Origin: an uncultured Gemmataceae bacterium
GTDB taxonomy: Bacteria > Planctomycetota > Planctomycetia > Gemmatales > Gemmataceae
Assembly (NCBI GenBank): GCA_963750165.1
Contig: CAVVPN010000011.1
Location: 608,001 to 672,000 of the forward strand
Direction: 5' to 3'
DNA: 64,000 bases
In this document: positions 1-64,000 of the stretch, one piece after another
How the letters are laid out: the number at the start of each line of letters is the position of its first letter
Position numbering within the stretch: position 1 is the first letter of the stretch
Program-made: the position numbers and the translations under genes
Notes under the pieces: model-generated
Databases searched by the model: none
What the model was told of the DNA's origin: nothing
The model's input: the letters and a program-made list of their open reading frames with translations, nothing else

Positions 1-110
1 CGTAAACGGCACTCGAGGTGGTTCGGATCGTGGTGCAGGCGTCGCGCCCGCGGACCCTCCACGCAGGCGCGACGCCTGCACCACGGCAATGCCAGGCGTT
101 GCCGGGTGGC

Positions 111-278
111 GCAAGGACGCCAAGAACGCCAAGAACGCCAACTTTTTCACACGTCAAGAATGGGCGCCCTGGCTCCGGACTGGTGGCACGGCGCGACCAC
201 CAGCGGCGGCGGTTGCCACAGCAAGGGGGCCAAGGGGGCCAAGGGGGCCAACTTTTTCACACGTCGAGATTCGGCGCC
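111..278 (+). repeat. Two tandem copies of a non-palindromic element: 3x nonamer (CAAGAACGC/CAAGGGGGC) + CAACTTTTTCACACGTC
   Basis: Copies at ~111-160 and ~201-278; a third copy at 44464-44545. Confidence 0.85.
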
Positions 279-407
279 AGTGCGCCGTTATATTGGCGCT
301 GGCGGCGTGCCTTCCGGGATGAGAAAATCGACGGTCACAGGCAATCCATCCGCGCCGGGAACGAATGGCTGAATGTGCTCCCCTGAATCACCACGGAGAT
401 CTCCCCC

Positions 408-3059
408 ATGACCTGGACGTTCCAAACATTTCTCTCCAAATGGAAACCAACTGCCCGGTTCGTCGTCGCCTGTCTGCTCAAAGCCGCGGGCGGCGCAGCA
501 GCGGCAACCGATCCTGCCAACGTGCAGCTTTACCAGTGCCTGACCGCCAGCAGCGAACAGGCGGCGGAACACCTCTTCGACACACTGGCCGTGGAGCAAC
601 AGCGGGAAGTCGAAGACTGCTTCACGCGACTGCGACCATACCTCGACCAGCACGCCGCGTTGATCCGCCGGCTGGAAGCGCTCGCCGAGCAACAGGAAGG
701 CCAAATCCTCTCCGTCGAATCACTGAGCGAGTTGATCCGCAGCCGGCTGCCGGCAGACCTGAAGCCGGCGTTGCACTGCTGCCTGGATCAACTGGGCGGT
801 ATCCAGAAGCAACTGCGCGAGATCAAGGGCATCCTCAACAAGTTCAAGCCGGGTGTCTCCTACGAGAATGAGGAGGAACGCGCCATCCTGCGGCAACTGC
901 GCGAGAAGTTCCGCAGCCTGCCTCCCGAGCAACAAAAGGCCGCCAACTGGTCCGAGATGGCCGACCGTCTCTTTGATGCCGGCCTGTTCGACCTGGCGCG
1001 CGAAGAGCACGAGAACGCCGCCAGGGCTGCCGAACAGGAGCACAACCGGGCACTGGCGGCGGCGGAGCATTTCAAGGCGTACCGCGCCGCTTGCGAGAAG
1101 GAGCGATGGCCGGCAGCGCTGGCGTCGTTGCGGCAGGCGGTCGAGTTGAACCCGCAGCTGGCGCCGTTCGACTGGGAGCAATACGAGTTGTTAGACATCC
1201 TGGGAGCGGGTGGTTTCGGCACCGTGTTCCGCTGCCGGGACCGGCACCTGGACAAAGAGGTCGCCATCAAGGCCATTCACACGGGTGAGTTGGCCCGCGG
1301 GGTTCAGGAGGTGTTCAAGGAAGCGGCCATCCTCACGAAGTTGAAGCACCCGGCCATCATCGCCGTCCAGGGGGCCCACTTCGCCGATGCGTCCAAACAG
1401 CGGCCCTACATCGTCATGGACTATTTTCCGAGCCAGAGCTTGGCAACGCGCTTGAAGCAGCACGGGCCGTTGCCCGTGGCAGAGTTCATGCGCGTCGTCC
1501 GGCCGGTTGCGGAGGCGTTGCGGGCCGCCCACCAGGCCAAACCCCATCCCGTTTACCACCGCGATGTCAAGCCGGACAATTTGTTGCTGGGAGAGGCAGG
1601 GCAAATCAAGGTGATCGACTACGGCCTGGCCGTGCGCGTGGCCGCGGCCCACAATAGCGTCTCGCGACCGGCGGAGCGCCGCACGGTGCGGGACCAGTGC
1701 TACGCCGGCACCCTCGAATACGCGCCCCCTGAGCAGAAGGGGGAACTGAGCCAACCGGTGGGGCCCTACTCGGACATTTACGCCTTCGGCCGCACGTGCT
1801 GCAAGCTACTGTTTGGCGTCCCCACCCTCCACCGCCATCCCACCGACCCCAAACCCCACCACTACAACCGCACGGTGGATCCCCTTCCTCAAGCCCTGGT
1901 GGACCTGCTGGAACGCTGTGGGCAACATAAAGTGGAAGACCGGCCGCAGGATTTTCAGGACGTGCTGGACGTGCTGGACGCCATCGCTCACGAACTGGAC
2001 CTCCAGCAACAGCGGCAGCGCGAGCATGAGGAAGAAGCCCGGCGGCGCGAAACTGCCGCGGTTCGCCAGCGCGCGGAGGCAGAGGAGCGTCAGCGCCTGA
2101 TACTGTTGCAACAGGAAGGCGAAAAGAAACTGGCCGAACTGCACCGCACCACCCTGGACGAGACGCGGGGCAAGCATTATGCGAATGACGCGGGGTTGCG
2201 CGAGTATTACCACATCACGGCGGAGCGAGCCGAACACATTCGGAACAATGTGTGCGACCTGTGGTTGAAGGCCAATCCGCCCAGGAAGGAACGCCCGGCG
2301 GGCGAATTGTTCACCAACAGTCTCGGCATGAAGTTCGCCTGGATCCCACCGGGCACGTTCCTCATGGGCAGCCCGCCAAACGAACCCGGCCATCAGCCCA
2401 ACGAATGCCAGCACCCCGTCACCTTGACCCGCGGCTTTTACATGGGCATCTTTCCGGTGACCCAGGACCAGTGGCGCGCGGTAACGGGCAAAGCGACGTC
2501 GCACTTCCGGGGCGACGCCTTGCTGGGCGGCCTGCAAATGACCCGGGCGCTCCTGTCCGCGGTGGAGAGCGAATTGCCGGTTCACCTCCGGGGTAACCGA
2601 CTGCCGGTGGAGCAGCTGTCGTGGGAGGATTGCCAGTCCTTCTTGAGGGAACTGAGCCGCCGGGACGGCCGGACCTACTGGCTGCCCACCGAGGCCCAGT
2701 GGGAGTATGCCTGCCGCGCGGGCACGACCACCGCGTATGCGTTCGGGGCCAACCTGACCCCGCAACGGGCTAACTTCAATGGCGGCCAGACGACCGCCGT
2801 CGGCTCGTATGCTCCCAACGCATGGGGGTTGTACGACATGCACGGCAACGTCTGGGAGTGGTGCGCCGACTTCTTTGCTGAGGATTACTACCTGAAAAGC
2901 CCGCAGGTGGACCCGGTCAACCTGGAGGACACCGGGAAGCGGTCGATTCGTGGCGGCGCCTGGATGTCAACGGACTGTCGCAGCGCCGTCCGGCAGGGGT
3001 GGAAGCCAACCTTTATCTATAAGGATCTCGGCGTGCGCGTGTGTTTCTTTCCGGAATGA
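408..3059 (+). CDS. Ser/Thr protein kinase with N-terminal helical/TPR-like region and C-terminal FGE-sulfatase (SUMF1) domain
   Basis: GAGGFG, VAIK, HRDVKPDN, DYG, YAPPE kinase motifs; C-terminal LPTEAQWEYACRAG, NAWGLYDMHGNVWEW, RGGAW. Confidence 0.92.
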   Translation: MTWTFQTFLSKWKPTARFVVACLLKAAGGAAAATDPANVQLYQCLTASSEQAAEHLFDTLAVEQQREVEDCFTRLRPYLDQHAALIRRLEALAEQQEGQILSVESLSELIRSRLPADLKPALHCCLDQLGGIQKQLREIKGILNKFKPGVSYENEEERAILRQLREKFRSLPPEQQKAANWSEMADRLFDAGLFDLAREEHENAARAAEQEHNRALAAAEHFKAYRAACEKERWPAALASLRQAVELNPQLAPFDWEQYELLDILGAGGFGTVFRCRDRHLDKEVAIKAIHTGELARGVQEVFKEAAILTKLKHPAIIAVQGAHFADASKQRPYIVMDYFPSQSLATRLKQHGPLPVAEFMRVVRPVAEALRAAHQAKPHPVYHRDVKPDNLLLGEAGQIKVIDYGLAVRVAAAHNSVSRPAERRTVRDQCYAGTLEYAPPEQKGELSQPVGPYSDIYAFGRTCCKLLFGVPTLHRHPTDPKPHHYNRTVDPLPQALVDLLERCGQHKVEDRPQDFQDVLDVLDAIAHELDLQQQRQREHEEEARRRETAAVRQRAEAEERQRLILLQQEGEKKLAELHRTTLDETRGKHYANDAGLREYYHITAERAEHIRNNVCDLWLKANPPRKERPAGELFTNSLGMKFAWIPPGTFLMGSPPNEPGHQPNECQHPVTLTRGFYMGIFPVTQDQWRAVTGKATSHFRGDALLGGLQMTRALLSAVESELPVHLRGNRLPVEQLSWEDCQSFLRELSRRDGRTYWLPTEAQWEYACRAGTTTAYAFGANLTPQRANFNGGQTTAVGSYAPNAWGLYDMHGNVWEWCADFFAEDYYLKSPQVDPVNLEDTGKRSIRGGAWMSTDCRSAVRQGWKPTFIYKDLGVRVCFFPE

Positions 3060-3140
3060 GTGCCGAATCGAGAGGCGTAGCCGCCAACAAATCGCGCAGC
3101 CAGTGGGTCCGGGAGGAGATACCGGTCATTTTAGAGCGGT

Positions 3141-3224
3141 TCGCAGTTGGGTGTAGCGGAAGTCGCCAGACTTCCGTCCGGTGCTGCTCGGAAGTCTGGC
3201 GACTTCCGCTACACCCATTCGCAA
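3141..3224. repeat. GTAG-type REP-like inverted doublet
   Basis: TGGGTGTAGCGGAAGTCGCCAGACTTCCG...CGGAAGTCTGGCGACTTCCGCTACACCCA; near-identical copy at 56851-56932. Confidence 0.85.
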
Positions 3225-3419
3225 TCTGCAATAGTCTCGTTCGACGCCACCCGAAGATGGGCCTACTGGCTCTCCATCCAGCAGTATTTCAAAGGGAAGA
3301 CTGCTCGGAAGCCGAAGAAGAGCGCGAAGAGTGTTCGCATCCGCGTGCCAAAACGCCAGCCGGTGACCCGGCGGGCCATCGCAATCATGCGCGCGCTGAT
3401 GTTGGCGGCACTCCAGTAA
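3225..3419 (+). pseudogene. 5'-truncated gene remnant, resembling the C-terminus of DUF4365 proteins
   Basis: FDATRRWAYWLSIQQYF...SVRIRVPKRQPVTRRAIAIMR ends at TAA just before the RBS of the next gene; no start downstream of the REP; family call from recall. Confidence 0.45.
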
Positions 3420-3435
3420 GCTTGAGGAGCAGACG

Positions 3436-3693
3436 ATGAAACGCGCGGACGTTACCTACGGCCAAATGGACCGAGTGCTCCGCGCGCTCGGTTTCTCCTG
3501 CACGCCCTCCAAGAAGGAGCCTCCCGGCCGCTTTTACGAGCATAAGGAATCCGGGGCGAAGATTGTGTTGCCCACATTTCCGGACAACGCGCGCGTCTAC
3601 GAGCACCATCTGCTCACCGTTCGCATCACCCTGGACAACTTCGGCATCGCGGACCCCACGACGTTCGACGCCAAACTGCAGAAGGCCGGTTAA
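3436..3693 (+). CDS. HicA-like (dsRBD-fold) small protein
   Basis: GAGGAG RBS; 85 aa; VTYGQMDRVLRALGF...FYEH...IVLP pattern; lacks the canonical GSH motif. Confidence 0.6.
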   Translation: MKRADVTYGQMDRVLRALGFSCTPSKKEPPGRFYEHKESGAKIVLPTFPDNARVYEHHLLTVRITLDNFGIADPTTFDAKLQKAG

Positions 3694-3777
3694 TGTCGTG
3701 CGGTTTGGCGGCGAACAAGCGGCGGAGCGCCCGCGCCAGGGTTGAGGTGACCACACTCGGAGAACCAGGAGGGATTC

Positions 3778-4194
3778 ATGACGCCCACACCCATCGCGAT
3801 TGGGCTCATACTCTGTGACCGCGTCATCGTGGACAAGGACACCTATTGTCCCTCGGCCATCGGCATCTTCACCGGCCTGGCCGTCGAACACTTCCCGTCC
3901 GACCCCCAGCGCTTTTCGGTCTTCGCGGTGCTGACCGACGCGAAGGGCGAAGGCCGGGGGAGGTTGGTGGTGTACCGCCTGGACGATCACTGGCAGCGTC
4001 AGGAGGAAATCTACAGCACCGAGAACACGATCCGTTTCCCGGATCGCTTCACCGTGGTAAACTTCAACCAGAGGGTGCGAAGCATTCGCTTCGCAATCGC
4101 CGGTTATTACGAAGCTGTCTTGTTCATTGACGGCGACGAGGTTGCTCACCGGCGCATAAAAGTCTACCAATCTGCTCCCGGCACCGTTCTTTGA
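3778..4194 (+). CDS. Hypothetical beta-rich protein (DUF6941-like)
   Basis: AGGAGG RBS; LILCDRVIVD...IGIF...GYYEAVLFIDG pattern. Confidence 0.65.
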   Translation: MTPTPIAIGLILCDRVIVDKDTYCPSAIGIFTGLAVEHFPSDPQRFSVFAVLTDAKGEGRGRLVVYRLDDHWQRQEEIYSTENTIRFPDRFTVVNFNQRVRSIRFAIAGYYEAVLFIDGDEVAHRRIKVYQSAPGTVL

Positions 4195-4206
4195 GAGGAA
4201 TACGCC

Positions 4207-4434
4207 ATGCACGACCCCTCGGATCCCACGAACAAATATCCGACCCGCGAGGACCTCTACGGTTATTACGTCGAGGCGAACGAAAACGAAACCACGCGCG
4301 TCAACTGCACAATGCCCGCCGGGCAACCGATGCCTGCGAATCAGCCGCCACCGAGCCGTGAAGATCTGTACGGCATCACGATCACCGTGACGGACACGCC
4401 GGACCCGGAACAACCGAAGCCCTCGGAGGGGTGA
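4207..4434 (+). CDS. Small Pro-rich hypothetical protein with repeated P(T/S)REDLYG motif
   Basis: GAGGA RBS 5' of ATG, directly after previous gene; internal repeat. Confidence 0.55.
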   Translation: MHDPSDPTNKYPTREDLYGYYVEANENETTRVNCTMPAGQPMPANQPPPSREDLYGITITVTDTPDPEQPKPSEG

Positions 4435-5800
4435 GAACGACCGTGGTGTTTTCCAGGGGCAACGGCTTCTGCCCGCGCCAGCTCGCCAACCACTGGCAAA
4501 GCGCGTGACAACCGACGCCCGCACAAACGCACAGCAGCGGCGTGTAAATCACCCGAAACCGCGGACTCGCCTCGCTGCCGCCCGTCAGCAGCAGCACGTA
4601 CAGCGCCGGCAGCCCCAGCGCCAGCAGCAACCGCCGCTGCCGCCGCCACAGACTGACCACGCCGAGCCCCAGCAAAACGAGGAGCCCCCCCTGCCCTGCC
4701 AGCGCCTGGTAGCGCAACACTTCCGGCAACGGGCTGGCGTGGGCGGCGCTCGCGGCGCGGATGCCGTCGTCGGTCAGTTTCTCATGCGGCCCTGCGGCCA
4801 ATCGACCATAAGCCATCCGCGAGAACAGGTCGCGCTCCGGCCCGGTCAGTTCCAGGAGCATCCCCTGCGCGTGCAGCCGGGCGTAGAGCACCGGATGTTG
4901 CAGCAGGATTTCGCCGCCCTTGCGCTCCCAGGCCCGCCAGCGCTGGGCGGCCGTCGCGTCGGCGGGCAACTCGGCGTCACACTCCCGCGTCAGGCGGTCG
5001 CGCTCCACCTCGCGCGTGGTGCCGTTCAGCGCGGCGCACACACTGGCGGCCTTGTACTTCATCAGGTTAATGGCACCGACACAGGTGTAATTGGCGTAAC
5101 CCGTCGCCGCGTAATTCCGCGCCACCCATGCAACCGCCGGCAGCAGCGCCAGCAGCATGACCGCGGCCGTCCGCAACCGCTCCACACCGCGACCGCGGCC
5201 CCACAGCAGCAGCACCAGCGCCACGACCACCGGCATGAGCAGCAGCAGCGGGTGAACCAGCAGGCCCACCGCCAGTAGCGCCGTCGTTAGCCACAGGAAT
5301 TTCCGCTGACCCGTTTGCAGGTAACGCGCCACCGCCGCCAGGGCCGCCGTAACGAACAGGGCCGAATACACCTCCGAGAGCAGCAGATTCGTGTAATACG
5401 TGGTCACCGGCTCCAGCGCCAGCAGTCCCGCAGCGGCCAGGGCCGTCGGGACGTTCGCGCCCAGCACGCGCGCCAGCCAGAACGTCAGCGCCACCGTCAG
5501 CAAGGCGACGATGTGTTGCAAAACAATCGCCGCCTGCACCGCGTCGCCGGTCAAGGAATACAGCCCCGCGAGCAGCACCGGCAAGCCCGGCGGCCGGTAG
5601 ACGTTGGGCAGGTACGGCGGCTCCGCTGCCGCGCTGTAGCCGTGGCCAGCGTGCAGGTTGACGGCCAGCTGGTGATAGCCCCACGAGTCGTACTCCAGGA
5701 ACACCAGCGGTCGCTGCCAGTTCAGCACCAGCGGCAACAACCGCAGCAGCACCGCGACCAGCAGCAGCAAAAACAGCAGCCATCCGTTGCGTTTGTTCAT
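4382..5800 (-). CDS. ArnT/PMT-family (GT-C) membrane glycosyltransferase
   Basis: Multi-TM; YDSWGY, YRPPGLP, LLSE, WVARNY, PRFR motifs; start placed at MNKRNG. Confidence 0.8.
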   Translation of the reverse strand: MNKRNGWLLFLLLLVAVLLRLLPLVLNWQRPLVFLEYDSWGYHQLAVNLHAGHGYSAAAEPPYLPNVYRPPGLPVLLAGLYSLTGDAVQAAIVLQHIVALLTVALTFWLARVLGANVPTALAAAGLLALEPVTTYYTNLLLSEVYSALFVTAALAAVARYLQTGQRKFLWLTTALLAVGLLVHPLLLLMPVVVALVLLLWGRGRGVERLRTAAVMLLALLPAVAWVARNYAATGYANYTCVGAINLMKYKAASVCAALNGTTREVERDRLTRECDAELPADATAAQRWRAWERKGGEILLQHPVLYARLHAQGMLLELTGPERDLFSRMAYGRLAAGPHEKLTDDGIRAASAAHASPLPEVLRYQALAGQGGLLVLLGLGVVSLWRRQRRLLLALGLPALYVLLLTGGSEASPRFRVIYTPLLCVCAGVGCHALCQWLASWRGQKPLPLENTTVVLTPPRASVVPGPACPSR

Positions 5801-6086
5801 GCGCTCGCAAGCTCGATAGTGGGACCACCGCCGCGTCCTGGCGCGACCCCCGGCTGCGCCGCCAGACCACCGCCAGAACAGGTTGACGAAGGACAGCACT
5901 TCAATCTCGGTTCCTCAGGAGTAAAGGAAGGTATTTGGATCGATCCGGATTTGCAAGCCGAGTTTGCCAATCCTGCCGTTGGAATCAGTGTTCCAGCGGG
6001 CTTCGGATGCGCCTTCCGAAGTCTCACGACTTCGGCTACAAAGACCACTACACCCCGCAAGGTCCGCGAACTGGTCGGAGGGCTTC

Positions 6087-6496
6087 ATGAACGACATCCT
6101 GGCCGTGGTGGAGACGGGCATTTACGCGGACGATCTGGACCAGGCGGCACACTTTTACCGTGACGTGCTTGGGCTGCCGCTGATCGCCCACGAGGCGGGG
6201 CGGCACGTGTTCTTCCGCGTCGGCGCTGCCAGCATGTTGCTGGTGTTCGCGCCGGCAAGCACGCTGAAGGGCGACCACCTGCCGGCGCATGGGCGCGCGG
6301 GCCAGGGCACTTCGCCCTCGGCATCCCGGCGGATGCGCTGGATTACTGGCGGCAGCGCTTGCGGGCGCACGGCGTCGCCATCGAGCAGGAGGTGGCGTGG
6401 CCGCGCGGCGGTCATTCGCTGTACTTCCGCGACCCGGCGGGCAACGCGGTGGAATTGCTGACGCCCGGGCTGTGGGGGTTGCCCTCGGGATGGTGA
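6087..6496 (+). CDS. VOC/glyoxalase family protein (frameshift near 6295)
   Basis: VVETGIYADDL..FYRDVLGL in one frame; HFALGI...WPRGGHSLYFRDPAGNAVELLTPGLWG in the next. Confidence 0.8.
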
Positions 6497-6514
6497 CCGT
6501 CCGCCAACTCCGCT

Positions 6515-6901
6515 TCAGGCTGCTCGGGCGCGACCCAGCGATTGGTAGGCCATGATAAACAGGATCAACATAATACCGTCCACGATGGCGAACGGCTTGA
6601 ACAACAGCGGCAGGTCGGTGGTGACCCAGTAATAGCCGACGAGGCCGGTGTAGCTCAGTTTCAGCAGCACGCCAAAGGGAATGAGGTTGCGGTTGGACCG
6701 CGGCGCGGCCGCAACCGTGAGGAACATGACCCCGAAGATGACCAGCAGCAGGGCGCCAAACTCAATGTAGCCCCAGTGATTCGGAAAGGGGACGCCGGCT
6801 TCCTCGAACAGCTGCGGCCCCCAGCCGAGAAAGACCACGCCGATGACGCCATCATAAAGAGCCGCGACGAAAAACAGCAAACGCACCATCATCGTGGACA
6901 T
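6515..6901 (-). CDS. Small 4-TM membrane protein
   Basis: MSTMMVRLLFFVAALYDG..., four hydrophobic segments, GGAGGA RBS. Confidence 0.75.
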   Translation of the reverse strand: MSTMMVRLLFFVAALYDGVIGVVFLGWGPQLFEEAGVPFPNHWGYIEFGALLLVIFGVMFLTVAAAPRSNRNLIPFGVLLKLSYTGLVGYYWVTTDLPLLFKPFAIVDGIMLILFIMAYQSLGRARAA

Positions 6902-7090
6902 GACACATCCTCCCCACCCAGGTTGTATTTCCGGCAGCGAATCGGTCCACGGCATTCTGGCCATCGCCTTGGGCAATTGCAAGCATCGAGTCGCTACCAG
7001 TGGGAGACGCGCGTTTGCTTGCCCGGCCTGTCCGGCGTGGGTAAAGTAACACCGTCCCTCAATCCTCTTCCTCTTGCGGAGCACCAGGCA

Positions 7091-7873
7091 ATGGCCGACC
7101 AGATTCCCCGCACGGTGAGCCGTGAATTGCAGTTCGCGCACGGCAAGGCCCTCGGCATCAGCAACCGCTGGCAGGGTGGGCAATACTGCTCCATTCTGAC
7201 GCCGGCGGGCATCGTCGGCTGTGGCATCTACGACCTGGAAACGCCGGCGGAGTTCGGCCAGGCCATCGCCATCGCCCGCGGCACTCCCGCCTGCCCCCTG
7301 ACCGAACCAGAGGACCTGTTCGACGCCCGTATCGTCGGCGTCACACCGCAGGCGGCCGCGTACGGCATCCACGTCGGCCTGACCGGCCGCGAAGCGGTCG
7401 AACTGCTGTTGCAGGCGTCGCCGCTCCCGGCGCCACGGCAGGAAGCGGCGCCGGCCGCCGGCATTCGCGTCAAGACCATCGACCATGTGACGCTGGTGGT
7501 GAAGGACCTGGAGCGATCGCGGGCGTTCTACGTGCGGACGCTGGGAATGCGGGAGGTGCCGCGGCCGGCGTTCTCGTTCGCGGGGCTGTGGTTCCAGGCG
7601 GGCGCGACGCAGGTTCACCTGATTTTGGAGTTCGCCGGCTCAGGGCCCGCGGGCAACCTGCTGCCGGCGGCCCAGCGCGGCAGTCGCACGCACCACCTCG
7701 CCTTCGCGGTAGAGGACGCCACGGCGGTCGCGGGGCGGCTGCGCGAACTCGGCGTCCCCGTCCTGAGCGGCCCGCAGCCACGGCCGGACGGTTACACGCA
7801 GGTGTTCGTCACCGACCCGGACGGCCACGTTATCGAGTTGTGTTCGGCCCCGCGATCAGATAAAACAGAGTAA
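7091..7873 (+). CDS. YunC (DUF1805)-VOC fusion protein
   Basis: N-half GIVGCGIYD...GVTPQAAAYGIHVGLTGREA (YunC-like); C-half IDHVTLVV..FY..HHLAF..DPDGHVIE (VOC). Confidence 0.75.
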   Translation: MADQIPRTVSRELQFAHGKALGISNRWQGGQYCSILTPAGIVGCGIYDLETPAEFGQAIAIARGTPACPLTEPEDLFDARIVGVTPQAAAYGIHVGLTGREAVELLLQASPLPAPRQEAAPAAGIRVKTIDHVTLVVKDLERSRAFYVRTLGMREVPRPAFSFAGLWFQAGATQVHLILEFAGSGPAGNLLPAAQRGSRTHHLAFAVEDATAVAGRLRELGVPVLSGPQPRPDGYTQVFVTDPDGHVIELCSAPRSDKTE

Positions 7874-7908
7874 ATGTTTGGACTCACCACGTTATGCCGG
7901 GGGGCATC

Positions 7909-9237
7909 ATGTTGACGTTGGTTACGGGCAAGCAACGCTTCTGTGACGGCATGAGCCGGCGGTCGTTCCTGCAAATCGGCTCGCTGGCGCTGGGCGGCCT
8001 GAGTCTGCCGGGACTGCTCCAGGCCGAGCAGCACAGCGGCCGGGGGTCGCGGCGCTCGGTCATCATGGTCTACCTGTCGGGCGGCTTGTCCCACCACGAC
8101 TCCTTCGACCTGAAGCCGAACGCCCCGCGCGAGATTGCCGGCGAGTTCCGGCCCATTGCCACGCGCGTGCCGGGCATCCAGATCGGCGAGCTGCTGCCGC
8201 GTCTGGCCGGGATGATGGACAAACTGGCCATCGTCCGCTCCGTCGTTGGCCAGCGCGACGAGCACTCCAGCTTCCAGTCGCTGACGGGCTACACCATGGA
8301 CCTGGCCCGCCGGGAGGGCCGACCCAACGTCTGCTCGGTGATCGCCCGCACCCTGCGGCAGACGGCGCCGACCGTGCCCGCCTTCGTCGATCTGTTCCCG
8401 ACGATGCAGCACCGGCCGTACAACATCCCCGGCCCCGGGTTCGCCGGCCCGGCCTTCGCCGGCGCCAAGGTGGAGAACGACGGCCTGGGCGTCATGCGCC
8501 TGCGCGACCTGACCGTGGCGCAGTTTCAGGACCGCCGCCGGTTGCTGCAAGCGGTGGACGGCCTGCGCCGCGGTCTGGACAACGCCCAGGTCGAGCGCAT
8601 GAACACATCTTACCGGCAGGCTTTCGAGGTGCTGACGAGCAATCGGCTGGTGGAAGCGCTGGACGTGGGGCGCGAACCGCGGGCGGTCCGCGACCGCTAC
8701 GGCCACGGTTCGCCACGGCACCAGGGCGACGGGGCGCCGCTGTGGAACGATCAATTACTGGTGGCCCGGCGCCTGGTGGAGGCAGGGGTGCGCTGCGTCA
8801 CGGTGGCCTACGGCTTCTGGGACACGCACGGCCAGAACTTCCGCCACCTGCGCGGTAACCTGCCAGTGTTCGACCGCGGCATTTCGGCGCTGGTCGAGGA
8901 CCTGCACCAGCGCGGCCTGGACCGCGAGGTGACCGTGCTGGTCTGGGGTGAGTTCGGCCGCACGCCACGCATCAACCGCGACGCCGGCCGCGACCACTGG
9001 GCGCCGGTCAACTGCGCGTTGCTGGCGGGCGGCGGCATGCCCACCGGTCAGGTCGTCGGCGCCACCGACCGCTTCGGCGGCCACGCCACGGTGCGGCCGG
9101 TGCATTACCGTGACATCCTGGCCACGGTCTACCACAACCTCGGCATCGACCCGCACAGCCACCTCCGCGACCAGCTCAACCGTCCCGTGCCGATCATGCC
9201 CGAGGACGCACGGCCGGTGGCGGAACTGTGCTCCTGA
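7909..9237 (+). CDS. DUF1501 protein
   Basis: Tat-like SRRSFL, GGLSHHDSFDLKP, WDTH, GEFGRTP, RDHW. Confidence 0.93.
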   Translation: MLTLVTGKQRFCDGMSRRSFLQIGSLALGGLSLPGLLQAEQHSGRGSRRSVIMVYLSGGLSHHDSFDLKPNAPREIAGEFRPIATRVPGIQIGELLPRLAGMMDKLAIVRSVVGQRDEHSSFQSLTGYTMDLARREGRPNVCSVIARTLRQTAPTVPAFVDLFPTMQHRPYNIPGPGFAGPAFAGAKVENDGLGVMRLRDLTVAQFQDRRRLLQAVDGLRRGLDNAQVERMNTSYRQAFEVLTSNRLVEALDVGREPRAVRDRYGHGSPRHQGDGAPLWNDQLLVARRLVEAGVRCVTVAYGFWDTHGQNFRHLRGNLPVFDRGISALVEDLHQRGLDREVTVLVWGEFGRTPRINRDAGRDHWAPVNCALLAGGGMPTGQVVGATDRFGGHATVRPVHYRDILATVYHNLGIDPHSHLRDQLNRPVPIMPEDARPVAELCS

Positions 9238-9267
9238 CGCCGCTGCACTCCACGGCTGCTGGCAAAC

Positions 9268-9321
9268 GGGAGGGATGAACCCCCCTGCTGGTGTGCGAAC
9301 CAACAGGGGTTCACCCCTCCC
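9268..9321. repeat. Palindromic intergenic hairpin between convergent genes
   Basis: GGGAGGGATGAACCCC...GGGGTTCACCCCTCCC. Confidence 0.6.
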
Positions 9322-9337
9322 GCTTGCCCGTTACGGA

Positions 9338-9973
9338 TTACTTCACCTTCCCCAAACGATCGATGGCCTGTTTCATGGCGTTCAGGACGGCCGGTTCGCC
9401 GCCGACAAACACCTCGCGCACCTCCCCCTTGCGGTCGAGCAGCACCATCTGCGGCACCTGCTCGATCTGATAATCCGCCATCGCCTTGTCCGCTTCTTCC
9501 TTGTTCAACACCCACAGCCGGAATTTCAGCTTTTGCAGGGCCATGTATTCCTTGTACAGCTCCTTTTCCGCCTCCGGAGGAAGGGCGCCCTTGGCCAGGG
9601 TCATCTGCCGGCTGACGGGATTGAGCGTCAACTTCTGTTTGAACGCGCCGGCGTAGACGGTCACGCCAACCACGACCACGCCGCGGATCTCGAATTCTTT
9701 CTGCCAATCGTTCCACAATGGCAGACAGTTCACGCAGGTGGTGTTCCACAACGTACAGAAGTTCAGCACGACGACCTTGCCCTTCAACTCGGACAGTTTG
9801 GTTTCCTTGCCGTTGACGGCATAATCCGCCTGCAGGGGCGGCGCCGGCTGGCCGCGCAACTGTTCGGGGTTTTTCTTCTTGCCCTGCGGCGCGGCGGCCA
9901 CCGGAAGCAGCACCGCCGCCAGAACTAAAGCGGTCAGACCAAGCAGAACGGAGAACCGTTTGCACAAAACCAT
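9338..9973 (-). CDS. Exported TlpA/redoxin-like thioredoxin-fold protein
   Basis: Signal peptide; LSELKGKVVVLNF, WNTTCVNC, VPQMVLLDRKG. Confidence 0.8.
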   Translation of the reverse strand: MVLCKRFSVLLGLTALVLAAVLLPVAAAPQGKKKNPEQLRGQPAPPLQADYAVNGKETKLSELKGKVVVLNFCTLWNTTCVNCLPLWNDWQKEFEIRGVVVVGVTVYAGAFKQKLTLNPVSRQMTLAKGALPPEAEKELYKEYMALQKLKFRLWVLNKEEADKAMADYQIEQVPQMVLLDRKGEVREVFVGGEPAVLNAMKQAIDRLGKVK

Positions 9974-10131
9974 TGCAGACTCCGGGGAAATGAGTTGGGC
10001 ATGGTGAGCCGCTGCGGTCGGGGCGCCCCGAGCCGGCTTTCATTAGCATAGTCAATATAGCGGGGCCGACTCAACCGCCGAACGGGGAAAATGCTCTCCG
10101 TGCCTGGCCGAGCGCCCGCGCCACGATTTTT

Positions 10132-10253
10132 TTGGGCACAGTTTGCCCAATTAGGTATCAGGCTTTAGTTATCCGGGTTCCAGTCCAGGTCTGAACTGTT
10201 GCCCGAGACTGCGACCCAGATAACTAATGCCTAATGCCTGATGCCCAATGCCT
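10132..10253. repeat. Heptamer tandem repeat (CTAATGC-like) with a weak inverted partner
   Basis: CTAATGCCTAATGCCTGATGCCCAATGCC at ~10224-10252; TTAGGTATCAGGC at ~10151-10163. Confidence 0.5.
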
Positions 10254-11993
10254 ATTTTTTCAAGTCATACGCGAAATCCACCCAGCCGATCATCATCTCC
10301 TCCCACGTCTGATCGCCCCAGGTCACCGCCTGCGATGGGTCGGGGTTGTTGGGATTGTCCTTCGAGTTGTCGAAGTGCGCGACGCAATGAATCTTGGTGC
10401 CCTTCGGCGTCGGCACCGGCTCGACGGGGCGGTAGACGCTCTGCCAGTTGAAGTCGAAACGCGGCACCGACAGCAGCGTTTGCTTGGTGCCATCGGGGTA
10501 AAGGGCGTAGTAGATGAAGTCCTTGCCGCGCAGATGCATGTGCGGCATGAAACCGACGATGTGGCCATCCTTCTGGCAAGTGTATTTCGCCTCCACCTGA
10601 TGATTCGCCGCACCGGCCGGGATGCGGAAGTAGGGGAAGAACACGGGGGCCGTCACGACCACCTTCGTCGGCGGCTGTTTGGCGAAAATCAAACCGATGG
10701 CGGAGCGGTCCTTCTGGGCCTTGCCGTTGGGCGTGTAGTGCATCTGGAAGACGAGCGTGGCACCCTTCGGCAGCAGCTTGGCCATGCCGGGTCGCAGGAT
10801 CAACGGCATGTCGCCGGGGGCGGTGCCCGACAGCGTGGACGTGAAGGATCCTTCCGGTGAGAACTTCTTGCCCTTCGGCACCACGAACACGATGATGTGA
10901 TGCACCACCGCCGGCGCCCCGGCTGCGACTCGGCCCGCTCCACCCAGCGATCCTCCGGGAAGTCCGTCTTCACGCTGAAGTATTGATAGGGGATGCCACC
11001 CTTCGGCGCCACCGCCGGCACCGCGTACTCGACCGGCATGTGCAGCACCACGTCTGGCTTGCCAATGCGCCAGCCGGGGACGTACTCCTTCGCCGGCGGC
11101 AGGTCTTTCTCATCGCCCCGGGGACAGCCCTGCTCGATCCAGGTGAGCAGCGTCTCGCGGTCCTCCTTCGACAGGCTGCGGTCATTGGAAAACTTACCGA
11201 ACCGCGGATCGGCATGCCACGGCGGCATACGGTTCTCCTGCACGACTTCCCGGATGGTTTCAGCCCAGGCACTGACGTCGCTGTAGGTCAGCAGCGCCAT
11301 CGGGCCGATGTGACCGGGGCGGTGGCATTCCTGGCAGCGGTTCTGCACGATGCGGCTGACGTGCTTCGCGTAGGTGACGGCGCCCTGTTTCGGCACACTG
11401 ACGCGGGCAATGTAGCAACCGGCGACGGTCGTGCTGGGCACGCTGACCTGCTTGCCGGCCAGCACCTCGTTGATGGCCTCGGCCAGATCGCGACGCGTCG
11501 GCTGGTTGCGCTGGTAGCCGATACCGAACTGATCGTCGATGCGGCCCTGGTAGCGTACCTTGCGTTCGCCGTCCAGCAGGACCGCCTCGGGCGTTCGCTT
11601 CGCACCCACGAGGTCCGCGACCTTGTTCAGTTCATCGCGCAACACCGGAAAGGCGAGCGCGTGTTTTTTCGCGTGCTCGGCGATGCGCGGCGGCGTGTCC
11701 TGGCGATTGGCGTTGACGGCCAGGAACTGCACGCCGCGCAGCGCGAACTCCTTGTGCAGTTCGTTCAGGCGCGGCAGGAAGAAGTTGTTGACCGGACACT
11801 CGGTGCCGACGAACACTAGCACAACCGCTTTTTTGTCCTTGAACTGGGCCAGCGAAACGGCCTTGCCCTGCGTGTCCTTCAACGTGAAGTCCGCGATGAC
11901 CTTGCCGGATGGTGGCTGAGTCGATCCCGAGCGCAGGATCAGCAGGCCGCCACAGAGCGCCACACCAACTAGCAGGGTACGATACCGCTTCAT
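10252..11993 (-). CDS. Redoxin + c-type heme (CxxCH) + copper type II ascorbate-dependent monooxygenase-like protein (frameshift ~10918)
   Basis: ECPV redoxin, CQECH, MPPW, VVHH, HY, PHMHLRG, EEMM; two ORFs joined by one G missing in a G4 run. Confidence 0.85.
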
Positions 11994-12013
11994 GAGTGCA
12001 ATCCTCCTCGCGT

Positions 12014-12104
12014 TTCACCACAAAGACACAAAGAGCACAAAGAAAAAAAGAGCCAGCACTTGCCTTCCGTTTTTCTTTTGTGCTCTTTGTGTCTTTGTGG
12101 TGAA
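12014..12104. repeat. Nonamer-repeat hairpin (CACCACAAAGACACAAAG family)
   Basis: TTCACCACAAAGACACAAAGAGCACAAAG...TTTTGTGCTCTTTGTGTCTTTGTGGTGAA. Confidence 0.85.
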
Positions 12105-12114
12105 TCCTTTGTTG

Positions 12115-12947
12115 CTACAACCCCGGCACCACCGTCACGGTCAACTCCAGTTCCTTGCCGGCGCGGCGCACCACCAGGACCGCCCGACTGCCGGGCGCAC
12201 ATGGCTGGCGGCCTGGTAGCAATCCAGGATGCTATCCGTCCAGCGGCCGTCGAGAGTCAGCAGCCGGTCGCCCTGCTTGAGTCCCGCGGCGGCGGCGGCA
12301 CTGCCCGGCAGCACCGCCGTCACGTCCACGCCGGCGTCCGTGTCCTTCGTCTCCTTGGCGATGCGGAAGCCCCACTGCCCCGCGGGCGCCACCACTGGCG
12401 GCGGCGCGTCCTTGGGCCGGTTCAGCACCGCCATCATCTTGTTCATCACGTTCGGCGGTTCGAACCGGGTCGGCACGAACGTCATCTCCTTCCGCTGGTA
12501 ATCGATCGTCATCCGGTAGCGGGCGAAGAACGACAGGCCAACGATGCCGTCAATGCCCTCGTCCTTGCTGAGAACCTCGGAAATCTTCTTGATGAGCGGG
12601 TGATCCATGACCATCGTCGGCAGGTTCTCCGCCTTGAGGTCGCCCATCGCAAATGTCTTGATCTTGTAGTTGCCCACGCCGGGGAACAACGGCATCACCG
12701 GCTTCTGTCCCTTCGGCACCACCTCGGTGCGGATCGCCAGATCGCGGCCCAGCAGCGTGTACGGCGCCCCCGTGTCGAAGATGAGCCGCACCGGCGGCTC
12801 GCCGTTGATCTTCACCTTGACGACCATGTGCCGCGTCTTCAGCATCTCGAACGGCACCTTGAACGTCTTGGCCGGGGGGTCGCCGGCGCGGGCCGCGGGC
12901 GCCAGCGCCGCCAGGAACAGGCCAGCCGTCAGCAGCAGATTCTTCAT
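12115..12947 (-). CDS. Exported retropepsin-like aspartyl protease + PDZ domain (frameshift ~12190)
   Basis: LIFDTGA, DGIVG, IDY, PDZ GSAAAAAGLKQGD; corrected C-terminus RRAGKELELTVTVVPGL parallels the paralog. Confidence 0.85.
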
Positions 12948-12949
12948 GG

Positions 12950-13819
12950 TTACAGGCCCTCCCCGGCGGTCAACGTGATCTGCACCGTCTTGCCGCCGCG
13001 CTCCACGGTCAGCATCAATTCCTGACCGGGCAGCAACTTGGCGGCCTGACGCAGGACTTCCTGGACTGTTTTCACCTGCTCGCCCTTGATCGCGGTGATG
13101 CGGTCGCCGGCCTTCAGGCCCGAGTCCGCGGCCGGACCTTTGGCCAACATCGCCTTGACCTGGACGGCTCCGTTGGCCTCTTTCAATTCGACGCCCAGGA
13201 AGCCGCGCGGCGTCGGTGGCGGCGGCGGTTTCATGCCCGTGAACTTGGCCATGCCCTGCATGAATTTGCCGACGTTGTCCAGGTCGTTGAGGGTTTTGTC
13301 CTTCTTGTCGAGGCCCAGTTTGATCGGCGCCGGCGGCTGGTAATTCAGCTTCGTCCAGACCATCTTGTCCCTGGTGAAGTCGATCTCCAGCTTGTAATGC
13401 GACAACACCGTGTAGCCGATCATGCCGTGCAGCTCCACGCCGGCCATGCCGAAGGCGTTCATACCCGTCAACTGGAACGGCGTCTCAACGTGGCACTGGA
13501 AGTCGCGCAGCACCGGGCCGCCCTCGATCTCCAGTTTGGAAATGGTGCCTGTCCCCTTTTTGTCCGCCTTCACCCCGGCCTTCTCGGCGATCGGGATGGA
13601 GACGTACAGCAGCGGCGCCCCGGTGTCCACGATGAAGTTGTACGGCCCCTTACCATTGATCTTGAGCCGCACCATGATGTGCTGCGAATCGGTCAGCCGA
13701 TAGGGGACGTGAAAGACCTTCCTGTCCTGAGCCTTGCCCTGGCCCTTGGGGGCCTGGGCGGCCAGGGGTGGTGCCAGGGCGATCAGCAGGGCGCCGCACA
13801 GCAGCCAGGGACATCGCAT
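12950..13819 (-). CDS. Exported retropepsin-like aspartyl protease + PDZ domain
   Basis: FIVDTGA, HGMIG, GFLGV..GPAADSGLKAGD. Confidence 0.88.
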   Translation of the reverse strand: MRCPWLLCGALLIALAPPLAAQAPKGQGKAQDRKVFHVPYRLTDSQHIMVRLKINGKGPYNFIVDTGAPLLYVSIPIAEKAGVKADKKGTGTISKLEIEGGPVLRDFQCHVETPFQLTGMNAFGMAGVELHGMIGYTVLSHYKLEIDFTRDKMVWTKLNYQPPAPIKLGLDKKDKTLNDLDNVGKFMQGMAKFTGMKPPPPPTPRGFLGVELKEANGAVQVKAMLAKGPAADSGLKAGDRITAIKGEQVKTVQEVLRQAAKLLPGQELMLTVERGGKTVQITLTAGEGL

Positions 13820-13967
13820 ACGAAAACTCCGCGGGGTGTCGGGTTCAGAATGGACCGGTGCCGCAGGCGTGCGGCGATGGACTATTATAGCAGAAACGGT
13901 GAACCCACGGCGCGGGCCGTGGGTTCGGGAATATCGGCCTCCTGGGGTGAGTCGGGGCTGCTTGTTT

Positions 13968-14199
13968 TCTGCCGCTTGCGGCTTAGTGGTCCGTACCGCA
14001 ATTAACTGGAGGGTTGGGGGTGACGGCCTGGGACCGTAGGACGGCTCTCCAGAGCCGTCCCGCTCACCCCGGGACGGCTCTGGAGAGCCGTCCTACGAAC
14101 GATCTCGCAACCCTCCAGTTAATTGCGGTACGAACCACTTAGCGCGCTGCAACCCTGCTGACGTCAGAAGGGTTGCAGCGCTAAGCCGCAAGCGGCAGA
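13968..14199. repeat. Outer REP-like hairpin interrupted by a MITE
   Basis: TCTGCCGCTTGCGGCTTAG ... CTAAGCCGCAAGCGGCAGA. Confidence 0.75.
13986..14138. mobile_element. Putative MITE, 31-bp TIRs, TTA target duplication, containing a GTAG REP doublet
   Basis: GTGGTCCGTACCGCAATTAACTGGAGGGTTG / CAACCCTCCAGTTAATTGCGGTACGAACCAC; TTA at 13983-85 and 14139-41; inner GTAGGACGGCTCTCCAGAGCCGTCC pair at 14036-14096. Confidence 0.7.
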
Positions 14200-14211
14200 G
14201 GAAAGGTCCAC

Positions 14212-16113
14212 CTACTTCTTGTCCTTTTTCTTGAGCCCCGCCAGGAAGCTGACCGGCAAGCGCCCGCCGGGACGACCCGACGTGCCGCCAAGGAAGACAA
14301 AGCACATCTCATCGGTCGTCTGTTCGCCGAAGCGCACGTTGCGCGGCGGGTCGGACGGATTGTTCGGGTTGCTGGCGCTGTTGTTGTAGACGGCCTCAAT
14401 CTCGAAGCGCGTGCCGGCCTTGACCGTCAGCGGTTGCTTGAGGACGTAGGTTTCCTGCCAGTTGTAATCCCACTCCTTGATCGCCAGCAGGGTCTGCTTG
14501 CCGCCGTCCGGCGTGACCAGCGTCACCTTGATCTCCTTGCCAAGCATGTGCATGTGTGGCATCACCGAGTGCAGCTCGAAGTCGGCGCTGGCCGTGGCGG
14601 TGCCCTTGATCTGGAAGCGCTCCTGGCCGGCAGGGATCTTGTTGAACCAGGCCATCGTCACGCCGCCCTGATACCGGTGCGTGACCGGCTTTTTGGCGAA
14701 GTACAGGCCGATGGACGTGCGGTCCTTCTCGGCGCGGCCGTTGCGGTGATAGTGCATTTGCATGACCACGTCCGCGCCCTTGGGCAGGAAGATGCCGGAA
14801 CCCTCGGGCACGAAGCGCGGCAGCTGTCCGGGGGCCCAGCCGCCGATGCTCGCCTCGGGCAAAAAGCCGATACCCATGCCGGCCACGTAGCCAGGGCCCT
14901 TATCTAGTGCCGCGTGGCCGCCGGGCGGCGTCAACTTGATTTTGTTCTGATACTGCTCCTCCAGCTTGCTGGCGCGGCCCTTGGTGTCCACAAACAGCAG
15001 CGTGTGATGCACCACGCGCGGATTGCCCGGCCGCACCTCGACCGCCGCCACGTACTTGTCCTCCAGCAACTTCGTCGGCAGCACGAAGCAGCGGAAGTGG
15101 TCGGGGCCCGTGGGGCCGATCTGCATATCGTCGCAGACGGTCAGGATCAAATCAGGCTTGCCCAGCTGCCAGCCCTCCGGGAATTTGGCCGGCGGCGGCG
15201 CATCCTTGGGATTGCCCTCCGGCGTGTTGCCGTCCGCCCACGCGGCCAACGTGGCGATGTCCTTGTCGCTCAGGCGGCGGGCGTTGTGGAAGGCAACACC
15301 CTCGTCAATCTTCCAGGGCGGCATCTGCCGGGTGCGCGTGTATTCCTTGATGTCCGCGGCCCAGTTGACGGCCTGGCGATAGGACATCAGCGCGAACGGG
15401 CCGACCTCACCGGGGCGGTGGCACTGCTGGCAATTGGCCTGCAGGATCGGCAGCACGTCGCGGTAGTAGGTGACGGCGCCGGCCTTGGGCGCCGCCCTGG
15501 TTTCGCGGACGATGGCGCAGCCGACGGGCAAGGTCGCCGCCGTGGACACGGGCCGGCCGGAGACGATTTCGGCGAGCACCTGTTCCAGGTCGCGGCTGGT
15601 GATCTGCTGATTCTTCTTGAGGCGGGCGTAATAGCTGTTGTCGATGCGGCCGCGGTAGCGCAGCACGAAGTCGCCGTCGAGCACGAACGCCTCGGGGGTG
15701 ACCGCGGCCTTGAAGGCGTCCGTGGCGCGGAAGCCGGCGTCACGGAAGACCGGGAACTTGACGTTGTTTTCCTTGACGTGCTTCGCCACGTCTGCGGCGG
15801 TATCGTCCTGGTTGACGGTCAGGCCGACGAACGCCACGTCCTGCTTGCCGAACTCGGCTGCCAGGTCGTTCAGCGGCTGCGTGTAGCTGAGCGACACCGG
15901 GCAATCGAAGGAGAGGAACACGACCACGACGGCTTTCTTGCCCTTGAGGTCGTGCAGAGCAAGTTTCTTGCCGGCAGCGTCCTGCACGGTGAAGTTGGCG
16001 ATCTTCTTGCCAACCTGGGCGGTGCTCGGCTTGTCCTGCTCGCCGGCGCGGGCGCCGGTGGCGAGCAGCAGGCCGGCGAGCAGGGCCACGGTGGGGGCAG
16101 CGAATCGGTGCAT
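14212..16113 (-). CDS. Redoxin + CxxCH + copper type II monooxygenase-like protein (paralog of 10252-11993)
   Basis: DCPV, CQQCH, MPPW, VVHH, HY, PHMHMLG, DEMC. Confidence 0.88.
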   Translation of the reverse strand: MHRFAAPTVALLAGLLLATGARAGEQDKPSTAQVGKKIANFTVQDAAGKKLALHDLKGKKAVVVVFLSFDCPVSLSYTQPLNDLAAEFGKQDVAFVGLTVNQDDTAADVAKHVKENNVKFPVFRDAGFRATDAFKAAVTPEAFVLDGDFVLRYRGRIDNSYYARLKKNQQITSRDLEQVLAEIVSGRPVSTAATLPVGCAIVRETRAAPKAGAVTYYRDVLPILQANCQQCHRPGEVGPFALMSYRQAVNWAADIKEYTRTRQMPPWKIDEGVAFHNARRLSDKDIATLAAWADGNTPEGNPKDAPPPAKFPEGWQLGKPDLILTVCDDMQIGPTGPDHFRCFVLPTKLLEDKYVAAVEVRPGNPRVVHHTLLFVDTKGRASKLEEQYQNKIKLTPPGGHAALDKGPGYVAGMGIGFLPEASIGGWAPGQLPRFVPEGSGIFLPKGADVVMQMHYHRNGRAEKDRTSIGLYFAKKPVTHRYQGGVTMAWFNKIPAGQERFQIKGTATASADFELHSVMPHMHMLGKEIKVTLVTPDGGKQTLLAIKEWDYNWQETYVLKQPLTVKAGTRFEIEAVYNNSASNPNNPSDPPRNVRFGEQTTDEMCFVFLGGTSGRPGGRLPVSFLAGLKKKDKK

Positions 16114-16206
16114 AAATGGCCTCGATGGGTTGGCTTCACGGTTCCGCGTTCTATGAGGATACTGCCGCGCCCGGCGCCGGGTTTCAAGGCCGAAGTGACA
16201 TTCCAC

Positions 16207-16276
16207 GGCGAGCGGCGCGGCGTCAGCCCGCCGGTACGGACTGTCACCGGCGGGCTGACGCCGCGCCGCTCGCCGG
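16207..16276. repeat. REP-like hairpin (CGGCGAGCGGCGCGGCGTCAGCCCGCCGGT family)
   Basis: ~30-bp inverted arms; second copy at 29512-29597. Confidence 0.85.
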
Positions 16277-17157
16277 AGGATCGTCGGCGGAAAAACGCAC
16301 ATTGGTGGGGATGAGCCGATCACGCAGCGCCACGAACAGACAGGCAGTCACGAGGTCCGCGGTGGTGCCGGGGTTGCGCTGGTGGCCCTCGTCCCGCAGC
16401 CAGCGGTCCAGGTCGCGCAACTCTTCCCAGCCCGCCGTCGGCCAGCCTGCGCCAACACTCTTCGGGCCAGATCACATGCTTCTGCAGCTTCGTCAATGCC
16501 GCGCTTACGCTGGATCAAGCTGTCGGGAAACGCCTTCAGCAACTGCAACTGGCAATAAATGATTGCTCGTTCGAGGTCACCGGCTAGTGTCAAGCCGTGT
16601 TCCAGTTGCGAAAGGCCGAAAAGAAAAATGTCCTCGAACCAGTTGTCGTATTGTCGTGCGATCAGATCGCGATCCGCGGCGAGGCCCATCACCTGGCGAA
16701 GTCCCATGGTCGGGCGGTCGTGAACATCCTGCTCCGCCACTCGGCCGAGTCCTCCCGGTACTGCCAACCGAATCGCCTCATAAACCGCAACGGAATCGGC
16801 CTCGTCCAGACTGCAGAGCACAGCTTTCAAGGTAATTTGCAATGAAAGCCCAGTCGAATGAGCGGATGCGCACGCCAGCGGCGCCAGCAGCAGCACGATG
16901 CCAAGGTTCGTGTTCGTCGCGGTAACCCGCCGGGTGGCGCGGATCGCCTCCAGTACCGTTTCGCCAACCGAACGATCCCGAGCAGTCTCCATCACCGGCG
17001 CGATGGCCGCCGCACTGACGATGAAATCCAGATAACGCACGTCCTCAAAATCCTGATAACGATGGACGTTGCCGGGCTTGCGGGCGGTCGCTTCCCAGAT
17101 GCACGCCAGCTGGGCACACAGTCCCACGGAGGGCGGCGGATCATCGGGCTTGCTCAC
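16244..17157 (-). CDS. citG: CitG-like triphosphoribosyl-dephospho-CoA synthase family protein (Orf7 of H4MPT/methanofuran cluster; frameshift ~16450)
   Basis: WEATARKPGNVH, NTNLG, PDSLIQRK; NPGTTADL in the shifted frame. Confidence 0.82.
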
Positions 17158-18010
17158 GGACGGCCTCGCTGAAATGGCGAACAATTTCCGCGGCGACATC
17201 CACGCCCGTCACCGGCGCCAGGGCGCGCCAGCCCGGCACGGCGTTGACCTCCAGCACGAACCAGTCGCCGTCCGGCCCCGGCAGCAGATCGACGCCGGCG
17301 ACCGTGACGCCCAGCGCTGCCGCGGCGTGCAGGGCCAACCGCTCCTGTTCCTGCGTGACGCATACCGCCTCAGCCTTGCCGCCCTGGGCGACGTTGGTGC
17401 GCCAGCCGTCCCGGGCGTGGCGGCGCATGCCGGCAACGACCCGGTCGGCGATCACGAAGACGCGCAGATCCCATCCAGGATGGTTTATGAATTGCTGCAC
17501 GTACAGCACCGTCTGTGTGCGTTCCAACGTGCGGAAGGTGCGCCAGGCCAGTTCCGGATCGCTGACGCGCACCATGCCGCGGCCCTCGGAGCCGAACAGC
17601 GGTTTGACCACCACGTCACCGCCGAGCAACTCGAACGCCGCCAGGGCGTCGTCGGCTTGCTGACAGGCGATGGTCGGCGGCACGCGCAGCCCGGCGGCTT
17701 CGAGGCGGGCGCTGGCGAGATACTTGTCGATACAGATTTCCAGGGCGCGGGGGCTGTTGAGGATGACGACGCCGGCGGCCTGCCAGCGCTGCAGCACGTC
17801 CATGCGGAAGACGACCTGTTCCAGCGAGCCGGGCGGCATGGTGCGAACAACCACGGCCGGCGCCGGCGGAAACGGGTTCGGCGTCACACCGACGGCGGCG
17901 CGGAGGCGGCGGAAGTCGAGCACCTCAACTTCATGCCCCTGAGCCCGGGCAGCGCGGCGCAGGTCGAGCACGTGCCAGCCCTCACCGCCGGAGATCACCG
18001 CGATTCGCAT
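17141..18010 (-). CDS. RimK-family ATP-grasp alpha-L-glutamate ligase (Orf5/MptN-like)
   Basis: GSLEQVVFRMDVL, VVKPLFGSEGRG, WRTNVAQGG, LEVNAVPGW; adjacent to mch. Confidence 0.9.
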   Translation of the reverse strand: MRIAVISGGEGWHVLDLRRAARAQGHEVEVLDFRRLRAAVGVTPNPFPPAPAVVVRTMPPGSLEQVVFRMDVLQRWQAAGVVILNSPRALEICIDKYLASARLEAAGLRVPPTIACQQADDALAAFELLGGDVVVKPLFGSEGRGMVRVSDPELAWRTFRTLERTQTVLYVQQFINHPGWDLRVFVIADRVVAGMRRHARDGWRTNVAQGGKAEAVCVTQEQERLALHAAAALGVTVAGVDLLPGPDGDWFVLEVNAVPGWRALAPVTGVDVAAEIVRHFSEAVREQAR

Positions 18011-18061
18011 GACTGGCCTGCTGGACCTGTGCGCCGTTGCTCTACCGGAGAGGGACGCAAT

Positions 18062-18478
18062 TTAGACCTCGGCCGCACCCGGTGAGCCGCTCAGCTCCCG
18101 GCTGATGCCGCTGATCCCCACCTCCCCCTGGTGAAGACGGCCCCGCTCCCGCGCCCGTTGCAAAGTGTCCCAGCGATCGCCCCCGGGCTTGACCCGTGTC
18201 AGTCTTTCCAGAAGCATCTGCTCGAACCGATCCGCGGAAACCCGGATGCCAATGTCGAGATCGGCGTCCGGCTCCGCCGTGCCGCGCCCGCGGCTGCCGT
18301 GAACGAACAGATCATCGCCCAGGTCGCCGATCCGGCCTGCTTCTTGCCGCAGGCGCTCGCGCAACCGCAGCGACACCAGCTGGAACTGCTCCTCCGTCAT
18401 CCCCTGGAGCGGTCCCGGCTTCGTGAAAATGTTGTCGTAGTTATACCGCGCTCGCGCCGACGCCGCGACAGGTTTCAT
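18062..18478 (-). CDS. Pol-beta superfamily nucleotidyltransferase-domain protein
   Basis: HGSRGRGTAEPDADLDIG motif; ATG overlaps the mch stop (ATGA); may be C-terminally truncated. Confidence 0.65.
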   Translation of the reverse strand: MKPVAASARARYNYDNIFTKPGPLQGMTEEQFQLVSLRLRERLRQEAGRIGDLGDDLFVHGSRGRGTAEPDADLDIGIRVSADRFEQMLLERLTRVKPGGDRWDTLQRARERGRLHQGEVGISGISRELSGSPGAAEV

Positions 18479-19439
18479 GACGCCGCGCCAAAGAACGACT
18501 CGTGCAACACCTCCGGCGCAATCTTGCCGAAGACGTGGCTCTGGCCGCTCTTCAGATTGTTGAACACGATCTGCGCCGGGCTGAACAGCATCGGATCGAT
18601 TTTGTAGAAATCGTGGTTGTAGCGTGCAAAGATGTCCGCGAACGGTGTGCCGTGGTCCGGCGACGCAGACGACGGCACCTTCGAACCGATCTCCGCGATG
18701 TGCTCGTCGTCTGTCTGCACCCACAACACCACACGGCCGCCGTACAGGATCGCGTCATTGGTGCGGCCGATTGCGCTCAGCTCGTCCCGGGCCACCGGCG
18801 GCAGCGGTGCCGACCCGAAGCCCGACACAATGCAGCCCAGGTCGAACTTCAGTTCGTGTAATTTGTGCAGTGCCGTCTCCAGGCGCGAGCGACCACCTGA
18901 ATCGTCCCCGCCAGGCTCGACGCGGGCGCCGCCAGCAGCGTCAGCTTGTTCGCCGGCAGCTGCAGCGCCTCGCTCAGGTGGCTCACGACCGCGTCGTCCG
19001 GCAGTTTGCGCGTCTCCAGCACGCCGACCGCCACCGGCGACGTTTCGCGGCCCGGAATGTGGTCGTACAACTCCTCCTTGCCGTAGGCGGCCCGCATCGG
19101 TCCGGAGCCCATTGCGAAGAATTTTTCGACACTCACCTGCCAGCCGGCGTACTGCGCCGCCAGGCACGCCAGCACCGGCTGGTCGGTCAGCACCTGCACG
19201 ACGGGACACGGCACCCCCGCCACGTCGCCGGCCAGCAACGACACCTCCCCCTGCCCCGCCAGGCACACACGCGCCAGCGACAGGCCCGCCTGCAGACCGC
19301 CCGGCATCTCGACGCCGCAGTCCAGGATTTTGGCGCCGGCGGTCGTGATCTTGACGTTGATGCGCAGCGCCGCCGCCGTCGCGGCCATGTGATCGGCCAG
19401 GCGCATTGCCCGTTCGTTCAAAGTCGGAGTGAGGGCCAC
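18475..19439 (-). CDS. mch: Methenyltetrahydromethanopterin cyclohydrolase (frameshift ~18885)
   Basis: QYAGW, MGSGPMRA, SLAGTIQVVAR / ETALHKL, GRTNDAILYGG, PSSAS, FYKIDPMLFSPA. Confidence 0.93.
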
Positions 19440-19492
19440 CGGTTCGGTCTCCTTTGCCTTATTGCTGGCAAGCTGGGTAGTTGTGGCGTACT

Positions 19493-20653
19493 TTACTGCC
19501 GGAACAGCCAGCGGTCGAGGTCTTTCGCGGTTTGTTGCAGCGCTTGCAGACAGGCTTCCTCCGTTTCGGCACGGGCGAAGCACGTCAGCGCTGGCCAGCC
19601 CGCGGCGATTACCTCGCCGGGCGCGGGGATGTCTGCGAAGGCGGGCAGTTGCGTCACCGGAGTGGCCAGGCGCAGCGCGTCGCGCCAGGGGCCGTCAGCA
19701 TGAAACCGGCAAGCAGTCGGCGCGAACACCACGGCTTTGCCAACCACCCCGTTCGGCGGTCGCGGCTGCTGTACCGGCGGCTGGTTGACAGCTGCTTCAA
19801 AAACCCTCTGGTGCAGTGCCAGGGCCGTCAACCCGGTCGCATATTCCAGCACCTCCACGGAGGCGGTGTAGCGCGGATTGATTTCGACCGGCCACGGCAC
19901 GCCTTTCTTCAAGACGCAATCGACACCGAACAGGCCGCGCAAGGAAAAGCCCTCCACCAGGGCCTGGCCGAGCCAGGAGAAGCCGTTTTCCGCATCCGGG
20001 GGGAGCGGCATCGGGCCGATGCTACCGGAATAGTGAAACGGTGCGGCGTGCAGCCAGCCCGCGCCGACGAGCTGGCGCGTCACCCCCAGCAGCCGCGCCC
20101 TCCGCCCGTCGCCGAGGAAAACGGCGGCGCATTCCGTTCCGTCCACGAATTCCTGGAAAAACCAACCCCCAGTGTCCGACGGCCTGTCATCCCCATGCCT
20201 CCAGTGCCGGATGCCACGGCCCCCCGCGCCGGCGAGCGGCTTGAGCAGCCACGGCACATTCAGCCACGGCTGCTTGCTGGCGCGACACACAGCGGGCGCG
20301 GGCACCTCGAAATGGTTGCAGACCGCCTTGACCGCGAACGGCGAACGAACCGGCTTCAACACCCGCGCCCGGTTGCCCCACAGGGGCCGCAGCGCGCAGA
20401 GGCGGCGGACGATTTTGCGCTGATTCTCCAGCGCCCCGGTGTACATCCACGGTCCAGGCGGCATCGACTCAAGGGCGTGCGGCAATCCCTCCGGGTAACG
20501 CTCCACCGGCACCCGCTCGACCGGGCAGTGCTGCCGCAAATCCACGTCCGCGAACAGGTCGGCGCACCACGGTCGCAGCCCGGCTCGTAGCGCCGAGAAC
20601 GCCGCCGCCCGGGCGCTGGCGCCCACAATAATCAGCGCTTCGTCCGCTTTCAT
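19493..20653 (-). CDS. ATP-grasp protein of the H4MPT/methanofuran cluster
   Basis: GASARAAAFSA, DLFADVDL, LLKP..GAGGRGI, EINPRYTASVEVLE. Confidence 0.85.
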   Translation of the reverse strand: MKADEALIIVGASARAAAFSALRAGLRPWCADLFADVDLRQHCPVERVPVERYPEGLPHALESMPPGPWMYTGALENQRKIVRRLCALRPLWGNRARVLKPVRSPFAVKAVCNHFEVPAPAVCRASKQPWLNVPWLLKPLAGAGGRGIRHWRHGDDRPSDTGGWFFQEFVDGTECAAVFLGDGRRARLLGVTRQLVGAGWLHAAPFHYSGSIGPMPLPPDAENGFSWLGQALVEGFSLRGLFGVDCVLKKGVPWPVEINPRYTASVEVLEYATGLTALALHQRVFEAAVNQPPVQQPRPPNGVVGKAVVFAPTACRFHADGPWRDALRLATPVTQLPAFADIPAPGEVIAAGWPALTCFARAETEEACLQALQQTAKDLDRWLFRQ

Positions 20654-20728
20654 TTGACACGCCGCCCCGCAATCGCCATGATCGCTTGGGTAAGCCGCAA
20701 CCGAAAAACCTTCGCCGACGATGCCACC

Positions 20729-23700
20729 ATGCTAACACCTCCCTCCGCCTGGCACTGGCCCGTTGCCTGCCTGTTGCTGGGCTTATTCATCTTCCCCGCC
20801 ATGATGCCAGCCCAGCAGGAACCGGCCAAGCAGCCGAAAACCGCCGGGCCGCTGCTGCCGCGCGACGAACAAATGACGATCCGCGTCCCCAAAGGCTTCC
20901 GCGTCGATCTCGTGGCCAGCGAACCGGAGGTCGTCGATCCCGTGGCGATGGCCTTCGACGAGGACGGCCGACTGTACGTCGCGGAGATGGTCGGCTACCC
21001 CAACAAGGGCGTCGGCACCGGCATGATCTTCTCCGGCCGCATCAAGCTGCTTGAGGATCGCGACGGCGACGGCTTCTTCGAGAAGAGCACCGTCTTCGCC
21101 GACAAGCTGCGGTTGCCAACAGCGGTGATGCCGTACAGGGGCGGCCTGCTGGTCGCCAACGCTCCGGACCTGCTCTATTTGAAGGACACCAAGGGGACCG
21201 GCAAGGCAGACCAGCGCGAGGTGCTGTACACCGGCTTCGACCTGGCCAACATCCAGCAACTGCTGAACGGCCTGCAATGGGGCCTGGACAACTGGGTGTA
21301 TGCGTGCGCCGGCGGCAAGGGCGGCACCATCACGTCGCCGCAGAAGAAGATGGCGCCGGTGACGCTGCGCGGCCGTGGCATTCGTTTCAAGCCGGACGTG
21401 CCCGGCAGCCTGGAGCCGACTTCCGGCGGCGGTCAGTTCGGCCTCGCCGCGGACGACTGGGGCCGCTGGTTCACCGCCACCAACAGCCAGCATCTGCGGC
21501 ACATCGTCCTGCCGGACCATTATCTACGCCGCAACCCATATCTCCCCGTAGCTGCGACGACGCTCGACATCCCCGACCACAGCCCCGCGTGCAAGGTCCA
21601 CCGCATCAGCCCGTTCGAGGCGTGGCGCGTCGAGCGCACCACGCGCCGCAAGGGCAGCCCCGACAGCAAGCGCTTCCCCACGACCGAGCTGGTGCCCGGT
21701 GGCTACATCACCTCGGCGTGCAGTCCCGTCGTGTACACAGCGGACCTGTTTCCGAAGGAATATCGCGGCAACACCTTCGTCTGCGACCCGGCCAACAACC
21801 TTATCCACCGCGATGTGCTCGTGGAGAACGGTGCCACGTTCATCGCGCAGCGCGGCGACGCGGACCATGAGTTCCTGGCTTCGACGGACAACTGGTTCCG
21901 GCCGGTGTGCCTGACCATCGGGCCAGGCGGGGCGCTGTACGTGCTGGACTTTTACCGCGAGGTGATCGAGTCGCCGTTGTCGCTGCCGGACGACATCAAG
22001 GCGAACTTGAACCTGGAGAGCCGCAGCCGCGGCCGCATCTGGCGTGTGGCGCCGGCGGGCAAGCGCAAGGTGGTGCGGCCGCATTTGAGCAAGGCGACAG
22101 CGAAAGAGCTGGTGGGGCACCTGGGCGACGCCAACAGCTGGTGGCGCTGCACTGCGCAACGGCTGTTGATCGAACGCCAGGACAAAACCGTGGTGGCGGC
22201 GCTGCGGACGCTGGCGCGGACGGCGAAGGTCGCGCCCGGCCGGGCCCACGCGCTGTGGACGCTGCGCGGCCTGGGCGCGCTGACGGAGGAAGACATCCTG
22301 AAGGGGTTGGCCGATCCGGTGGCGGGGGTGCGCGAGCAGTCATTGCGCCTGGCCGAGGAGAAACTCGACAGCGCCCACGTGCGGGCGTTGGCCGATGACC
22401 CGTCGCCCCGTGTCCGCTTTCAGGCCGCCTTTACCCTGGGCGGAACCGACGATGCGGGCACAGTGACGGCGCTGGCGAAGATTGCCTGCCAGGACGTGAG
22501 TGACACGCGCTGGACGCAGACTGCCCTGCTCAGTTCCGCCGGCAAAACGGCTCCGGCGCTGCTGGAAGCCCTCACCGCGGACGGGAAATTCGCGGCGGCC
22601 GGGGCGCCCGCCCTGCAATTCCTGACGCGGCTGGCCCAACTGGTGGCCAGTCAGCCCGGCGACGCGGCCCTGGCACGGACGCTGCATTTGCTCTCGCCCA
22701 TGGGTAAGGCAGCCCCCGCCGCCTGGCAAATCGCCGTGCTGGACGGCCTGGGACAGGGGCTGCAGAACGGGCCCCGGCCGCTGGCGAAGTTGTGGGAGGC
22801 GCCGCCGCCCGGGCTGAAAGCGGCCATCGAAAAAGCCCGGCCGCTGTTCACGCACGCCGCCGCGGTGGCCCGAGACGACAAGCGCTCCGCCACGGAGCGC
22901 GGCACCGCGGTGCGGCTGCTGGGTTACGGCCCATTCGCCACGGTCAAGCCGTTCCTGCAAGAACTGCTGGCACCGCAACAACCCGGCGAAGTGCAGCTGG
23001 CCGCGGTACGAGCGCTGTCGGTGCAGGAGAATGCCCAGGTCGCCGACGTGCTGCTGGCGGGCTGGGGCGGCCACAGTCCCGGTGTCCGCCGGGAAGTGCT
23101 GGAGGCGCTGTTCGCCCGGCCGCAGCGGCTGGATCGGCTGCTGACGGCGATTGAGAAAAAGAAGGTGATCGCCGGCCAGCTGGAGCCCGCACGGCTGGCG
23201 CAGCTGCGCAAGCACCCCAACGCCAAACTCCGCCAGCGCGCGGAAAAACTGCTGGCCGGGCTGGTGACGCCGGCGCGGCGGAAGGTGGTCGCGGATTATC
23301 AGCCGGCCCTGGATTTGAAAGGCGACGTGGCCCGCGGCCGCACGCTGTTCCGCAAGACCTGCGTCGTCTGCCACCGCCTGGAGGACCACGGCGTCGAGGT
23401 TGGCCCGGACCTGCTGTCGGTGCTGCGCAACAAGACGCCGGAGGCGCTGCTCGTGGACATCCTGGACCCGAGCCGCGAGGTCGATCCGCGTTACATCGAT
23501 TACCTGGTGACGCTGAACAACGGCAAGCAGGTGACCGGCATGATCGCGACGGAAACAGCCGTGAGCGTGACGCTGCGGCGCGCGGAGAAGGCCGAGGACA
23601 CCCTCCTTCGCAACCAGATCGACACCATTCAGGCGACAGCCAAATCGGTAATGCCGGAGGGCCTGGAGATGCAGCTCAGCCGCCAGGACGTGGCGGACGT

Positions 23701-23737
23701 GATCACCTACCTGCAGTCGGTGGCGGCGCCGAAATGA
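20729..23737 (+). CDS. PVC-type heme-binding CxxCH membrane-bound dehydrogenase-like protein with HEAT repeats
   Basis: VASEPEVVDPVAMAFDEDGRLYV, STDNWFRP, CVVCH, GPDL, SVMPEGLE. Confidence 0.93.
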   Translation: MLTPPSAWHWPVACLLLGLFIFPAMMPAQQEPAKQPKTAGPLLPRDEQMTIRVPKGFRVDLVASEPEVVDPVAMAFDEDGRLYVAEMVGYPNKGVGTGMIFSGRIKLLEDRDGDGFFEKSTVFADKLRLPTAVMPYRGGLLVANAPDLLYLKDTKGTGKADQREVLYTGFDLANIQQLLNGLQWGLDNWVYACAGGKGGTITSPQKKMAPVTLRGRGIRFKPDVPGSLEPTSGGGQFGLAADDWGRWFTATNSQHLRHIVLPDHYLRRNPYLPVAATTLDIPDHSPACKVHRISPFEAWRVERTTRRKGSPDSKRFPTTELVPGGYITSACSPVVYTADLFPKEYRGNTFVCDPANNLIHRDVLVENGATFIAQRGDADHEFLASTDNWFRPVCLTIGPGGALYVLDFYREVIESPLSLPDDIKANLNLESRSRGRIWRVAPAGKRKVVRPHLSKATAKELVGHLGDANSWWRCTAQRLLIERQDKTVVAALRTLARTAKVAPGRAHALWTLRGLGALTEEDILKGLADPVAGVREQSLRLAEEKLDSAHVRALADDPSPRVRFQAAFTLGGTDDAGTVTALAKIACQDVSDTRWTQTALLSSAGKTAPALLEALTADGKFAAAGAPALQFLTRLAQLVASQPGDAALARTLHLLSPMGKAAPAAWQIAVLDGLGQGLQNGPRPLAKLWEAPPPGLKAAIEKARPLFTHAAAVARDDKRSATERGTAVRLLGYGPFATVKPFLQELLAPQQPGEVQLAAVRALSVQENAQVADVLLAGWGGHSPGVRREVLEALFARPQRLDRLLTAIEKKKVIAGQLEPARLAQLRKHPNAKLRQRAEKLLAGLVTPARRKVVADYQPALDLKGDVARGRTLFRKTCVVCHRLEDHGVEVGPDLLSVLRNKTPEALLVDILDPSREVDPRYIDYLVTLNNGKQVTGMIATETAVSVTLRRAEKAEDTLLRNQIDTIQATAKSVMPEGLEMQLSRQDVADVITYLQSVAAPK

Positions 23738-23838
23738 CCGCGGCGGGCGGAACTTTTCAACCGCCGCAGAGTCTAATGGCTGACCCGTCCACTGCCGTTC
23801 CAATCCGGGCAAGGTTGGCAATCGTCTGGAGACATTCC

Positions 23839-24549
23839 ATGCGCAAGAACAATCCGCGGTGGCCGGTGCTGGTCGGCCTGACCACCCTGGCGGCGCTGAC
23901 CGTGACGGTCGGGGCCGCCACGGCTCAGGCGAAACGGACCCGCACTGGCGATTACAACAACTACATCAAGCAGTTGACGGCCCGCTTCAACGCCTGGGAT
24001 ACCAACCGCGACAAGGTGCTCGACAAGTACGAACTGGCCAAAGCCTTTCGCGGCCCCAGCGCCAGGCCCTTCGACGGCGGCAACGACACCACGCCCGCTG
24101 CCCTGAAGGGGACCTTTGATCGCGACTACCTGAAAGTTCTGGCACGTATGACGCCGTATACCGCCAAGGTGGTGCCGGCCATCAACCTGGCCCTGGCGGA
24201 CCTGCTCTACCGCGACCTGTCCGTGGTCAAGAGCGGGAACCTGGCCGACTACAGCAACCTCGCGGACGTGCAGTTCATCCTCATTGCCGGCACCACCGGG
24301 CTGCCGAAGCTCACCAAAAGTGAATACGACGGCTTTGCGAAAACCTACGCCAGCAGCCTCGCCGACGCCGAGGAGGCCAGCCGCAAGTTGAAGGAAGCGC
24401 AGGGCCGACTCCAGAAAGCCAAGACCGCTGCCGCCAAAATGAAGGCCGCTGCGGATGTCATGCAGCGTCAACAGAATCTGGCCGTCGCCAACACCGCTAT
24501 CCAGGCCATCCCGGCCGTCATCCAGCAAAAACTCGCCGTCCGACGCTGA
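23839..24549 (+). CDS. Exported hypothetical protein with one EF-hand-like motif and C-terminal coiled coil
   Basis: Signal peptide; WDTNRDKVLDKYEL. Confidence 0.7.
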   Translation: MRKNNPRWPVLVGLTTLAALTVTVGAATAQAKRTRTGDYNNYIKQLTARFNAWDTNRDKVLDKYELAKAFRGPSARPFDGGNDTTPAALKGTFDRDYLKVLARMTPYTAKVVPAINLALADLLYRDLSVVKSGNLADYSNLADVQFILIAGTTGLPKLTKSEYDGFAKTYASSLADAEEASRKLKEAQGRLQKAKTAAAKMKAAADVMQRQQNLAVANTAIQAIPAVIQQKLAVRR

Positions 24550-24585
24550 CCTGCCCGACGCTTCCCCGCTTCATACAACAAGGGT

Positions 24586-24621
24586 AAGCCTGGACACCGT
24601 ACAGGTGACCAGGCTTTTTTT
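24586..24621 (+). terminator. Probable intrinsic terminator
   Basis: GCCTGGACACC-loop-GGTGACCAGGC followed by T7. Confidence 0.6.
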
Positions 24622-24695
24622 CGCCCATCGTCAATATTCCTGCCGGCGATCCGAATCAGTAGAAGTAGCACACACTCAACCCAGGGAGGATTGAC

Positions 24696-25862
24696 ATGAA
24701 AATCCAGGGAATGTTGTTGACCTTGTGCGCCATCGTGTTGATCAGTTGCAGCGGGGTGACCGTCACTTCCGGCCCCACACCGAACGAGAACAAGTCGCCC
24801 CAGCCGAAGCCGGTCCAGGACGGCGGCAAGCAAATCGCCCAGGACGGCGGCAAGAAAGACCGCAGGGATAACGCCGGCCCCAAAAAGGGGGACGGCCCCA
24901 AAAAGGATGGCAACAACGGCAAGCCGAATCAGGACAAAAAGATCCCGATCGAGCAACCGAAGTTCGTCGTCAAGCAATTTTACATCACCCCGACCAACGA
25001 CGCCGGCATGGCCAAGCTGCGCGAGATGCCGGACCTGGAGGAACTGACGGTGAACGGCTCCAAGCTCACCCCGGCAGGGCTGAAGCAACTGACCGCACTG
25101 AAGAAGCTCGAAAAACTCAACTTCCAATCCACACCCGCTGCCTTTCAGGAGGAGGGGCTGCGCGTGCTGAAGGAGTTGCCAAACCTGAAGAGTGTGAGCT
25201 TTTTTAATTGCGGCGAGTGTACCACCGCCATCGCCGCCCGCCTGAAAGCGTTGACGGGATTGAAGGGTCTGTCTCTCGACCGCGTGGAAGGCAACGACGT
25301 CCTCGGGCAGCTGAAGGAGTTGACCAACCTGGAAGCCCTGAAAGTCAGTTCGTTCACAATCAACGACGCCGGGGTGGCCCACCTGAGCGGGCTCACCAAG
25401 CTCCAGGACCTCAATCTCCACGTCACCAGCGTCACGGACGCCGGCCTGGTCTACCTCAAAGGGATGAAGGATTTGAAGGACCTGGACATCGGCTTCACCA
25501 AGGTCACGAGCAAGGGGCTGGTCCACCTGGAGGGACTCAAGAACCTCGAACACCTGGATCTGGCCGCCCAGGGTGGCGTCGGGGATGCTGGCCTGGCACA
25601 CCTCAAGGGGCTGACCAACATGAAACATCTCGGCCTGCTGAACACCAGCGTCACGGACAACGGCCTGGCGAACCTTGAGGGCATGACGCAGCTCACGACG
25701 CTGGACCTCCGCTGCCCGCTCATCACCGACGCCGGCCTGGAACACCTCCGGCGCCTGAAACAACTCAAGCGCCTGGAACTCTTCGGCAGCAAGGTCACGA
25801 AGAAGCGGGCGAACGACCTGAAAAAGTCGATTCCCGGGTTGCAATTTTCCGGGGTGAATTAG
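24696..25862 (+). CDS. Leucine-rich repeat lipoprotein
   Basis: Lipobox-like LISC, G/K/D/P linker, 24-aa repeats TDAGLxHLKGLxxLxxLDL. Confidence 0.88.
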   Translation: MKIQGMLLTLCAIVLISCSGVTVTSGPTPNENKSPQPKPVQDGGKQIAQDGGKKDRRDNAGPKKGDGPKKDGNNGKPNQDKKIPIEQPKFVVKQFYITPTNDAGMAKLREMPDLEELTVNGSKLTPAGLKQLTALKKLEKLNFQSTPAAFQEEGLRVLKELPNLKSVSFFNCGECTTAIAARLKALTGLKGLSLDRVEGNDVLGQLKELTNLEALKVSSFTINDAGVAHLSGLTKLQDLNLHVTSVTDAGLVYLKGMKDLKDLDIGFTKVTSKGLVHLEGLKNLEHLDLAAQGGVGDAGLAHLKGLTNMKHLGLLNTSVTDNGLANLEGMTQLTTLDLRCPLITDAGLEHLRRLKQLKRLELFGSKVTKKRANDLKKSIPGLQFSGVN

Positions 25863-25981
25863 CAAACCGGCAGTTCCCCTTGGTGCTCGCCTTCCGAGAC
25901 TGGGATCCCCTGGCTTGACCTGCCCGCGGTCAGGTTCAACAATGGCCCTGTCGCCCGCACCAACCTGAACGAGGAGCCATC

Positions 25982-26452
25982 ATGGCCACGACGCCGGAAG
26001 CCCGTTTAGCGGAACTGAAACTGACGCTGCCGCCCGCCCCCAAACCCGTCGCCAAGTACAAGCCGGCCGTGCAGGTCGGCAACGTGCTGTACGTCTCCGG
26101 CCACGGTCCACTCAAGGTGGACGGCAAGAACGTGGTCGTCGGCTGCGTAGGCAAGGAGTTGACCCTGGAGCAGGGCAAGGATGCCGCCCGCCTGGTTGGC
26201 CTGGCCATTTTGAGCACGGTGCGCAATACGCTCGGATCGCTGGACCGAGTGAAGCGCCTGGTCAAGACCCTGGGCATGGTCTATGCGACACCGGACTTCA
26301 AGGACCACCCGCAGGTCATCAATGGATTCTCGGAGTTGATGGCGGAGGTGTTCGGCGAGGATGTGGGCGTTGGGGCGCGGAGTGCCGTCGGCATGGGGTC
26401 GTTGCCCGGCAGCATCCCCGTGGAGGTGGAGTGCATCTTCGAGGTGGCGTGA
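25982..26452 (+). CDS. RidA/YjgF family protein
   Basis: LYVSGHGP, VINGFSEL, GARSAVG..LP..VEVE. Confidence 0.92.
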   Translation: MATTPEARLAELKLTLPPAPKPVAKYKPAVQVGNVLYVSGHGPLKVDGKNVVVGCVGKELTLEQGKDAARLVGLAILSTVRNTLGSLDRVKRLVKTLGMVYATPDFKDHPQVINGFSELMAEVFGEDVGVGARSAVGMGSLPGSIPVEVECIFEVA

Positions 26453-26463
26453 AAAGATCGAAA

Positions 26464-26562
26464 TTCACCACAGAGAACGCGGAGAGCGCAGAGAAAAGAC
26501 AAAGAAAGAGATCATCAATTCTTCTGTCTTTTCTCGGCGCTCTCCGCGTTCTCTGTGGTGAA
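26464..26562. repeat. Nonamer-repeat hairpin (CACCACAGAGAACGCGGAGAGCGC family)
   Basis: Inverted arms; similar copies at 34101 and 37514. Confidence 0.85.
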
Positions 26563-26571
26563 TTGCTTTTG

Positions 26572-26967
26572 TCACGCCGCGTTGACACTATCGCTCACCT
26601 CGGCGACCAGCGCCGGCAGGCCGTTGGCCCGCGCCACCAGGGCAGTGGCACCGACGAACCGCGCGAAGCGGCCCATCGACTCCGTGGAGCGCTCGGCGAG
26701 GAGCACCACCTTCATGTTGGGGTGCTCCAGCAAAAGCTTGGCGCAGGTTAACCAGCCGCTCTCGTCGCGGAGGCCGACCGCCAGCACGATGGCCTGGGGC
26801 TCCAGCAGCCGGACCAGCCGGCGCGCTTCGGGGCCGGAACTGGCCAGATGCACTTCCCAGCCGAGCCGTCGGAACTGCCGGCACGTCAACGCCGCGTGGG
26901 CGCTGTGATGATCCGCCAGCACTAACCGTGGGCGGAAATACAGGGGGAGGTCACTTCGAGCGATCAT
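26572..26967 (-). CDS. Single-domain atypical (pseudo) response-regulator receiver
   Basis: RLVLAD..GWEV..ASSGPEA..PQAIVLA..ESGW..GA fold pattern; phosphoacceptor Asp absent. Confidence 0.75.
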   Translation of the reverse strand: MIARSDLPLYFRPRLVLADHHSAHAALTCRQFRRLGWEVHLASSGPEARRLVRLLEPQAIVLAVGLRDESGWLTCAKLLLEHPNMKVVLLAERSTESMGRFARFVGATALVARANGLPALVAEVSDSVNAA

Positions 26968-27248
26968 TGGGCACACCCTTCTTCGATTCCGATTCTCGCC
27001 AGGCACTTTCGTTTGTTAAAGGTAGGACATTCCCGGCTACAATGTGGTTCGTTCGTGGGGGAGAAGTCTTACCATCCGCCCAGGAGAGGACGGTTAAGTG
27101 GGCAAATCTTGCACCCGTTTCCAAAAAAATGGCCGAACTGGGCGTCCGGGACAACTTTCTCCTTGCCCAGCCCCCGCGGAGGGGCTATAAGCAGCCCCAC
27201 AGGATCCGATGGCCGACCGTACCGCGATACCGCCGAGGAGTTGACCGC

Positions 27249-28556
27249 ATGGCGAAAAAAATTGCCGTCCCTGTCAAAAAGACGAAGGACAAACCCGCCG
27301 CTGACACCGTCAGCAGCACCAACACGGCTCTGATCAAGCAGGCGCTGGCCGGCAGCGGCGGCGTTCTGCGCCTGGCGCCGACCTGGGTGCCGCGCTCGTT
27401 CCTGATGCCCGGGCGCCGCCTCAAGCTGGCCACCCAGGACCTGTACGCCTACGGGGCCAACCGCGGCGGCATCGACGAGCGCTGGTTCGCCTCGACCACG
27501 CCGGCCGCCAATGAGAACCGCGAACCGGACGAGGGATTGAGTTACGTCGTCCACGACGGCAAGAAGGCGTTCACCCTGAAGGAGGCCATCGACCTCGACG
27601 GCCCGCAGCTCGTGGGCTTGGCGATCTGGGAGAAGTACCGGCGCTGGCCGGTGTACAGCAAGTTCTTCGACAACCTCGGGCCGATCCCGCACCACATGCA
27701 CCAGAGCAACGCCCAGGCCGCTCTGGTCGGACAGCAGGGTAAACCGGAGTCGTATTATTTTCCACCCCAACTGAACTACACCGGCAATCACTTCCCGTAC
27801 ACCTTCTTCGGACTGGAGCCCGGAACGACCAAAAAGGACATCCGCCGTTGCCTGGAGCGCTGGAACGAGGGCGACAACGGCATCCTGGACTACAGCAAGG
27901 CGTACCGGCTCAAGCCGGGCACCGGCTGGTTGGTGCCGCCGTGCATCCTGCACGCGCCGGGTTCGCTGGTCACTTTTGAGCCGCAGTGGGGCTCGGACGT
28001 GTTCGGCATGTACCAGTCGCTGGTGGAGGGCCGGCCGGTGCCCTGGCACCTGCTCGTCAAGGACGTGCCCACGGATCGGCAACACGACCTGGACTACCTG
28101 ATTGAGCAGCTTGACTGGGAGGGCAACGTCGATCCGAGCTTCAAGGACCGCCACTACCTGGAGCCGGTCCCCGTGGCGGACACGGCTGCTGACGGCTATG
28201 TGGATCGCTGGATCGTCTACGGCAAAGTGGGTGGTGAGGAATTGTTCACGGCCCGGGAGTTGACGGTCAACCCGGGTGTGAAGATCACCATCAAGGACAA
28301 CGGCTGTTACGGGCTGATCTGCGTGCAGGGCAGCGGCTGGATCGGCAAGCACCGCTTGCACAGCCCAACGCTGATCCACTTCGGCGACCTGACGGAGGAC
28401 GAGGTGTTCGTCAGCCACGAGGCGGCCCGGGCTGGCGTGAGTTTCGACAACACCGGCACCGAACCGTTGGTGACGCTGCGCTACTTCGGCCCCGGCGTCC
28501 ACCCGCAGGCCCCGGCCGTCGGCGATTATCGCAAACCTAACAGGAACGGCAGATAA
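27249..28556 (+). CDS. Cupin-fold protein, class I mannose-6-phosphate isomerase-like
   Basis: ERW, SKFFD..PHHMH, KPESY, LHAPG, EPQWGSD. Confidence 0.8.
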   Translation: MAKKIAVPVKKTKDKPAADTVSSTNTALIKQALAGSGGVLRLAPTWVPRSFLMPGRRLKLATQDLYAYGANRGGIDERWFASTTPAANENREPDEGLSYVVHDGKKAFTLKEAIDLDGPQLVGLAIWEKYRRWPVYSKFFDNLGPIPHHMHQSNAQAALVGQQGKPESYYFPPQLNYTGNHFPYTFFGLEPGTTKKDIRRCLERWNEGDNGILDYSKAYRLKPGTGWLVPPCILHAPGSLVTFEPQWGSDVFGMYQSLVEGRPVPWHLLVKDVPTDRQHDLDYLIEQLDWEGNVDPSFKDRHYLEPVPVADTAADGYVDRWIVYGKVGGEELFTARELTVNPGVKITIKDNGCYGLICVQGSGWIGKHRLHSPTLIHFGDLTEDEVFVSHEAARAGVSFDNTGTEPLVTLRYFGPGVHPQAPAVGDYRKPNRNGR

Positions 28557-28582
28557 CCATCAACCGCAGTGAGGCATCTACC

Positions 28583-29509
28583 ATGAAGCGCAAACTCTCC
28601 ATCGGCAGCTGGGCGTACATCTTCAACCAGGAGCAGCCGACCAATGACTTTCACGTCGTTCTGCACAAGTTACAGGATCTCGGCTACGACGGCGTCGAGC
28701 TGGGCAGCTTCGGCGTTCACCCGACTCCTGCCTCGCACCCGACGCGCGCGGATCGGCAGCGTCTGAAAAAAGAGATCGCCGACCACGGCCTGGCGCTGTC
28801 CGGGATCGCCGTGGACCTGTGGAGCTTCAAGAAGCCCGGGCCAAGTATCATGGACGAAAACCCGACGCCCTACCTGGCCGCGTTCCTCGGCTTCGCCACC
28901 TTCGCGGCGGACCTCGGTGTCAAGACGATCCGCGTTGATAGCGTTGAGCCGCCGGACTTCTTCCAGACGAGCAAGATGGACCCGAAGCTGGGCATGGAGC
29001 GCATCGTCAGCGTCTGGGACAGGGCGAGCAAGATGGCGGCGGACGACGGCATGAATATCTGCTGGGAGTTCGAGCCGGGCTTCGTGTTCAACAAACCGTC
29101 GGAGATCCTGCAACTGGTGGACGCGGTGCGCGGCAAGGGCAACCCGAACTTCGGCGTGCTCTATGACACCTGCCACGCATATATGGCTGCCGTTGTCGGG
29201 GCCAATCACGTCGGCGGCAAGGAGATTTTGCCCGGCGGCGATCTGGAACTGCTGCAAAAGCTCAAGGGCAAGATCACGCACATCCACGTGATTGACTCGG
29301 ACGGTTCGCTCAACGAGCACAACACCAGCACGCACAACCCGTTTGGCACCGGCAAGCTAAACTTTGACAAACTCATGCCGGAGTTGATGAATTGCGGCGT
29401 GCCGCATGATTGGTGGTGCGTGGACCTGTGCTTCTGGCCGAACGCCTGGGATGTGACGGCGGACTCCAAGCGCTTCCTGGACGGGCTGCGCAAGAAGTAT
29501 GCCGCGTGA
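28583..29509 (+). CDS. Sugar phosphate isomerase/epimerase (AP endonuclease 2 TIM barrel)
   Basis: GYDGVEL, WEFEP, YDTCH, HIHVID, HNPFGTG. Confidence 0.88.
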   Translation: MKRKLSIGSWAYIFNQEQPTNDFHVVLHKLQDLGYDGVELGSFGVHPTPASHPTRADRQRLKKEIADHGLALSGIAVDLWSFKKPGPSIMDENPTPYLAAFLGFATFAADLGVKTIRVDSVEPPDFFQTSKMDPKLGMERIVSVWDRASKMAADDGMNICWEFEPGFVFNKPSEILQLVDAVRGKGNPNFGVLYDTCHAYMAAVVGANHVGGKEILPGGDLELLQKLKGKITHIHVIDSDGSLNEHNTSTHNPFGTGKLNFDKLMPELMNCGVPHDWWCVDLCFWPNAWDVTADSKRFLDGLRKKYAA

Positions 29510-29511
29510 TG

Positions 29512-29597
29512 CGGCGAGCGGCGCGGCGTCAGCCCGCCGGTGCCTCGAAGTGCTTGATACTCCGCAGGACCGGCGGCCTGACGCCGCGCCGCTCGCC
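29512..29597. repeat. REP-like hairpin, same family as 16207-16276
   Basis: GGCGAGCGGCGCGGCGTCAGCCCGCCGGT...ACCGGCGGCCTGACGCCGCGCCGCTCGCC. Confidence 0.85.
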
Positions 29598-29655
29598 AGG
29601 GGGGCGTCATTGAACTGTCCGCAGGGCTGAAAAATTATTCTGACGCGCTGGAGTG

Positions 29656-30537
29656 ATGATGACATTCTTGTGTTCTGTTGTGTTGGTCTTGTTCCAGGCT
29701 CCGCAACCGGAGACGCTGGAAAGCCGCCTCGCCCCGTTGGCGAAAGCGCACAAGGGCCGCGTTGCCATCGCCGTCAAGCACCTCGTCACCGGCGAAACCT
29801 ACACGCTCAACGGCGACGAGGCAATGCCGACCGCCAGCCTCATCAAGTTCCCACTCATGCTCGAAGTCTACATGCAGGTCATGGAGGGCAAGCTGAAGTT
29901 GACCGATATGGTCACTCTGACTGAGAAGGACAAGGTGCCGGGCTCGGGCATCCTGACCTATCACTTCAGTGAGGGCGCCACCTTCCCCGTCAAGGACGCC
30001 GTGCGGCTGATGATCGCCTACTCGGACAACACCGCGACGAACCTGGTTCTCGACAAGATCGGCATTGCCTCGACCAACAAGCGCATGGAAGCGTGGGGCT
30101 GCCCCAACACGAAGATCAACGCCAAGGTGTTCCTCGGCAGCAAGACGAGCATCGACCCGGCCCGCACCAAGAAGTACGGCCTGGGTTCCACGACAGCGAA
30201 GGAAATCGTGACGCTACTGGAAAAGGTCCACCAGGGCAAGGTCGTCAGCCCCGCGGTGTGCAAGGAGATGCTGACGCACCTCAAGAATGCCCAGGACAAG
30301 GACTGCTTTCCGCGCTTTCTGCCGGCGAAGACCGTGGTGGCCCACAAGACGGGAGCGGTGTCCGACGCACGCACGGACGGCGGCATCATCTACACGCCGA
30401 GCGGCCCGGTGGCGGTGTGCGTGCTGACGACGGCGAACGCGGACAGGCGCTGGGTTCAGGACAACGCGGGCAGTGTGCTGTGTGCGCGGGTGGCGGAAGC
30501 GGTGTTCAAGCACTTCAACACCAAGACAAAGAAATGA
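29656..30537 (+). CDS. Class A beta-lactamase-like serine hydrolase
   Basis: ASLIK (SxxK), SDN, HKTG; no obvious E166 equivalent. Confidence 0.88.
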   Translation: MMTFLCSVVLVLFQAPQPETLESRLAPLAKAHKGRVAIAVKHLVTGETYTLNGDEAMPTASLIKFPLMLEVYMQVMEGKLKLTDMVTLTEKDKVPGSGILTYHFSEGATFPVKDAVRLMIAYSDNTATNLVLDKIGIASTNKRMEAWGCPNTKINAKVFLGSKTSIDPARTKKYGLGSTTAKEIVTLLEKVHQGKVVSPAVCKEMLTHLKNAQDKDCFPRFLPAKTVVAHKTGAVSDARTDGGIIYTPSGPVAVCVLTTANADRRWVQDNAGSVLCARVAEAVFKHFNTKTKK

Positions 30538-30848
30538 TCGAGAATTGGGTGTGGAAATCGAATTGGGAGCCGGTACTCGCGATACTCGCCTCCCGTGTCG
30601 GCTACGACTTCAGCCTGGATGATGTTGAAGCAATCTATTGGGGGATCGGAGGGACGAACTCGGAAACCGGCCCCTGGTATGAATATCAATTCCCAGGCCA
30701 GCGGGCAGTCTCCCTCAAGTTAGCCCAGGATGTGGGAACGGGCCTGGTTAGCATCCGCCTGGAAGGCGATCCGGAAATCGAGCAGGTGGCTGGCATCGTA
30801 ATGGACATCGCTCAACAATATTTCCTGAGCAAGGCTGGGAGAGAGTAA
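30534..30848 (+). CDS. Small acidic hypothetical protein
   Basis: 104 aa; ATGA overlap upstream, TAATG overlap downstream; visibly more AT-rich codons. Confidence 0.7.
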
Positions 30849-31990
30849 TGGCGAAGCCCTTGAACATCGGCATGATTGGATACGGCTTCATGGGCCGGGC
30901 GCACAGCAACGCCTTCACCCAGGTCAGCCACTTCTTCGACCTGCCCTACAAGCCGGTCCTCAAGGCCGTCTGCGCCCGCAGCGCCGACAAGGTGAAGCCC
31001 TTCGCCGACCGCTGGGGCTACGAGTCCATCGAAACCGACTGGCGAAAACTGCTCGACCGCAAGGACATCGACCTGATCGACATCTGCACGCCGAACAACC
31101 TGCACGCGGAGATCGCCATCGCCGCCGCCCAGGCCGGCAAGATGATCCTCTGCGAAAAACCGCTCGCCATGAACGGCCCTGAGGGCCTCAAAATGGTCGA
31201 GGCGGTCGAGAAGGCGAAAGTACCCAACATGGTCTGGTACAACTACCGCCGCATCCCCGCCGTCACCCTGGCGAAGCAACTCATTGAGGAAGGCCGGCTC
31301 GGCAAAATCTTCCACTACCGCGCCAAGTTTTTGCAGGACTGGACCATCAGCGCCGACCTGCCGCAGGGCGGCACCGCGCTTTGGCGGCTGGACGTGGCGG
31401 CGGCCGGCAGCGGCGTCACCGGCGATCTGTTAGCGCACTGCATCGACACGGCGCTGTGGCTCAATGGCGGCCTGGCGACCGTCAACGCCATGACCGAGAC
31501 CTTTATCAAGGAGCGCAAGCACAACCTGACGGGCAAGGTGGAGAAGGTCGGCATTGACGACGCCTGTACGTTCATGGGCCGGTTCACCAACGGCTCGCTG
31601 GCGTCGTTTGAATCGACGCGCTATGCCCGCGGCCACAAGGCGCTGTACACCTTCGAGATCAACGGCGAGCACGCTTCGATCTTCTGGGACCTGCACGACC
31701 TGCACCGGCTGCAATACTTCGACCACCGCGACCAGGGCATCGTCCGCGGCTGGCGCTCCATCCACGTCTCGGACGGCGACCACCCGTACATGGGTAAGTG
31801 GTGGGTGCCGGGATTGGCCATCGGCTACGAATCCAGTTTCGTGCATCAGGTGGCCGATTTCCTGGACGGCGTTGGTAAGGGCAAGCCGGCGCAACCGGAC
31901 TTCCGCAATGCGTACAAGACCCAGTTGGTGCTGGACGCGGTGTTGCAGTCGGCGAAGGAACAGAAGTGGGTAAACGTCGCCCAGGGATAG
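30848..31990 (+). CDS. Gfo/Idh/MocA oxidoreductase
   Basis: [27 protein letters not shown]. Confidence 0.93.
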
Positions 31991-31998
31991 GAGGCCCC

Positions 31999-32553
31999 AT
32001 GTCGATCGGCACGCAGAAACTCATCACGGCTGAGGAATTCGCCCGGATGCCCGACCCGCCGGACGGGTCGCAACAGGAACTCGTGCGGGGAGTGATCGTT
32101 ACCATGCCGCCGCCAGGTGCTCGCCACGGGGCTTGCTGTTTTGAGGTGACGTTGCGGATCGGGACCTACGTCAAGGAACACAAGCTCGGCCACGTGTTCA
32201 CAAACGACACCGGCTTCATCGTGGAGCGCGGTCCCGACACGGTGCGCGGCCCGGATGTGTCCTTCTGGCGGCGCGAACGCTTACCCGAAATCCCCACGGG
32301 TTACATTGACATCCCCCCGGATTTGCTGGTGGAGGTGGTTTCTCCGGGAGACCATTTCACGCGCGTTCACAAAAAGGTGCACGATTACCTCAGCCGGGAG
32401 GTGCCGCTCATTTGGGTCGTGGACCCGGAAGATCGGAGTGTGACGGTTTACCGCCCGGGTAAACAGGCGACCATCCTGGCTGAAGTGGATACGCTTTCCG
32501 GCGAGGAGGCGTTGCCCGGGTTCTCCTGCGTCGTGCGCGAACTGTTTCCCTGA
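31999..32553 (+). CDS. Uma2 family endonuclease
   Basis: ELVRG, RGPDVSF, PDLLVEVVSP, WVVDP, LPGF. Confidence 0.93.
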   Translation: MSIGTQKLITAEEFARMPDPPDGSQQELVRGVIVTMPPPGARHGACCFEVTLRIGTYVKEHKLGHVFTNDTGFIVERGPDTVRGPDVSFWRRERLPEIPTGYIDIPPDLLVEVVSPGDHFTRVHKKVHDYLSREVPLIWVVDPEDRSVTVYRPGKQATILAEVDTLSGEEALPGFSCVVRELFP

Positions 32554-32566
32554 AGGCGAGGGTCGC

Positions 32567-33142
32567 ATGGTCTCCCAGGTCCAGGTCGTCTCCATCCTGA
32601 TGATCATCCACGGCGCGCTGATCTCTTTGATGGGCTTGCTGTTCGCCGCGCTCGGGCCGTTCCTGTTCGCCATGGAGTCCTCTACCGCGCGGCGGCGGGA
32701 CGACACCGGCCTGGCCGTGATGATGATCATTTTCCTCATCGGCGGGCTGCTCCTGCTGACCGTCGGCGTCCTGCACATCATCGCGGGCGTCCGCTGCCTG
32801 AAGTTCCGCGGCCGCGTCCTGGCGATGGTGGCGCTGTTTGCCAACATCGTCGCCCTGCCGACCGGCTACTGCAGCCTGTTCGCCATCGGCATGGCCGTCT
32901 ACGGGCTGATCGTGCTGTTCGACAAAGACGTGGCCCTGGCCTTCGAGCGGGGCGAGGAAGGCATGGCCAGGGAGGACATCCTCGCCGAATTCGCCCCGCG
33001 CTACCACCGCCGCCGTCGCCCGCGCCGCGACGAGGACGACTACGACCGCGACGAGGACCGCCGTCCGTCGTACCCCCGGGACGACGCCGACCGTGAGGAC
33101 CGCGGCGAACCGGACGACCAGGACCGCCACCGCTTCCGCTGA
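32567..33142 (+). CDS. Membrane protein with Arg/Asp-rich C-terminal tail
   Basis: ~4 TM segments then RRRRPRRDEDDYDRDEDRR. Confidence 0.75.
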   Translation: MVSQVQVVSILMIIHGALISLMGLLFAALGPFLFAMESSTARRRDDTGLAVMMIIFLIGGLLLLTVGVLHIIAGVRCLKFRGRVLAMVALFANIVALPTGYCSLFAIGMAVYGLIVLFDKDVALAFERGEEGMAREDILAEFAPRYHRRRRPRRDEDDYDRDEDRRPSYPRDDADREDRGEPDDQDRHRFR

Positions 33143-33238
33143 GCGGTCGGCCGGCGGCGCTTGCCGGGCGGCTGCTTTCGCCGCACAATACCGCCAATCT
33201 CACCCGGGCAACCAACGCAGCACAGCGAGGACACGGCG

Positions 33239-34090
33239 ATGCGCTACGGCATGAACTTGTTGTTGTGGACCGGTCACGTCACGTCGGCCCACTTCCCCCT
33301 GCTGGCGAAGCTAAAGCAGACCGGCTTCGACGGCGTGGAGCTGCCGCTCTTCGAGGGCGACGCGGCCCACTACAAGACCGTCCGCAAGGAACTGGACAAC
33401 CTCGGCCTCGGCTGCACCACGGTGACGGTGGCGACGCCGGAGGCCAACCCCATCAGCCCGGACCCGGCCGTCCGCCGCAAGGGCCACGAGCGGCACCAGT
33501 GGGCCATCGAGATGACGGCGACCCTGGGCGGTACGCACCTGTGCGGCCCGTACCACTCGCCGCTGGCGGTCTTCAGCGGCACCGGCCCCACCGACGACGA
33601 GAAGCAGCGCGCCGCCGACGTGCTGCGCCAGTCCGCGGAGTTCGCGCAGCAGCACCAGGTCACGCTGGCCATCGAGTACCTCAACCGCTTTGAATGCTAC
33701 TTCCTGACCACCGCCCGGCAGGCGAAGGCGCTGGTGCAGGCGGTGAACCATCCCAGCTTCCGCATGATGTACGACACGTTCCACGCCAACATTGAGGAGA
33801 AGAACATCCCCGAGGCCATCGAGAGCGTGGCGGACAGTTTCGTGCATGTTCACATCAGCGAGAACGACCGCGGCACACCGGGCACCGGCCACGTGCACTG
33901 GGCGGAGACGTTCCGGACGCTGCGCAAGGTGAAGTACGATGGCTGGATGGTGATCGAGGCGTTCGGCCGGGCGCTGCCGGAGCTGGCAGCGGCAACGCGC
34001 GTCTGGCGCGACCTGTTCCCGTCTGCGGAGGAGGTGTACACGCAGGGCCTGCGCTTCATGAAGGAGCAATGGGAGAAGGCGGGCAAGTGA
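33239..34090 (+). CDS. D-psicose/D-tagatose 3-epimerase-family sugar epimerase
   Basis: EYLNRFE, YDTFHANIEE, HVHISENDRGTPG, IEAF. Confidence 0.9.
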   Translation: MRYGMNLLLWTGHVTSAHFPLLAKLKQTGFDGVELPLFEGDAAHYKTVRKELDNLGLGCTTVTVATPEANPISPDPAVRRKGHERHQWAIEMTATLGGTHLCGPYHSPLAVFSGTGPTDDEKQRAADVLRQSAEFAQQHQVTLAIEYLNRFECYFLTTARQAKALVQAVNHPSFRMMYDTFHANIEEKNIPEAIESVADSFVHVHISENDRGTPGTGHVHWAETFRTLRKVKYDGWMVIEAFGRALPELAAATRVWRDLFPSAEEVYTQGLRFMKEQWEKAGK

Positions 34091-34100
34091 AGAAGAATAA

Positions 34101-34196
34101 TCACCACAGAGAACGCAGAGAGCGCAGAGAAAAGACCAAGAATGAATGAAGCAATTCTTGGTCTTTTCTCTGCGCTCCCTGCGTTCTCTGTGGTGA
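34101..34196. repeat. Nonamer-repeat hairpin
   Basis: TCACCACAGAGAACGCAGAGAGCGCAGAG...CTCTGCGCTCCCTGCGTTCTCTGTGGTGA. Confidence 0.85.
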
Positions 34197-34296
34197 AATG
34201 TTGTCTTCACTCTGAGGCGGCGGCGCGTTAGAATCCGCGCGGAGGTGCCCGGGTCGGGGCACGGTGAGGCTACCCGTCCGCGAAAGGATGCGAACC

Positions 34297-35296
34297 ATGA
34301 AGAACGTGGTGCTGGCGTTGGCCCTGCTCGCCCTCGGCACGGCGCCCGCAGCGGCGCAACAGCCCTGGGCCGAGAAGCTCTTCGGCGGGGTCACCAGTCA
34401 CGACTTCGGCAACGTGCCCCACGGCGCCCAGGTCAAGTACAGTTTCAAGGTCAAGAACATCTACGCCGTGCCACTCGAATTCACCGACGTGCGCAGCAGA
34501 CTGCATCTGTGGCAAGCCGGTCGCCAACCCGAAAGTCCTCCAGCCCCAGCAAGTGGGCACCATTGAGGTGATCATGGACACCTCCCGCTTCACGGGCCCC
34601 AAGAAACTCAACATCTTCGTCACCGTTGGCCCCGAGTACGTCTCGACGGCCACCTTGCTCGTCACCGCCTTCTCGCGCACCGACGTGGTGTTCAACCCCA
34701 GTCAGATGAACTTCGGCGTGGTGGCGCAGGGCCAGACGCCGACGCAGACCGTGGACGTGGAGTACACCGGCGTGCTCGACTGGCGCCTGACCGAGGTCGT
34801 CAAGGATCCCACGGCGCCGATCCACCTCACCGTCAAGGAACTCTACCGCCAGCCACCCATGAAGGGCTTCGTGGGCAAGGTCGGCTACCGCTTCACCGCC
34901 ACGCTCAAGGCCGACGCGCCGCCCGGCCCGATCAAGCAGGAACTCACCCTCAAGACCAATGACCCGACCGCGCCCGTGCTGACCCTGCTGGTCGAGGGCA
35001 ACGTCCAGGGGACGCTGACCGTGGCCCCAGCCGTGGCCAACCTCGGCAAACTGAAACTCGGCGAGGTCCGGACGCTCAAGGTGCAGGTGCGCGGCGCCCG
35101 GCCATTCCGCATCCTCGGCGTGGACGGCGGCAACGGCGTCAAGGTCGAGGCGCCAGCCGGCAGCGCCCCGAGCCACATTCTGGTGATTCGCCTGGCGGCC
35201 ACGCAGCCCGGCGAGGTGCGCCGGCAACTCCTGATCCGCACCGACCTCGACAACGCCACGGCGACGCTGCCGCTGCAGGCCGTCGTCGCGCCGTGA
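34297..35296 (+). CDS. DUF1573 Ig-like exported protein (frameshift ~34500)
   Basis: WAEKLF, HDFGNVPHG, RS(S)CIC across the shift, repeated NFGVV/NLGKL units. Confidence 0.82.
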
Positions 35297-35345
35297 GCAG
35301 GACGGGCGTGCGCCGGCGGGGCTTTCTATAATGGGGGAAGGGTTG

Positions 35346-35389
35346 CCCCCTCACCCCCAACCCCTCCCCCCTGAAGGGGGCGAGGGGAG
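35346..35389. repeat. CCCCTCACCCC...GGGCGAGGGG palindromic repeat
   Basis: Short imperfect hairpin upstream of the next gene. Confidence 0.55.
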
Positions 35390-35419
35390 CCAGAGGGCCC
35401 TTCGTCGCCGGAGCGCACC

Positions 35420-37503
35420 ATGAGCACGTCCCCGTTCACCAACCGGCTCGTCCACGAAACCAGTCCCTACCTGAAGCAGCACGCCCACAACCCCGTGGAC
35501 TGGTATCCCTGGGGCGACGAAGCACTGCGTCGGGCGCGCGAACTGGATCGGCCCGTCTTCCTCAGCATCGGCTACTCGGCGTGCCACTGGTGTCACGTCA
35601 TGGAGCACGAGAGTTTTGAGGACCCCGAGGTCGGCCGGCTCCTCAACGAACACTTCGTCAGCATCAAGGTGGACCGCGAGGAGCGGCCCGACCTCGATCA
35701 AATCTACATGACGGCGGTGCAACTGCTCACCGGCCAGGGCGGCTGGCCGATGTCCATGTTCCTGACGCCGGCGCTGCAGCCGTTCTACGGCGGCACCTAC
35801 TTCCCGCCCGATGATCGCTATGGCCGGCCATCGTTCAAGCGGCTGCTACAGGCGATCATCCACGCCTGGCAGACGCAGCGCCAGGAAATCGAGGCGCAGG
35901 CTGGTAAGGTCACCGAGGAGGTGCAGCGGGCCGTGCAGGTTGAGGCCGCCGCGGGAGAACTGACCGACGCCCTGCTGCGGCCCATCGTGCCGGCGCTGCG
36001 GCGCGTCTTCGACCCCACCTTCGGCGGCTTCGGTCAGGCTCCCAAATTCTCGCACTCGATGGAAATCCGCCTGCTGTTGCGATTGTGGCGGCGCTTCCGC
36101 GACGACGAGGCGCTGCAGATGGCGACGCGGACGCTGGACGGCATGGCCCTGGGCGGTATGTACGACCATTTGGGCGGCGGCTTTCACCGCTACAGCACCG
36201 ACCGCCGCTGGCTGGTGCCGCACTTCGAGAAGATGCTGTACGACAACGCCCTGCTGAGCGTCGCCTACCTGGAGGCGTACCAGGCGACCGGCAGCCCGTT
36301 TTACCGCGAGGTCGTCGAGGAGACGCTCGCTTACGTGCAGCGCGAGATGACCAGTCCGGAGGGCGGATTTTACAGTACCCAGGACGCGGACAGCGAGGGC
36401 GAGGAGGGCAAGTTCTTCGTCTGGACGTGGGCGGAGGTCGAGGAGGCGCTCGGCATCTATCTGGCGGCGGCGTTCCGGCCGGTGTACTGCATGACAGGAG
36501 ATGGCAACTGGGAGGGCGGGAAGAACATCCTGCACCGGGTACGGACCGATGAGCAGGAAGCCTCGCTGCTTGGGCTGACGGTGGACGAGCTGCGCGAGCG
36601 GCTGGCGGCGGCGAAGGCGAAATTGTTCGCGGTTCGCAGCCGGCGTGTTCGGCCGCACCGCGATGAGAAAATGCTGACGGCGTGGAACGGCCTGATGATC
36701 ACCGCGTTCGCACGGGCCGCGCAGGTGCTGGAGAAGCCGGCGTACACTGCCGCGGCGTGCCGGACCGCCGAATTTGTCCTGACCCGCATGCGCCAGCCGG
36801 ACGGTCGGCTGTGGCGAACATACAGCACCGGCTCCCAACCGAAGCTCAACGGCTACCTGGAGGATTACACTTTCCTTATCAACGCCCTGATCGACGTGTA
36901 CGAACTGATGTTCGAGCCGCGCTGGGTGCGGAGCGCCCTGGAACTGACCGGCGTGCTGATCGAGCAGTTCTGGGACGACGCCGAGGGCGGTTTTTTCTTC
37001 ACCGGCCGCGACCACGAGGCGTTAATTACGCGCAGCAAGGACCCGCAAGACAACGCCACGCCGTCGGGTAATTCGATGGCGGCAACGGCGCTCCTGCGCC
37101 TGGCGAAGCTGACCGGCCGGGCCGATTTGCAAGAGAAGGCCGTGCGAACGCTGCAGTGCTTCCGCGGGCTGATGGCGTCCAGCCCGATGGCGGCCGGGCA
37201 GATGCTCATCGCCCTGGATTTCCATCTCGGGCCGGTCGATGAGGTGGCGCTGGTCGGCGCGCCGGGTCCGACGCGGTGCGCGCGGCCCTGCGGCTGATCC
37301 GGCAACCGTTTCGCCCGCAGCAGGTGGTGGCGCTGCGCGACCCGGCTGGCATTACCGGTGAGGCGGAGCGGCTGGTCCCGTTGCTCGCCGACAAGTCCGC
37401 TCAGGGATCGGTGACCACTTACCTCTGTCGTGATTTCACCTGCCAGGCGCCGCTGGTGGGGATGGAAGCGCTGCGGACAGCCCTGGAGAGACCGCAGGAT
37501 TAA
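35420..37503 (+). CDS. YyaL/DUF255 thioredoxin-domain protein (SPATA20-like; frameshift ~37270)
   Basis: [40 protein letters not shown]-terminal [11 protein letters not shown] in the next frame. Confidence 0.92.
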
Positions 37504-37513
37504 CCCGGAGGAT

Positions 37514-37680
37514 TCACCACGGAGAACGCGGAGAGCGCAGAGAGAAGACCGAGGAATCGATCCACAGCTGACACAGAAGAACACCGATAAAGACAGTTGA
37601 ATGGGTCTTTATCGGTGTTCCTCTGTGTCAGCTGTGGATCCTCTTTTGTCTTTTCTCTGCGCTCTCTGCCGTGCGCGGCG
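37514..37680. repeat. Nested hairpin of two nonamer-type repeat families
   Basis: Outer CACCACGGAGAACGCGGAGAGCGCAGAG arms enclose GATCCACAGCTGACACAGAAGAACACCGATAAAGAC inverted pair (37559-37640). Confidence 0.8.
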
Positions 37681-37879
37681 GAACGACTTTTGCAGTGTGC
37701 AAAGATGCAGCGTCTTCGGGTCGCTAACCGAATATGCCATCAGCCTACGACAGTTCACCGGGTATCGATTTCGCCGATTGCGTAATTAGGGTAAATTGGG
37801 TAAAACAAAGTGCGGTGGGCTGCCGAACCGTTGCGAGGGAGTGCCCGGAGCGATTGGGTGCCGGTCGGGGAGGCTGTGA

Positions 37880-38254
37880 ATGGATGCCCTGCACGCATTG
37901 CTGGACGAGGTGAGGAAGAAAGGACTGGTGAAGGGCCGTCTATTTGGCCTGTTGAACGTCCTGATCGGCCGCAAGGTCAGCAAGGCGGACAGCGTCGTCT
38001 GCAATGGCCTGACCTGGCGCGAGCTGGCGGCGATCCTGAAAAAAGCCCGCTGGGACCGGGACGGCGTGCGCGAGTTCGGTCTGGACCCCGACCATCTGCC
38101 GCCGCGCGACCGGCAGCAGTTCTGGTATAGCGCCATCGCCCGGGCCGGCGTGGACAGCGCCGCGGCCACCGCGGCGGGCGATGAGTTGGCCGCGGCCCTG
38201 GAAAAACTGGGCTACGAGGTCGGCCCGGCTCCGGGGCAGCCGAAGGATGAGTGA
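37880..38254 (+). CDS. Hypothetical protein
   Basis: GGAGG RBS; GLTWRELA..L.PRDRQQFWY. Confidence 0.75.
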   Translation: MDALHALLDEVRKKGLVKGRLFGLLNVLIGRKVSKADSVVCNGLTWRELAAILKKARWDRDGVREFGLDPDHLPPRDRQQFWYSAIARAGVDSAAATAAGDELAAALEKLGYEVGPAPGQPKDE

Positions 38255-38268
38255 TCCGCCGACTCCCA

Positions 38269-40077
38269 TTACTTGACGCCCGCCCTGGCCGCCGCCCTGG
38301 GGTCGATTTTCTTCAGCGCCCGGCCGACGGCGGCGCGGATCTCCGCATTCGGGTCGTTGAGCAACCGCACCAACCGCGGCACTGCCGTGACGCCCTGCTT
38401 GCCACCCTCGCCCAAAAAGTCCGCGGCCCGGATGCGGTGAGCAGCCTTGCGATCCTCCAGCACCGACACCAACCCTTCGACCACCTCCGGATCCGAGCCG
38501 AGGAGACTGAACGCGCCGCGGGCGTTCTTGCTCACTTGCTCGTCGGGGTCATCCACGGCCGCCAGCAGCGCCGGCACGGCCGCGGCGCTGCGCAGATGGA
38601 GGGCGTCGATCCAGCTGAACGCCTGCGTCGCCAGGCGGCGGACGTGAACGTCCTTGTGCTTCATCGCCCGGCACCAGACCGGCATCGCCTCCAGGCCCAG
38701 GCAGCGCAGGCCGATGATGGCCTCGTCGCGCACCTGGGTACTCTTGTCGCTCAACAATGGTTCCAGGGCCAGGACTGCCCGGCGACGGTCCGGGTTGCCC
38801 GCGGCGTCGTGGTCCATCATGCGGTGGACGCGCCCCACCATGCCCACGGCCCGGGCGACGCGGCCGCGCATCAGCGGGTCGGGGTCGTTCAACAGCGGGA
38901 GCAGCGTCGGCAGTGCGGCGGCCGGTACGGAACGCATTTGCATCAGCCCGTGCGCGGCCTGCAGGCGATAGTTCGGGTTCTGCAAGGCATCGAGGAACGG
39001 TTGCACGGCGTCCGGGCCGATTTCCAGCAGCGCCCACCAGGCGTTGTCGCGCAGCAGTTTGTTGTCGCCCTTCCAGGCGGTGACCAGAGCCGGCACGGCG
39101 TCCGGGCCGTTGGACACCAGCGCCAGGCGGGCGCGGCCGCGGATGTTGAAGTCTGCATCCTTCAGGAGAGCGATCAGGGGGACGATGGCGTCCTTGCCGA
39201 TCCCCGCCAGCGCGTGCGGCGGCCCACAGTAGCCAGGGGGTTGTTTCTTGAGCATGGGTGGTGGGTTACGGAGGGCGGCGATCAGGGCGGGAATGGCCGC
39301 CCGCGCCTCCGGGCCGATGCCGTGCAGCGCGAAGCAGGCGTGACCGAAGGCCGGTTCTTGCTGCGCCTCGACCAGCGCGACGAGCGCGGGCACAGCGGGT
39401 TTGGCGGCCGCGCCCAGCGTGTGCAGTGCCTGGGCGGTGTCCTCCAGCACCGCAGCGTCACGCTCCTTCAGCGCGGCGATCAGCACGGCCAGGCCGGTCT
39501 TCAGGTCGCCGGCGCGGCTCAGAGCGAACGCGGCGCCGACCCGCACTTTTTTGTCCGGATCGTCCAGCGCCTTGCGCAGCGCGGGCAGCACATCCTTGGC
39601 GCCGGGGCCGATGGCCGCCAGCGCCCACGCCACGTCAGCGCGGACGGCGGCGTCGGGGTCCGCGAGCGCCTTCACGAAGACGGGCATCGCCGCAGTCGAG
39701 CGCGGCCCGGGACCGTAGCGCACGACGAAGTGGCCCCGGAAGTGGAGATCCTTGTCCTTATCCTTCAGTGCCGCCAGCATCAGCGCGGCGGTGCGGTCGG
39801 CCTGGTGGCCGAGCCGGCACAGCGCCCCGGCGACCTCGACGCGCACGTGACGATCCGGGTCGTCCAGGGCCTTGACCAGCGCGGGCAGCGCCGGCTGCGC
39901 GGCGTCTGGCTTCACCCTGGACAGTTCCCGGGCGGCGATGATGCGCCAGCCGGTATCCTTGTTCCCGAGCTGGCGTATCAATTCCTGGACGTATCGCTCC
40001 GTCTCCTGCTTCGTGCCCCCGGCGGCACCGGGAGCCAGTAGCGCCAGCACGCCAACGAACGCGACCACGCTGAACAT
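38269..40077 (-). CDS. Exported HEAT-repeat protein
   Basis: Repeated A(V/L)PALxxALxDPDxxVR units; signal peptide. Confidence 0.9.
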   Translation of the reverse strand: MFSVVAFVGVLALLAPGAAGGTKQETERYVQELIRQLGNKDTGWRIIAARELSRVKPDAAQPALPALVKALDDPDRHVRVEVAGALCRLGHQADRTAALMLAALKDKDKDLHFRGHFVVRYGPGPRSTAAMPVFVKALADPDAAVRADVAWALAAIGPGAKDVLPALRKALDDPDKKVRVGAAFALSRAGDLKTGLAVLIAALKERDAAVLEDTAQALHTLGAAAKPAVPALVALVEAQQEPAFGHACFALHGIGPEARAAIPALIAALRNPPPMLKKQPPGYCGPPHALAGIGKDAIVPLIALLKDADFNIRGRARLALVSNGPDAVPALVTAWKGDNKLLRDNAWWALLEIGPDAVQPFLDALQNPNYRLQAAHGLMQMRSVPAAALPTLLPLLNDPDPLMRGRVARAVGMVGRVHRMMDHDAAGNPDRRRAVLALEPLLSDKSTQVRDEAIIGLRCLGLEAMPVWCRAMKHKDVHVRRLATQAFSWIDALHLRSAAAVPALLAAVDDPDEQVSKNARGAFSLLGSDPEVVEGLVSVLEDRKAAHRIRAADFLGEGGKQGVTAVPRLVRLLNDPNAEIRAAVGRALKKIDPRAAARAGVK

Positions 40078-40101
40078 GCCACACCTCCACGACACCGGAC
40101 C

Positions 40102-41124
40102 TCAGTTGGAAACGCTGACCTTTGGCAACGCTTTTCGCAGCATGCGGACGCCCGCGTCGGTCACTCGTGTCTCATTCACGATTACATCACGGAGTTCCTG
40201 CAACTGGACAAGTTCGGACATGCCCGCGTCGGTGACCTTCGTGCCGTACAGGATCAGCAGTCGCAGCTGTGTCATCTGGCCGACGTGGCGCAACCCCGCG
40301 TCGGTGATCTTCGTGTCGTACAGATCCAGGGTCTGCAATTTGGACAGTTCCGCCAGCGCCCGCAGGCCGCGGTCGGTTACCTGCGTCTTCCCGAGCCAGA
40401 GATCCCGAAGGTTCGGCAGCCCGGCCAGGTCGCGCAACCCCGCGTCACCGACTTTCGTGCCGCGCAGCATCAGCAGGCGGAGCGTTTTCACTGCCGTCAG
40501 GTTGCGCAGCCCCGCGTCGGTGACCCGGGTTTGTTCGAGGAACAATTCCTGCAGCTGGGGCAGCGGCGCCAGTTCCTTGAGCCCCGCGTCGGTGACCGCA
40601 GTCATGCGCAGCGACAGCGCGTGCAGGTTCTTGAGCTGCGCCACGTGCTTCAGTCCCTCGTCGGTCACGCGGGTGAGGTCCAGGTCCAGGCGGCGCAACC
40701 CCGTCAACGGGGCCAGCGCGAGTAGGCCGGCGTCGGTCGTCTGCGTGCCGCTCAACTGCAGCACGTGCAGTTTTTTCAGGCCCGCCAGCGCTTTCAGGCC
40801 CACCCCCTGAACCTGCGTCCTCATGAGGTCCAGCGTCCGCAGTTCAGTGAGTCCGGCCAGCGACTTCAAGCCCTCGTCGGTGATCGCCGTGCTCTCCAGT
40901 CTCAGCGTCTGGAGTTGCTTGCACCCGGCCAGCAGACGCAGGTCCGCGTCCGTTACCCGGGTTTCGTTGAGGTGAACGGCAACGACCGCCCCGCCGTTGC
41001 GGTACACCTTGCCGCGGAGGCGCTCGACGGCCTGCACCGCTCGGTCCTCGGCCTCGTCGGCGACCAGAGCGGCGGGCGACAGTGCGAAGGTGAGGAGTGC
41101 CAGCAGGAAAATGAGCCGGTGCAT
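40102..41124 (-). CDS. Exported leucine-rich repeat protein
   Basis: 24-aa TxVTDAGLxxLAxLxxL repeats; LRKALP cap. Confidence 0.9.
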   Translation of the reverse strand: MHRLIFLLALLTFALSPAALVADEAEDRAVQAVERLRGKVYRNGGAVVAVHLNETRVTDADLRLLAGCKQLQTLRLESTAITDEGLKSLAGLTELRTLDLMRTQVQGVGLKALAGLKKLHVLQLSGTQTTDAGLLALAPLTGLRRLDLDLTRVTDEGLKHVAQLKNLHALSLRMTAVTDAGLKELAPLPQLQELFLEQTRVTDAGLRNLTAVKTLRLLMLRGTKVGDAGLRDLAGLPNLRDLWLGKTQVTDRGLRALAELSKLQTLDLYDTKITDAGLRHVGQMTQLRLLILYGTKVTDAGMSELVQLQELRDVIVNETRVTDAGVRMLRKALPKVSVSN

Positions 41125-41274
41125 CGGGAAGCTCCACGGGTGGAGAGGGAGGTCGCACCCGAAGATGATAACCGATCCGCGGAAAAGAGCGTGTAACAAA
41201 CGGGTAACGAGCGCGGCTCAGGTAAAGTTTGCGGCTACGGCCAGAAGCGGGCAAGCAGTTTTGTCCGCTAGCTC

Positions 41275-42621
<1,347 letters not shown>

Positions 42622-42677
42622 GATTACTGTTACGAAGGGCCGAGGTTCGTTCCCGGAGCGAAACGCGGCGGCGATGC

Positions 42678-43175
42678 TTAACCCGTGGGATCGACCCGGA
42701 AGAGAACCTGGCCGTAATCTACAGCATCCTCGTCTTTCATCAAGATTTCGGTGATGACACCACTGCACTCCGCCTGGATTTCGTTCTGCATCTTCATGGC
42801 CATGATAATGCAGACGACTGTGGTCGGTGTGACGCGACTGCCGATGGTGACGAACGGCGCGGCGTCGGGGTTCGGTTTGGAATAATAGGTGCCGACCGCC
42901 GGACACTTGATCTCGAGCAGTTTTTTGGCGGCTACGGCCTCCGAGACCGGTTGGGGCACGGCTGCGGTGGGGGTCGCGGCGGTCGGCAGCGGCGCCAGCG
43001 TGACCGGCGCGATGCCGGGGACCGTCAGCGGCAGGCCGCCGCGGCGCAGCAGAATGCGGCGGTTGCCCTCGCGCAGATCGATCTCGCTCAGGTCGTGGCG
43101 GCGCATCAGACGCACCAGCGCCTTGACCGTCGGCACGTCAAAAGGGCCCGGGCTGTTGGACACGTCGTCAGCCAC
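42678..43175 (-). CDS. accB: Biotin carboxyl carrier protein
   Basis: AMKM biotinylation motif; upstream of accC. Confidence 0.95.
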
Positions 43176-43211
43176 CGTGTTCTCCCACTTCCTCTGGGTC
43201 GGCCCGCCCGG

Positions 43212-44360
43212 TCAACACTCGACCACCGCGGCGGCCAGGTCCTTCGGCACGCTGGTCAGCACTTCACAGCCGTCGAGCGTCACAAGCACGTCGTCTTCAA
43301 TGCGGACACCACCCCATTCGGGCAGGTAGATGCCGGGCTCGACGGTCACCACCATGCCCGCCTGCAACTCGACCTCGGAGCCGGGCCGCAGCAGCGGCGC
43401 CTCATGGACCTGCAGGCCCAGGCCGTGGCCAGTGCTGTGCGTGAAGTGGTCGCCGTAACCCGCCGCGGCGATGACCGAGCGGGCGGCGGCGTCCACCTGA
43501 CCGGCCCGCACGCCGGGCCGCAGGGTGGCGATGGCCGCGGCCTGGGCGCGCAGCACAACCTCATACACTTCCTGGAATTTCGGCTCGACGCCATTGGCCC
43601 CGGGCTGGTCCCAGCGCGTGGAAGTTGTACGGGTCCACAGAACGCGTGTCAAGTCGCTTTTGTAGAAGCGGCCGCTGGCGCCCCAGTCGAGCAGCAGCAG
43701 TGGATTTTCCGCGACGCGGCGGCTGGTCGGCGGCGCGTGCGGCAGGGCGGCGCGGCTGCCGACGGCGACGATGGCCGGGAAACTGCTGCCACGGCCGCCC
43801 GCCCGCCGGAGGTAGCTTTCGATGGCGTCGCTGAGGTCTTTTTCGCAGTCGTCTGGCCGCAGCAGGGCGCGGAACATGGCGAACGCCCGCTGCGCGAAGT
43901 CGATGGCCTCGCGGATCTGGCCGACCTCAATGGCGTCCTTGCAGGCCCGCAGTTGCTCGACGCGGTCGCGGCCCGGCTTCCAGTCGAGGTTGGCCGCGGC
44001 GCCGCGCAGCGCCTCCAGGTCGGCTACGGTCAGGTGGCTGCTCTCGATGCCAACGTGCTTGACGCCGAGCCTGTCCAGCGTCTGGGCGGTGGCCTCGGTC
44101 AGCGGCGTCACCGGCGGGCGGATAACCGTCTCCAGGCCAGGACACTCCTCGGCCAGTTGCTGCGTGAAGCGGCCGTCGCTGACGAGGACGCTGCGCCGCG
44201 GCGTAACGATCAGGTGGCTGCTCTCGCCGCTGAAGCCGGTCAGGTAGCTGACATTGACGGGCTGGCTGACGAGCAGGGCGTCGAGGCCCTCGTTGGCCAC
44301 GCTCTCGGCGAGGCGGCGGCGGCGGTCGGCGAAGTAGTCGGGTGCGGTCGGCGGCGTCAA
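43212..44360 (-). CDS. Xaa-Pro peptidase (M24 family)
   Basis: YLTGFSG, YKSDLTR, HSTGHGLGLQVHE, TVEPGIY, GVRIEDD; start uncertain. Confidence 0.92.
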   Translation of the reverse strand: MTPPTAPDYFADRRRRLAESVANEGLDALLVSQPVNVSYLTGFSGESSHLIVTPRRSVLVSDGRFTQQLAEECPGLETVIRPPVTPLTEATAQTLDRLGVKHVGIESSHLTVADLEALRGAAANLDWKPGRDRVEQLRACKDAIEVGQIREAIDFAQRAFAMFRALLRPDDCEKDLSDAIESYLRRAGGRGSSFPAIVAVGSRAALPHAPPTSRRVAENPLLLLDWGASGRFYKSDLTRVLWTRTTSTRWDQPGANGVEPKFQEVYEVVLRAQAAAIATLRPGVRAGQVDAAARSVIAAAGYGDHFTHSTGHGLGLQVHEAPLLRPGSEVELQAGMVVTVEPGIYLPEWGGVRIEDDVLVTLDGCEVLTSVPKDLAAAVVEC

Positions 44361-44463
44361 GGGAAGGCCCTTCCGTGAAGCGGGTGCGGGCGGTTTGGTA
44401 GGGATCAGTGTAGCGACCGCCGCCCCTGGCCGCAATTCAGTCTCGTGAAGTGGCACTGCGTCA

Positions 44464-44545
44464 CAGCGGACGGCAGCGGTTGCCACAGCAAGGAAGCCAA
44501 GAACGCCAAGAACGCCAACTTTTTTACACGTCGAGATCCGGTGCC
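44464..44545 (+). repeat. Third copy of the nonamer + CAACTTTTTTACACGTCGAGAT element
   Basis: GCGGTTGCCACAGCAAGGAAGCCAAGAACGCCAAGAACGCCAACTTTTTTACACGTCGAGAT matches 201-278. Confidence 0.85.
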
Positions 44546-44603
44546 TACAGGACGTGGCTCGTGGGAGGTGTGGGCGCTGGCCCGTGATCTGCCGCTCGTG
44601 AGA

Positions 44604-44681
44604 GTCCTCGAAAGGATGAAGGATGAAGAAAAGACAGAAGAAGGGTTTTCTTCATCCTTCATCCTTCATCCTTTCGAGGAC
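44604..44681. repeat. Heptamer (AAGGATG) inverted repeat overlapping the thiolase stop
   Basis: GTCCTCGAAAGGATGAAGGATGAAG...CTTCATCCTTCATCCTTTCGAGGAC. Confidence 0.8.
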
Positions 44682-45821
44682 GGTGGCGGTGGCCATGCCG
44701 TGGCCGATGCACATGACCTGCAAGCCGAAGCGGCCGCCGGTCACCTCCAGGCCGACGAGCATCTTCGCCAGCAGGCCGGCGCCGGTCGCGCCCAGCGGGT
44801 GGCCGTGGGCGATGGCCCCGCCCCACGGGTTGACGCGGGCCAGGTCCGGCTGCAACTCGCGCGCCCAGGCCAGCACCACCGTGGCAAACGCCTCGTTGAC
44901 CTCGAACCAGTCGATGTCCGCCATGCTCAGCCCAGCACGCGCCAGCGCCGCCCATGTCGCCGGGATGATGGCCGTGAGTTGCAGCGTGGGATCGTCGCCG
45001 ACCACGACGCGGGCGCGGAAGCGGGCGCGCGGCCGGAAACCATCGGCAATCGCCGTCTCGCGATCCGCGATCAGCACGGCCGCGGCGCCGTCGGCGATCT
45101 GGCTGGCATTGGCAGCGGTCACCACGCCAGCGCCGCCAGGGCGGAAGACCGTCGGCAGGCTCGCCATCTTCGCCGGATCGATCACGTCGCGAATGCCCTC
45201 GTCGCGCGTCAGGGGCACGCCGGCTTCCGTGGTGCCCGCGGCCGCCCCGGTCAGCAGCTCACGGTGCCAGCCCAGTCGGGCAGCGGCGGCCGCGCGGCGG
45301 TGGCTCTCGGCGGCGAAGGCGTCCGCCTCGGCGCGGCTGATGCGCCAGCGCTGGGCTACGCGCTCGGCACTCTCGCCCTGGTGGATCAGTTCGCGGCGTG
45401 CCAGCAGGTCCGGGTTGAGCCGCTCGAAGCCGCCGCCGATGTCGCTGAACATCGGGACGCGCGTCATGCTCTCGACGCCGGCGGCGATGACGTAACGGGC
45501 GTCGCCGGCGGCGACGGCCTGGGCGGCGAAGTGGACCGCCTGTTGACTGGAGCCGCACAGCCGGTTGAGCGTGACGGCCGGCACCGTGTCGGGGAAGCCG
45601 GACAGCAGCACTGCCAGGCGGCCGACGTTGGCGCCCTGTTCGCCCACCTGGGTGACGGTGCCGTTGATGACATCCTCGACCCGGGCCGGATCCAGACCGG
45701 CGCGCTCCACGAGGCCGCGCAGGGTCAGGGCGAGCAGCTGGTCGGGTCGGGTGTCACGGTGGGCGCCACTGCGGCGGCCGAACGGGGTGCGCACGGCTTC
45801 GAGGATCACAGGTTCAGGCAC
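44652..45821 (-). CDS. Thiolase (acetyl-CoA acyltransferase)
   Basis: [26 protein letters not shown]. Confidence 0.95.
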
Positions 45822-46080
45822 GCTAACCTCCGGGCTCAGACAGGTTTGTCATTGAACTTCGGTTTGCAATCCATTATTTCATTTTGTCCATCGGTCGCTC
45901 CGTTGGCTTCCGCCCGCATGACTTCGCGTCACGGCGGCTCGTTCGGGCCCGGGTTCATTCGACATTATAACGCCACCCGCACCCGGAGGAACGGCCCAAC
46001 TTCGCGTGGACAGGACGCGCCCGCCGCCGCACAATAGCGTTGGCGAACCGCCGCACCCTGACCGGAGGAGGGAGACGACC

Positions 46081-47880
46081 ATGCTCAACACGTCCTTGAA
46101 GGAAGCCGTGCTGCGCCTGCTGCCGCGCGTGCAGACGCCGGCACAGTATCTCGGCGGCGAACTGAACGCCGTCGTCAAGGACCATCGCGGCGTCCGCGGC
46201 AAGCTGTGCCTGGCGTTCCCCGACGCCTACACGCTCGGCATGAGCCACCACGGCTTGCAGGTTCTGTACACCATCATGAACAGCGACCCGCAGTGGGCCT
46301 GCGAACGCGCCTTCACGCCCTGGGTCGATTTCGAGGCCCTGCTGCGCCAGCACAATCTGCCGCTCTACTCGCTGGAGACGTTCACGCCGCTGCGGCAGTT
46401 CGACGTGCTCGGCTTCAGCCTGCAGTACGAAATCTGCTACACGAACCTGCTGACCATGCTGGACCTGGGCGGCGTGCCGCTGCACAGCAAGGACCGCACG
46501 CTCGCCGACCCGCTGGTGATCTGCGGCGGTCCCGGGGCGCAGAACCCCGAGGTGCTCGCGCCCTTCGTGGACCTGTTCGTCATCGGCGACGGGGAGGAAA
46601 GTCTGCCGTGGTTGATGGAAAAGTACATGACGCTCAAGGAGCACGGCGGCAAGTCGCGGGAGGACGTGATCGCGGAGCTGGTCGGCGGCACGACCTGGGC
46701 GTATGCGCCGATGTTCTACGAGCCGGAGTACCACGCCGACGGCACCCTCGCGGCGATGCACCGCACGCGCGCCGACGTGCCGCAGCAGGTCATGGCCTGC
46801 ACGATCACGCAGGACTTCGACGCCATCCCGCTGCCGACGCGGCCGGTGGTGCCGTTCGTCGAGACGCCGCACGACCGCATCGCCCTGGAGATCATGCGCG
46901 GCTGTCCGTGGCAGTGCCGTTTCTGCCAATCGACGGTCATCAAGCGGCCGTTGCGCGTGCGCAGCGTCGAAACCATCGTACAGTCGGCCCTGGAGAGCTA
47001 CCGCAACACCGGCCACAACGAAATCAGCCTGCTCAGCCTGAGCACCAGCGATTACCCGTATTTCGAGGAACTGGTGACGCGCATGCACGAGGTGTTCACG
47101 CCGCTGGGCGTCAACATTTCGCTGCCGAGCCTGCGCGTCACGGATCAGTTACGGTTGCTGCCGAAGCTGTTTGCCGGCGTGCGCAAGGCGGGGCTGACGC
47201 TGGCGCCGGAGGTGGCCCGCGACGACATGCGCGACCAGATCCGCAAGCCGATCAAGAACGAGGACCTGTACGAGGGCTGCCGCGAGGCGTTCAAGAGCGG
47301 CTGGAACAAGGTCAAGCTGTACTTCCTGTGCGGCCTGCCGGGCGAGCGCACCGCCGACCTGGACGGCATCGTGGACATGGCGGAGACGATCTCGCGCATC
47401 GGCAAGGAGGTCAAGGGCCGCTTCGTCGATGTGACGGCGTCGGTGTCGAACTTCGTGCCGAAGCCGCACACGCCGTATCAGTGGAACGGCATGCAGTCGC
47501 GTGAGTATTTCCACTGGGCCGGCCAGTATCTGCGGCAGCGCTGCAAGATTCGGGCGGTGCGGATCAAGCAGCACGACGTGGAGGTGAGCCTGCTGGAGGG
47601 CGTGCTGACGCGCGGCGACCGGCGCGTGGCCCCGGTGCTGGAGGAGGCATGGCGGCGCGGCTGCCGGCTGGACGGCTGGCGCGAGTGCTTCCAGCCGGAG
47701 GTGTGGTGGCAGACGTTCGCGGACCTGGGCGTTGACGTGCAGTGGTACTCGCACCGGGCGCGGCCGATGACCGAAGTGCTGCCGTGGGATCATGTCAACG
47801 TCAAGAAGGGGCGGCAGTATCTGGAGAAGGAGCAGACGCGCAGTTTGCACCAGCTGGAGGTCATGGCGGCGGCGACGTGA
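46081..47880 (+). CDS. B12-binding radical SAM protein (TIGR03960-like)
   Basis: FPDAYTLGMSH, RGCPWQCRFCQ (CxxxCxxC), LPSLR, FVPKPHTP, LPWDH. Confidence 0.92.
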   Translation: MLNTSLKEAVLRLLPRVQTPAQYLGGELNAVVKDHRGVRGKLCLAFPDAYTLGMSHHGLQVLYTIMNSDPQWACERAFTPWVDFEALLRQHNLPLYSLETFTPLRQFDVLGFSLQYEICYTNLLTMLDLGGVPLHSKDRTLADPLVICGGPGAQNPEVLAPFVDLFVIGDGEESLPWLMEKYMTLKEHGGKSREDVIAELVGGTTWAYAPMFYEPEYHADGTLAAMHRTRADVPQQVMACTITQDFDAIPLPTRPVVPFVETPHDRIALEIMRGCPWQCRFCQSTVIKRPLRVRSVETIVQSALESYRNTGHNEISLLSLSTSDYPYFEELVTRMHEVFTPLGVNISLPSLRVTDQLRLLPKLFAGVRKAGLTLAPEVARDDMRDQIRKPIKNEDLYEGCREAFKSGWNKVKLYFLCGLPGERTADLDGIVDMAETISRIGKEVKGRFVDVTASVSNFVPKPHTPYQWNGMQSREYFHWAGQYLRQRCKIRAVRIKQHDVEVSLLEGVLTRGDRRVAPVLEEAWRRGCRLDGWRECFQPEVWWQTFADLGVDVQWYSHRARPMTEVLPWDHVNVKKGRQYLEKEQTRSLHQLEVMAAAT

Positions 47881-48274
47881 CGCACAGGTCGGCCGCCCAC
47901 TGCGCACGCCGTCGGCGGAGGGCTTGCGTGAACTCCTGCACGCGCTGCCGCAATCGGGGCGGCAGGTCGGCCGCTGCCAGGAGTTGGTCGCCCAGACAGA
48001 TCGCTTCGTGAAAATTGCCCGCCTGGGCCCAGCAGCTGATCGCGCTGAAGCGGTGTAGCTGACTTTTTTCGTGCAACCCTTGGGCGGCGCACACCTCGCT
48101 CAGCTGTTCCTCCAGCGCGGCGGCCCGGGCGAACCGCTCCGCCGCGGCGTCCTCCTGCCGCTGGTCCCGGAGCAACCGCCCTTCCAGGATCAGGTTCGAT
48201 TTCAGGGTTTCGTCGGCCGCAAAGTCCGCGTCCAGCCCGTGCCGTGCGAGTCCCTTCAAGGGGCGCTGCATCAT
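47861..48274 (-). CDS. Helical (TPR-like) hypothetical protein
   Basis: 137 aa; ATGA-coupled to upstream gene; SAISCWAQAG. Confidence 0.7.
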   Translation of the reverse strand: MMQRPLKGLARHGLDADFAADETLKSNLILEGRLLRDQRQEDAAAERFARAAALEEQLSEVCAAQGLHEKSQLHRFSAISCWAQAGNFHEAICLGDQLLAAADLPPRLRQRVQEFTQALRRRRAQWAADLCVTSPPP

Positions 48275-48794
48275 GGGGTTCTCTCGTCAAAGTGAGGGAA
48301 GGAGAAGATCACGCGCCGGGTCGCAAATCCGACCACGATCACGTAGCCGTCCGCTCCGTAGGGGTTGTCCAGCAACTGCTGCACTTTCTCCCGGTGTCGG
48401 GCCTCCAGGTTGTCCGCGGTCGTGCCACTGACTTCCAGGCCGAATTCCTGCGTCTCGTCCAGGCACCAGTAATCGAAGCGGTCGCCCTCCGCCGCCACCG
48501 CGTGCAGGCGGATGCCGGCGAAGTGCCACAGGACCACGCAGGCCACCCCAGCGCGGCCCATTCCGTGAGCGGGTTGTCCTGGATGCCCAGCGGCAACCGC
48601 GGGATACTCTCCCGGTCCCAATGTAAACGGAGCGAATGCTCGCCCGCCATTTCGCGAACGTCCCGCAGTTCAACCGTCAGGAGTGTCTCAGTGTCATCCG
48701 GGGTGGATTGCAAGCGCGTCACGGCGAACGGCACAAACAGGTGCGTGGCGAGTGCGTGGAGTTCGCCGATGGTTTCGAGACGAAAGGAATCCAC
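48271..48794 (-). CDS. Hypothetical protein with PD-(D/E)XK-like motifs (frameshift ~48547)
   Basis: TEWAALG|VAC...GDRFDY...LEVSG; ORFs join with one G added to a G4 run. Confidence 0.6.
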
Positions 48795-48902
48795 AATACC
48801 ATCCCTTCAACCCTCCAAGGTGTCCGCGCTTCAAAGTCCATTATAATGGCGGGGGAGTTCTCCAAAGGTAAAAAGTGCGGCGACGGCAGCGGCTGACGGT
48901 TA

Positions 48903-48959
48903 GAGTAGGAGCAGACGCGCAGCTTGCACCAGCTGGAGGTCATGGCGGAGGCGACGTAG
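48903..48959 (+). repeat. Copy 1 of the radical SAM gene 3' end (57 bp)
   Basis: AGGAGCAGACGCGCAGCTTGCACCAGCTGGAGGTCATGGCGGAGGCGACGTAG vs 47824-47880. Confidence 0.95.
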
Positions 48960-49044
48960 TTTGTCTCCCCTTCCCCGACCGGATCGCGGAACTGGGGCGC
49001 GGCACGCACTGGTTGCTCGGATTCCAACAACACCGGGAGGCCGT

Positions 49045-50574
49045 ATGAGGACGCAGACGCGGGCGCGATTCGGGGCGGCGGCGCTGGTGACGGTGCTGAT
49101 CGGGTTCGGCTCGGGACGGGTGTGCGGGCAGGAGCCCAGGCCGTTGCCGGCGGCGGTGACGGCCGCCTGGCAAAAGGCCGGCGCCGAGGTCGGCTGGACG
49201 AGGTCGGATAAATCCAGGGTACGACTGCTGTTTCGTCTCGGCAGGGCCGGGAAGGCTGGGGAGGTGCCGGCCTTCCGGTTCTCAGCGTGGCAGGGCGGCA
49301 TCCTCGCCAAACTGCCGCGGCCGGAGACCCCGTTTGGCTTGGACTTCGGCTCCACGAAGGTGGCGGACGCGGGGTTGAAGGAGCTGGCCGCGCTCCAGCA
49401 ACTGCAGGCGCTGAACCTTGGCTTCACGCAGGTGACGGACGCGGGGCTGAAGGAGTTGGCCGCGCTCAAGCGACTGCAGGCGCTGAACCTCGGCTTCACG
49501 CAGGTGGCGGACGCGGGGCTGAAGGAGCTGGCCGCGCTCAAGCAACTGCAGTTGCTGGGCCTCGGCGGCACGCAGGTGACGGATGCGGGTCTGAAGGAGT
49601 TGGCCGCTCTCAAGCAACTGCAAACACTGGACCTCAACGGCACGGAGGTGACGGACACGGGTCTGAAGGAGCTGGCCGCGCTCAAGCAACTCCAGTCGCT
49701 GGACCTCGGCTTAACGAAGGTGACGGACGCGGGGCTGAAGGAACTGGCCGCGCTCCAGCAGCTGCAGTCGCTGGCCCTCGGCTTAACGAAGGTGACGGAC
49801 ACGGGTCTGAAGGAACTGGCCGCGCTCAAGCAACTGCAGTCGCTGGCCCTCAACGGCACGGAGGTGACGGACACGGGTCTGAAGGAACTGGCCGCGCTCC
49901 AGCAACTGCAGGCGCTGAACCTCGGCTTCACGCAGGTGGCGGACGCGGGGCTGAAGGAGCTGGCCGCGCTCAAGCAACTGCAGTTGCTGGGCCTCGGCGG
50001 CACGCAGGTGACGGATGCGGGTCTGAAGGAACTGGCTTCGCTCAAGCAACTGCAAACACTGGTCCTCAGCAGCACGCAAGTGACGGACGCGGGGCTGAAG
50101 GAACTGGCTTCGCTCAAGCAACTGCGGTCGTTGTACCTCTACAACACCAAGGTAACGGACGCGGGTCTGAAGGAACTGGCCGCTCTCAAGCAACTGCGGT
50201 CGTTGTACCTCTACAACACCAAGGTAACGGACGCGGGGCTGAAGGAGCTGGCCGCCCTCAAGCAACTGCAGACACTGGACCTCAACGGCACGAAGGTGAC
50301 GGACGCGGGGCTGAAGGAGCTGGCCGCCCTCAAGCAACTGCGGTCGTTGTACCTCTACAACACCAAGGTAACGGACGCGGGGCTGAAGGAGCTGGCCGCG
50401 CTCAAGCAACTGCAAACACTGGTCCTCAGCAGCACGCAAGTGACGGACGCGGGGCTGAAGGAGCTGGCCGCGCTCCAGCAACTGCAATCGCTGAACCTTT
50501 TCAACACGAAGGTGACGGACGCGGGCGTAGCCCAGCTACGGAAGGCGCTGCCAAGCCTTGACATCCTCCGCTAA
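49045..50574 (+). CDS. Exported LRR protein, 16 near-identical 24-aa (72-bp) repeats + cap
   Basis: GGAGG RBS; TxVTDAGLKELAALKQLxxLxLxx repeats. Confidence 0.93.
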   Translation: MRTQTRARFGAAALVTVLIGFGSGRVCGQEPRPLPAAVTAAWQKAGAEVGWTRSDKSRVRLLFRLGRAGKAGEVPAFRFSAWQGGILAKLPRPETPFGLDFGSTKVADAGLKELAALQQLQALNLGFTQVTDAGLKELAALKRLQALNLGFTQVADAGLKELAALKQLQLLGLGGTQVTDAGLKELAALKQLQTLDLNGTEVTDTGLKELAALKQLQSLDLGLTKVTDAGLKELAALQQLQSLALGLTKVTDTGLKELAALKQLQSLALNGTEVTDTGLKELAALQQLQALNLGFTQVADAGLKELAALKQLQLLGLGGTQVTDAGLKELASLKQLQTLVLSSTQVTDAGLKELASLKQLRSLYLYNTKVTDAGLKELAALKQLRSLYLYNTKVTDAGLKELAALKQLQTLDLNGTKVTDAGLKELAALKQLRSLYLYNTKVTDAGLKELAALKQLQTLVLSSTQVTDAGLKELAALQQLQSLNLFNTKVTDAGVAQLRKALPSLDILR

Positions 50575-50638
50575 TTGGTTCGATAGCGACCGGCCAAGCG
50601 CTCCAGCGCTGTTGATGCCGCGACGGCCACGACACCTC

Positions 50639-50846
50639 CGGCTGGCGCGAGTGCTTCCAGCCGGAGGTGTGGTGGCAGACGTTCGCGGACCTGGACATTG
50701 GTGTGGAGTGGTACGCGCACCGGGCGCGGCCAATGACGGAGGTGCTGCCGTGGGACCACGTCAACGTCAAGAAGGGGCGGCAGTATCTGGAGAAGGAGCA
50801 GACGCGCAGCCTGCACCAGCTGGAGGTCATGGCGGAGGCGACGTGA
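50639..50846 (+). repeat. Copy 2 of the radical SAM gene 3' end (208 bp, no indels)
   Basis: Aligns to 47673-47880 with 14 mismatches by hand count. Confidence 0.97.
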
Positions 50847-50877
50847 CGCCGTGCATTCGAGAGACGGGGGAGCACAC

Positions 50878-51114
50878 ATGAATCGCTTGGTGGTGAAATC
50901 CAGAGTGAGCAGCGATGGCGTCTTGCACCTGGCGCTGCCGGTGGGTCTAGAGGCGGCGGACCAGGAGGTCCAGGTTACGGTGGAGACGGTCCCGGGTGCG
51001 CCGCTCTCCCGAGAGCAATGGCGGGCCTGGGTCCAGTCGATGGCCGGCGCCTGGCAGGGAGACTTTGAGCGACCGCCGCAGGGCGAGTACGAGGCGCGGG
51101 AGCCGCTATCGTGA
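50878..51114 (+). CDS. Putative VapB-type antitoxin
   Basis: 78 aa; GTGA-coupled to PIN gene; ERPPQGEYEAREPL C-terminus. Confidence 0.78.
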   Translation: MNRLVVKSRVSSDGVLHLALPVGLEAADQEVQVTVETVPGAPLSREQWRAWVQSMAGAWQGDFERPPQGEYEAREPLS

Positions 51115-51515
51115 AATACCTTCTGGACTCGAACGCCTGGATCGGCTGGCTCCGCCAGAGCCAGCCGAATCTCGTGCGCCGCATCCAGCAGGAACAGCCA
51201 GCGGACATCGCCCTTTGTTCGGTGGTATTGGGGGAGTTGCTTTACGGTGCCCGGCACAGCGGGGCGGCACACCAGGCCAACAATTTGGCCCTGGTTGCCG
51301 CATTGCGTCAGCAGTTCGTCTCAGTCCCCTTCGACGACCGGGCTGCCGAGGAGTACGGCAAGGTTCGGGAACACCTCGCCGGACTGGGAACGCTGATCGG
51401 GCCGAATGACCTTCTGATTGCGGCGATTGTCCTGGCCAACGGCTTGACCCTGGTGACCAACAACACCAGCGAATTCAGCCGGGTGCCAGGGCTGCCGCTG
51501 GAAGATTGGCAATAA
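51111..51515 (+). CDS. vapC: VapC PIN-domain toxin
   Basis: YLLDSN, GELLYGA, IGPNDLLIAA, LVTNNTSEFSRV. Confidence 0.93.
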   Translation: MKYLLDSNAWIGWLRQSQPNLVRRIQQEQPADIALCSVVLGELLYGARHSGAAHQANNLALVAALRQQFVSVPFDDRAAEEYGKVREHLAGLGTLIGPNDLLIAAIVLANGLTLVTNNTSEFSRVPGLPLEDWQ

Positions 51516-51618
51516 TTGCGCCGTCGCGGCTGTGGGCAGACCGATGACAACCTGGAGTGGATGCTGGATCGGGATTCCACACCCCCAGGTGCTACAGCGG
51601 CGCAAACGGTCGCTTGGG

Positions 51619-51700
51619 GTCAAGATGGGCCGACAATATCTTGCAGAAGGAGCCGACGCGCAGCTTGCACCAGCAGGAGGTCATGGCGGCGGCGACGTGA
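51619..51700 (+). repeat. Copy 3 of the radical SAM gene 3' end (82 bp, one insertion, most decayed)
   Basis: GTCAAGATGGGCCGACAATATCTTGCAGAAGGAGCCGACGCGCAGCTTGCACCAGCAGGAGGTCATGGCGGCGGCGACGTGA vs 47800-47880. Confidence 0.93.
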
Positions 51701-51716
51701 GGACCGGGAGGTGCCG

Positions 51717-52604
51717 ATGATTCTGGGCATCGATCCCAAGGTCGATTACGCCTTCAAGCATCTGCTGGGCCGCGAGTCCACGCGCGACCTGTTGATCGAC
51801 GTGATCGACCGGGTACTGAACGCCGCGCCGGGCCACCAGATTCAAGAACTGGAACTGCTCAACCCGTTCAACCCAAAGGAGACGCTGGACGACAAGCTGT
51901 CGATCCTGGACGTCAAGGCGCGCGACCAGTCCGGCCGGCAGTTCAACGTCGAAATGCAAATGCTCGCCCACCGGCACTACGAGAAGCGCATCCTGTACTA
52001 CGCCTGCAAATTGCACCAGCAACAACTGCACGAGGGCCAGGATTACCTGGAGCTGCGGCCGACCATTTCGATCAGCTTCCTGGACCACGTGCTGTTCCCG
52101 CAGGCGCCGGACTATCACCTGCACTTTCGGCTGCAGGACGAGGCGCACCACGTCGTTCTGTCGGAAGACATCGAATTTCACCTGCTGGAATTGCCGAAAT
52201 TTACAAAGTCGGCGGCGGAGCTGACAACGGACCTGGACCGCTGGCTGTATTTACTGCGCCACGCCGCCAACGTGGACACAGACGCGGTGCCCGCGCCGCT
52301 GCAGCGGCCGCTAATTTTGCGGGCTTTGGAGGAACTGAAAGTGTTGACGCAATCTGACCTGGAGCGCGAGCGCTACGAGGCGCGGCGCAAGTGGCAGCTG
52401 GACTACAACACGGGCCTGAAGGTGGCCCGCATGGAAGGCCTCGAAGAGGGCGAACAGATCGGCCGAATTCAGCTGTGCGAGCAGTTGCTGCAACGGCCGG
52501 TGACGCCGCGCGAGCAACTGGCAGCGCTGACACTGGCGGACTTGACGCGCCTGGCGGCTGATTTACAAACCCAGGTGTTGCAGCAGCGCAACCCCACGAG
52601 TTGA
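51717..52604 (+). CDS. Rpn-family PD-(D/E)XK nuclease (recombination-promoting nuclease/putative transposase)
   Basis: DPKVDYAFK, SILDVKA, NVEMQ, RILYY, LELPKF, WLYLL, EGLEEG. Confidence 0.92.
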   Translation: MILGIDPKVDYAFKHLLGRESTRDLLIDVIDRVLNAAPGHQIQELELLNPFNPKETLDDKLSILDVKARDQSGRQFNVEMQMLAHRHYEKRILYYACKLHQQQLHEGQDYLELRPTISISFLDHVLFPQAPDYHLHFRLQDEAHHVVLSEDIEFHLLELPKFTKSAAELTTDLDRWLYLLRHAANVDTDAVPAPLQRPLILRALEELKVLTQSDLERERYEARRKWQLDYNTGLKVARMEGLEEGEQIGRIQLCEQLLQRPVTPREQLAALTLADLTRLAADLQTQVLQQRNPTS

Positions 52605-52654
52605 CTGCTGCCGTTGGCCGGCGATGCGCGAGAGCCACAAATTCGCCCCCCTCC

Positions 52655-52918
52655 GAGGACCTGAAAGCAGTGTCACCAAACAATCGATTGCGCGAGGGCT
52701 AGGAAGCGCGGCGCAAAGTGTTACTGGATTTCAAAGCAGAAATGGATGCCGTTCGCGCGAACGGTCGCGAAGACGGCGAACAGATCGGCAGAATCCAGTT
52801 GTGCGAGCAGTTGCTGCAACGGCCGGTGACGCCGCGCGAGCGGTTGGCGTCCCTGTCCCTGGAGGACTTGACCCGGGTGGCGGACGATTTGCAAGCCCAG
52901 GTGCTGCGGCAGCGCTAA
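52655..52918 (+). pseudogene. Second, divergent Rpn C-terminal segment with one in-frame TAG
   Basis: EDLKAVSPNNRLREG*EARRKVLLDF...GEQIGRIQLCEQLLQRPVTPRE aligns gap-free with the Rpn C-terminus. Confidence 0.85.
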
Positions 52919-52974
52919 TGGCCTGCGGGTCAGAAGCACCCGTGCGACCGGCGAGCAGCCGGCCGCCGGCTAAG

Positions 52975-53058
52975 TGCCGGGGGCGGGACTCGAACCCGCA
53001 CGGTCTTGCGACCACAGGATCCTAAATCCTGGGTGTCTACCAGTTCCACCACCCCGGC
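52975..53058 (-). tRNA. tRNA-Leu (anticodon TAG)
   Basis: GCCGGGG acceptor stem, TGGTAGAC D-loop, CAGGA-TTTAGGA-TCCTG anticodon arm, long variable arm, GGTTCGAGTCC; CCA not encoded. Confidence 0.95.
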
Positions 53059-53185
53059 CTGCGCCGCCGCTCCGCCATTCTAGCAGCCGACCCGGCCCTC
53101 GCAACCGTCCCGGCCCGGCGGCAGTTCCATTTCGGCCGCGTTTCCCTATCCTCAACCCACAACCACACCCCGGAGACGCGCTCTG

Positions 53186-54571
53186 ATGCACGCCGACGTT
53201 CCCACCACCCCGGTTGCCGCCGACCCCAGTGGCCGGCCCTGGTATCGCGAACTGAGCCGCTACCACTGGTTCGTCCTGACCGTCGCCGCCCTCGGCTGGC
53301 TGTTCGACTGCCTGGACCAGCAGCTCTTTAACCTGGCGCGCAACCCGGCGGTGACGGAATTGCTCGGCACCGGGACCGACCGCCTGGTGATCGACCGCAC
53401 CAGTGGATACGTCACCTCGATCTTCATCCTCGGCTGGGCGACGGGCGGCCTGGTGTTCGGCATCCTCGGCGACCGCATCGGCCGCGCCCGCACCATGCTG
53501 CTGACCATTCTCATCTACTCGCTCTGCACCGGCCTGAGCGCCCTGTCCTGGGACATCTGGTCGTTCTCGTTCTTCCGCTTCGTGACCGGCCTGGGCGTGG
53601 GCGGCGAGTTCGCGGTCGGCGTGGCGCTGGTGGCCGAGGTCATGCCCGACCGGGCCCGGCCGCACGCCCTGGGCTGGCTGCAAACGCTGTCCGCCGTCGG
53701 CAACATCGCCGCCGCCCTGATCAACATCAGTCTCGGCGTCGCCGAGGGCGAGGGCATGCTCGGCGGCTGGACGCCGTGGCGCATCATGTTCGTGATCGGG
53801 GCGCTGCCGGCACTGCTGGCCATCCTGGTGCGCTGGCGGCTCCAGGAACCGGCCCGCTGGCAGCAGGTCGTGGCCGAGACGGGCGAGCAGCGCAAGGCCG
53901 GCTCCATGAAAGAACTGCTCGGCGACCCGACCTGGCGGCGGCACGCGCTGGTGGGCCTGGGGTTAGCCATTCCGGGGGTCGTCGGCTTGTGGGGCATCGG
54001 CTTTTTCAGCTTCGATTTCGTCCGCGCTGTGTTCCGGCGCACGTACGAGGCGGAAGGGCTCAGCCAGGAAGTCATTCGCGGCAAGTTGACGATGCTGGTC
54101 GGCGTCGTCTCCGTGCTGCAAAACCTGGGCGGCGCGCTGGGGATCTACCTGTTCAAGGTCTTCACACAGCACAGCGGCCGCCGGCCGGCGTTCGCGGTGG
54201 CGTTCGTGCTCGCCATCCTCAGCACCGCCGGCACCTTCTGGTTCCTGAACGATTACTACGACGTCTTCTGGATGATCCCCCTGATGGGCTTTTGCCAGCT
54301 CACCCTGTTCGGCGGCTACGCCATCTACTTCCCGGAGTTGTTCCCCACCCGACTGCGCAGCACGGGCACGTCGTTTTGCTACAACGTCGGCCGCTTCGTC
54401 GCCGCGCTCGGGCCGCTGACGATGGGCGAGTTGATCAATACGGTCTTCGGCCACCACGGCCAGATCATGGCGTGGCGCTACACCGGCGTGACGATGTGCG
54501 CCGTCTTCCTCATCGGCTTGATGGTGCTGCCGTTCGCCCCGGAGACCCGCGGCAAACCGCTGCCGGAATGA
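53186..54571 (+). CDS. MFS transporter
   Basis: GILGDRIGRAR motif A, GLGVGGEF, PELFPTRLRSTG, PETRG. Confidence 0.94.
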   Translation: MHADVPTTPVAADPSGRPWYRELSRYHWFVLTVAALGWLFDCLDQQLFNLARNPAVTELLGTGTDRLVIDRTSGYVTSIFILGWATGGLVFGILGDRIGRARTMLLTILIYSLCTGLSALSWDIWSFSFFRFVTGLGVGGEFAVGVALVAEVMPDRARPHALGWLQTLSAVGNIAAALINISLGVAEGEGMLGGWTPWRIMFVIGALPALLAILVRWRLQEPARWQQVVAETGEQRKAGSMKELLGDPTWRRHALVGLGLAIPGVVGLWGIGFFSFDFVRAVFRRTYEAEGLSQEVIRGKLTMLVGVVSVLQNLGGALGIYLFKVFTQHSGRRPAFAVAFVLAILSTAGTFWFLNDYYDVFWMIPLMGFCQLTLFGGYAIYFPELFPTRLRSTGTSFCYNVGRFVAALGPLTMGELINTVFGHHGQIMAWRYTGVTMCAVFLIGLMVLPFAPETRGKPLPE

Positions 54572-54607
54572 ACCCGGCACCGGGTCGCAGCGTATCAGGA
54601 AGAAGGT

Positions 54608-54703
54608 TCACCACAAAGACACGGAGGACACAAAGGAAAAGGCAAAGAAAGAATTGAATTGATTAATCTTTTTCCTTTGTGTCCTCCGTGTCTTTGTGGC
54701 GAA
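54608..54703. repeat. Nonamer-repeat hairpin
   Basis: TTCACCACAAAGACACGGAGGACACAAAGG...CCTTTGTGTCCTCCGTGTCTTTGTGGCGAA. Confidence 0.85.
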
Positions 54704-54707
54704 TACC

Positions 54708-55658
54708 TCAGTTGCACTCGGCCACGAGGGGCGTCGCCAGTTCGCTGAGGTAGAACAGTCGCCCCGGCAGCGTCGGCATGAACGAGCTGGGGATCCACGG
54801 CGTCGGCTCGTGCAGCAGCGTCATCCGCAACGACAGGCCCTGCCACTGCATGCCGCGGCCCAGCACTCCGTCGGCGCCGCCGATGGCGCGGTCGGCCGAC
54901 AGGAACAGGGCCGGCCCGATCGTGTTGGCGTACGCCGGCACCAGCGTTGTGCGGCTCTTGAAGCTGGTGATCGCGTTCTGCTCCACCGTCAACGGGTGCA
55001 GTCGGGCGCCCAGACGGTGCGTCTGCTGCTTCCAGGCCGCCGTGTCCGCGAACTCCGCGGCGAAGTGCGGCTCCCAGAAGGCGATGTGACAGACGCGGCC
55101 GATGCCGTACACCGTCACCAGCTTCGCCCCTTGTTTCTTCAGGTCCGCGAGCTGGGCGGCATAGGTCGGCAACTCATCCTTCAGAGCGAAGTGCCGCTGT
55201 CTGGGCGGCACCGTGCCGCGGCCGAGCGGGCCGTAAAACGCCTGCTCCATCGCGTACTGGAAGGCGCCGCGGTTGTCCGGCGGCAGCGTGTTGCCCTGGG
55301 CGTCCGACCATTCGTCCATGTTGAAGCCGTGAACATGGTCGCAGCCGACACCCCACTCGCTCAGGAAGTAGACCGCCCAGCGGTACATGCCCATCGGCCC
55401 GACTGGCAAGATGAGCGCCAGCGGCCGGCCAGCAACGCGGGCCAGCTGGATTTCGCGGGCGATTTCGTGGCCCATGTAGGTGTCGAAGTCCGCGACGCTG
55501 GCACAGGCCACCGGCTCGAACTGCGGGTGCCACCACGGACAGCGCCGCGCCAGGTCCGCCTGAGCCACGGCGCCGAGGCGGTCGATTTTTTGCAGGTCCC
55601 AGCCGGCCGGGAAGAAGCCTTCCAGCAGCGAGCCGGCCATCGTGGTGAGCAGGTTCAT
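54708..55658 (-). CDS. NagB/glucosamine-6-phosphate isomerase-like protein
   Basis: [25 protein letters not shown]. Confidence 0.8.
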
Positions 55659-55865
55659 GGGGTCTCTCAACAAGGAGGAAGATCGTGCGGCGCCTGTGTC
55701 AGACAGGTATATGCGCCGCGCCTCGGTTCGCCACGCCCCCCGGCGGCGGGAGTTTGGCGCGGGGCTTGTTTTTGGGCCGCCACCTTATACAAAGAAGAAA
55801 TTCGCGTAGCGAACTGTTCCGTTTCACCGTGAAAGATACCGGCCAGTGCCGGGAGGAAGAACCCG

Positions 55866-56840
55866 ATGATGCGCGTGTTTTGGCGGGGCTGTCTGGTGGT
55901 CGCGGCGGTCCTGGGGATGACCGTGTCCGCCTCCGCCCAGGAAAAGCTGGTCTGGAAGGCCTTCGACTCCAAGCAGCCTTTCTACCAGGAGATGACCACC
56001 GAAACGAATCAGAAAATGACCGTCATGGGCATGGAGGTCAACCAGACGCAGAACCAGACCTTCTACCTGCAGTGGACGCCCCTGACCGACAAGAGCACCA
56101 AGGACACCTGGGTGGTCGAGCAGAAGATCATCGGCGTCAAGATGAACATCAACATTGGCGGCAACAATATCTCCTACGACTCCACCGCCAAGGACCAGCC
56201 GCAGAACCCGTTGACCGACTTCTTCAAGGCCCTGACCAGCAAGGAAGCCAAGTTCATCCTCACCATCAACAAGGATGACATGAAGGTGACCAAGATCGAA
56301 GGCCGCAAGGAGTTCATCGACGAGCTCATCAAGTCCAACCAGCAGCTGGACACGCTGCTCAAGCAGATCCTCAGCGAGGACGCGCTCAAGCAGATGGCCG
56401 ACCCGACCTTCGCCGCCATCCCGCCCAAGGGCGAGATTCCCAAGAGCGGCACCTGGGAGAAGAAGGACGTCATCCTGAACATGGGCCCGATCGGCACCTA
56501 CGAAACCAGCTACACCTACAAGGTGGACACGAAGACTCTCGCCGACAAGTTCAAGCAGGGCAAGGTGACCATCGACATGAGTGTGACGATGAAATACAAG
56601 GCCCCCGACGCCAAGAGCGGGGCGCTGCCCTTCACCATCAAGGAAGGCAAACTCGACGGCAAGAGCAAGGAAGGCAAGATCGTCTTCGACGTGACCAATG
56701 GCCGCATTGAAACCATGGACCTGACGCTGGACCTGGACGGCTCGCTCACCATCGAGATCGCCGGCCAGCCCACCACGGTCACCCTCAAGCAGACGCAGAA
56801 AACGACCCTGAAGACCCTGGAAAAGAGCCCCCTCCCGTAA
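55866..56840 (+). CDS. Exported Lys/Thr-rich beta protein (DUF6263-like)
   Basis: Signal peptide; ISYDST, IVFDVTNGR; strong GC3 bias. Confidence 0.75.
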   Translation: MMRVFWRGCLVVAAVLGMTVSASAQEKLVWKAFDSKQPFYQEMTTETNQKMTVMGMEVNQTQNQTFYLQWTPLTDKSTKDTWVVEQKIIGVKMNINIGGNNISYDSTAKDQPQNPLTDFFKALTSKEAKFILTINKDDMKVTKIEGRKEFIDELIKSNQQLDTLLKQILSEDALKQMADPTFAAIPPKGEIPKSGTWEKKDVILNMGPIGTYETSYTYKVDTKTLADKFKQGKVTIDMSVTMKYKAPDAKSGALPFTIKEGKLDGKSKEGKIVFDVTNGRIETMDLTLDLDGSLTIEIAGQPTTVTLKQTQKTTLKTLEKSPLP

Positions 56841-56850
56841 CTGGACCCGT

Positions 56851-56932
56851 TTGCGGATGGGTGGAGCGGAAGTCGCCAGACTTTCGTCCGGTGCTCCTCG
56901 GAAGTCTGGCGATTTCCGCTCCACCCATCCGC
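56851..56932. repeat. REP-like doublet, same family as 3141-3224
   Basis: GGGTGGAGCGGAAGTCGCCAGACTT...GAAGTCTGGCGATTTCCGCTCCACCC. Confidence 0.85.
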
Positions 56933-56939
56933 GCTGGTT

Positions 56940-58352
56940 TTACCGCCGCTCCAGTTGCGCCAGCCGTTGCTCCCAGTCCGCACAGACCGCCAGCGTCCGC
57001 GCCTCCGCGGCGCCGGTGTAGTTGGCCGGGTCGTCCAGCACTGCCCGCTGCTGCGGCGTCAGCCGTTGAAAATACGCCGCCACCGTTTTGTCCGCGCGGA
57101 TCACCTGGTTGAGCGGCACCCGCTGCGCCCGCGCCTGCTGGGCCAGCACCCGCGCCTGCTCGTGCGCGTCGGGGTGGCCGGCCAGCGACAGCAGCACGTA
57201 CAGCGGCTCCGCCACCACCGGATCCTTGCCACCCTCCAATATTTCCGCCATGCGGCGCACGTCCGCCTCCACGCCGTCCAGCGTGCCGCTCAGCCGGTGG
57301 ACGCCATAGGCGAACGCCGTCACGAACTCCGTCACGAAGCGCATCGACGCCGAGTTGGTCAGGTCGCGCTGGTGCTCGGAAATCTGATCCAGCAACACCG
57401 TCTGCAACCGCGGCACATACGCCTTCCACAAACTCTTGACGTTCTCGAAATCCTTGGGGTTGACCTTGTGCGGCATCGTCGAGGAACCGACGACCTGTGT
57501 GCCGGGGTCGCTCTCCTTGCGGTCGCGGATTTCGTGGATTTCGCTGCGCTGCAGGTTGCGGCCGTCGTCGGCGAGGTTGGCCAGCACGCCCCAGCAGGAC
57601 GCCAGGGCGTACACGAAGTCGGCGACGTACTCCGGCTGCACAATCTGGCTGGAAATCTCCGGCGCCGCCAGGCCGAGCTTCGTCATCAGGGCCGCTTCCA
57701 GTTCCTCGGGATGTTCCGGCCGCAGCAGCGCCAGGGCGTTGTAGGCGCCGACGGCGCCGGCAAACTTGCCACGCAGGTTACCGGCGACGCGGACAAGCTG
57801 CTCCAGGCGCTGGCCGAGGCGCGAGACGTACAGCGCCAGTGCGAAGCCGAAGGTCAGCGGCACCGCGTGCTGACCGTGCGTGCGGCCCATCTGCTTCGTG
57901 GCCGCGTGCTGCCGGGCCAGGGCGATCAGCTGCCGCAGCAGCCGGGCCAGCGCCGGCACCAACACGGCGGCGGTCACGTCCTTCAGGCACAGCGCCCGGG
58001 CGGTGTCCATGATGTCAGCGGAGGTGGCGAACAGGTGGACGAACGGCCGGGCCGCCGGGCTGACGCGGTTGCGGACGCAGTTGACCAGCGCCCGCAGGTT
58101 GTGCTGGATGCGTCGCTCCTCCTCGTAGACCTCCTCGGCGGTAATCTGCTCACAGGCCTTGGCGATCTCCGCGGCGGCCGCTGCATTGCAAACGCCGTGG
58201 TCCGCCAGGGTCGCCGCCAGCGCCGCCTCGACGCGCGCCAGGTAGCGGACCTGCGCGGCCTCGGAGACGTAAGGGTGCAGGCGTTCGTAGAACGCGCGGT
58301 CGGCGAAGTAATAGCGGGCATCCAGCGGCGACGCGGCATCAAACGGATTCAT
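56940..58352 (-). CDS. purB: Adenylosuccinate lyase
   Basis: SPLDARY, ATSADI, GRTHGQHA, GSSTMPHKVNP, HQRDLTNS. Confidence 0.88.
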   Translation of the reverse strand: MNPFDAASPLDARYYFADRAFYERLHPYVSEAAQVRYLARVEAALAATLADHGVCNAAAAAEIAKACEQITAEEVYEEERRIQHNLRALVNCVRNRVSPAARPFVHLFATSADIMDTARALCLKDVTAAVLVPALARLLRQLIALARQHAATKQMGRTHGQHAVPLTFGFALALYVSRLGQRLEQLVRVAGNLRGKFAGAVGAYNALALLRPEHPEELEAALMTKLGLAAPEISSQIVQPEYVADFVYALASCWGVLANLADDGRNLQRSEIHEIRDRKESDPGTQVVGSSTMPHKVNPKDFENVKSLWKAYVPRLQTVLLDQISEHQRDLTNSASMRFVTEFVTAFAYGVHRLSGTLDGVEADVRRMAEILEGGKDPVVAEPLYVLLSLAGHPDAHEQARVLAQQARAQRVPLNQVIRADKTVAAYFQRLTPQQRAVLDDPANYTGAAEARTLAVCADWEQRLAQLERR

Positions 58353-58614
58353 CGCGGTCACTCGGGTCAGGGATGGCGAGGGTGTCGGCCCCGGCATTCT
58401 AGAGCGTTTCGCGTCCAGGTGTAGCGGTCTGGTGTTGAGCCCCGCAGCGGCGACAGCCAATCGCCAGGGCCGTCAGGCCCTGGAACGCAACGGGGGGCGC
58501 GGCCGCGGACTCCGCGAAAAATGTGCTACGATGCTTGCGAGCGGTAAATTCGTCGGTTATTTAATACACCTGTCACCACAAAATCACCAACCACCCCTTC
58601 CAGGAGGCACCGCG

Positions 58615-60064
58615 ATGGCGACCGTGAAAGCGTGGAAAGTCGGCGACAACAGCGCGCACCGCTTTCCCGGACGACTTTGAGATTGTCAAGAAAGCGGTCC
58701 TGCAAGTTACCGATATCAAGACCAACCACAACAAGTATTACGCCATCGAGCTGCACAAGGGCACCATCAAGGGCAAGACCCTTTTCCGCATCTACACGCA
58801 CTACGGCCGCACCGACGACCTGGAAACCAACCCCGACGCCGGCCAGAAAGAGTGCCGTTACTTCGACACCGTCGGCGAGGCGGACGCCAACTACCAGTCC
58901 ATTTACCGCGAGAAAACCGGGCCGCGCAAGGGCTATCGGGAGGTGGCGCTGGCGTCGAGCAAGATCGGCTCGCAGAAGGCACGCGGCACCAGCACCGGCG
59001 AGGTCGATGAGAAGACGCTGCAGCGCATCGCCGCCACGCAGAACGGCGGCGCCGCCCCGGCCGCGGTCGTCAAGCAGAGCAGTCTCGATCCGGGCGTGCA
59101 GCGCCTGGTGCGCTACATCTACGACGAGGCCACCAGCGCCCTGACCAGCACCGTCGCCGCCAAGATCACCGCCCAGGGCATTGAGACGCCGCTCGGCGTG
59201 TTGACCCTCGGACAGATCGACAAGGGCGATAAAATCCTGGCGGAAATGTACGACATCTTTGAGAAGAAGCCCAAGGGCTACCAGGCGAAGTTGGAAGCGC
59301 TGACGGGCGATTTTTACTCCGCCATCCCGCACCGCATTGGCCGCACCCGCGCCGCCATCGCCAGCTCCGTCATCGACAACCTGACCGCCTTCGAGCAGAA
59401 GCAATCGACGCTGCAACTCATGAAGGACATGTTGCAGGTCAATGGCGAGGGCGGCAGCGTCCTGTTCGACGCCAGGATCGACACCGAGTACGAGGCGCTG
59501 AAGTGCAACATCGGCTACCTCGATCCCAAGTTGTCGGAATACAAGGAACTCGCCGACCACGTTGTCAAGAGCCAGGTCAAGTCGAAGAGCATCAAGGTGC
59601 AGCACATCTACACGCTGAAGCGGCCCGACGAGTGGACGGCCTTTACCGAGCAGATGGACAACCACAAACTGCTGTTCCACGGCTCGCGCATTCAGAACTG
59701 GGTGGGCATCCTGTCGCGCGGCATCCTGCTGCCGAAGATCGTCGTGAGCATGGGCGTCAACCGCACGGACGCCGGCTGGCTGGGTCACGGCATCTACTTC
59801 GGCGACGCTGCCTGCACCAGCTTCTTTTACGCGACGCCCGGCCGCCACAAGACGCGCATGATCGCCATCGCGCGGGTCGCCCTCGGCAAGAAAAAGGAAT
59901 ACACCAAGATCACCTACGGTCTGAACAAGCCGCCCGATGGTTTCGACAGCTGCCACGGCGTCCGCAACAAGCCGGGCAAGCCGTCGGAGTTTGCTGACGA
60001 CGAGTATGTCATCTACACCAACCAGCAGCAGCGTCTTGAGTATTTGGTCGAAGTCACGGGGTAA
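58615..60064 (+). CDS. Poly(ADP-ribose) polymerase-like protein: WGR + PARP regulatory + catalytic domain (+1 frameshift ~58669)
   Basis: AGGAGG RBS; NHNKYYAIEL..YGR..KGY (WGR); PLGVL..FYSAIPH (regulatory); LLFHGS, GHGIYFG, DEYVIY (H-Y-E). Confidence 0.93.
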
Positions 60065-60177
60065 AATCCGAATACCGAATGTCGAAATCCGAAACAAATT
60101 CAAAATCCGAAGAGGAAAATTCAAAACGAAGAACCCGACACGCTGTTTCGGATTTCGGATTTCGAGATTCGAATTTG
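60064..60177. repeat. Heptamer (AAATCCG/TTTCGGA) inverted tandem repeat
   Basis: AAATCCGAATACCGAATGTCGAAATCCGAAAC...GTTTCGGATTTCGGATTTCGAGATTCG. Confidence 0.8.
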
Positions 60178-60194
60178 TTCTTGGGAGGAAAGCC

Positions 60195-60920
60195 ATGTTT
60201 GTACACGTGATCCTGGTGGATGTCAACAAGAAGATGGTCGATGCCTGGCGTTCCGTCTTCGAGGAAAACCCCGAAGTTGAGATCGTCCACGGCTCGATAC
60301 TGGATCAACCGGTCAGCGCCTGGGTGTCGCCGACCAACTCCAAGGGCAGCATGGATGGCGGCCTCGACGCCATCATCAAGAAGCACCTCGGCAGCAAGAT
60401 CGAGACGCGGCTGCAAAAGGAAATCCAGCTGCGCTACGGCGGCAACCTGCCGGTGGGCCACGCCATTAGCACGCCGACTGATCGGCCGCAGCCGCGTTAC
60501 CTGATTTCGACGCCGACCATGCGCACCTCGTCGGAGGACATCAGCGACACGCTCAACGTGGCGCTGGCGTGCGCCGCGGCGTTCCAGGCGGTCCACATCC
60601 AGAACCAGCAAGAACCGGGCGGCATCCGCTCGGTGGCGCTGCCGGGCCTCGGCGCCCAGACGGGCCGGGTGCCGGTGGAGATCTGCGCCGACCTGATGTG
60701 GACCGGCTACAATCTGTTCCGCGATGCCGAATTCCGCGACTTCGCCTCCGTCCGCGCCGCGCTGGAGGAGCAACTCGGCGATCTGGGGCCGACCAGCAAG
60801 AGCGCCAAGAAGAAGCTCACGGTGCCCAAGGGAATTGAGAAGCCCATGCCCCTGCCGCCCGAGCCGGCGCCCAAGCCGTCGAAAAAGGGACCGGACGTGG
60901 ATTTTGACGACTACGAGTAA
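60195..60920 (+). CDS. Macrodomain (ADP-ribose binding/hydrolase) protein
   Basis: GGAGG RBS; HGSI, VSPTNSKGSMDGGLD, TPTM, ALPGLGAQTG. Confidence 0.92.
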   Translation: MFVHVILVDVNKKMVDAWRSVFEENPEVEIVHGSILDQPVSAWVSPTNSKGSMDGGLDAIIKKHLGSKIETRLQKEIQLRYGGNLPVGHAISTPTDRPQPRYLISTPTMRTSSEDISDTLNVALACAAAFQAVHIQNQQEPGGIRSVALPGLGAQTGRVPVEICADLMWTGYNLFRDAEFRDFASVRAALEEQLGDLGPTSKSAKKKLTVPKGIEKPMPLPPEPAPKPSKKGPDVDFDDYE

Positions 60921-60941
60921 CGGAGGTCTGCTGCTGGCGGC

Positions 60942-62861
60942 CTAGCGCTCCGCGGACGCCAGCGCCTGGTTGACCGCCACCCACAGTTCGTTCATGCGGA
61001 ACGGCTTGCGCAGCAGACTGACGCCCGGCTCCTGCAACAGCCGCGGCGCCGGGTCCGCCTGCAGCAGACCAGTACACAACAGCACCGGCAGCTGCGGCAG
61101 CCGCTGCCGCAGTGCGTCGAACGTCGCCGATCCTTCCTCGCGCGGGATCATCAGGTCAAGCACCACCAGGTCCGCCTCCTGTCCCTGGTCCAGCAGCGCC
61201 AGCGCTTCCTGGCCGTTGGCAGCGCAGGCGATCCGGTGGCCGGGGATCTCCAGGAAGCGGCGCACGACATCGCGCACCGCCTCCTCGTCGTCAATCACCA
61301 GGATGTTGCGGCCCGGGGCCTCGTCTGGCTCCAGCACCTGGCCGGCCTCCAGGCCGACCACCCCCGGCCGGCCGGGCGTCCCCGTCAGCCGCGGCAGGTA
61401 CAATCCCACCGTCGTGCCGGCGCCCGGCTGGGTGCGAATCGTCAGGTAGCCCTGATGGCCGTGGACGATGCCGAACGCCACCGGCAAACCCAACCCCGTG
61501 CCCTGGCCCACATCCTTGGTGGTGAAGAACGGGTCCAGCGCCTGGTTAAGCACCTCGGGCGTCATGCCGCTGCCGTGATCCTCCACCTCCAGCACCACGT
61601 AATCGCCCGCCAGCACGCGCTCCGGAAAGAACGGCTGCTCCGCCGCCAGCACGACATGGCGGAGGCGGAAGATGATCGGTGTGACCTGCTGCATGGCGTC
61701 GCGGGCGTTCAGCGCCAGGTTGACCAGCACCTGCTGCAACTGATTGGCGTCCGCCAGTGCCGTCAGCGGTTCGTCGTCGGTCTCCGGGAGTTCCAGATCG
61801 ACCTCCAGCGCCAGCGAGTGCCGCACCAGTTCCGCGGTGCCGCGCAGCAACCCCTCCATGCGCGTCGGCTGCCGGCTCAGCGCCGGCTTGCGCGCGAAGG
61901 CCAGCAGCCGCCGCGTCAGGTCCGCCGCCCGGTCGGACAGATCGACGATGAACTGCAAGAACTGCTTCAGCGACGGCGGCACGCTCGGCTCGCGCAGCCC
62001 CAGGGCGGCGTAGCCCTGGATGCCGGCCAGCAGGTTGTTGAACTCGTGGGCGACGCCGCCGGCCAGCGTACCGACGCTCTGCATCTTCTGGGCGTGCATC
62101 AGTTGCCGCTCCAGCTGTTTGCGTTCGCCAATGTCGCGGTAGATGCCGACGAAATGCGTCATGGCGCCGCGGCTGTCGATGATCGGCGAGACCGTCAGCG
62201 AGGCGTCGAACAGTGAGCCGTCCTTGCGGCGGTTGATCAACTCGCCCTGCCAGCTGCTGCGGCCCAGGATGGTGCGCCACAGCTCGGCGTAGAACTCCGT
62301 CGGGTGCAGGCCGCTCTTGAACAGGCGCGGCGTCTGGCCGAGCAGTTCGTGGCGGGGGTAGCCGGTCAGACCCTCCAGGGCCTGGTTGACGTGCAGGATG
62401 ACGCCCTGCAGGTCGGTGATGACGATGCCGTCGCGCGCCGACTCCAGGGCCTCGACGAGCAGGCGGTTGGTCTGCTGCAGGCGGTGGCGCGTGACGGCCT
62501 CGGCGACGCGCTTGGGCAACTCGACCAGGAACTCCAGGGCCCTGTCCTTGGCGACGTAGTCCAGGGCGCCGGCGAGCATCGCCTGGATGGCCAGGTCCTC
62601 GTCGCCCAGGCCGGTGATGAGCAGCACGGGCGGGCTGAGGTTCTCGCGGTGCAGCCGTTCCAGCAGCTCCAGGCCGTTCATGTCGGGCAGGTCCCAGTCG
62701 AGGACGACCAGGTCGAACTGCGTCTGGCCGAGGACGATGAGGGCGTCGGCGGCGGTGCCGCAGGTGGTGACCTCGTGGCCGGCCCGCTCCAGGCTGCGGC
62801 GGATGAGCAGCACGAAGTCGGGGTTGTCTTCCACCAGGAACAGGCGCAGGCGCTCAGCCAT
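60942..62861 (-). CDS. Hybrid sensor histidine kinase REC-PAS-HisKA-HATPase-REC
   Basis: [54 protein letters not shown]. Confidence 0.95.
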
Positions 62862-62896
62862 GATCGAGTCACCACCTGGGACGGGGCGGCCGCCGG

Positions 62897-63613
62897 TCAC
62901 GCCCCGGGTACGAACAGGGTCAGGAGCACGCCGCCTTCGGGCTCGGCGGCCACGGTCAGCTGGCCGTGGCAGCAGTCGGCCAGTTCCCGGGCGAGCACCA
63001 CGTCGAGGCGCTGCCGCAGGGCCGCGTCGGTCGGGGTCGCGGCGGCCGCGCCGCCCCGGCGCGGCAGGCGGAGCGTCAGGGCCACACCGGCGGCCACGGC
63101 CGCCGCGGCGCCCTGCAGGCGCACCACGCCGGGCCCCGCGGACGTCAGCAGCACGCGCGCCATCTGCAACACCGTCTGCTGCAGGGCGCGGCGCGGCGCC
63201 CGCACCGCCGACGCCTCCAGGTGGAAATGGTACTCGATGACCTGGGTGGGATACAACAGGTTGACGGCGGCGCGCACCTCGCCGAGCAGATCGGCCAGGG
63301 GCACGACCTCGGCGGTGCCGCCGGCGCCGGTCAGCCGGCAAAGCTCTCGCAAGGTGCTGACCATGTTCTGGGCGTTCTGGGTGGCGCTGTGGAGGCGGCG
63401 CAGGTAATCGTGGCCCTGCGGCGTGAGGTGTTCCGCCTCGTCGATTTTGAGGTTTTGCAGCAGCCCCTGGATGACGACCAGGTGGTTGGGCAGGTCGTGG
63501 TTGATGGTGGGGCGCATGGCCTCCAGGAGGCGGGCGGCGCGTTGCAGCGGGCGCGCCGAATCGTTCACAGGGCCGGCGGGCGGCCGGCGCTCGCCTTCCG
63601 CTTCGCGGGTCAT
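62897..63613 (-). CDS. Histidine-kinase-like protein with H-box but degenerate ATPase domain
   Basis: INHDLPNHL H-box; N-box and DxGxG not recognisable. Confidence 0.65.
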   Translation of the reverse strand: MTREAEGERRPPAGPVNDSARPLQRAARLLEAMRPTINHDLPNHLVVIQGLLQNLKIDEAEHLTPQGHDYLRRLHSATQNAQNMVSTLRELCRLTGAGGTAEVVPLADLLGEVRAAVNLLYPTQVIEYHFHLEASAVRAPRRALQQTVLQMARVLLTSAGPGVVRLQGAAAAVAAGVALTLRLPRRGGAAAATPTDAALRQRLDVVLARELADCCHGQLTVAAEPEGGVLLTLFVPGA

Positions 63614-63855
63614 GGCGGTACCTCCGTCCCGGGCGCCTGCGTGACGGGTGTGGCGCGGCCGGGGCTGTGGCAGAGGGGGGTGGGTGTTTCGTTGGGCGGG
63701 AAGACACGCAATCTCCTTTGTAGAGGGCCGGCGCCGGGAAAGGAAGGTGAATTTTTCGTGAAGTGTGCCGGCAGCGCGGCGCGCACCGGGGGCGCCGGGC
63801 GGGGCCGCAGTTGGTACGCTGACCGAGGCGTCGCCCCCCGAGCCGTGGAGCCGAC

Positions 63856-64000
63856 ATGCCCCTCACCCCCGCGGACTGGCAGTTGCCCGCCGGCGTCGAT
63901 CGCGCCCTGTGGCACTACCTGCACGACGCGGCGCTGGCCCGGTCCTACGACGCCGGCCTGACCGACTGTGGCCTGCTCGCGCTGGACCAGGTATTCGTGC
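63856..64000 (+). CDS. Partial CDS at window edge, possibly class I SAM methyltransferase N-terminus
   Basis: GGAG RBS; MPLTPADWQLPAGVDRALWHYLHD..YD; runs off window. Confidence 0.5.
   Translation, partial: MPLTPADWQLPAGVDRALWHYLHDAALARSYDAGLTDCGLLALDQVFV

What the first reader, a model, noticed from the sequence alone, without database searches (positions are those of the whole stretch)
47673..52918. Gene-tail-anchored cassette array: four accessory cassettes separated by copies of the radical SAM gene's own 3' end, with no integrase
Seen: the last codons of the radical SAM gene recur at 48903-48959 (57 bp), 50639-50846 (208 bp) and 51619-51700 (82 bp), all in the same orientation and all ending at the stop codon, but with different 5' ends. 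Each tail (including the real one) is followed directly by a different cassette: nuclease-like + helical pair; LRR; VapBC; Rpn. The farthest copy is the most decayed. No integrase, attC palindrome or TIR is visible. Established: islands that integrate into gene 3' ends rebuild the gene and leave a displaced tail, usually with a defined crossover and an integrase; homology-facilitated illegitimate recombination (Acinetobacter, Streptococcus, Pseudomonas stutzeri) uses one homologous anchor and one non-homologous joint. Inference: a polarised, integron-like array that grows at the gene-proximal end, where each incoming [gene tail + cargo] replaces the resident tail and pushes it and its cargo outward. 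The direct repeats would also allow excision or reshuffling. The cargo is enriched in toxin/defence-type genes.
Basis: partly seen in the sequence, partly recalled or inferred. Interest (0 to 1): 0.9.

Follow-up and report, generated by a model that had tools for sequence, protein, structure and literature searches.

The report
Displaced gene-tail scars flanking accessory cassettes
Behind a conserved radical SAM gene lie four small accessory cassettes, each preceded by an older copy of that gene's last codons, a scar that fits repeated one-sided recombination with foreign DNA rather than a dedicated integrase system.

Summary
The last 57, 211 and 82 nt of the TIGR03960 radical SAM gene recur at 48903-48959, 50639-50849 and 51619-51700. 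All are in the same orientation and end at the stop codon, and the 9.6-Mb genome holds no further copy. They separate an unknown gene pair, an LRR protein, VapBC and Rpn. No tyrosine or serine recombinase lies in the window, and the tails have no attC-like fold.

The locus is not unique. The same scar, [gene][small cargo][displaced own tail of 28-255 nt ending at the stop codon], occurs at eight or more other genes of this genome, including uvrB. It also occurs at the same radical SAM gene in two other genera and at uvrB in a third. Cargo is often a toxin-antitoxin pair.

Gene and displaced tails differ mainly at third codon positions, symmetrically in base direction, and keep equal GC3. Stop codons are sometimes swapped. 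This looks like diverged alleles rather than local decay.

Best reading (about 0.6): serial 3'-end displacement by one homologous anchor plus one illegitimate joint, as proposed for Rhs and T6SS arrays. It is a new variant of a known kind. Why the junction is pinned to the stop codon is unexplained.

The parts
46081..47880 (+). Radical SAM gene (TIGR03960 family, B12-binding type), the recurrent homologous anchor. The longest ORF starts at 46006; the likely start is the Met at 46081.
   Evidence: ORF; PF19864 and PF04055; TIGR03960 at 652 bits (cut-off 462). Orthologues start MLNT....
47673..47883 (+). The resident 3' tail of the gene, used as reference for the repeats. Stop codon TGA at 47878-47880.
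47881..48902 (-). Cassette 1. It holds a 137-aa helical/TPR-like ORF (47861-48274) whose last codons run into the antisense of the radical SAM tail. A ~97-116-aa ORF (48271-48621) overlaps it by 4 nt. A possible further fragment lies at 48564-48794. No family is assigned.
   Evidence: GC3 0.78-0.83 against 0.93 in core genes; no hits; unnamed clusters; Hjc/Mrr lead only 0.8; the paralogue at genome C11:1298176-1298706 shows that the cargo gene lost about 9 codons at the junction.
48903..48959 (+). Displaced tail copy 1: 55-57 nt, 95% identical, with stop codon TAG instead of TGA.
48960..50638 (+). Cassette 2: a secreted-looking LRR protein (49045-50574) built of about 15 tandem 72-nt units.
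   Evidence: (D1).
50618..50688 (+). Fold-back junction at the 5' edge of tail copy 2. The bases left of the edge are an inverted copy of tail bases just inside it, pivoting on a native 6-bp inverted repeat.
   Evidence: I8; p about 0.01, the only one of 14 junctions; hairpin -34.7 kcal/mol, z -7.6, 0 of 200 shuffles.
50639..50849 (+). Displaced tail copy 2: 211 nt, 93% identical, with an open frame and GC3 0.94.
50850..51515 (+). Cassette 3: VapB-like antitoxin (50878-51114) and PIN-domain VapC (51111-51515), overlapping by 4 nt.
   Evidence: PIN 5.7e-18; NF047863, 2.5e-34.
51516..51610 (+). Decayed remnant of the tail of a third Rpn gene, directly behind the VapC stop.
   Evidence: D6; alignment.
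51619..51700 (+). Displaced tail copy 3: 82 nt, 89-90% identical, one indel. It is the most decayed copy.
51717..52604 (+). Cassette 4: Rpn family PD-(D/E)XK nuclease.
   Evidence: PF12784, 3.6e-59; TIGR01784.
52655..52918 (+). Displaced tail of an earlier Rpn allele, 62-69% aa identity to the Rpn C-terminus. It retains an open 66-aa ORF (52718-52918) that covers the RpnS-like part.
   Evidence: D3, 77% nt; tblastn.
52974..53058 (-). tRNA-Leu(tag), the distal boundary of the variable interval.

Best explanation
The array is a stack of recombination scars, not a dedicated cassette machine.

Proposed mechanism. Each time, DNA from a related lineage came in carrying a diverged allele of the radical SAM gene's 3' part followed by different downstream genes. 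It recombined homologously within the conserved gene (the anchor). Its far, non-homologous end was joined illegitimately inside the resident gene's last 57-211 nt. This could be classical homology-facilitated illegitimate recombination. It could also be illegitimate circularisation of the incoming piece followed by a single crossover. Either way the gene is rebuilt with the incoming tail. The new cargo sits right behind the stop codon. The resident tail remnant, together with whatever followed it, is pushed outward.

Proposed history. Rpn sat directly behind the gene at first. VapBC, then LRR, then the unknown pair were added at the proximal side. A separate event replaced the Rpn gene and left an orphan Rpn C-terminal remnant.

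Why these cassettes persist. The direct repeats should delete non-addictive cargo quickly. Toxin-antitoxin cargo therefore survives preferentially. Highly conserved genes are the best anchors for diverged DNA.

Shown: the repeats, their locus specificity, the allele-like divergence, the absence of recombinases, recurrence at other genes and genera, the fold-back joint and the Rpn remnants.

Inferred: the donors, the order of events, dependence on RecA, the route of DNA entry and the addiction filter.
For: 1. Only four copies of the tail exist in the genome, all in this locus.

2. The 5' ends differ (-57, -208, -81), while all copies end at the stop codon. At the same gene in G013 the displaced tail is 123-133 nt and in G230 about 107-112 nt. 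That makes five different 5' edges with no shared crossover point.

3. No tyrosine or serine recombinase lies in the window. No PF00589 hit lies on the radical SAM contigs of G013, G230 or G006.

4. The same scar occurs at 8 other host genes of G000 with unrelated tail sequences: histidine kinase, STK-TPR, UvrB (two cassettes), PSCyt2/PSD1, PGM/PMM, metallophosphoesterase, MBL-dehydrogenase and BNR. It also occurs at uvrB of G012 (253 nt).

5. Over 14 events and 1388 aligned nt, gene and copy differ at codon positions 40:31:89. The direction is symmetric, GC>AT 61 against AT>GC 48, p 0.25. GC3 in the copies equals that of the genes. There is 1 in-frame stop, and 4 of the 14 alignments contain a gap. 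Stop codons are swapped TGA/TAG in 3 copies.

6. The left joint of cassette 1 cuts about 9 codons off the cargo gene. The 5' edge of copy 2 is a fold-back hairpin typical of a processed DNA end.

7. Rpn tail remnants at 51516-51610 and 52655-52918 record further displacement events in the same interval.

8. Precedent, from passages read. In E. coli, one-sided-homology substrates gave duplications of 109-950 bp of the homologous end in 56 of 60 recombinants (PMC3240628). Sequential displacement by this recombination route is proposed for T6SS effector-immunity arrays and Rhs (PMC5361080).

9. ComEC and DprA homologues are present. This is weak support because most control genomes have them too.
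Against: No donor or intermediate state was seen. No same-genus genome is held, two metagenome scans gave 0 hits and no sequencing run was listed. The order of events and the donors are therefore inferred.

The homology ends within 4 nt of the stop codon in 12 of 15 events. The model does not predict this.

The codon-position bias alone is compatible with local duplication if mutation is GC-biased (my estimate, p about 0.05). Some copies do show GC>AT excess (12:4, 4:0 and 4:0). Copy 2 carries two changes at residues invariant in 18 orthologues.

Ku was not found (the genome is 93% complete), so the enzyme for the illegitimate joint is unknown.

Recurrence at the same gene in 3 of 267 genomes could also point to target preference.
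Confidence: 0.6

Rival explanations
1. Tandem accretion of small integrase-less elements by a site-specific recombinase acting in trans (CIME-, satellite- or tycheposon-like). Each cassette carries an att site that mimics the gene's tail. A helper integrase encoded elsewhere inserts it into the 3' end of the gene, restoring the gene and displacing the old tail.
For: The target's 3' end forms direct repeats that bound each unit, and the homology stops exactly at the stop codon, as in elements that rebuild their target gene. The same gene is hit in three genera. The genome holds 36 tyrosine recombinase hits that could act in trans.
Against: The same gene shows five different 5' edges. Nine host genes have no common tail motif (by eye). 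No recombinase lies in the window or on the three related contigs. The left joint of cassette 1 truncates a cargo gene. There is a fold-back joint. The tails have no unusual structure. It would need a separate helper for each of 9 or more targets.
Confidence: 0.15
2. Local capture of a DNA fragment at a widely staggered break at the gene's end. Fill-in of the overhangs duplicates 28-255 nt (a long target-site duplication), and the outer copy then decays. No foreign allele is involved.
For: The duplication flanks the insert exactly. Both joints of cassette 1 look illegitimate. The youngest copies are 95% identical. Some copies show GC>AT excess, and copy 2 has radical changes at conserved residues. 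Positions 1 and 2 together carry 44% of the differences.
Against: Overall the substitution direction is symmetric and GC3 is unchanged in the copies. There is 1 in-frame stop, and 4 of the 14 alignments contain a gap, in 1388 nt at about 11% divergence. Stop codons are swapped to other stop codons, which needs two changes. G230 shows 11 synonymous against 1 non-synonymous codon change.
Confidence: 0.15
3. A recombinase-free but functional cassette system. Tail repeats serve as portable homology. [Cargo + tail] units loop out as circles by RecA and re-enter behind the same conserved gene in other cells, giving integron-like shuffling.
For: Direct repeats of 57-211 nt are long enough for RecA. 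VapBC travels with a foreign Rpn-tail remnant, and the VapBC behind the STK-TPR gene travels with a foreign gene tail. Arrays with 2-3 cassettes exist at two genes.
Against: No two genomes share a cassette with the same tail edge. No circles or variant arrays could be looked for. Nothing shows selection for the array as such.
Confidence: 0.1

Closest known systems
Sequential displacement of T6SS effector-immunity modules in Vibrio cholerae (Kirchberger et al. 2017, PMC5361080; passages read) and C-terminal displacement in rhs loci (Jackson et al. 2009; seen only as a citation in that paper)
   Same: There is a conserved upstream anchor. New modules enter next to it. Old 3' remnants and their companions are shifted downstream into a polarised array. 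No integrase is involved. Homology-facilitated illegitimate recombination is proposed as the mechanism. The orphan Rpn C-terminal remnant here parallels the retained orphan immunity genes.
   Different: The anchor here is a housekeeping enzyme whose tail stays the same in function, not a toxin with a variable tip. The cargo is unrelated to the anchor (TA pairs, LRR, Rpn). The scar is genome-wide and family-wide rather than tied to one toxin system.
Homology-facilitated illegitimate recombination and single crossover of recircularised one-sided-homology DNA (E. coli conjugation study, PMC3240628, passages read; Acinetobacter, S. pneumoniae and P. stutzeri work recalled and seen only as citations)
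   Same: There is one homologous end and one illegitimate joint. The study observed partial duplications of the homologous end, 109-950 bp in 56 of 60 recombinants, with a fixed edge where homology ends and a variable other edge.
   Different: Those are laboratory events with engineered substrates. Classical events of this kind usually delete recipient DNA. Here natural scars are stacked, and their fixed edge sits at the stop codon.
Integrons and integrase-less attC clusters (CALINs; recalled, no paper read)
   Same: Compact, often promoterless cassettes form a polarised array, and TA cassettes are common.
   Different: No IntI was found and no attC-like folded sites. The separators are copies of a host gene's coding tail, and they differ from host gene to host gene.
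Tandem accretion of integrative elements at a gene's 3' end (ICESt/CIME at fda; tycheposon arrays at tRNA genes; recalled, no paper read)
   Same: Repeated partial copies of the target's 3' end separate the units, and some units lack an integrase.
   Different: No helper integrase was found. The crossover positions vary, the units are much smaller (0.5-3.4 kb), and many unrelated targets are used.

Membership tests
Integron / CALIN | IntI-type tyrosine recombinase next to the array (integron); an array of attC sites (both) | tested here: not met
   No PF00589 hit in the window; 36 hits lie elsewhere in the genome, the nearest about 42 kb from the array.
Integron / CALIN | Cassettes separated by attC sites that fold as imperfect hairpins | tested here: not met
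   The four tail copies fold no better than shuffles as single-stranded DNA, z -0.37 to +1.0. No attC covariance model was available to run.
Site-specific integrative element accretion (CIME/ICE, tycheposon-like) | Integrase in the element or in a tandem helper | tested here: not met
   window; contigs G013:C5, G230:C66, G006:C13. A helper acting in trans from elsewhere in the genome cannot be excluded.
Site-specific integrative element accretion (CIME/ICE, tycheposon-like) | One fixed crossover core, so that repeats share the same edge | tested here: not met
   5' edges lie at -57, -208 and -81, about -123/-133 in G013 and about -107/-112 in G230.
Site-specific integrative element accretion (CIME/ICE, tycheposon-like) | Direct repeats of the target gene's 3' end bound each unit and the gene is restored | tested here: met
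Sequential 3'-end displacement by one-sided homologous recombination (HFIR type) | Conserved anchor gene followed by same-orientation remnants of its own 3' end, each followed by different DNA | tested here: met
   Also seen at 8 other genes and in 3 other genomes.
Sequential 3'-end displacement by one-sided homologous recombination (HFIR type) | Remnants are diverged functional alleles, not decayed local copies | tested here: inconclusive
   In favour: third-position bias 40:31:89, symmetric direction, equal GC3 and stop-codon swaps. Against: some copies show decay.
Sequential 3'-end displacement by one-sided homologous recombination (HFIR type) | Illegitimate joint with microhomology between donor end and recipient | not testable with these tools
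   No donor sequence is available. One joint shows a fold-back and one truncates a cargo gene.
Type II toxin-antitoxin VapBC (cassette 3) | PIN-domain toxin preceded by a small overlapping antitoxin gene | tested here: met
   PIN 5.7e-18; NF047863 2.5e-34, below its curated cut-off (118 against 140 bits); 4-nt overlap at 51111-51114. The antitoxin has no family hit.
Rpn family (cassette 4) | PD-(D/E)XK Rpn domain | tested here: met
   PF12784 at 200.7 bits; TIGR01784 at 150 bits against cut-off 52.
Rpn family (cassette 4) | Separately translated C-terminal RpnS antitoxin | not tested
   Only the abstract of bioRxiv 10.1101/2023.05.02.539157 was seen. An internal Met lies at a matching place in both the gene and the orphan remnant (read).

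The most novel reading that the evidence does not exclude
In this planctomycete family, the coding tails of conserved genes may act as recombinase-free attachment sites. [Cargo + tail] units would loop out by RecA between tail repeats and re-enter behind the same gene in other cells. They would always be pinned to the stop codon, so that promoterless cargo is read from the host gene, and toxin-antitoxin addiction would protect the insert from deletion. That would be an integron-like gene-capture system that needs no integrase and that any conserved gene can host. The unexplained pinning of 12 of 15 junctions to within 4 nt of the stop codon would then reflect a real mechanistic or selective rule.
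Probability: 0.15. Interest if true: 0.8.

Novelty: new variant of a known kind. Interest (0 to 1): 0.55.

Why it matters
If the reading holds, one-sided homologous recombination is a visible and recurrent route by which these large planctomycete genomes gain small accessory genes, without any mobile-element enzyme. That would extend 'sequential displacement', so far described for polymorphic toxin loci, to ordinary housekeeping genes.

It gives a simple sequence signature, a displaced own tail behind a gene, that can be searched for in any genome to date and count such events.

It offers a concrete reason why toxin-antitoxin pairs accumulate behind core genes: addiction protects a repeat-flanked insert.

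The stop-codon pinning of the junctions is a sharp, testable anomaly.

Tried and rejected
**Sequencing runs.** None was listed for 47400-53100. Misassembly and excised circles could not be checked with reads.

**Metagenome contigs.** Two pattern scans, exact core and degenerate peptide-based, each gave 0 hits.

**Comparative locus.** All 60 nearest genomes belong to other genera. In none of the 18 relatives' loci fetched and compared did the flanking thiolase or MFS genes lie next to the radical SAM gene, so cassette order could not be compared.

**Defence models.** PADLOC gave 0 hits for 10 proteins.

**Cassette 1.** Pfam and NCBIfam gave nothing. The Atlas gave only unnamed clusters and an Hjc/Mrr lead at 0.8, so 'nuclease-like' stays a lead.

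**False positives of my genome scan.**
- Tandem WD40 paralogues at C3:309402.
- Antisense frames of a repetitive gene at C3:637-647 kb.
- Many tandem-repeat proteins.
- Only 5'-truncated hits were followed up; full-length (160-nt) tail hits were not inspected.

**Other checks.**
- Fold-back signatures were absent at the other 13 junctions.
- Rpn is unlikely to be the agent: there are only 2 Rpn genes in the genome, and they are not near the other scars.
- Ku was not found.
- Sigma-70-like promoters inside the tails: none on the + strand.

**Genomes with two tail hits.** Among other genomes with two radical SAM tail hits, 4 were abutting split hits, 1 had two contigs, and 2 had a contig-end or weak hit. 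These were rejected.

**Literature.** Searches for TA insertion with 3'-end duplication and for planctomycete TA/HGT found nothing on this pattern. These three searches are the only basis for saying it was not found in print.

Full report
**Observation**

The ORF 46006-47880 (likely start 46081) is a TIGR03960-family B12-binding radical SAM protein (652 bits against a cut-off of 462). Its last 211 nt recur three times downstream on the same strand:
- 48903-48959: 55-57 nt, 95% identical.
- 50639-50849: 211 nt, 93% identical.
- 51619-51700: 82 nt, 89-90% identical, one indel.

A search of the whole 9,620,814-base assembly finds only these four places. The E-values are 4e-106, 4e-87, 1e-22 and 1e-17, and the next hit has E 0.011 over 30 nt. 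The tail is therefore not a dispersed repeat.

All copies end at the stop codon (-2, +3 and 0 nt from its last base) but start at -57, -208 and -81. The copies differ from one another and sit in unique flanks, so a duplicated assembly is unlikely. Reads could not be consulted, because no run was listed.

**Contents of the interval**

- Behind the real tail lies a pair of unnamed ORFs on the minus strand, 47861-48274 and 48271-48621, overlapping by 4 nt. They have no Pfam, NCBIfam or PADLOC hit. The Atlas places them in unnamed clusters of hypothetical proteins.
- Behind copy 1 lies an LRR protein.
- Behind copy 2 lie VapB and a PIN-domain VapC.
- Behind copy 3 lies an Rpn-family nuclease.
- tRNA-Leu(tag) on the minus strand closes the interval at 52974-53058.

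Cassette genes have GC3 of 0.77-0.85, against 0.93 in the flanking core genes. Of 36 PF00589 and 5 PF00239 hits in the genome, none lies in the window. As single strands the tails fold no better than shuffles (z -0.37 to +1.0), so they are not attC-like.

**Further scars inside the interval**

- The Rpn gene (51717-52604) is followed at about 52655-52918 by the tail of another Rpn allele. It is 77% identical in nt and 62-69% in aa, and it retains an open 66-aa ORF.
- A third, decayed Rpn tail lies at 51516-51610, directly behind the VapC stop and just before radical SAM copy 3. This places an Rpn gene directly behind the radical SAM gene in the ancestor. It also shows that VapBC entered between the two, on the gene-proximal side.
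- The 137-aa cargo gene of cassette 1 has a paralogue at genome C11:1298176-1298706 (84%). Homology stops 5 nt from the radical SAM stop codon, and the window's copy has lost about 9 codons there. That joint is therefore illegitimate and not a clean cassette end.
- At the 5' edge of copy 2, the bases to the left are an inverted copy of tail bases just inside the edge, pivoting on a 6-bp inverted repeat native to the gene. The hairpin has -34.7 kcal/mol and z -7.6, with 0 of 200 shuffles as good. This is what a folded-back and extended DNA end would leave. None of the other 13 junctions tested shows it.

**The locus is not unique**

I scanned the last 160 nt of 5,483 coding-like ORFs of G000 against the 12 kb downstream. 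I then inspected by hand the hits that were truncated at the 5' end. The same architecture appeared at eight other host genes:

| Host gene | Cargo | Displaced tail |
|---|---|---|
| Histidine kinase | ParE-type pair | 74 nt, 95% |
| STK-TPR protein | VapB, broken VapC and a foreign gene tail | 174 nt, 78% |
| uvrB | ECF sigma gene | 37 nt |
| uvrB | VapBC | 136 nt |
| PSCyt2/PSD1 gene | Phd-type pair | 99 nt |
| PGM/PMM gene | MazF | 39 nt |
| Metallophosphoesterase | three LRR genes | 103 nt |
| MBL-dehydrogenase | 581 nt | 115 nt |
| BNR gene | Kelch protein | 105 nt |

Two candidates were false: WD40 paralogues and antisense frames of a repetitive gene. Hits covering the full 160 nt were not followed up.

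A later look around the genome's 20 PIN hits found one more probable scar, at C3:1075217-1076403. Three of the 20 PIN hits lie in the scars listed above.

**Other genomes**

Among 267 genomes of the order, 229 had the radical SAM tail and 10, including G000, gave more than one hit. On inspection:
- Two are true displaced tails. In G013 the tail is 123-133 nt, 86% identical, with a 1.6-kb cargo of two unnamed ORFs. In G230 it is about 107-112 nt, 89% identical, with a 1.65-kb cargo.
- Four are abutting split hits.
- One has two contigs.
- Two have a contig-end or weak hit.

G006 has VapB and a frameshifted VapC about 200 nt behind its radical SAM gene, and no second tail on what is left of the contig. 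No PF00589 hit lies on any of these three contigs.

As a control with another conserved gene, I searched the uvrB tail in 143 genomes of at least 90% completeness. Most second hits are other UVR-motif proteins and were not inspected one by one. G012 has a verified displaced uvrB tail of 253 nt (about 93%), 684 nt behind the gene. The phenomenon is therefore a property of the family and not of this one gene.

**What the tails are**

Over 14 events (12 in G000, plus G013 and G230) and 1388 aligned nt, the differences between the gene and its displaced tail fall at codon positions 40:31:89. Their direction is symmetric, GC>AT 61 against AT>GC 48, p 0.25. At third positions the counts are 29 against 28. 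GC3 in the copies equals that in the genes. There is 1 in-frame stop, and 4 of the 14 alignments contain a gap. In three copies the stop codon is a different stop codon, TGA against TAG.

A copy decaying in place under the usual GC-to-AT pressure should lose GC3 and pick up stops and indels. Most copies instead look like ends of functional, diverged alleles.

The evidence is not clean:
- The position bias alone could be reached by GC-weighted mutation plus synonymous change in the gene (my estimate).
- Three copies show GC>AT excess.
- Copy 2 has two changes at residues invariant in 18 orthologues, inside a cluster of 5 substitutions in about 15 nt.

**Mechanism**

The best-supported reading is repeated one-sided homologous recombination. 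Incoming DNA with a diverged allele of the gene's 3' part and different downstream genes pairs within the conserved gene. Its other end is joined illegitimately inside the resident gene's last few dozen to two hundred bases, or the piece first circularises illegitimately and then integrates by one crossover. Either route rebuilds the gene, puts the new cargo directly behind the stop codon and leaves the resident tail remnant with its old neighbours further out.

Passages read in PMC3240628 report such partial duplications of the homologous end, 109-950 bp, in 56 of 60 E. coli recombinants. Passages read in PMC5361080 propose 'sequential displacement' by homology-facilitated illegitimate recombination for T6SS effector-immunity arrays and, by citation, for rhs loci. 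That paper notes the likeness to integrons without an integrase.

Two inferences follow:
- The direct repeats should delete ordinary cargo, whereas loss of a TA pair is penalised. That would explain why TA pairs dominate the surviving scars.
- Highly conserved genes such as this radical SAM gene and uvrB are the best anchors for diverged DNA, which would explain the stacks at exactly these genes.

ComEC and DprA homologues are present, but so are they in most control genomes. Ku was not found.

**What remains unexplained**

In 12 of 15 events the homology between gene and displaced tail ends within 4 nt of the stop codon. The others end at +11, +16 and -24. In the youngest pairs, at 93-95% identity, orthologous intergenic DNA should still be recognisable, so the cargo really abuts the stop codon. 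Neither the displacement model nor a staggered-break model predicts this. Selection for read-through expression, a ratchet of repeated trimming at hot spots, or a real mechanistic rule are all open.

**Rivals**

- A trans-acting site-specific recombinase with tail-mimicking att sites would explain the stop-codon edge and the recurrence at one gene. It fits badly with five different 5' edges at that gene, nine or more unrelated targets, the absence of any recombinase nearby, the truncated cargo gene and the fold-back joint.
- Local capture at a staggered break would explain the exact flanking duplication. It fits badly with the allele-like divergence.
- A functional, RecA-driven cassette system remains possible and is the most novel reading. 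Nothing here tests it.

**Verdict**

However, the locus is one instance of a general scar type and not a special integron-like device, and the principle is already in print for toxin loci. I rate it a new variant of a known kind, of moderate interest, with a sharp open question at the stop codon.

Noticed in passing
window 52655-52918 (ORF 52718-52918) and 51516-51610: An orphan Rpn C-terminal remnant with an intact 66-aa ORF lies behind the Rpn gene, and a second, decayed Rpn tail lies behind VapC. According to an abstract seen, Rpn C-terminal domains (RpnS) are separately translated antitoxins. The orphan may therefore be a retained antitoxin, like the orphan immunity genes of T6SS arrays.
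   Followed up: partly
window 50618-50688: A strong fold-back hairpin (-34.7 kcal/mol, z -7.6) sits exactly at the 5' edge of tail copy 2. The left arm is an inverted copy of gene sequence. It looks like a hairpin-primed DNA end.
   Followed up: yes
window about 50690-50710: Copy 2 carries a cluster of 5 substitutions within about 15 nt. It turns the conserved motif LG(I/V)D into LDIG, a swap of G and D, roughly 50 nt inside the fold-back joint. This may be error-prone repair synthesis or a compensated allele.
   Followed up: partly
genome G000: L061 (C3:1722273-1724868), L062 (C4:571486-576263), L067 (C9:82000-86436), L068 (C10:32216-35752), L072 (C11:695889-699519), L070 (C12:660639-665644), L071 (C12:1013861-1016692), L069 (C10:271267-273865): Eight other host genes carry the same scar, [gene][small cargo][displaced own tail]. 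uvrB has two cassettes. Cargo includes VapBC, ParE-type, Phd-type and MazF modules, HicA/HicB-like genes nearby, an ECF sigma factor, LRR proteins and a Kelch protein.
   Followed up: yes
L062 (C4: about 571690-571880): Behind the broken VapC lies the tail of a different gene family, about 80% identical to gene ends at C1:493137, C1:497086, C1:501756, C12:159869 and C11:1068984. The STK-TPR gene's own displaced tail follows it. The cargo seems to carry a remnant of an earlier host.
   Followed up: partly
L068 (C10: about 32640-32800): A ~100-130-nt repeat interrupts the PIN gene of that cassette. It has 71-83% identical copies at C10:217352, C11:823877, C11:1495960, C11:1638479, C11:2342388 and C3:1536540, and may be a small non-autonomous mobile element.
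   Followed up: no
L044 (G006) 2574-3245: In another genus, a VapB-like ORF and a frameshifted PIN VapC (47% identical to the window's VapC C-terminus) lie about 200 nt behind the radical SAM gene.
   Followed up: partly
L075 (G012:C10), oriented 2973 and 3657-3909: A displaced uvrB tail of 253 nt (about 93%) lies 684 nt behind uvrB in a further genus. Homology ends 3 nt before the end of the stop codon, and the copy has lost the stop.
   Followed up: yes
genome C3:1075217-1076403: A PIN fragment is followed by a 66-nt copy of the upstream 216-aa gene's tail (22 aa, 86%). This is probably a further scar.
   Followed up: no
window 49268-50575: The LRR gene is built of about 15 tandem 72-nt (24-aa) units that are 73-89% identical. 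A similar LRR cargo sits in the C12 scar.
   Followed up: no

Follow-up and report, generated by a model that had tools for sequence, protein, structure and literature searches.

A PARP gene and a macrodomain gene that lie side by side in an uncultured Gemmataceae bacterium belong to a family that, in most relatives examined, heads a type XIII retron operon, and the catalytic lineage of the PARP is that of PARP4 (clade 5). The candidate role that we favour for this pair in the type XIII retron subfamily, at roughly even odds (a probability of about 0.5), is that of a retron-gated, reversible mono-ADP-ribosylation effector provided with erasers. This reading draws on gene order, co-occurrence, congruent trees, intact catalytic motifs and a PARP4-type fold. 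Some form of joint action between the pair and the retron is probable. The copy in the window, by which we mean the whole stretch of 64,000 nucleotides that was analysed, represents this PARP-Macro-retron system in a split form that may also contain assembly errors.

The first-pass annotation had described a PARP with WGR, helical and catalytic domains and an H-Y-E triad, followed 130 bp 3' of its stop by a co-oriented macrodomain gene with its own ribosome-binding site. HMM searches for WGR, PARP_reg, PARP and Macro, which it had proposed, matched all four domains. In the PARP, Pfam gave WGR at E 4e-9, PARP_reg at 2e-16 and PARP at 2e-28, the FHGS, GIYF and DDEY motifs supply the triad, and the coordinates and GGGAGG sequence of the macrodomain gene agree with the description (Table 1). 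The H, Y and E residues are invariant in 54 sequences of the family, and the window PARP is the only match to PF00644 in the genome. The flanking genes, given there as purB and a histidine kinase, were confirmed as a divergent purB-like lyase (TIGR00928, 260 bits, below the cut-off of 326 for that model) and a convergent hybrid histidine kinase. Codon usage is host-like, as had been claimed: when 2334 long host ORFs are ranked, the PARP-macrodomain pair falls at the 81st and 56th percentile. The intergenic region contains an inverted repeat, the second arm of which also qualifies, on the + strand, as a terminator-like stem; terminator-like sites numbered 4, against 2.8 in shuffled sequences. 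BLAST located this repeat at one site in the genome, and its interpretation as a dispersed element was rejected. A promoter scan of the locus returned none at threshold.

Table 1. Features of the PARP-macrodomain locus, in positions of the window.
Feature	Position	Strand	Basis or remark
RBS of PARP, AGGAGG	58602..58607	+	7 nt 5' of start; sequence
True PARP start ATG and short frame	58615..58680	+	matches homologue N-terminus for ~14 codons
Main PARP frame P0001, 478 codons open, PARP4/clade-5 type	58628..60064	+	sequence, domain and tree analyses
One-base frameshift site, ~codons 14-16	58654..58662	+	both frames compared with homologue N-termini
WGR domain	~58691-58945	+	Pfam
Helical domain	~59078-59431	+	Pfam/comparison
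ART domain	~59537 to PARP end	+	Pfam/comparison
Triad motifs FHGS, GIYF, DDEY	59675, 59789, 59996	+	sequence
Catalytic residues H, Y, E	59678, 59795, 60002	+	sequence
Intergenic inverted repeat, 33-nt arms, 82% complementary	60064..60176		missed by the first-pass annotation
RBS of macrodomain gene, GGGAGG	60183..60188	+	sequence
Macrodomain protein P0002, 241 aa	60195..60920	+	ATG 60195; Pfam Macro E 1e-12

The enzyme had been taken for a PARP3-like protein akin to that of Herpetosiphon, an assignment that did not survive comparison with structures and trees. Its best PDB match was PARP4 (E 3.8e-43), followed by PARP3 and PARP2 (1.6e-22) and PARP1 (1.5e-18), which is the reverse of a control myxobacterial PARP3-like enzyme (1e-111 to PARP3 and 2e-17 to PARP4). 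A structural model of the intact homologue P0009 (pLDDT 93; an earlier model from a shallow alignment, pLDDT 64, was set aside) superposed on the PARP4 catalytic domain with a TM-score of 0.86 and an rmsd of 2.7 A, and on the isolated catalytic domains of PARP1/2/3 with TM-scores of 0.67-0.73; full-length WGR-bearing PARP1/2 chains rank alongside PARP4 by E-value because they cover a larger part of the model. In a 32-row tree of the helical and ART domains, the family joined protist and animal PARP4-type sequences and was split from 14 clade-1 rows at 100/100, with its seven bacterial rows forming a group at 94/96. A 57-row tree gave the PARP4 grouping a SH-aLRT value of 99, with two outgroup rows missing that are both present in the 32-row tree. 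True PARP3-like myxobacterial enzymes, as well as PARP1 and PARP3, were placed apart from the window PARP; the clade-1 rows were sequences other than HaPARP itself. In the careful tree the bacterial group nests weakly (80/83) beside a protist sequence, and a tree forcing the eukaryotic sequences together was not rejected (p-AU 0.505). With regard to transfer between bacteria and eukaryotes, the bacterial group is possibly the source of eukaryotic PARP4 and possibly a capture from it.

According to the accessible part of the study by Frigon and Pascal (PMC10711553), T484, D545 and a short loop limit PARP4 to mono-only activity, and an unbroken HD helix accounts for its open active site; the disabled acceptor site consists of a T in place of PARP1 K903, an acidic residue at D545 and a short H826 loop. 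The acceptor-site T and D were kept in 48/48 scored homologues of the window PARP, the H826-loop region aligned to PARP4 with no gap, and the P0009 model contained a single 20-residue HD helix. The PARP appears to carry the mono-ADP-ribosylation signature of PARP4, and is predicted from these residues to be mono-only. It also has the D-loop sequence in common with human PARP4, but differs in architecture, since the BRCT domain (the RNA-binding part of PARP4), VIT and vWA are absent and its catalytic domain is C-terminal, whereas in the PARP4 type this domain lies in mid-protein, with BRCT before it and VIT/vWA or a long extension after it. As Pfam shows WGR, PARP_reg and PARP only, we assign the protein to a clade-5-like catalytic lineage and do not regard it as a PARP4 orthologue by architecture. 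Human PARP4 is part of a particle that contains a small ncRNA, and the bacterial PARP is linked, in most relatives, to a retron operon with its ncRNA. A search of five genomes for the major vault protein gave no match, and neither did its positive control.

With the bacterial clade-1 PARPs (Herpetosiphon aurantiacus, C. difficile CD160) and human PARP3, the window PARP shares the WGR-helical-ART order, the H-Y-E triad and YGR in place of WGR. These enzymes make polymer according to the part of PMC8120803 available to us, whereas mono-ADP-ribosylation is predicted here. Clade 5 has been described as confined to animals and Amoebozoa, and most bacterial PARPs as clade-1-like, in the accessible portions of Citarelli 2010 and Perina 2014 (PMC2964712, PMC4245714); that of Garcia-Saura 2018 has no mention of Planctomyc or Myxococc. 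The family defined by the window PARP is large: of 7999 proteins scored, 847 fell within it at E 1e-10.

The macrodomain protein has a Pro/Lys-rich tail that ends in a conserved DFDD, and residues N48, G55, G56, L57 and D58 were invariant in 46 sequences of its family. These correspond to the MacroD motif Nx6GG[VLI]D, which holds the catalytic Asn and Asp, but the G[VIA][YF]G motif of MacroD is absent and the family reads GLGAxTGRVP at this place (both motifs from the accessible part of PMC8120803). The protein scored far below the cut-off of the NCBIfam MacroD/YmdB models and gave a PADLOC DarG score of E 0.002. The best PDB match of the family profile was weak (1njr, E 8.5e-8), with a macroH2A-like domain nearly tied (9.8e-8); 1njr is presumably yeast YMR087W/Ymx7, an ADP-ribose-1''-phosphatase. 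On these scores and motifs, the protein can be classed neither as DarG nor as a full MacroD; a role as a hydrolase is plausible.

A scan of species genomes provided 61 PARP loci, mostly from Planctomycetota and Myxococcota. The macrodomain gene lay directly 3' of the PARP gene in 56 of them, and two of the misses stop inside the PARP at a contig end; the pairing, whose conservation the first-pass annotation had proposed to check, is thus kept. A HEAT gene directly followed the pair in 38/61 loci, arranged as PARP-Macro-HEAT-SWIM (28 loci), ARH-PARP-Macro-HEAT-SWIM (6) or PARP-Macro-HEAT ended by a contig edge (4). The remaining loci showed PARP-Macro only (18) or PARP only (5). By ORF clustering, ARH was found upstream in eight loci and co-oriented in seven. 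The complete gene order is PARP-Macro-HEAT/WGR-SWIM-ncRNA-RT, with or without ARH in front, and PADLOC named the downstream genes WGR_XIII/HEAT-ARM_XIII, SWIM_XIII and RT_XIII (E 5e-107 for WGR_XIII, 1e-182 for SWIM_XIII and 2e-166 for RT_XIII, the last being the top of 54 PADLOC matches for the RT). What had been read as a two-gene module is, in most relatives, the head of a type XIII retron operon, an arrangement that the window alone cannot show.

The full order from PARP to RT was seen in 27/42 fetched loci, and an ncRNA between SWIM and RT in 40/42. Long terminal inverted repeats frame this ncRNA, its 5' hairpin is conserved, and its long stem varies freely in sequence but still pairs; one copy folded with a z-score of -8.8, and 38/50 predicted pairs were compensatory over 25 copies. 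Rfam returned sub-threshold miRNA-type hairpin matches only, and the assignment as a retron ncRNA was judged from the terminal repeats and covarying stems, not by the published type XIII covariance models. The RT type, the SWIM and HEAT/ARM neighbours and the ncRNA place the system, known here from sequence alone, in retron type XIII. It has the WGR-like/HEAT-ARM protein, SWIM, structured ncRNA and RT in common with the published members of this type (Retron-Mxa1/Mx162, Mxa2/Mx65, Sau1/Sa163 and Nex2/Ne144; Mestre et al. 2020, PMC7736814), and differs from them by the PARP and macrodomain added in front, ARH in some loci, a fused DNA ligase in a few, and, in the genome of the window, as many as four copies of the ncRNA, whose stems differ.

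Searches for RT and SWIM covered the genomes of 50 of the 61 loci. In 26/28 genomes with an adjacent HEAT, the PARP start was followed ~7 kb later by the RT, on one contig and in one orientation, and in the other two the operon was divided between contigs. Among the 22 genomes with no adjacent HEAT, a few of which are merely short contigs, 14 bore the same SWIM subclade elsewhere (58-77% identity) and eight did not. As a control, 401 genomes of the class were sampled, of which 14 carry the PARP and 387 do not, and 99 carry some SWIM_XIII. The close SWIM subclade, delimited at >=54% identity (at least; the next match stood at 47%), occurred in 9/401 genomes, with the PARP in all nine and the subclade in 0/387 of the PARP-less genomes, counts that come from non-independent kin and from a SWIM query taken from a PARP-linked locus. 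Ninety of the 99 SWIM-bearing genomes have no such PARP, and 5/14 PARP genomes, some of them incomplete, have no retron subclade. Between PARP and RT, tree distances correlated with r 0.74 across 34 genomes, and with 0.95 in the 11 where the operon is split; the value for SWIM and RT was 0.88.

In the genome of the window itself, the PARP and macrodomain genes are on contig C11, and matching HEAT and SWIM genes, four ncRNAs, an unrelated ORF and an RT are found outside the window on contig C3 (G000:C3:791-799 kb; L075:8234-16451), so that the window locus has no operon linkage. The C3 RT carries the motifs of retron RTs of this type (YADD, NAxxH and VTG), located at 230, 338 and 386. A second, more distant type XIII retron is present on C11. 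For PARP, HEAT, SWIM and RT alike, the closest counterpart of this genome's copy is found in one relative, G012, which has the whole operon. Given this shared nearest relative and the correlated PARP-RT distances, the pair in the window is most likely the detached front half of the ancestral retron operon, the remainder of which lies on C3.

The PARP had been described as a continuous protein of ~482 aa, and this is not what the window encodes. The frame that starts at ATG 58615 ends after 21 residues at a TGA (58678-58680), and the bulk of the gene sits in the +1 frame; the break is a one-base shift near codon 15. The N-termini of homologues run in a single frame, which points to one extra base between ~codons 14 and 16. 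The public gene call (P0010) covers a 373-aa product only, with the WGR domain missing. We consider the extra base to be probably an assembly error, the simplest cause, since ~10/117 unrelated control genes were also shifted (13/120 were matched in a changed frame by proteins of relatives, and three of these were dropped as false flags, two being tandem paralogues and one antisense to the SWIM gene itself). The genome measures 9.6 Mb in 12 contigs and is 93% complete; among the public runs listed, one contains 6% of its words and none is an RNA run; the contigs obtained from that one belonged largely to other organisms, with low depth at the PARP shift.

The HEAT and SWIM genes on C3 have one frameshift each, so that the three genes of the system hold three shifts in ~7.7 kb, in comparison with a background of about one per 11-12 kb (Poisson tail ~0.03). 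This excess and the split operon, together with a broken copy in the relative G017, would suit a recent pseudogene with true shifts in PARP, HEAT and SWIM, an explanation that we find somewhat unlikely for this genome's own copy, as the shifted control genes tell against it, the PARP has no in-frame stops and its catalytic motifs are intact. Its end branch (0.24, against 0.13-0.22 for the nearest rows) likewise tells against decay. For the three shifts taken together, assembly error is more likely than decay, at about 70:30. Programmed +1 frameshifting is the least likely cause: a CTT-TGA, which we take to resemble the prfB frameshift site, is present at 58675-58680, but the homologue residues AFPDDF are already kept in the +1 frame 5' of it. 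Among the homologue N-termini compared, only L064 is shifted in the region; its shift sits at a separate point, and its record has several further frameshifts.

In the reading that we favour, the PARP and the macrodomain would constitute the enzyme-and-reset arm of the type XIII retron subfamily. A PARP with an open active site would presumably have to be kept in check; this is what the RT-msDNA complex does to the effector in other retrons, where some effectors consume NAD+. In this genome, the split halves on C11 and C3 would work in trans. Shared descent would also make the trees congruent, which weighs against the retron-gated reading, as do the eight genomes and the 5/14 PARP genomes of the class sample without the retron subclade, the excess of frameshifts in this genome's system, the near absence of defence genes upstream and the phage PARPs without retron genes. 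Most type XIII retrons, moreover, operate without this PARP (90/99 SWIM-bearing genomes).

These viral copies occur on four contigs (three distinct loci; up to 459 kb) with 51-58% identity. No retron gene was found within 8 kb of them and no macrodomain homologue nearby; one copy is near an ARH, and the tree unites them with two bacterial copies that lack the retron in a starred subclade. A more specific form of the retron-gated reading, which we put forward tentatively, is that an msDNA ribonucleoprotein may directly control a vault-type PARP with built-in erasers, as an NAD+-using immune or repair circuit and a prokaryotic counterpart of PARP4, and that jumbo phages may have taken the PARP alone, perhaps as a counter.

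An alternative to an effector is a role in end processing or repair, in which terminal phosphates of DNA or RNA, such as msDNA ends or nicks, would receive mono-ADP-ribose from the PARP and lose this cap to the macrodomain. The modification would protect the ends or activate them for ligation, and the retron would have been domesticated for DNA-break handling and not for defence. Five proteins, two of them labelled Acidobacteriota, fuse a SWIM-DNA ligase of the ATP-dependent type to the PARP, and the one such locus fetched (L135, of Acidobacteria type) contains the whole retron operon in the order ligase-PARP, Macro, HEAT, SWIM, ncRNA, RT. More distant clade members have RNA-ligase, UDG or BRCT fusions. 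DNA with an ADP-ribosylated 5'-phosphate can be ligated without ATP in vitro (accessible part of PMC5843604), and MacroD and TARG1 cleave ADPr-phosphate esters at nucleic-acid ends (PMC8120803, likewise in part). PADLOC, applied to 85 upstream flank proteins, gave 11 matches that were mostly generic kinase, helicase or partial ones, with BrxC/SspC as the sole clear defence gene; the operon is thus not resident in defence islands, and the available text of Mestre et al. (PMC7736814) suggests vertical inheritance of type XIII. We nevertheless regard end processing as unlikely. The ligase fusion is rare (5/45 longer matches), no other of 80 ligase-query loci, many of them short, held retron genes, DNA-end modification has been demonstrated for PARP3 and not for PARP4, and no DNA-damage regulatory motif was seen by eye upstream of the PARP.

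The model of the first-pass annotation, in which a self-contained writer/eraser pair serves DNA-break signalling and is merely located beside a retron, is improbable on the present evidence, although the adjacency of PARP and Macro is tighter than that of PARP and HEAT and the pair stands alone in the window with host-like codons. Retron-less PARPs arose several times on the tree (6 changes), and the PARP-RT correlation is lower than that of SWIM and RT. On the other hand, co-occurrence outlasts splitting of the operon (14/22 genomes; this genome; G227), no class genome had the retron subclade but lacked the PARP, and several of the retron-less PARPs are on long end branches. A DarTG-like toxin-antitoxin system, in which the PARP is toxic alone and the macrodomain is its antitoxin, is very improbable: two adjacent co-oriented genes would fit it, and the open helical domain of PARP4 type predicts basal activity (PMC10711553, in part), but the PARP has no PADLOC match, the DarG score is marginal and the locus does not conform to DarTG, 3/59 loci with sufficient flank have no macrodomain, two genes intervene between PARP and Macro in L113, and the phage PARPs are without it.

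The earliest retrons to be discovered, Mx162 and its kin, belong to type XIII, a type whose partner proteins have predicted roles only. In the literature surveyed, which left subscription journals largely outside, we found no paper that links a PARP to a retron, nor any that describes a clade-5 PARP from a bacterium. PARP, macro and ADP-ribos are not mentioned in the main text of Mestre 2020 (PMC7736814, supplement apart) or in that of the 2026 SPIRE survey, as far as these texts were accessible; a 2026 domain-centric defence screen does not mention PARP, and a 2026 preprint on PARP domain swaps mentions neither retrons nor PARP4. The accessible PARP literature holds little evidence on bacterial PARP function and describes the role of PARP4 in vaults as unclear.

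Clade-5 PARPs, described as animal and amoebozoan, now reach Planctomycetota, Myxococcota, Acidobacteriota, some Pseudomonadota-labelled genomes and large phages. The compact operon that links a PARP4-like enzyme, erasers and a retron can be dissected gene by gene, and would allow all three to be probed together. The association of the PARP with the retron therefore offers a testable lead to the role of type XIII retrons and to that of this PARP lineage.

The operon to which the PARP and macrodomain genes of the window most probably belong, a type XIII retron, would then be split in this genome between contigs C11 and C3. On C3, the retron half contains ncRNA copies that share a common scaffold but differ from one another in stem sequence. 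Copy number in related loci was two in L078 and L089, and one in the others. Contig C11 also contains a second type XIII retron, composed of a 2134-aa HEAT-ARM protein, SWIM and RT, and no PARP homologue was found near it.

By eye, a short motif like CTACGATSCTTG was noted upstream of the PARP gene and was seen again in several planctomycete loci (L062, L069 and L074); myxobacterial loci show a related TA(C/T)GTC...TTGCG pattern. The leucine-rich-repeat, PIN-pair and Rpn-type genes of the window lie 6-10 kb upstream of PARP.

Coordinates of the features described
Feature	Location	Strand or remark
Four tandem retron ncRNA copies	G000 (genome of the window), C3:795513-796598 = L075:12514-13599	
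Second type XIII retron	G000, C11:2.295-2.305 Mb = L076:7702-17363	minus strand
Short motif like CTACGATSCTTG	window 58522-58541	immediately 5' of TTG-type -35 box; by eye
Leucine-rich-repeat protein; small ORF + PIN-domain gene pair; PD-(D/E)XK Rpn-type gene	window 48961-52604	
Broken PARP + macrodomain gene	L079:7642-9791 (genome G017)	opposite strands
SWIM-DNA ligase-WGR-PARP fusion + whole retron operon	L135:10001-19442	

In Myxococcota, many of the genomes that have this system also encode one or two extra PARPs (L121, L122, L123, L125, L126 and L128), one PARP3-like and one a divergent WGR-PARP. In the Tautonia sociabilis record (L050/L095) the operon is complete, but there is a frameshift in the PARP close to the C-terminus. 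The PARP of L079, with in-frame stops and an adjoining macrodomain gene on the opposite strand, is a decayed copy, and the genome that carries it lacks the retron subclade. In the large, AT-rich phage contigs L215-L218 this PARP is present alone; L218 additionally encodes ARH, the gene found upstream of PARP in some loci, and an ORF that by eye resembles nicotinate phosphoribosyltransferase.

Locus L135 contains a whole retron operon headed by a SWIM-DNA ligase-WGR-PARP fusion. A free-standing homologue (61%) of its SWIM-DNA ligase part is found in the genome of the window (C12:909340-910341), and an ORF about 1 kb past the RT of L135 was named uracil-DNA-glycosylase-like by eye. Fusions to UDG or RNA-ligase domains occur in distant clade-5-like PARPs (P0147, P0148, P0193, P0204, P0209 and P0261) and suggest that nucleic-acid repair is a theme of this PARP clade.
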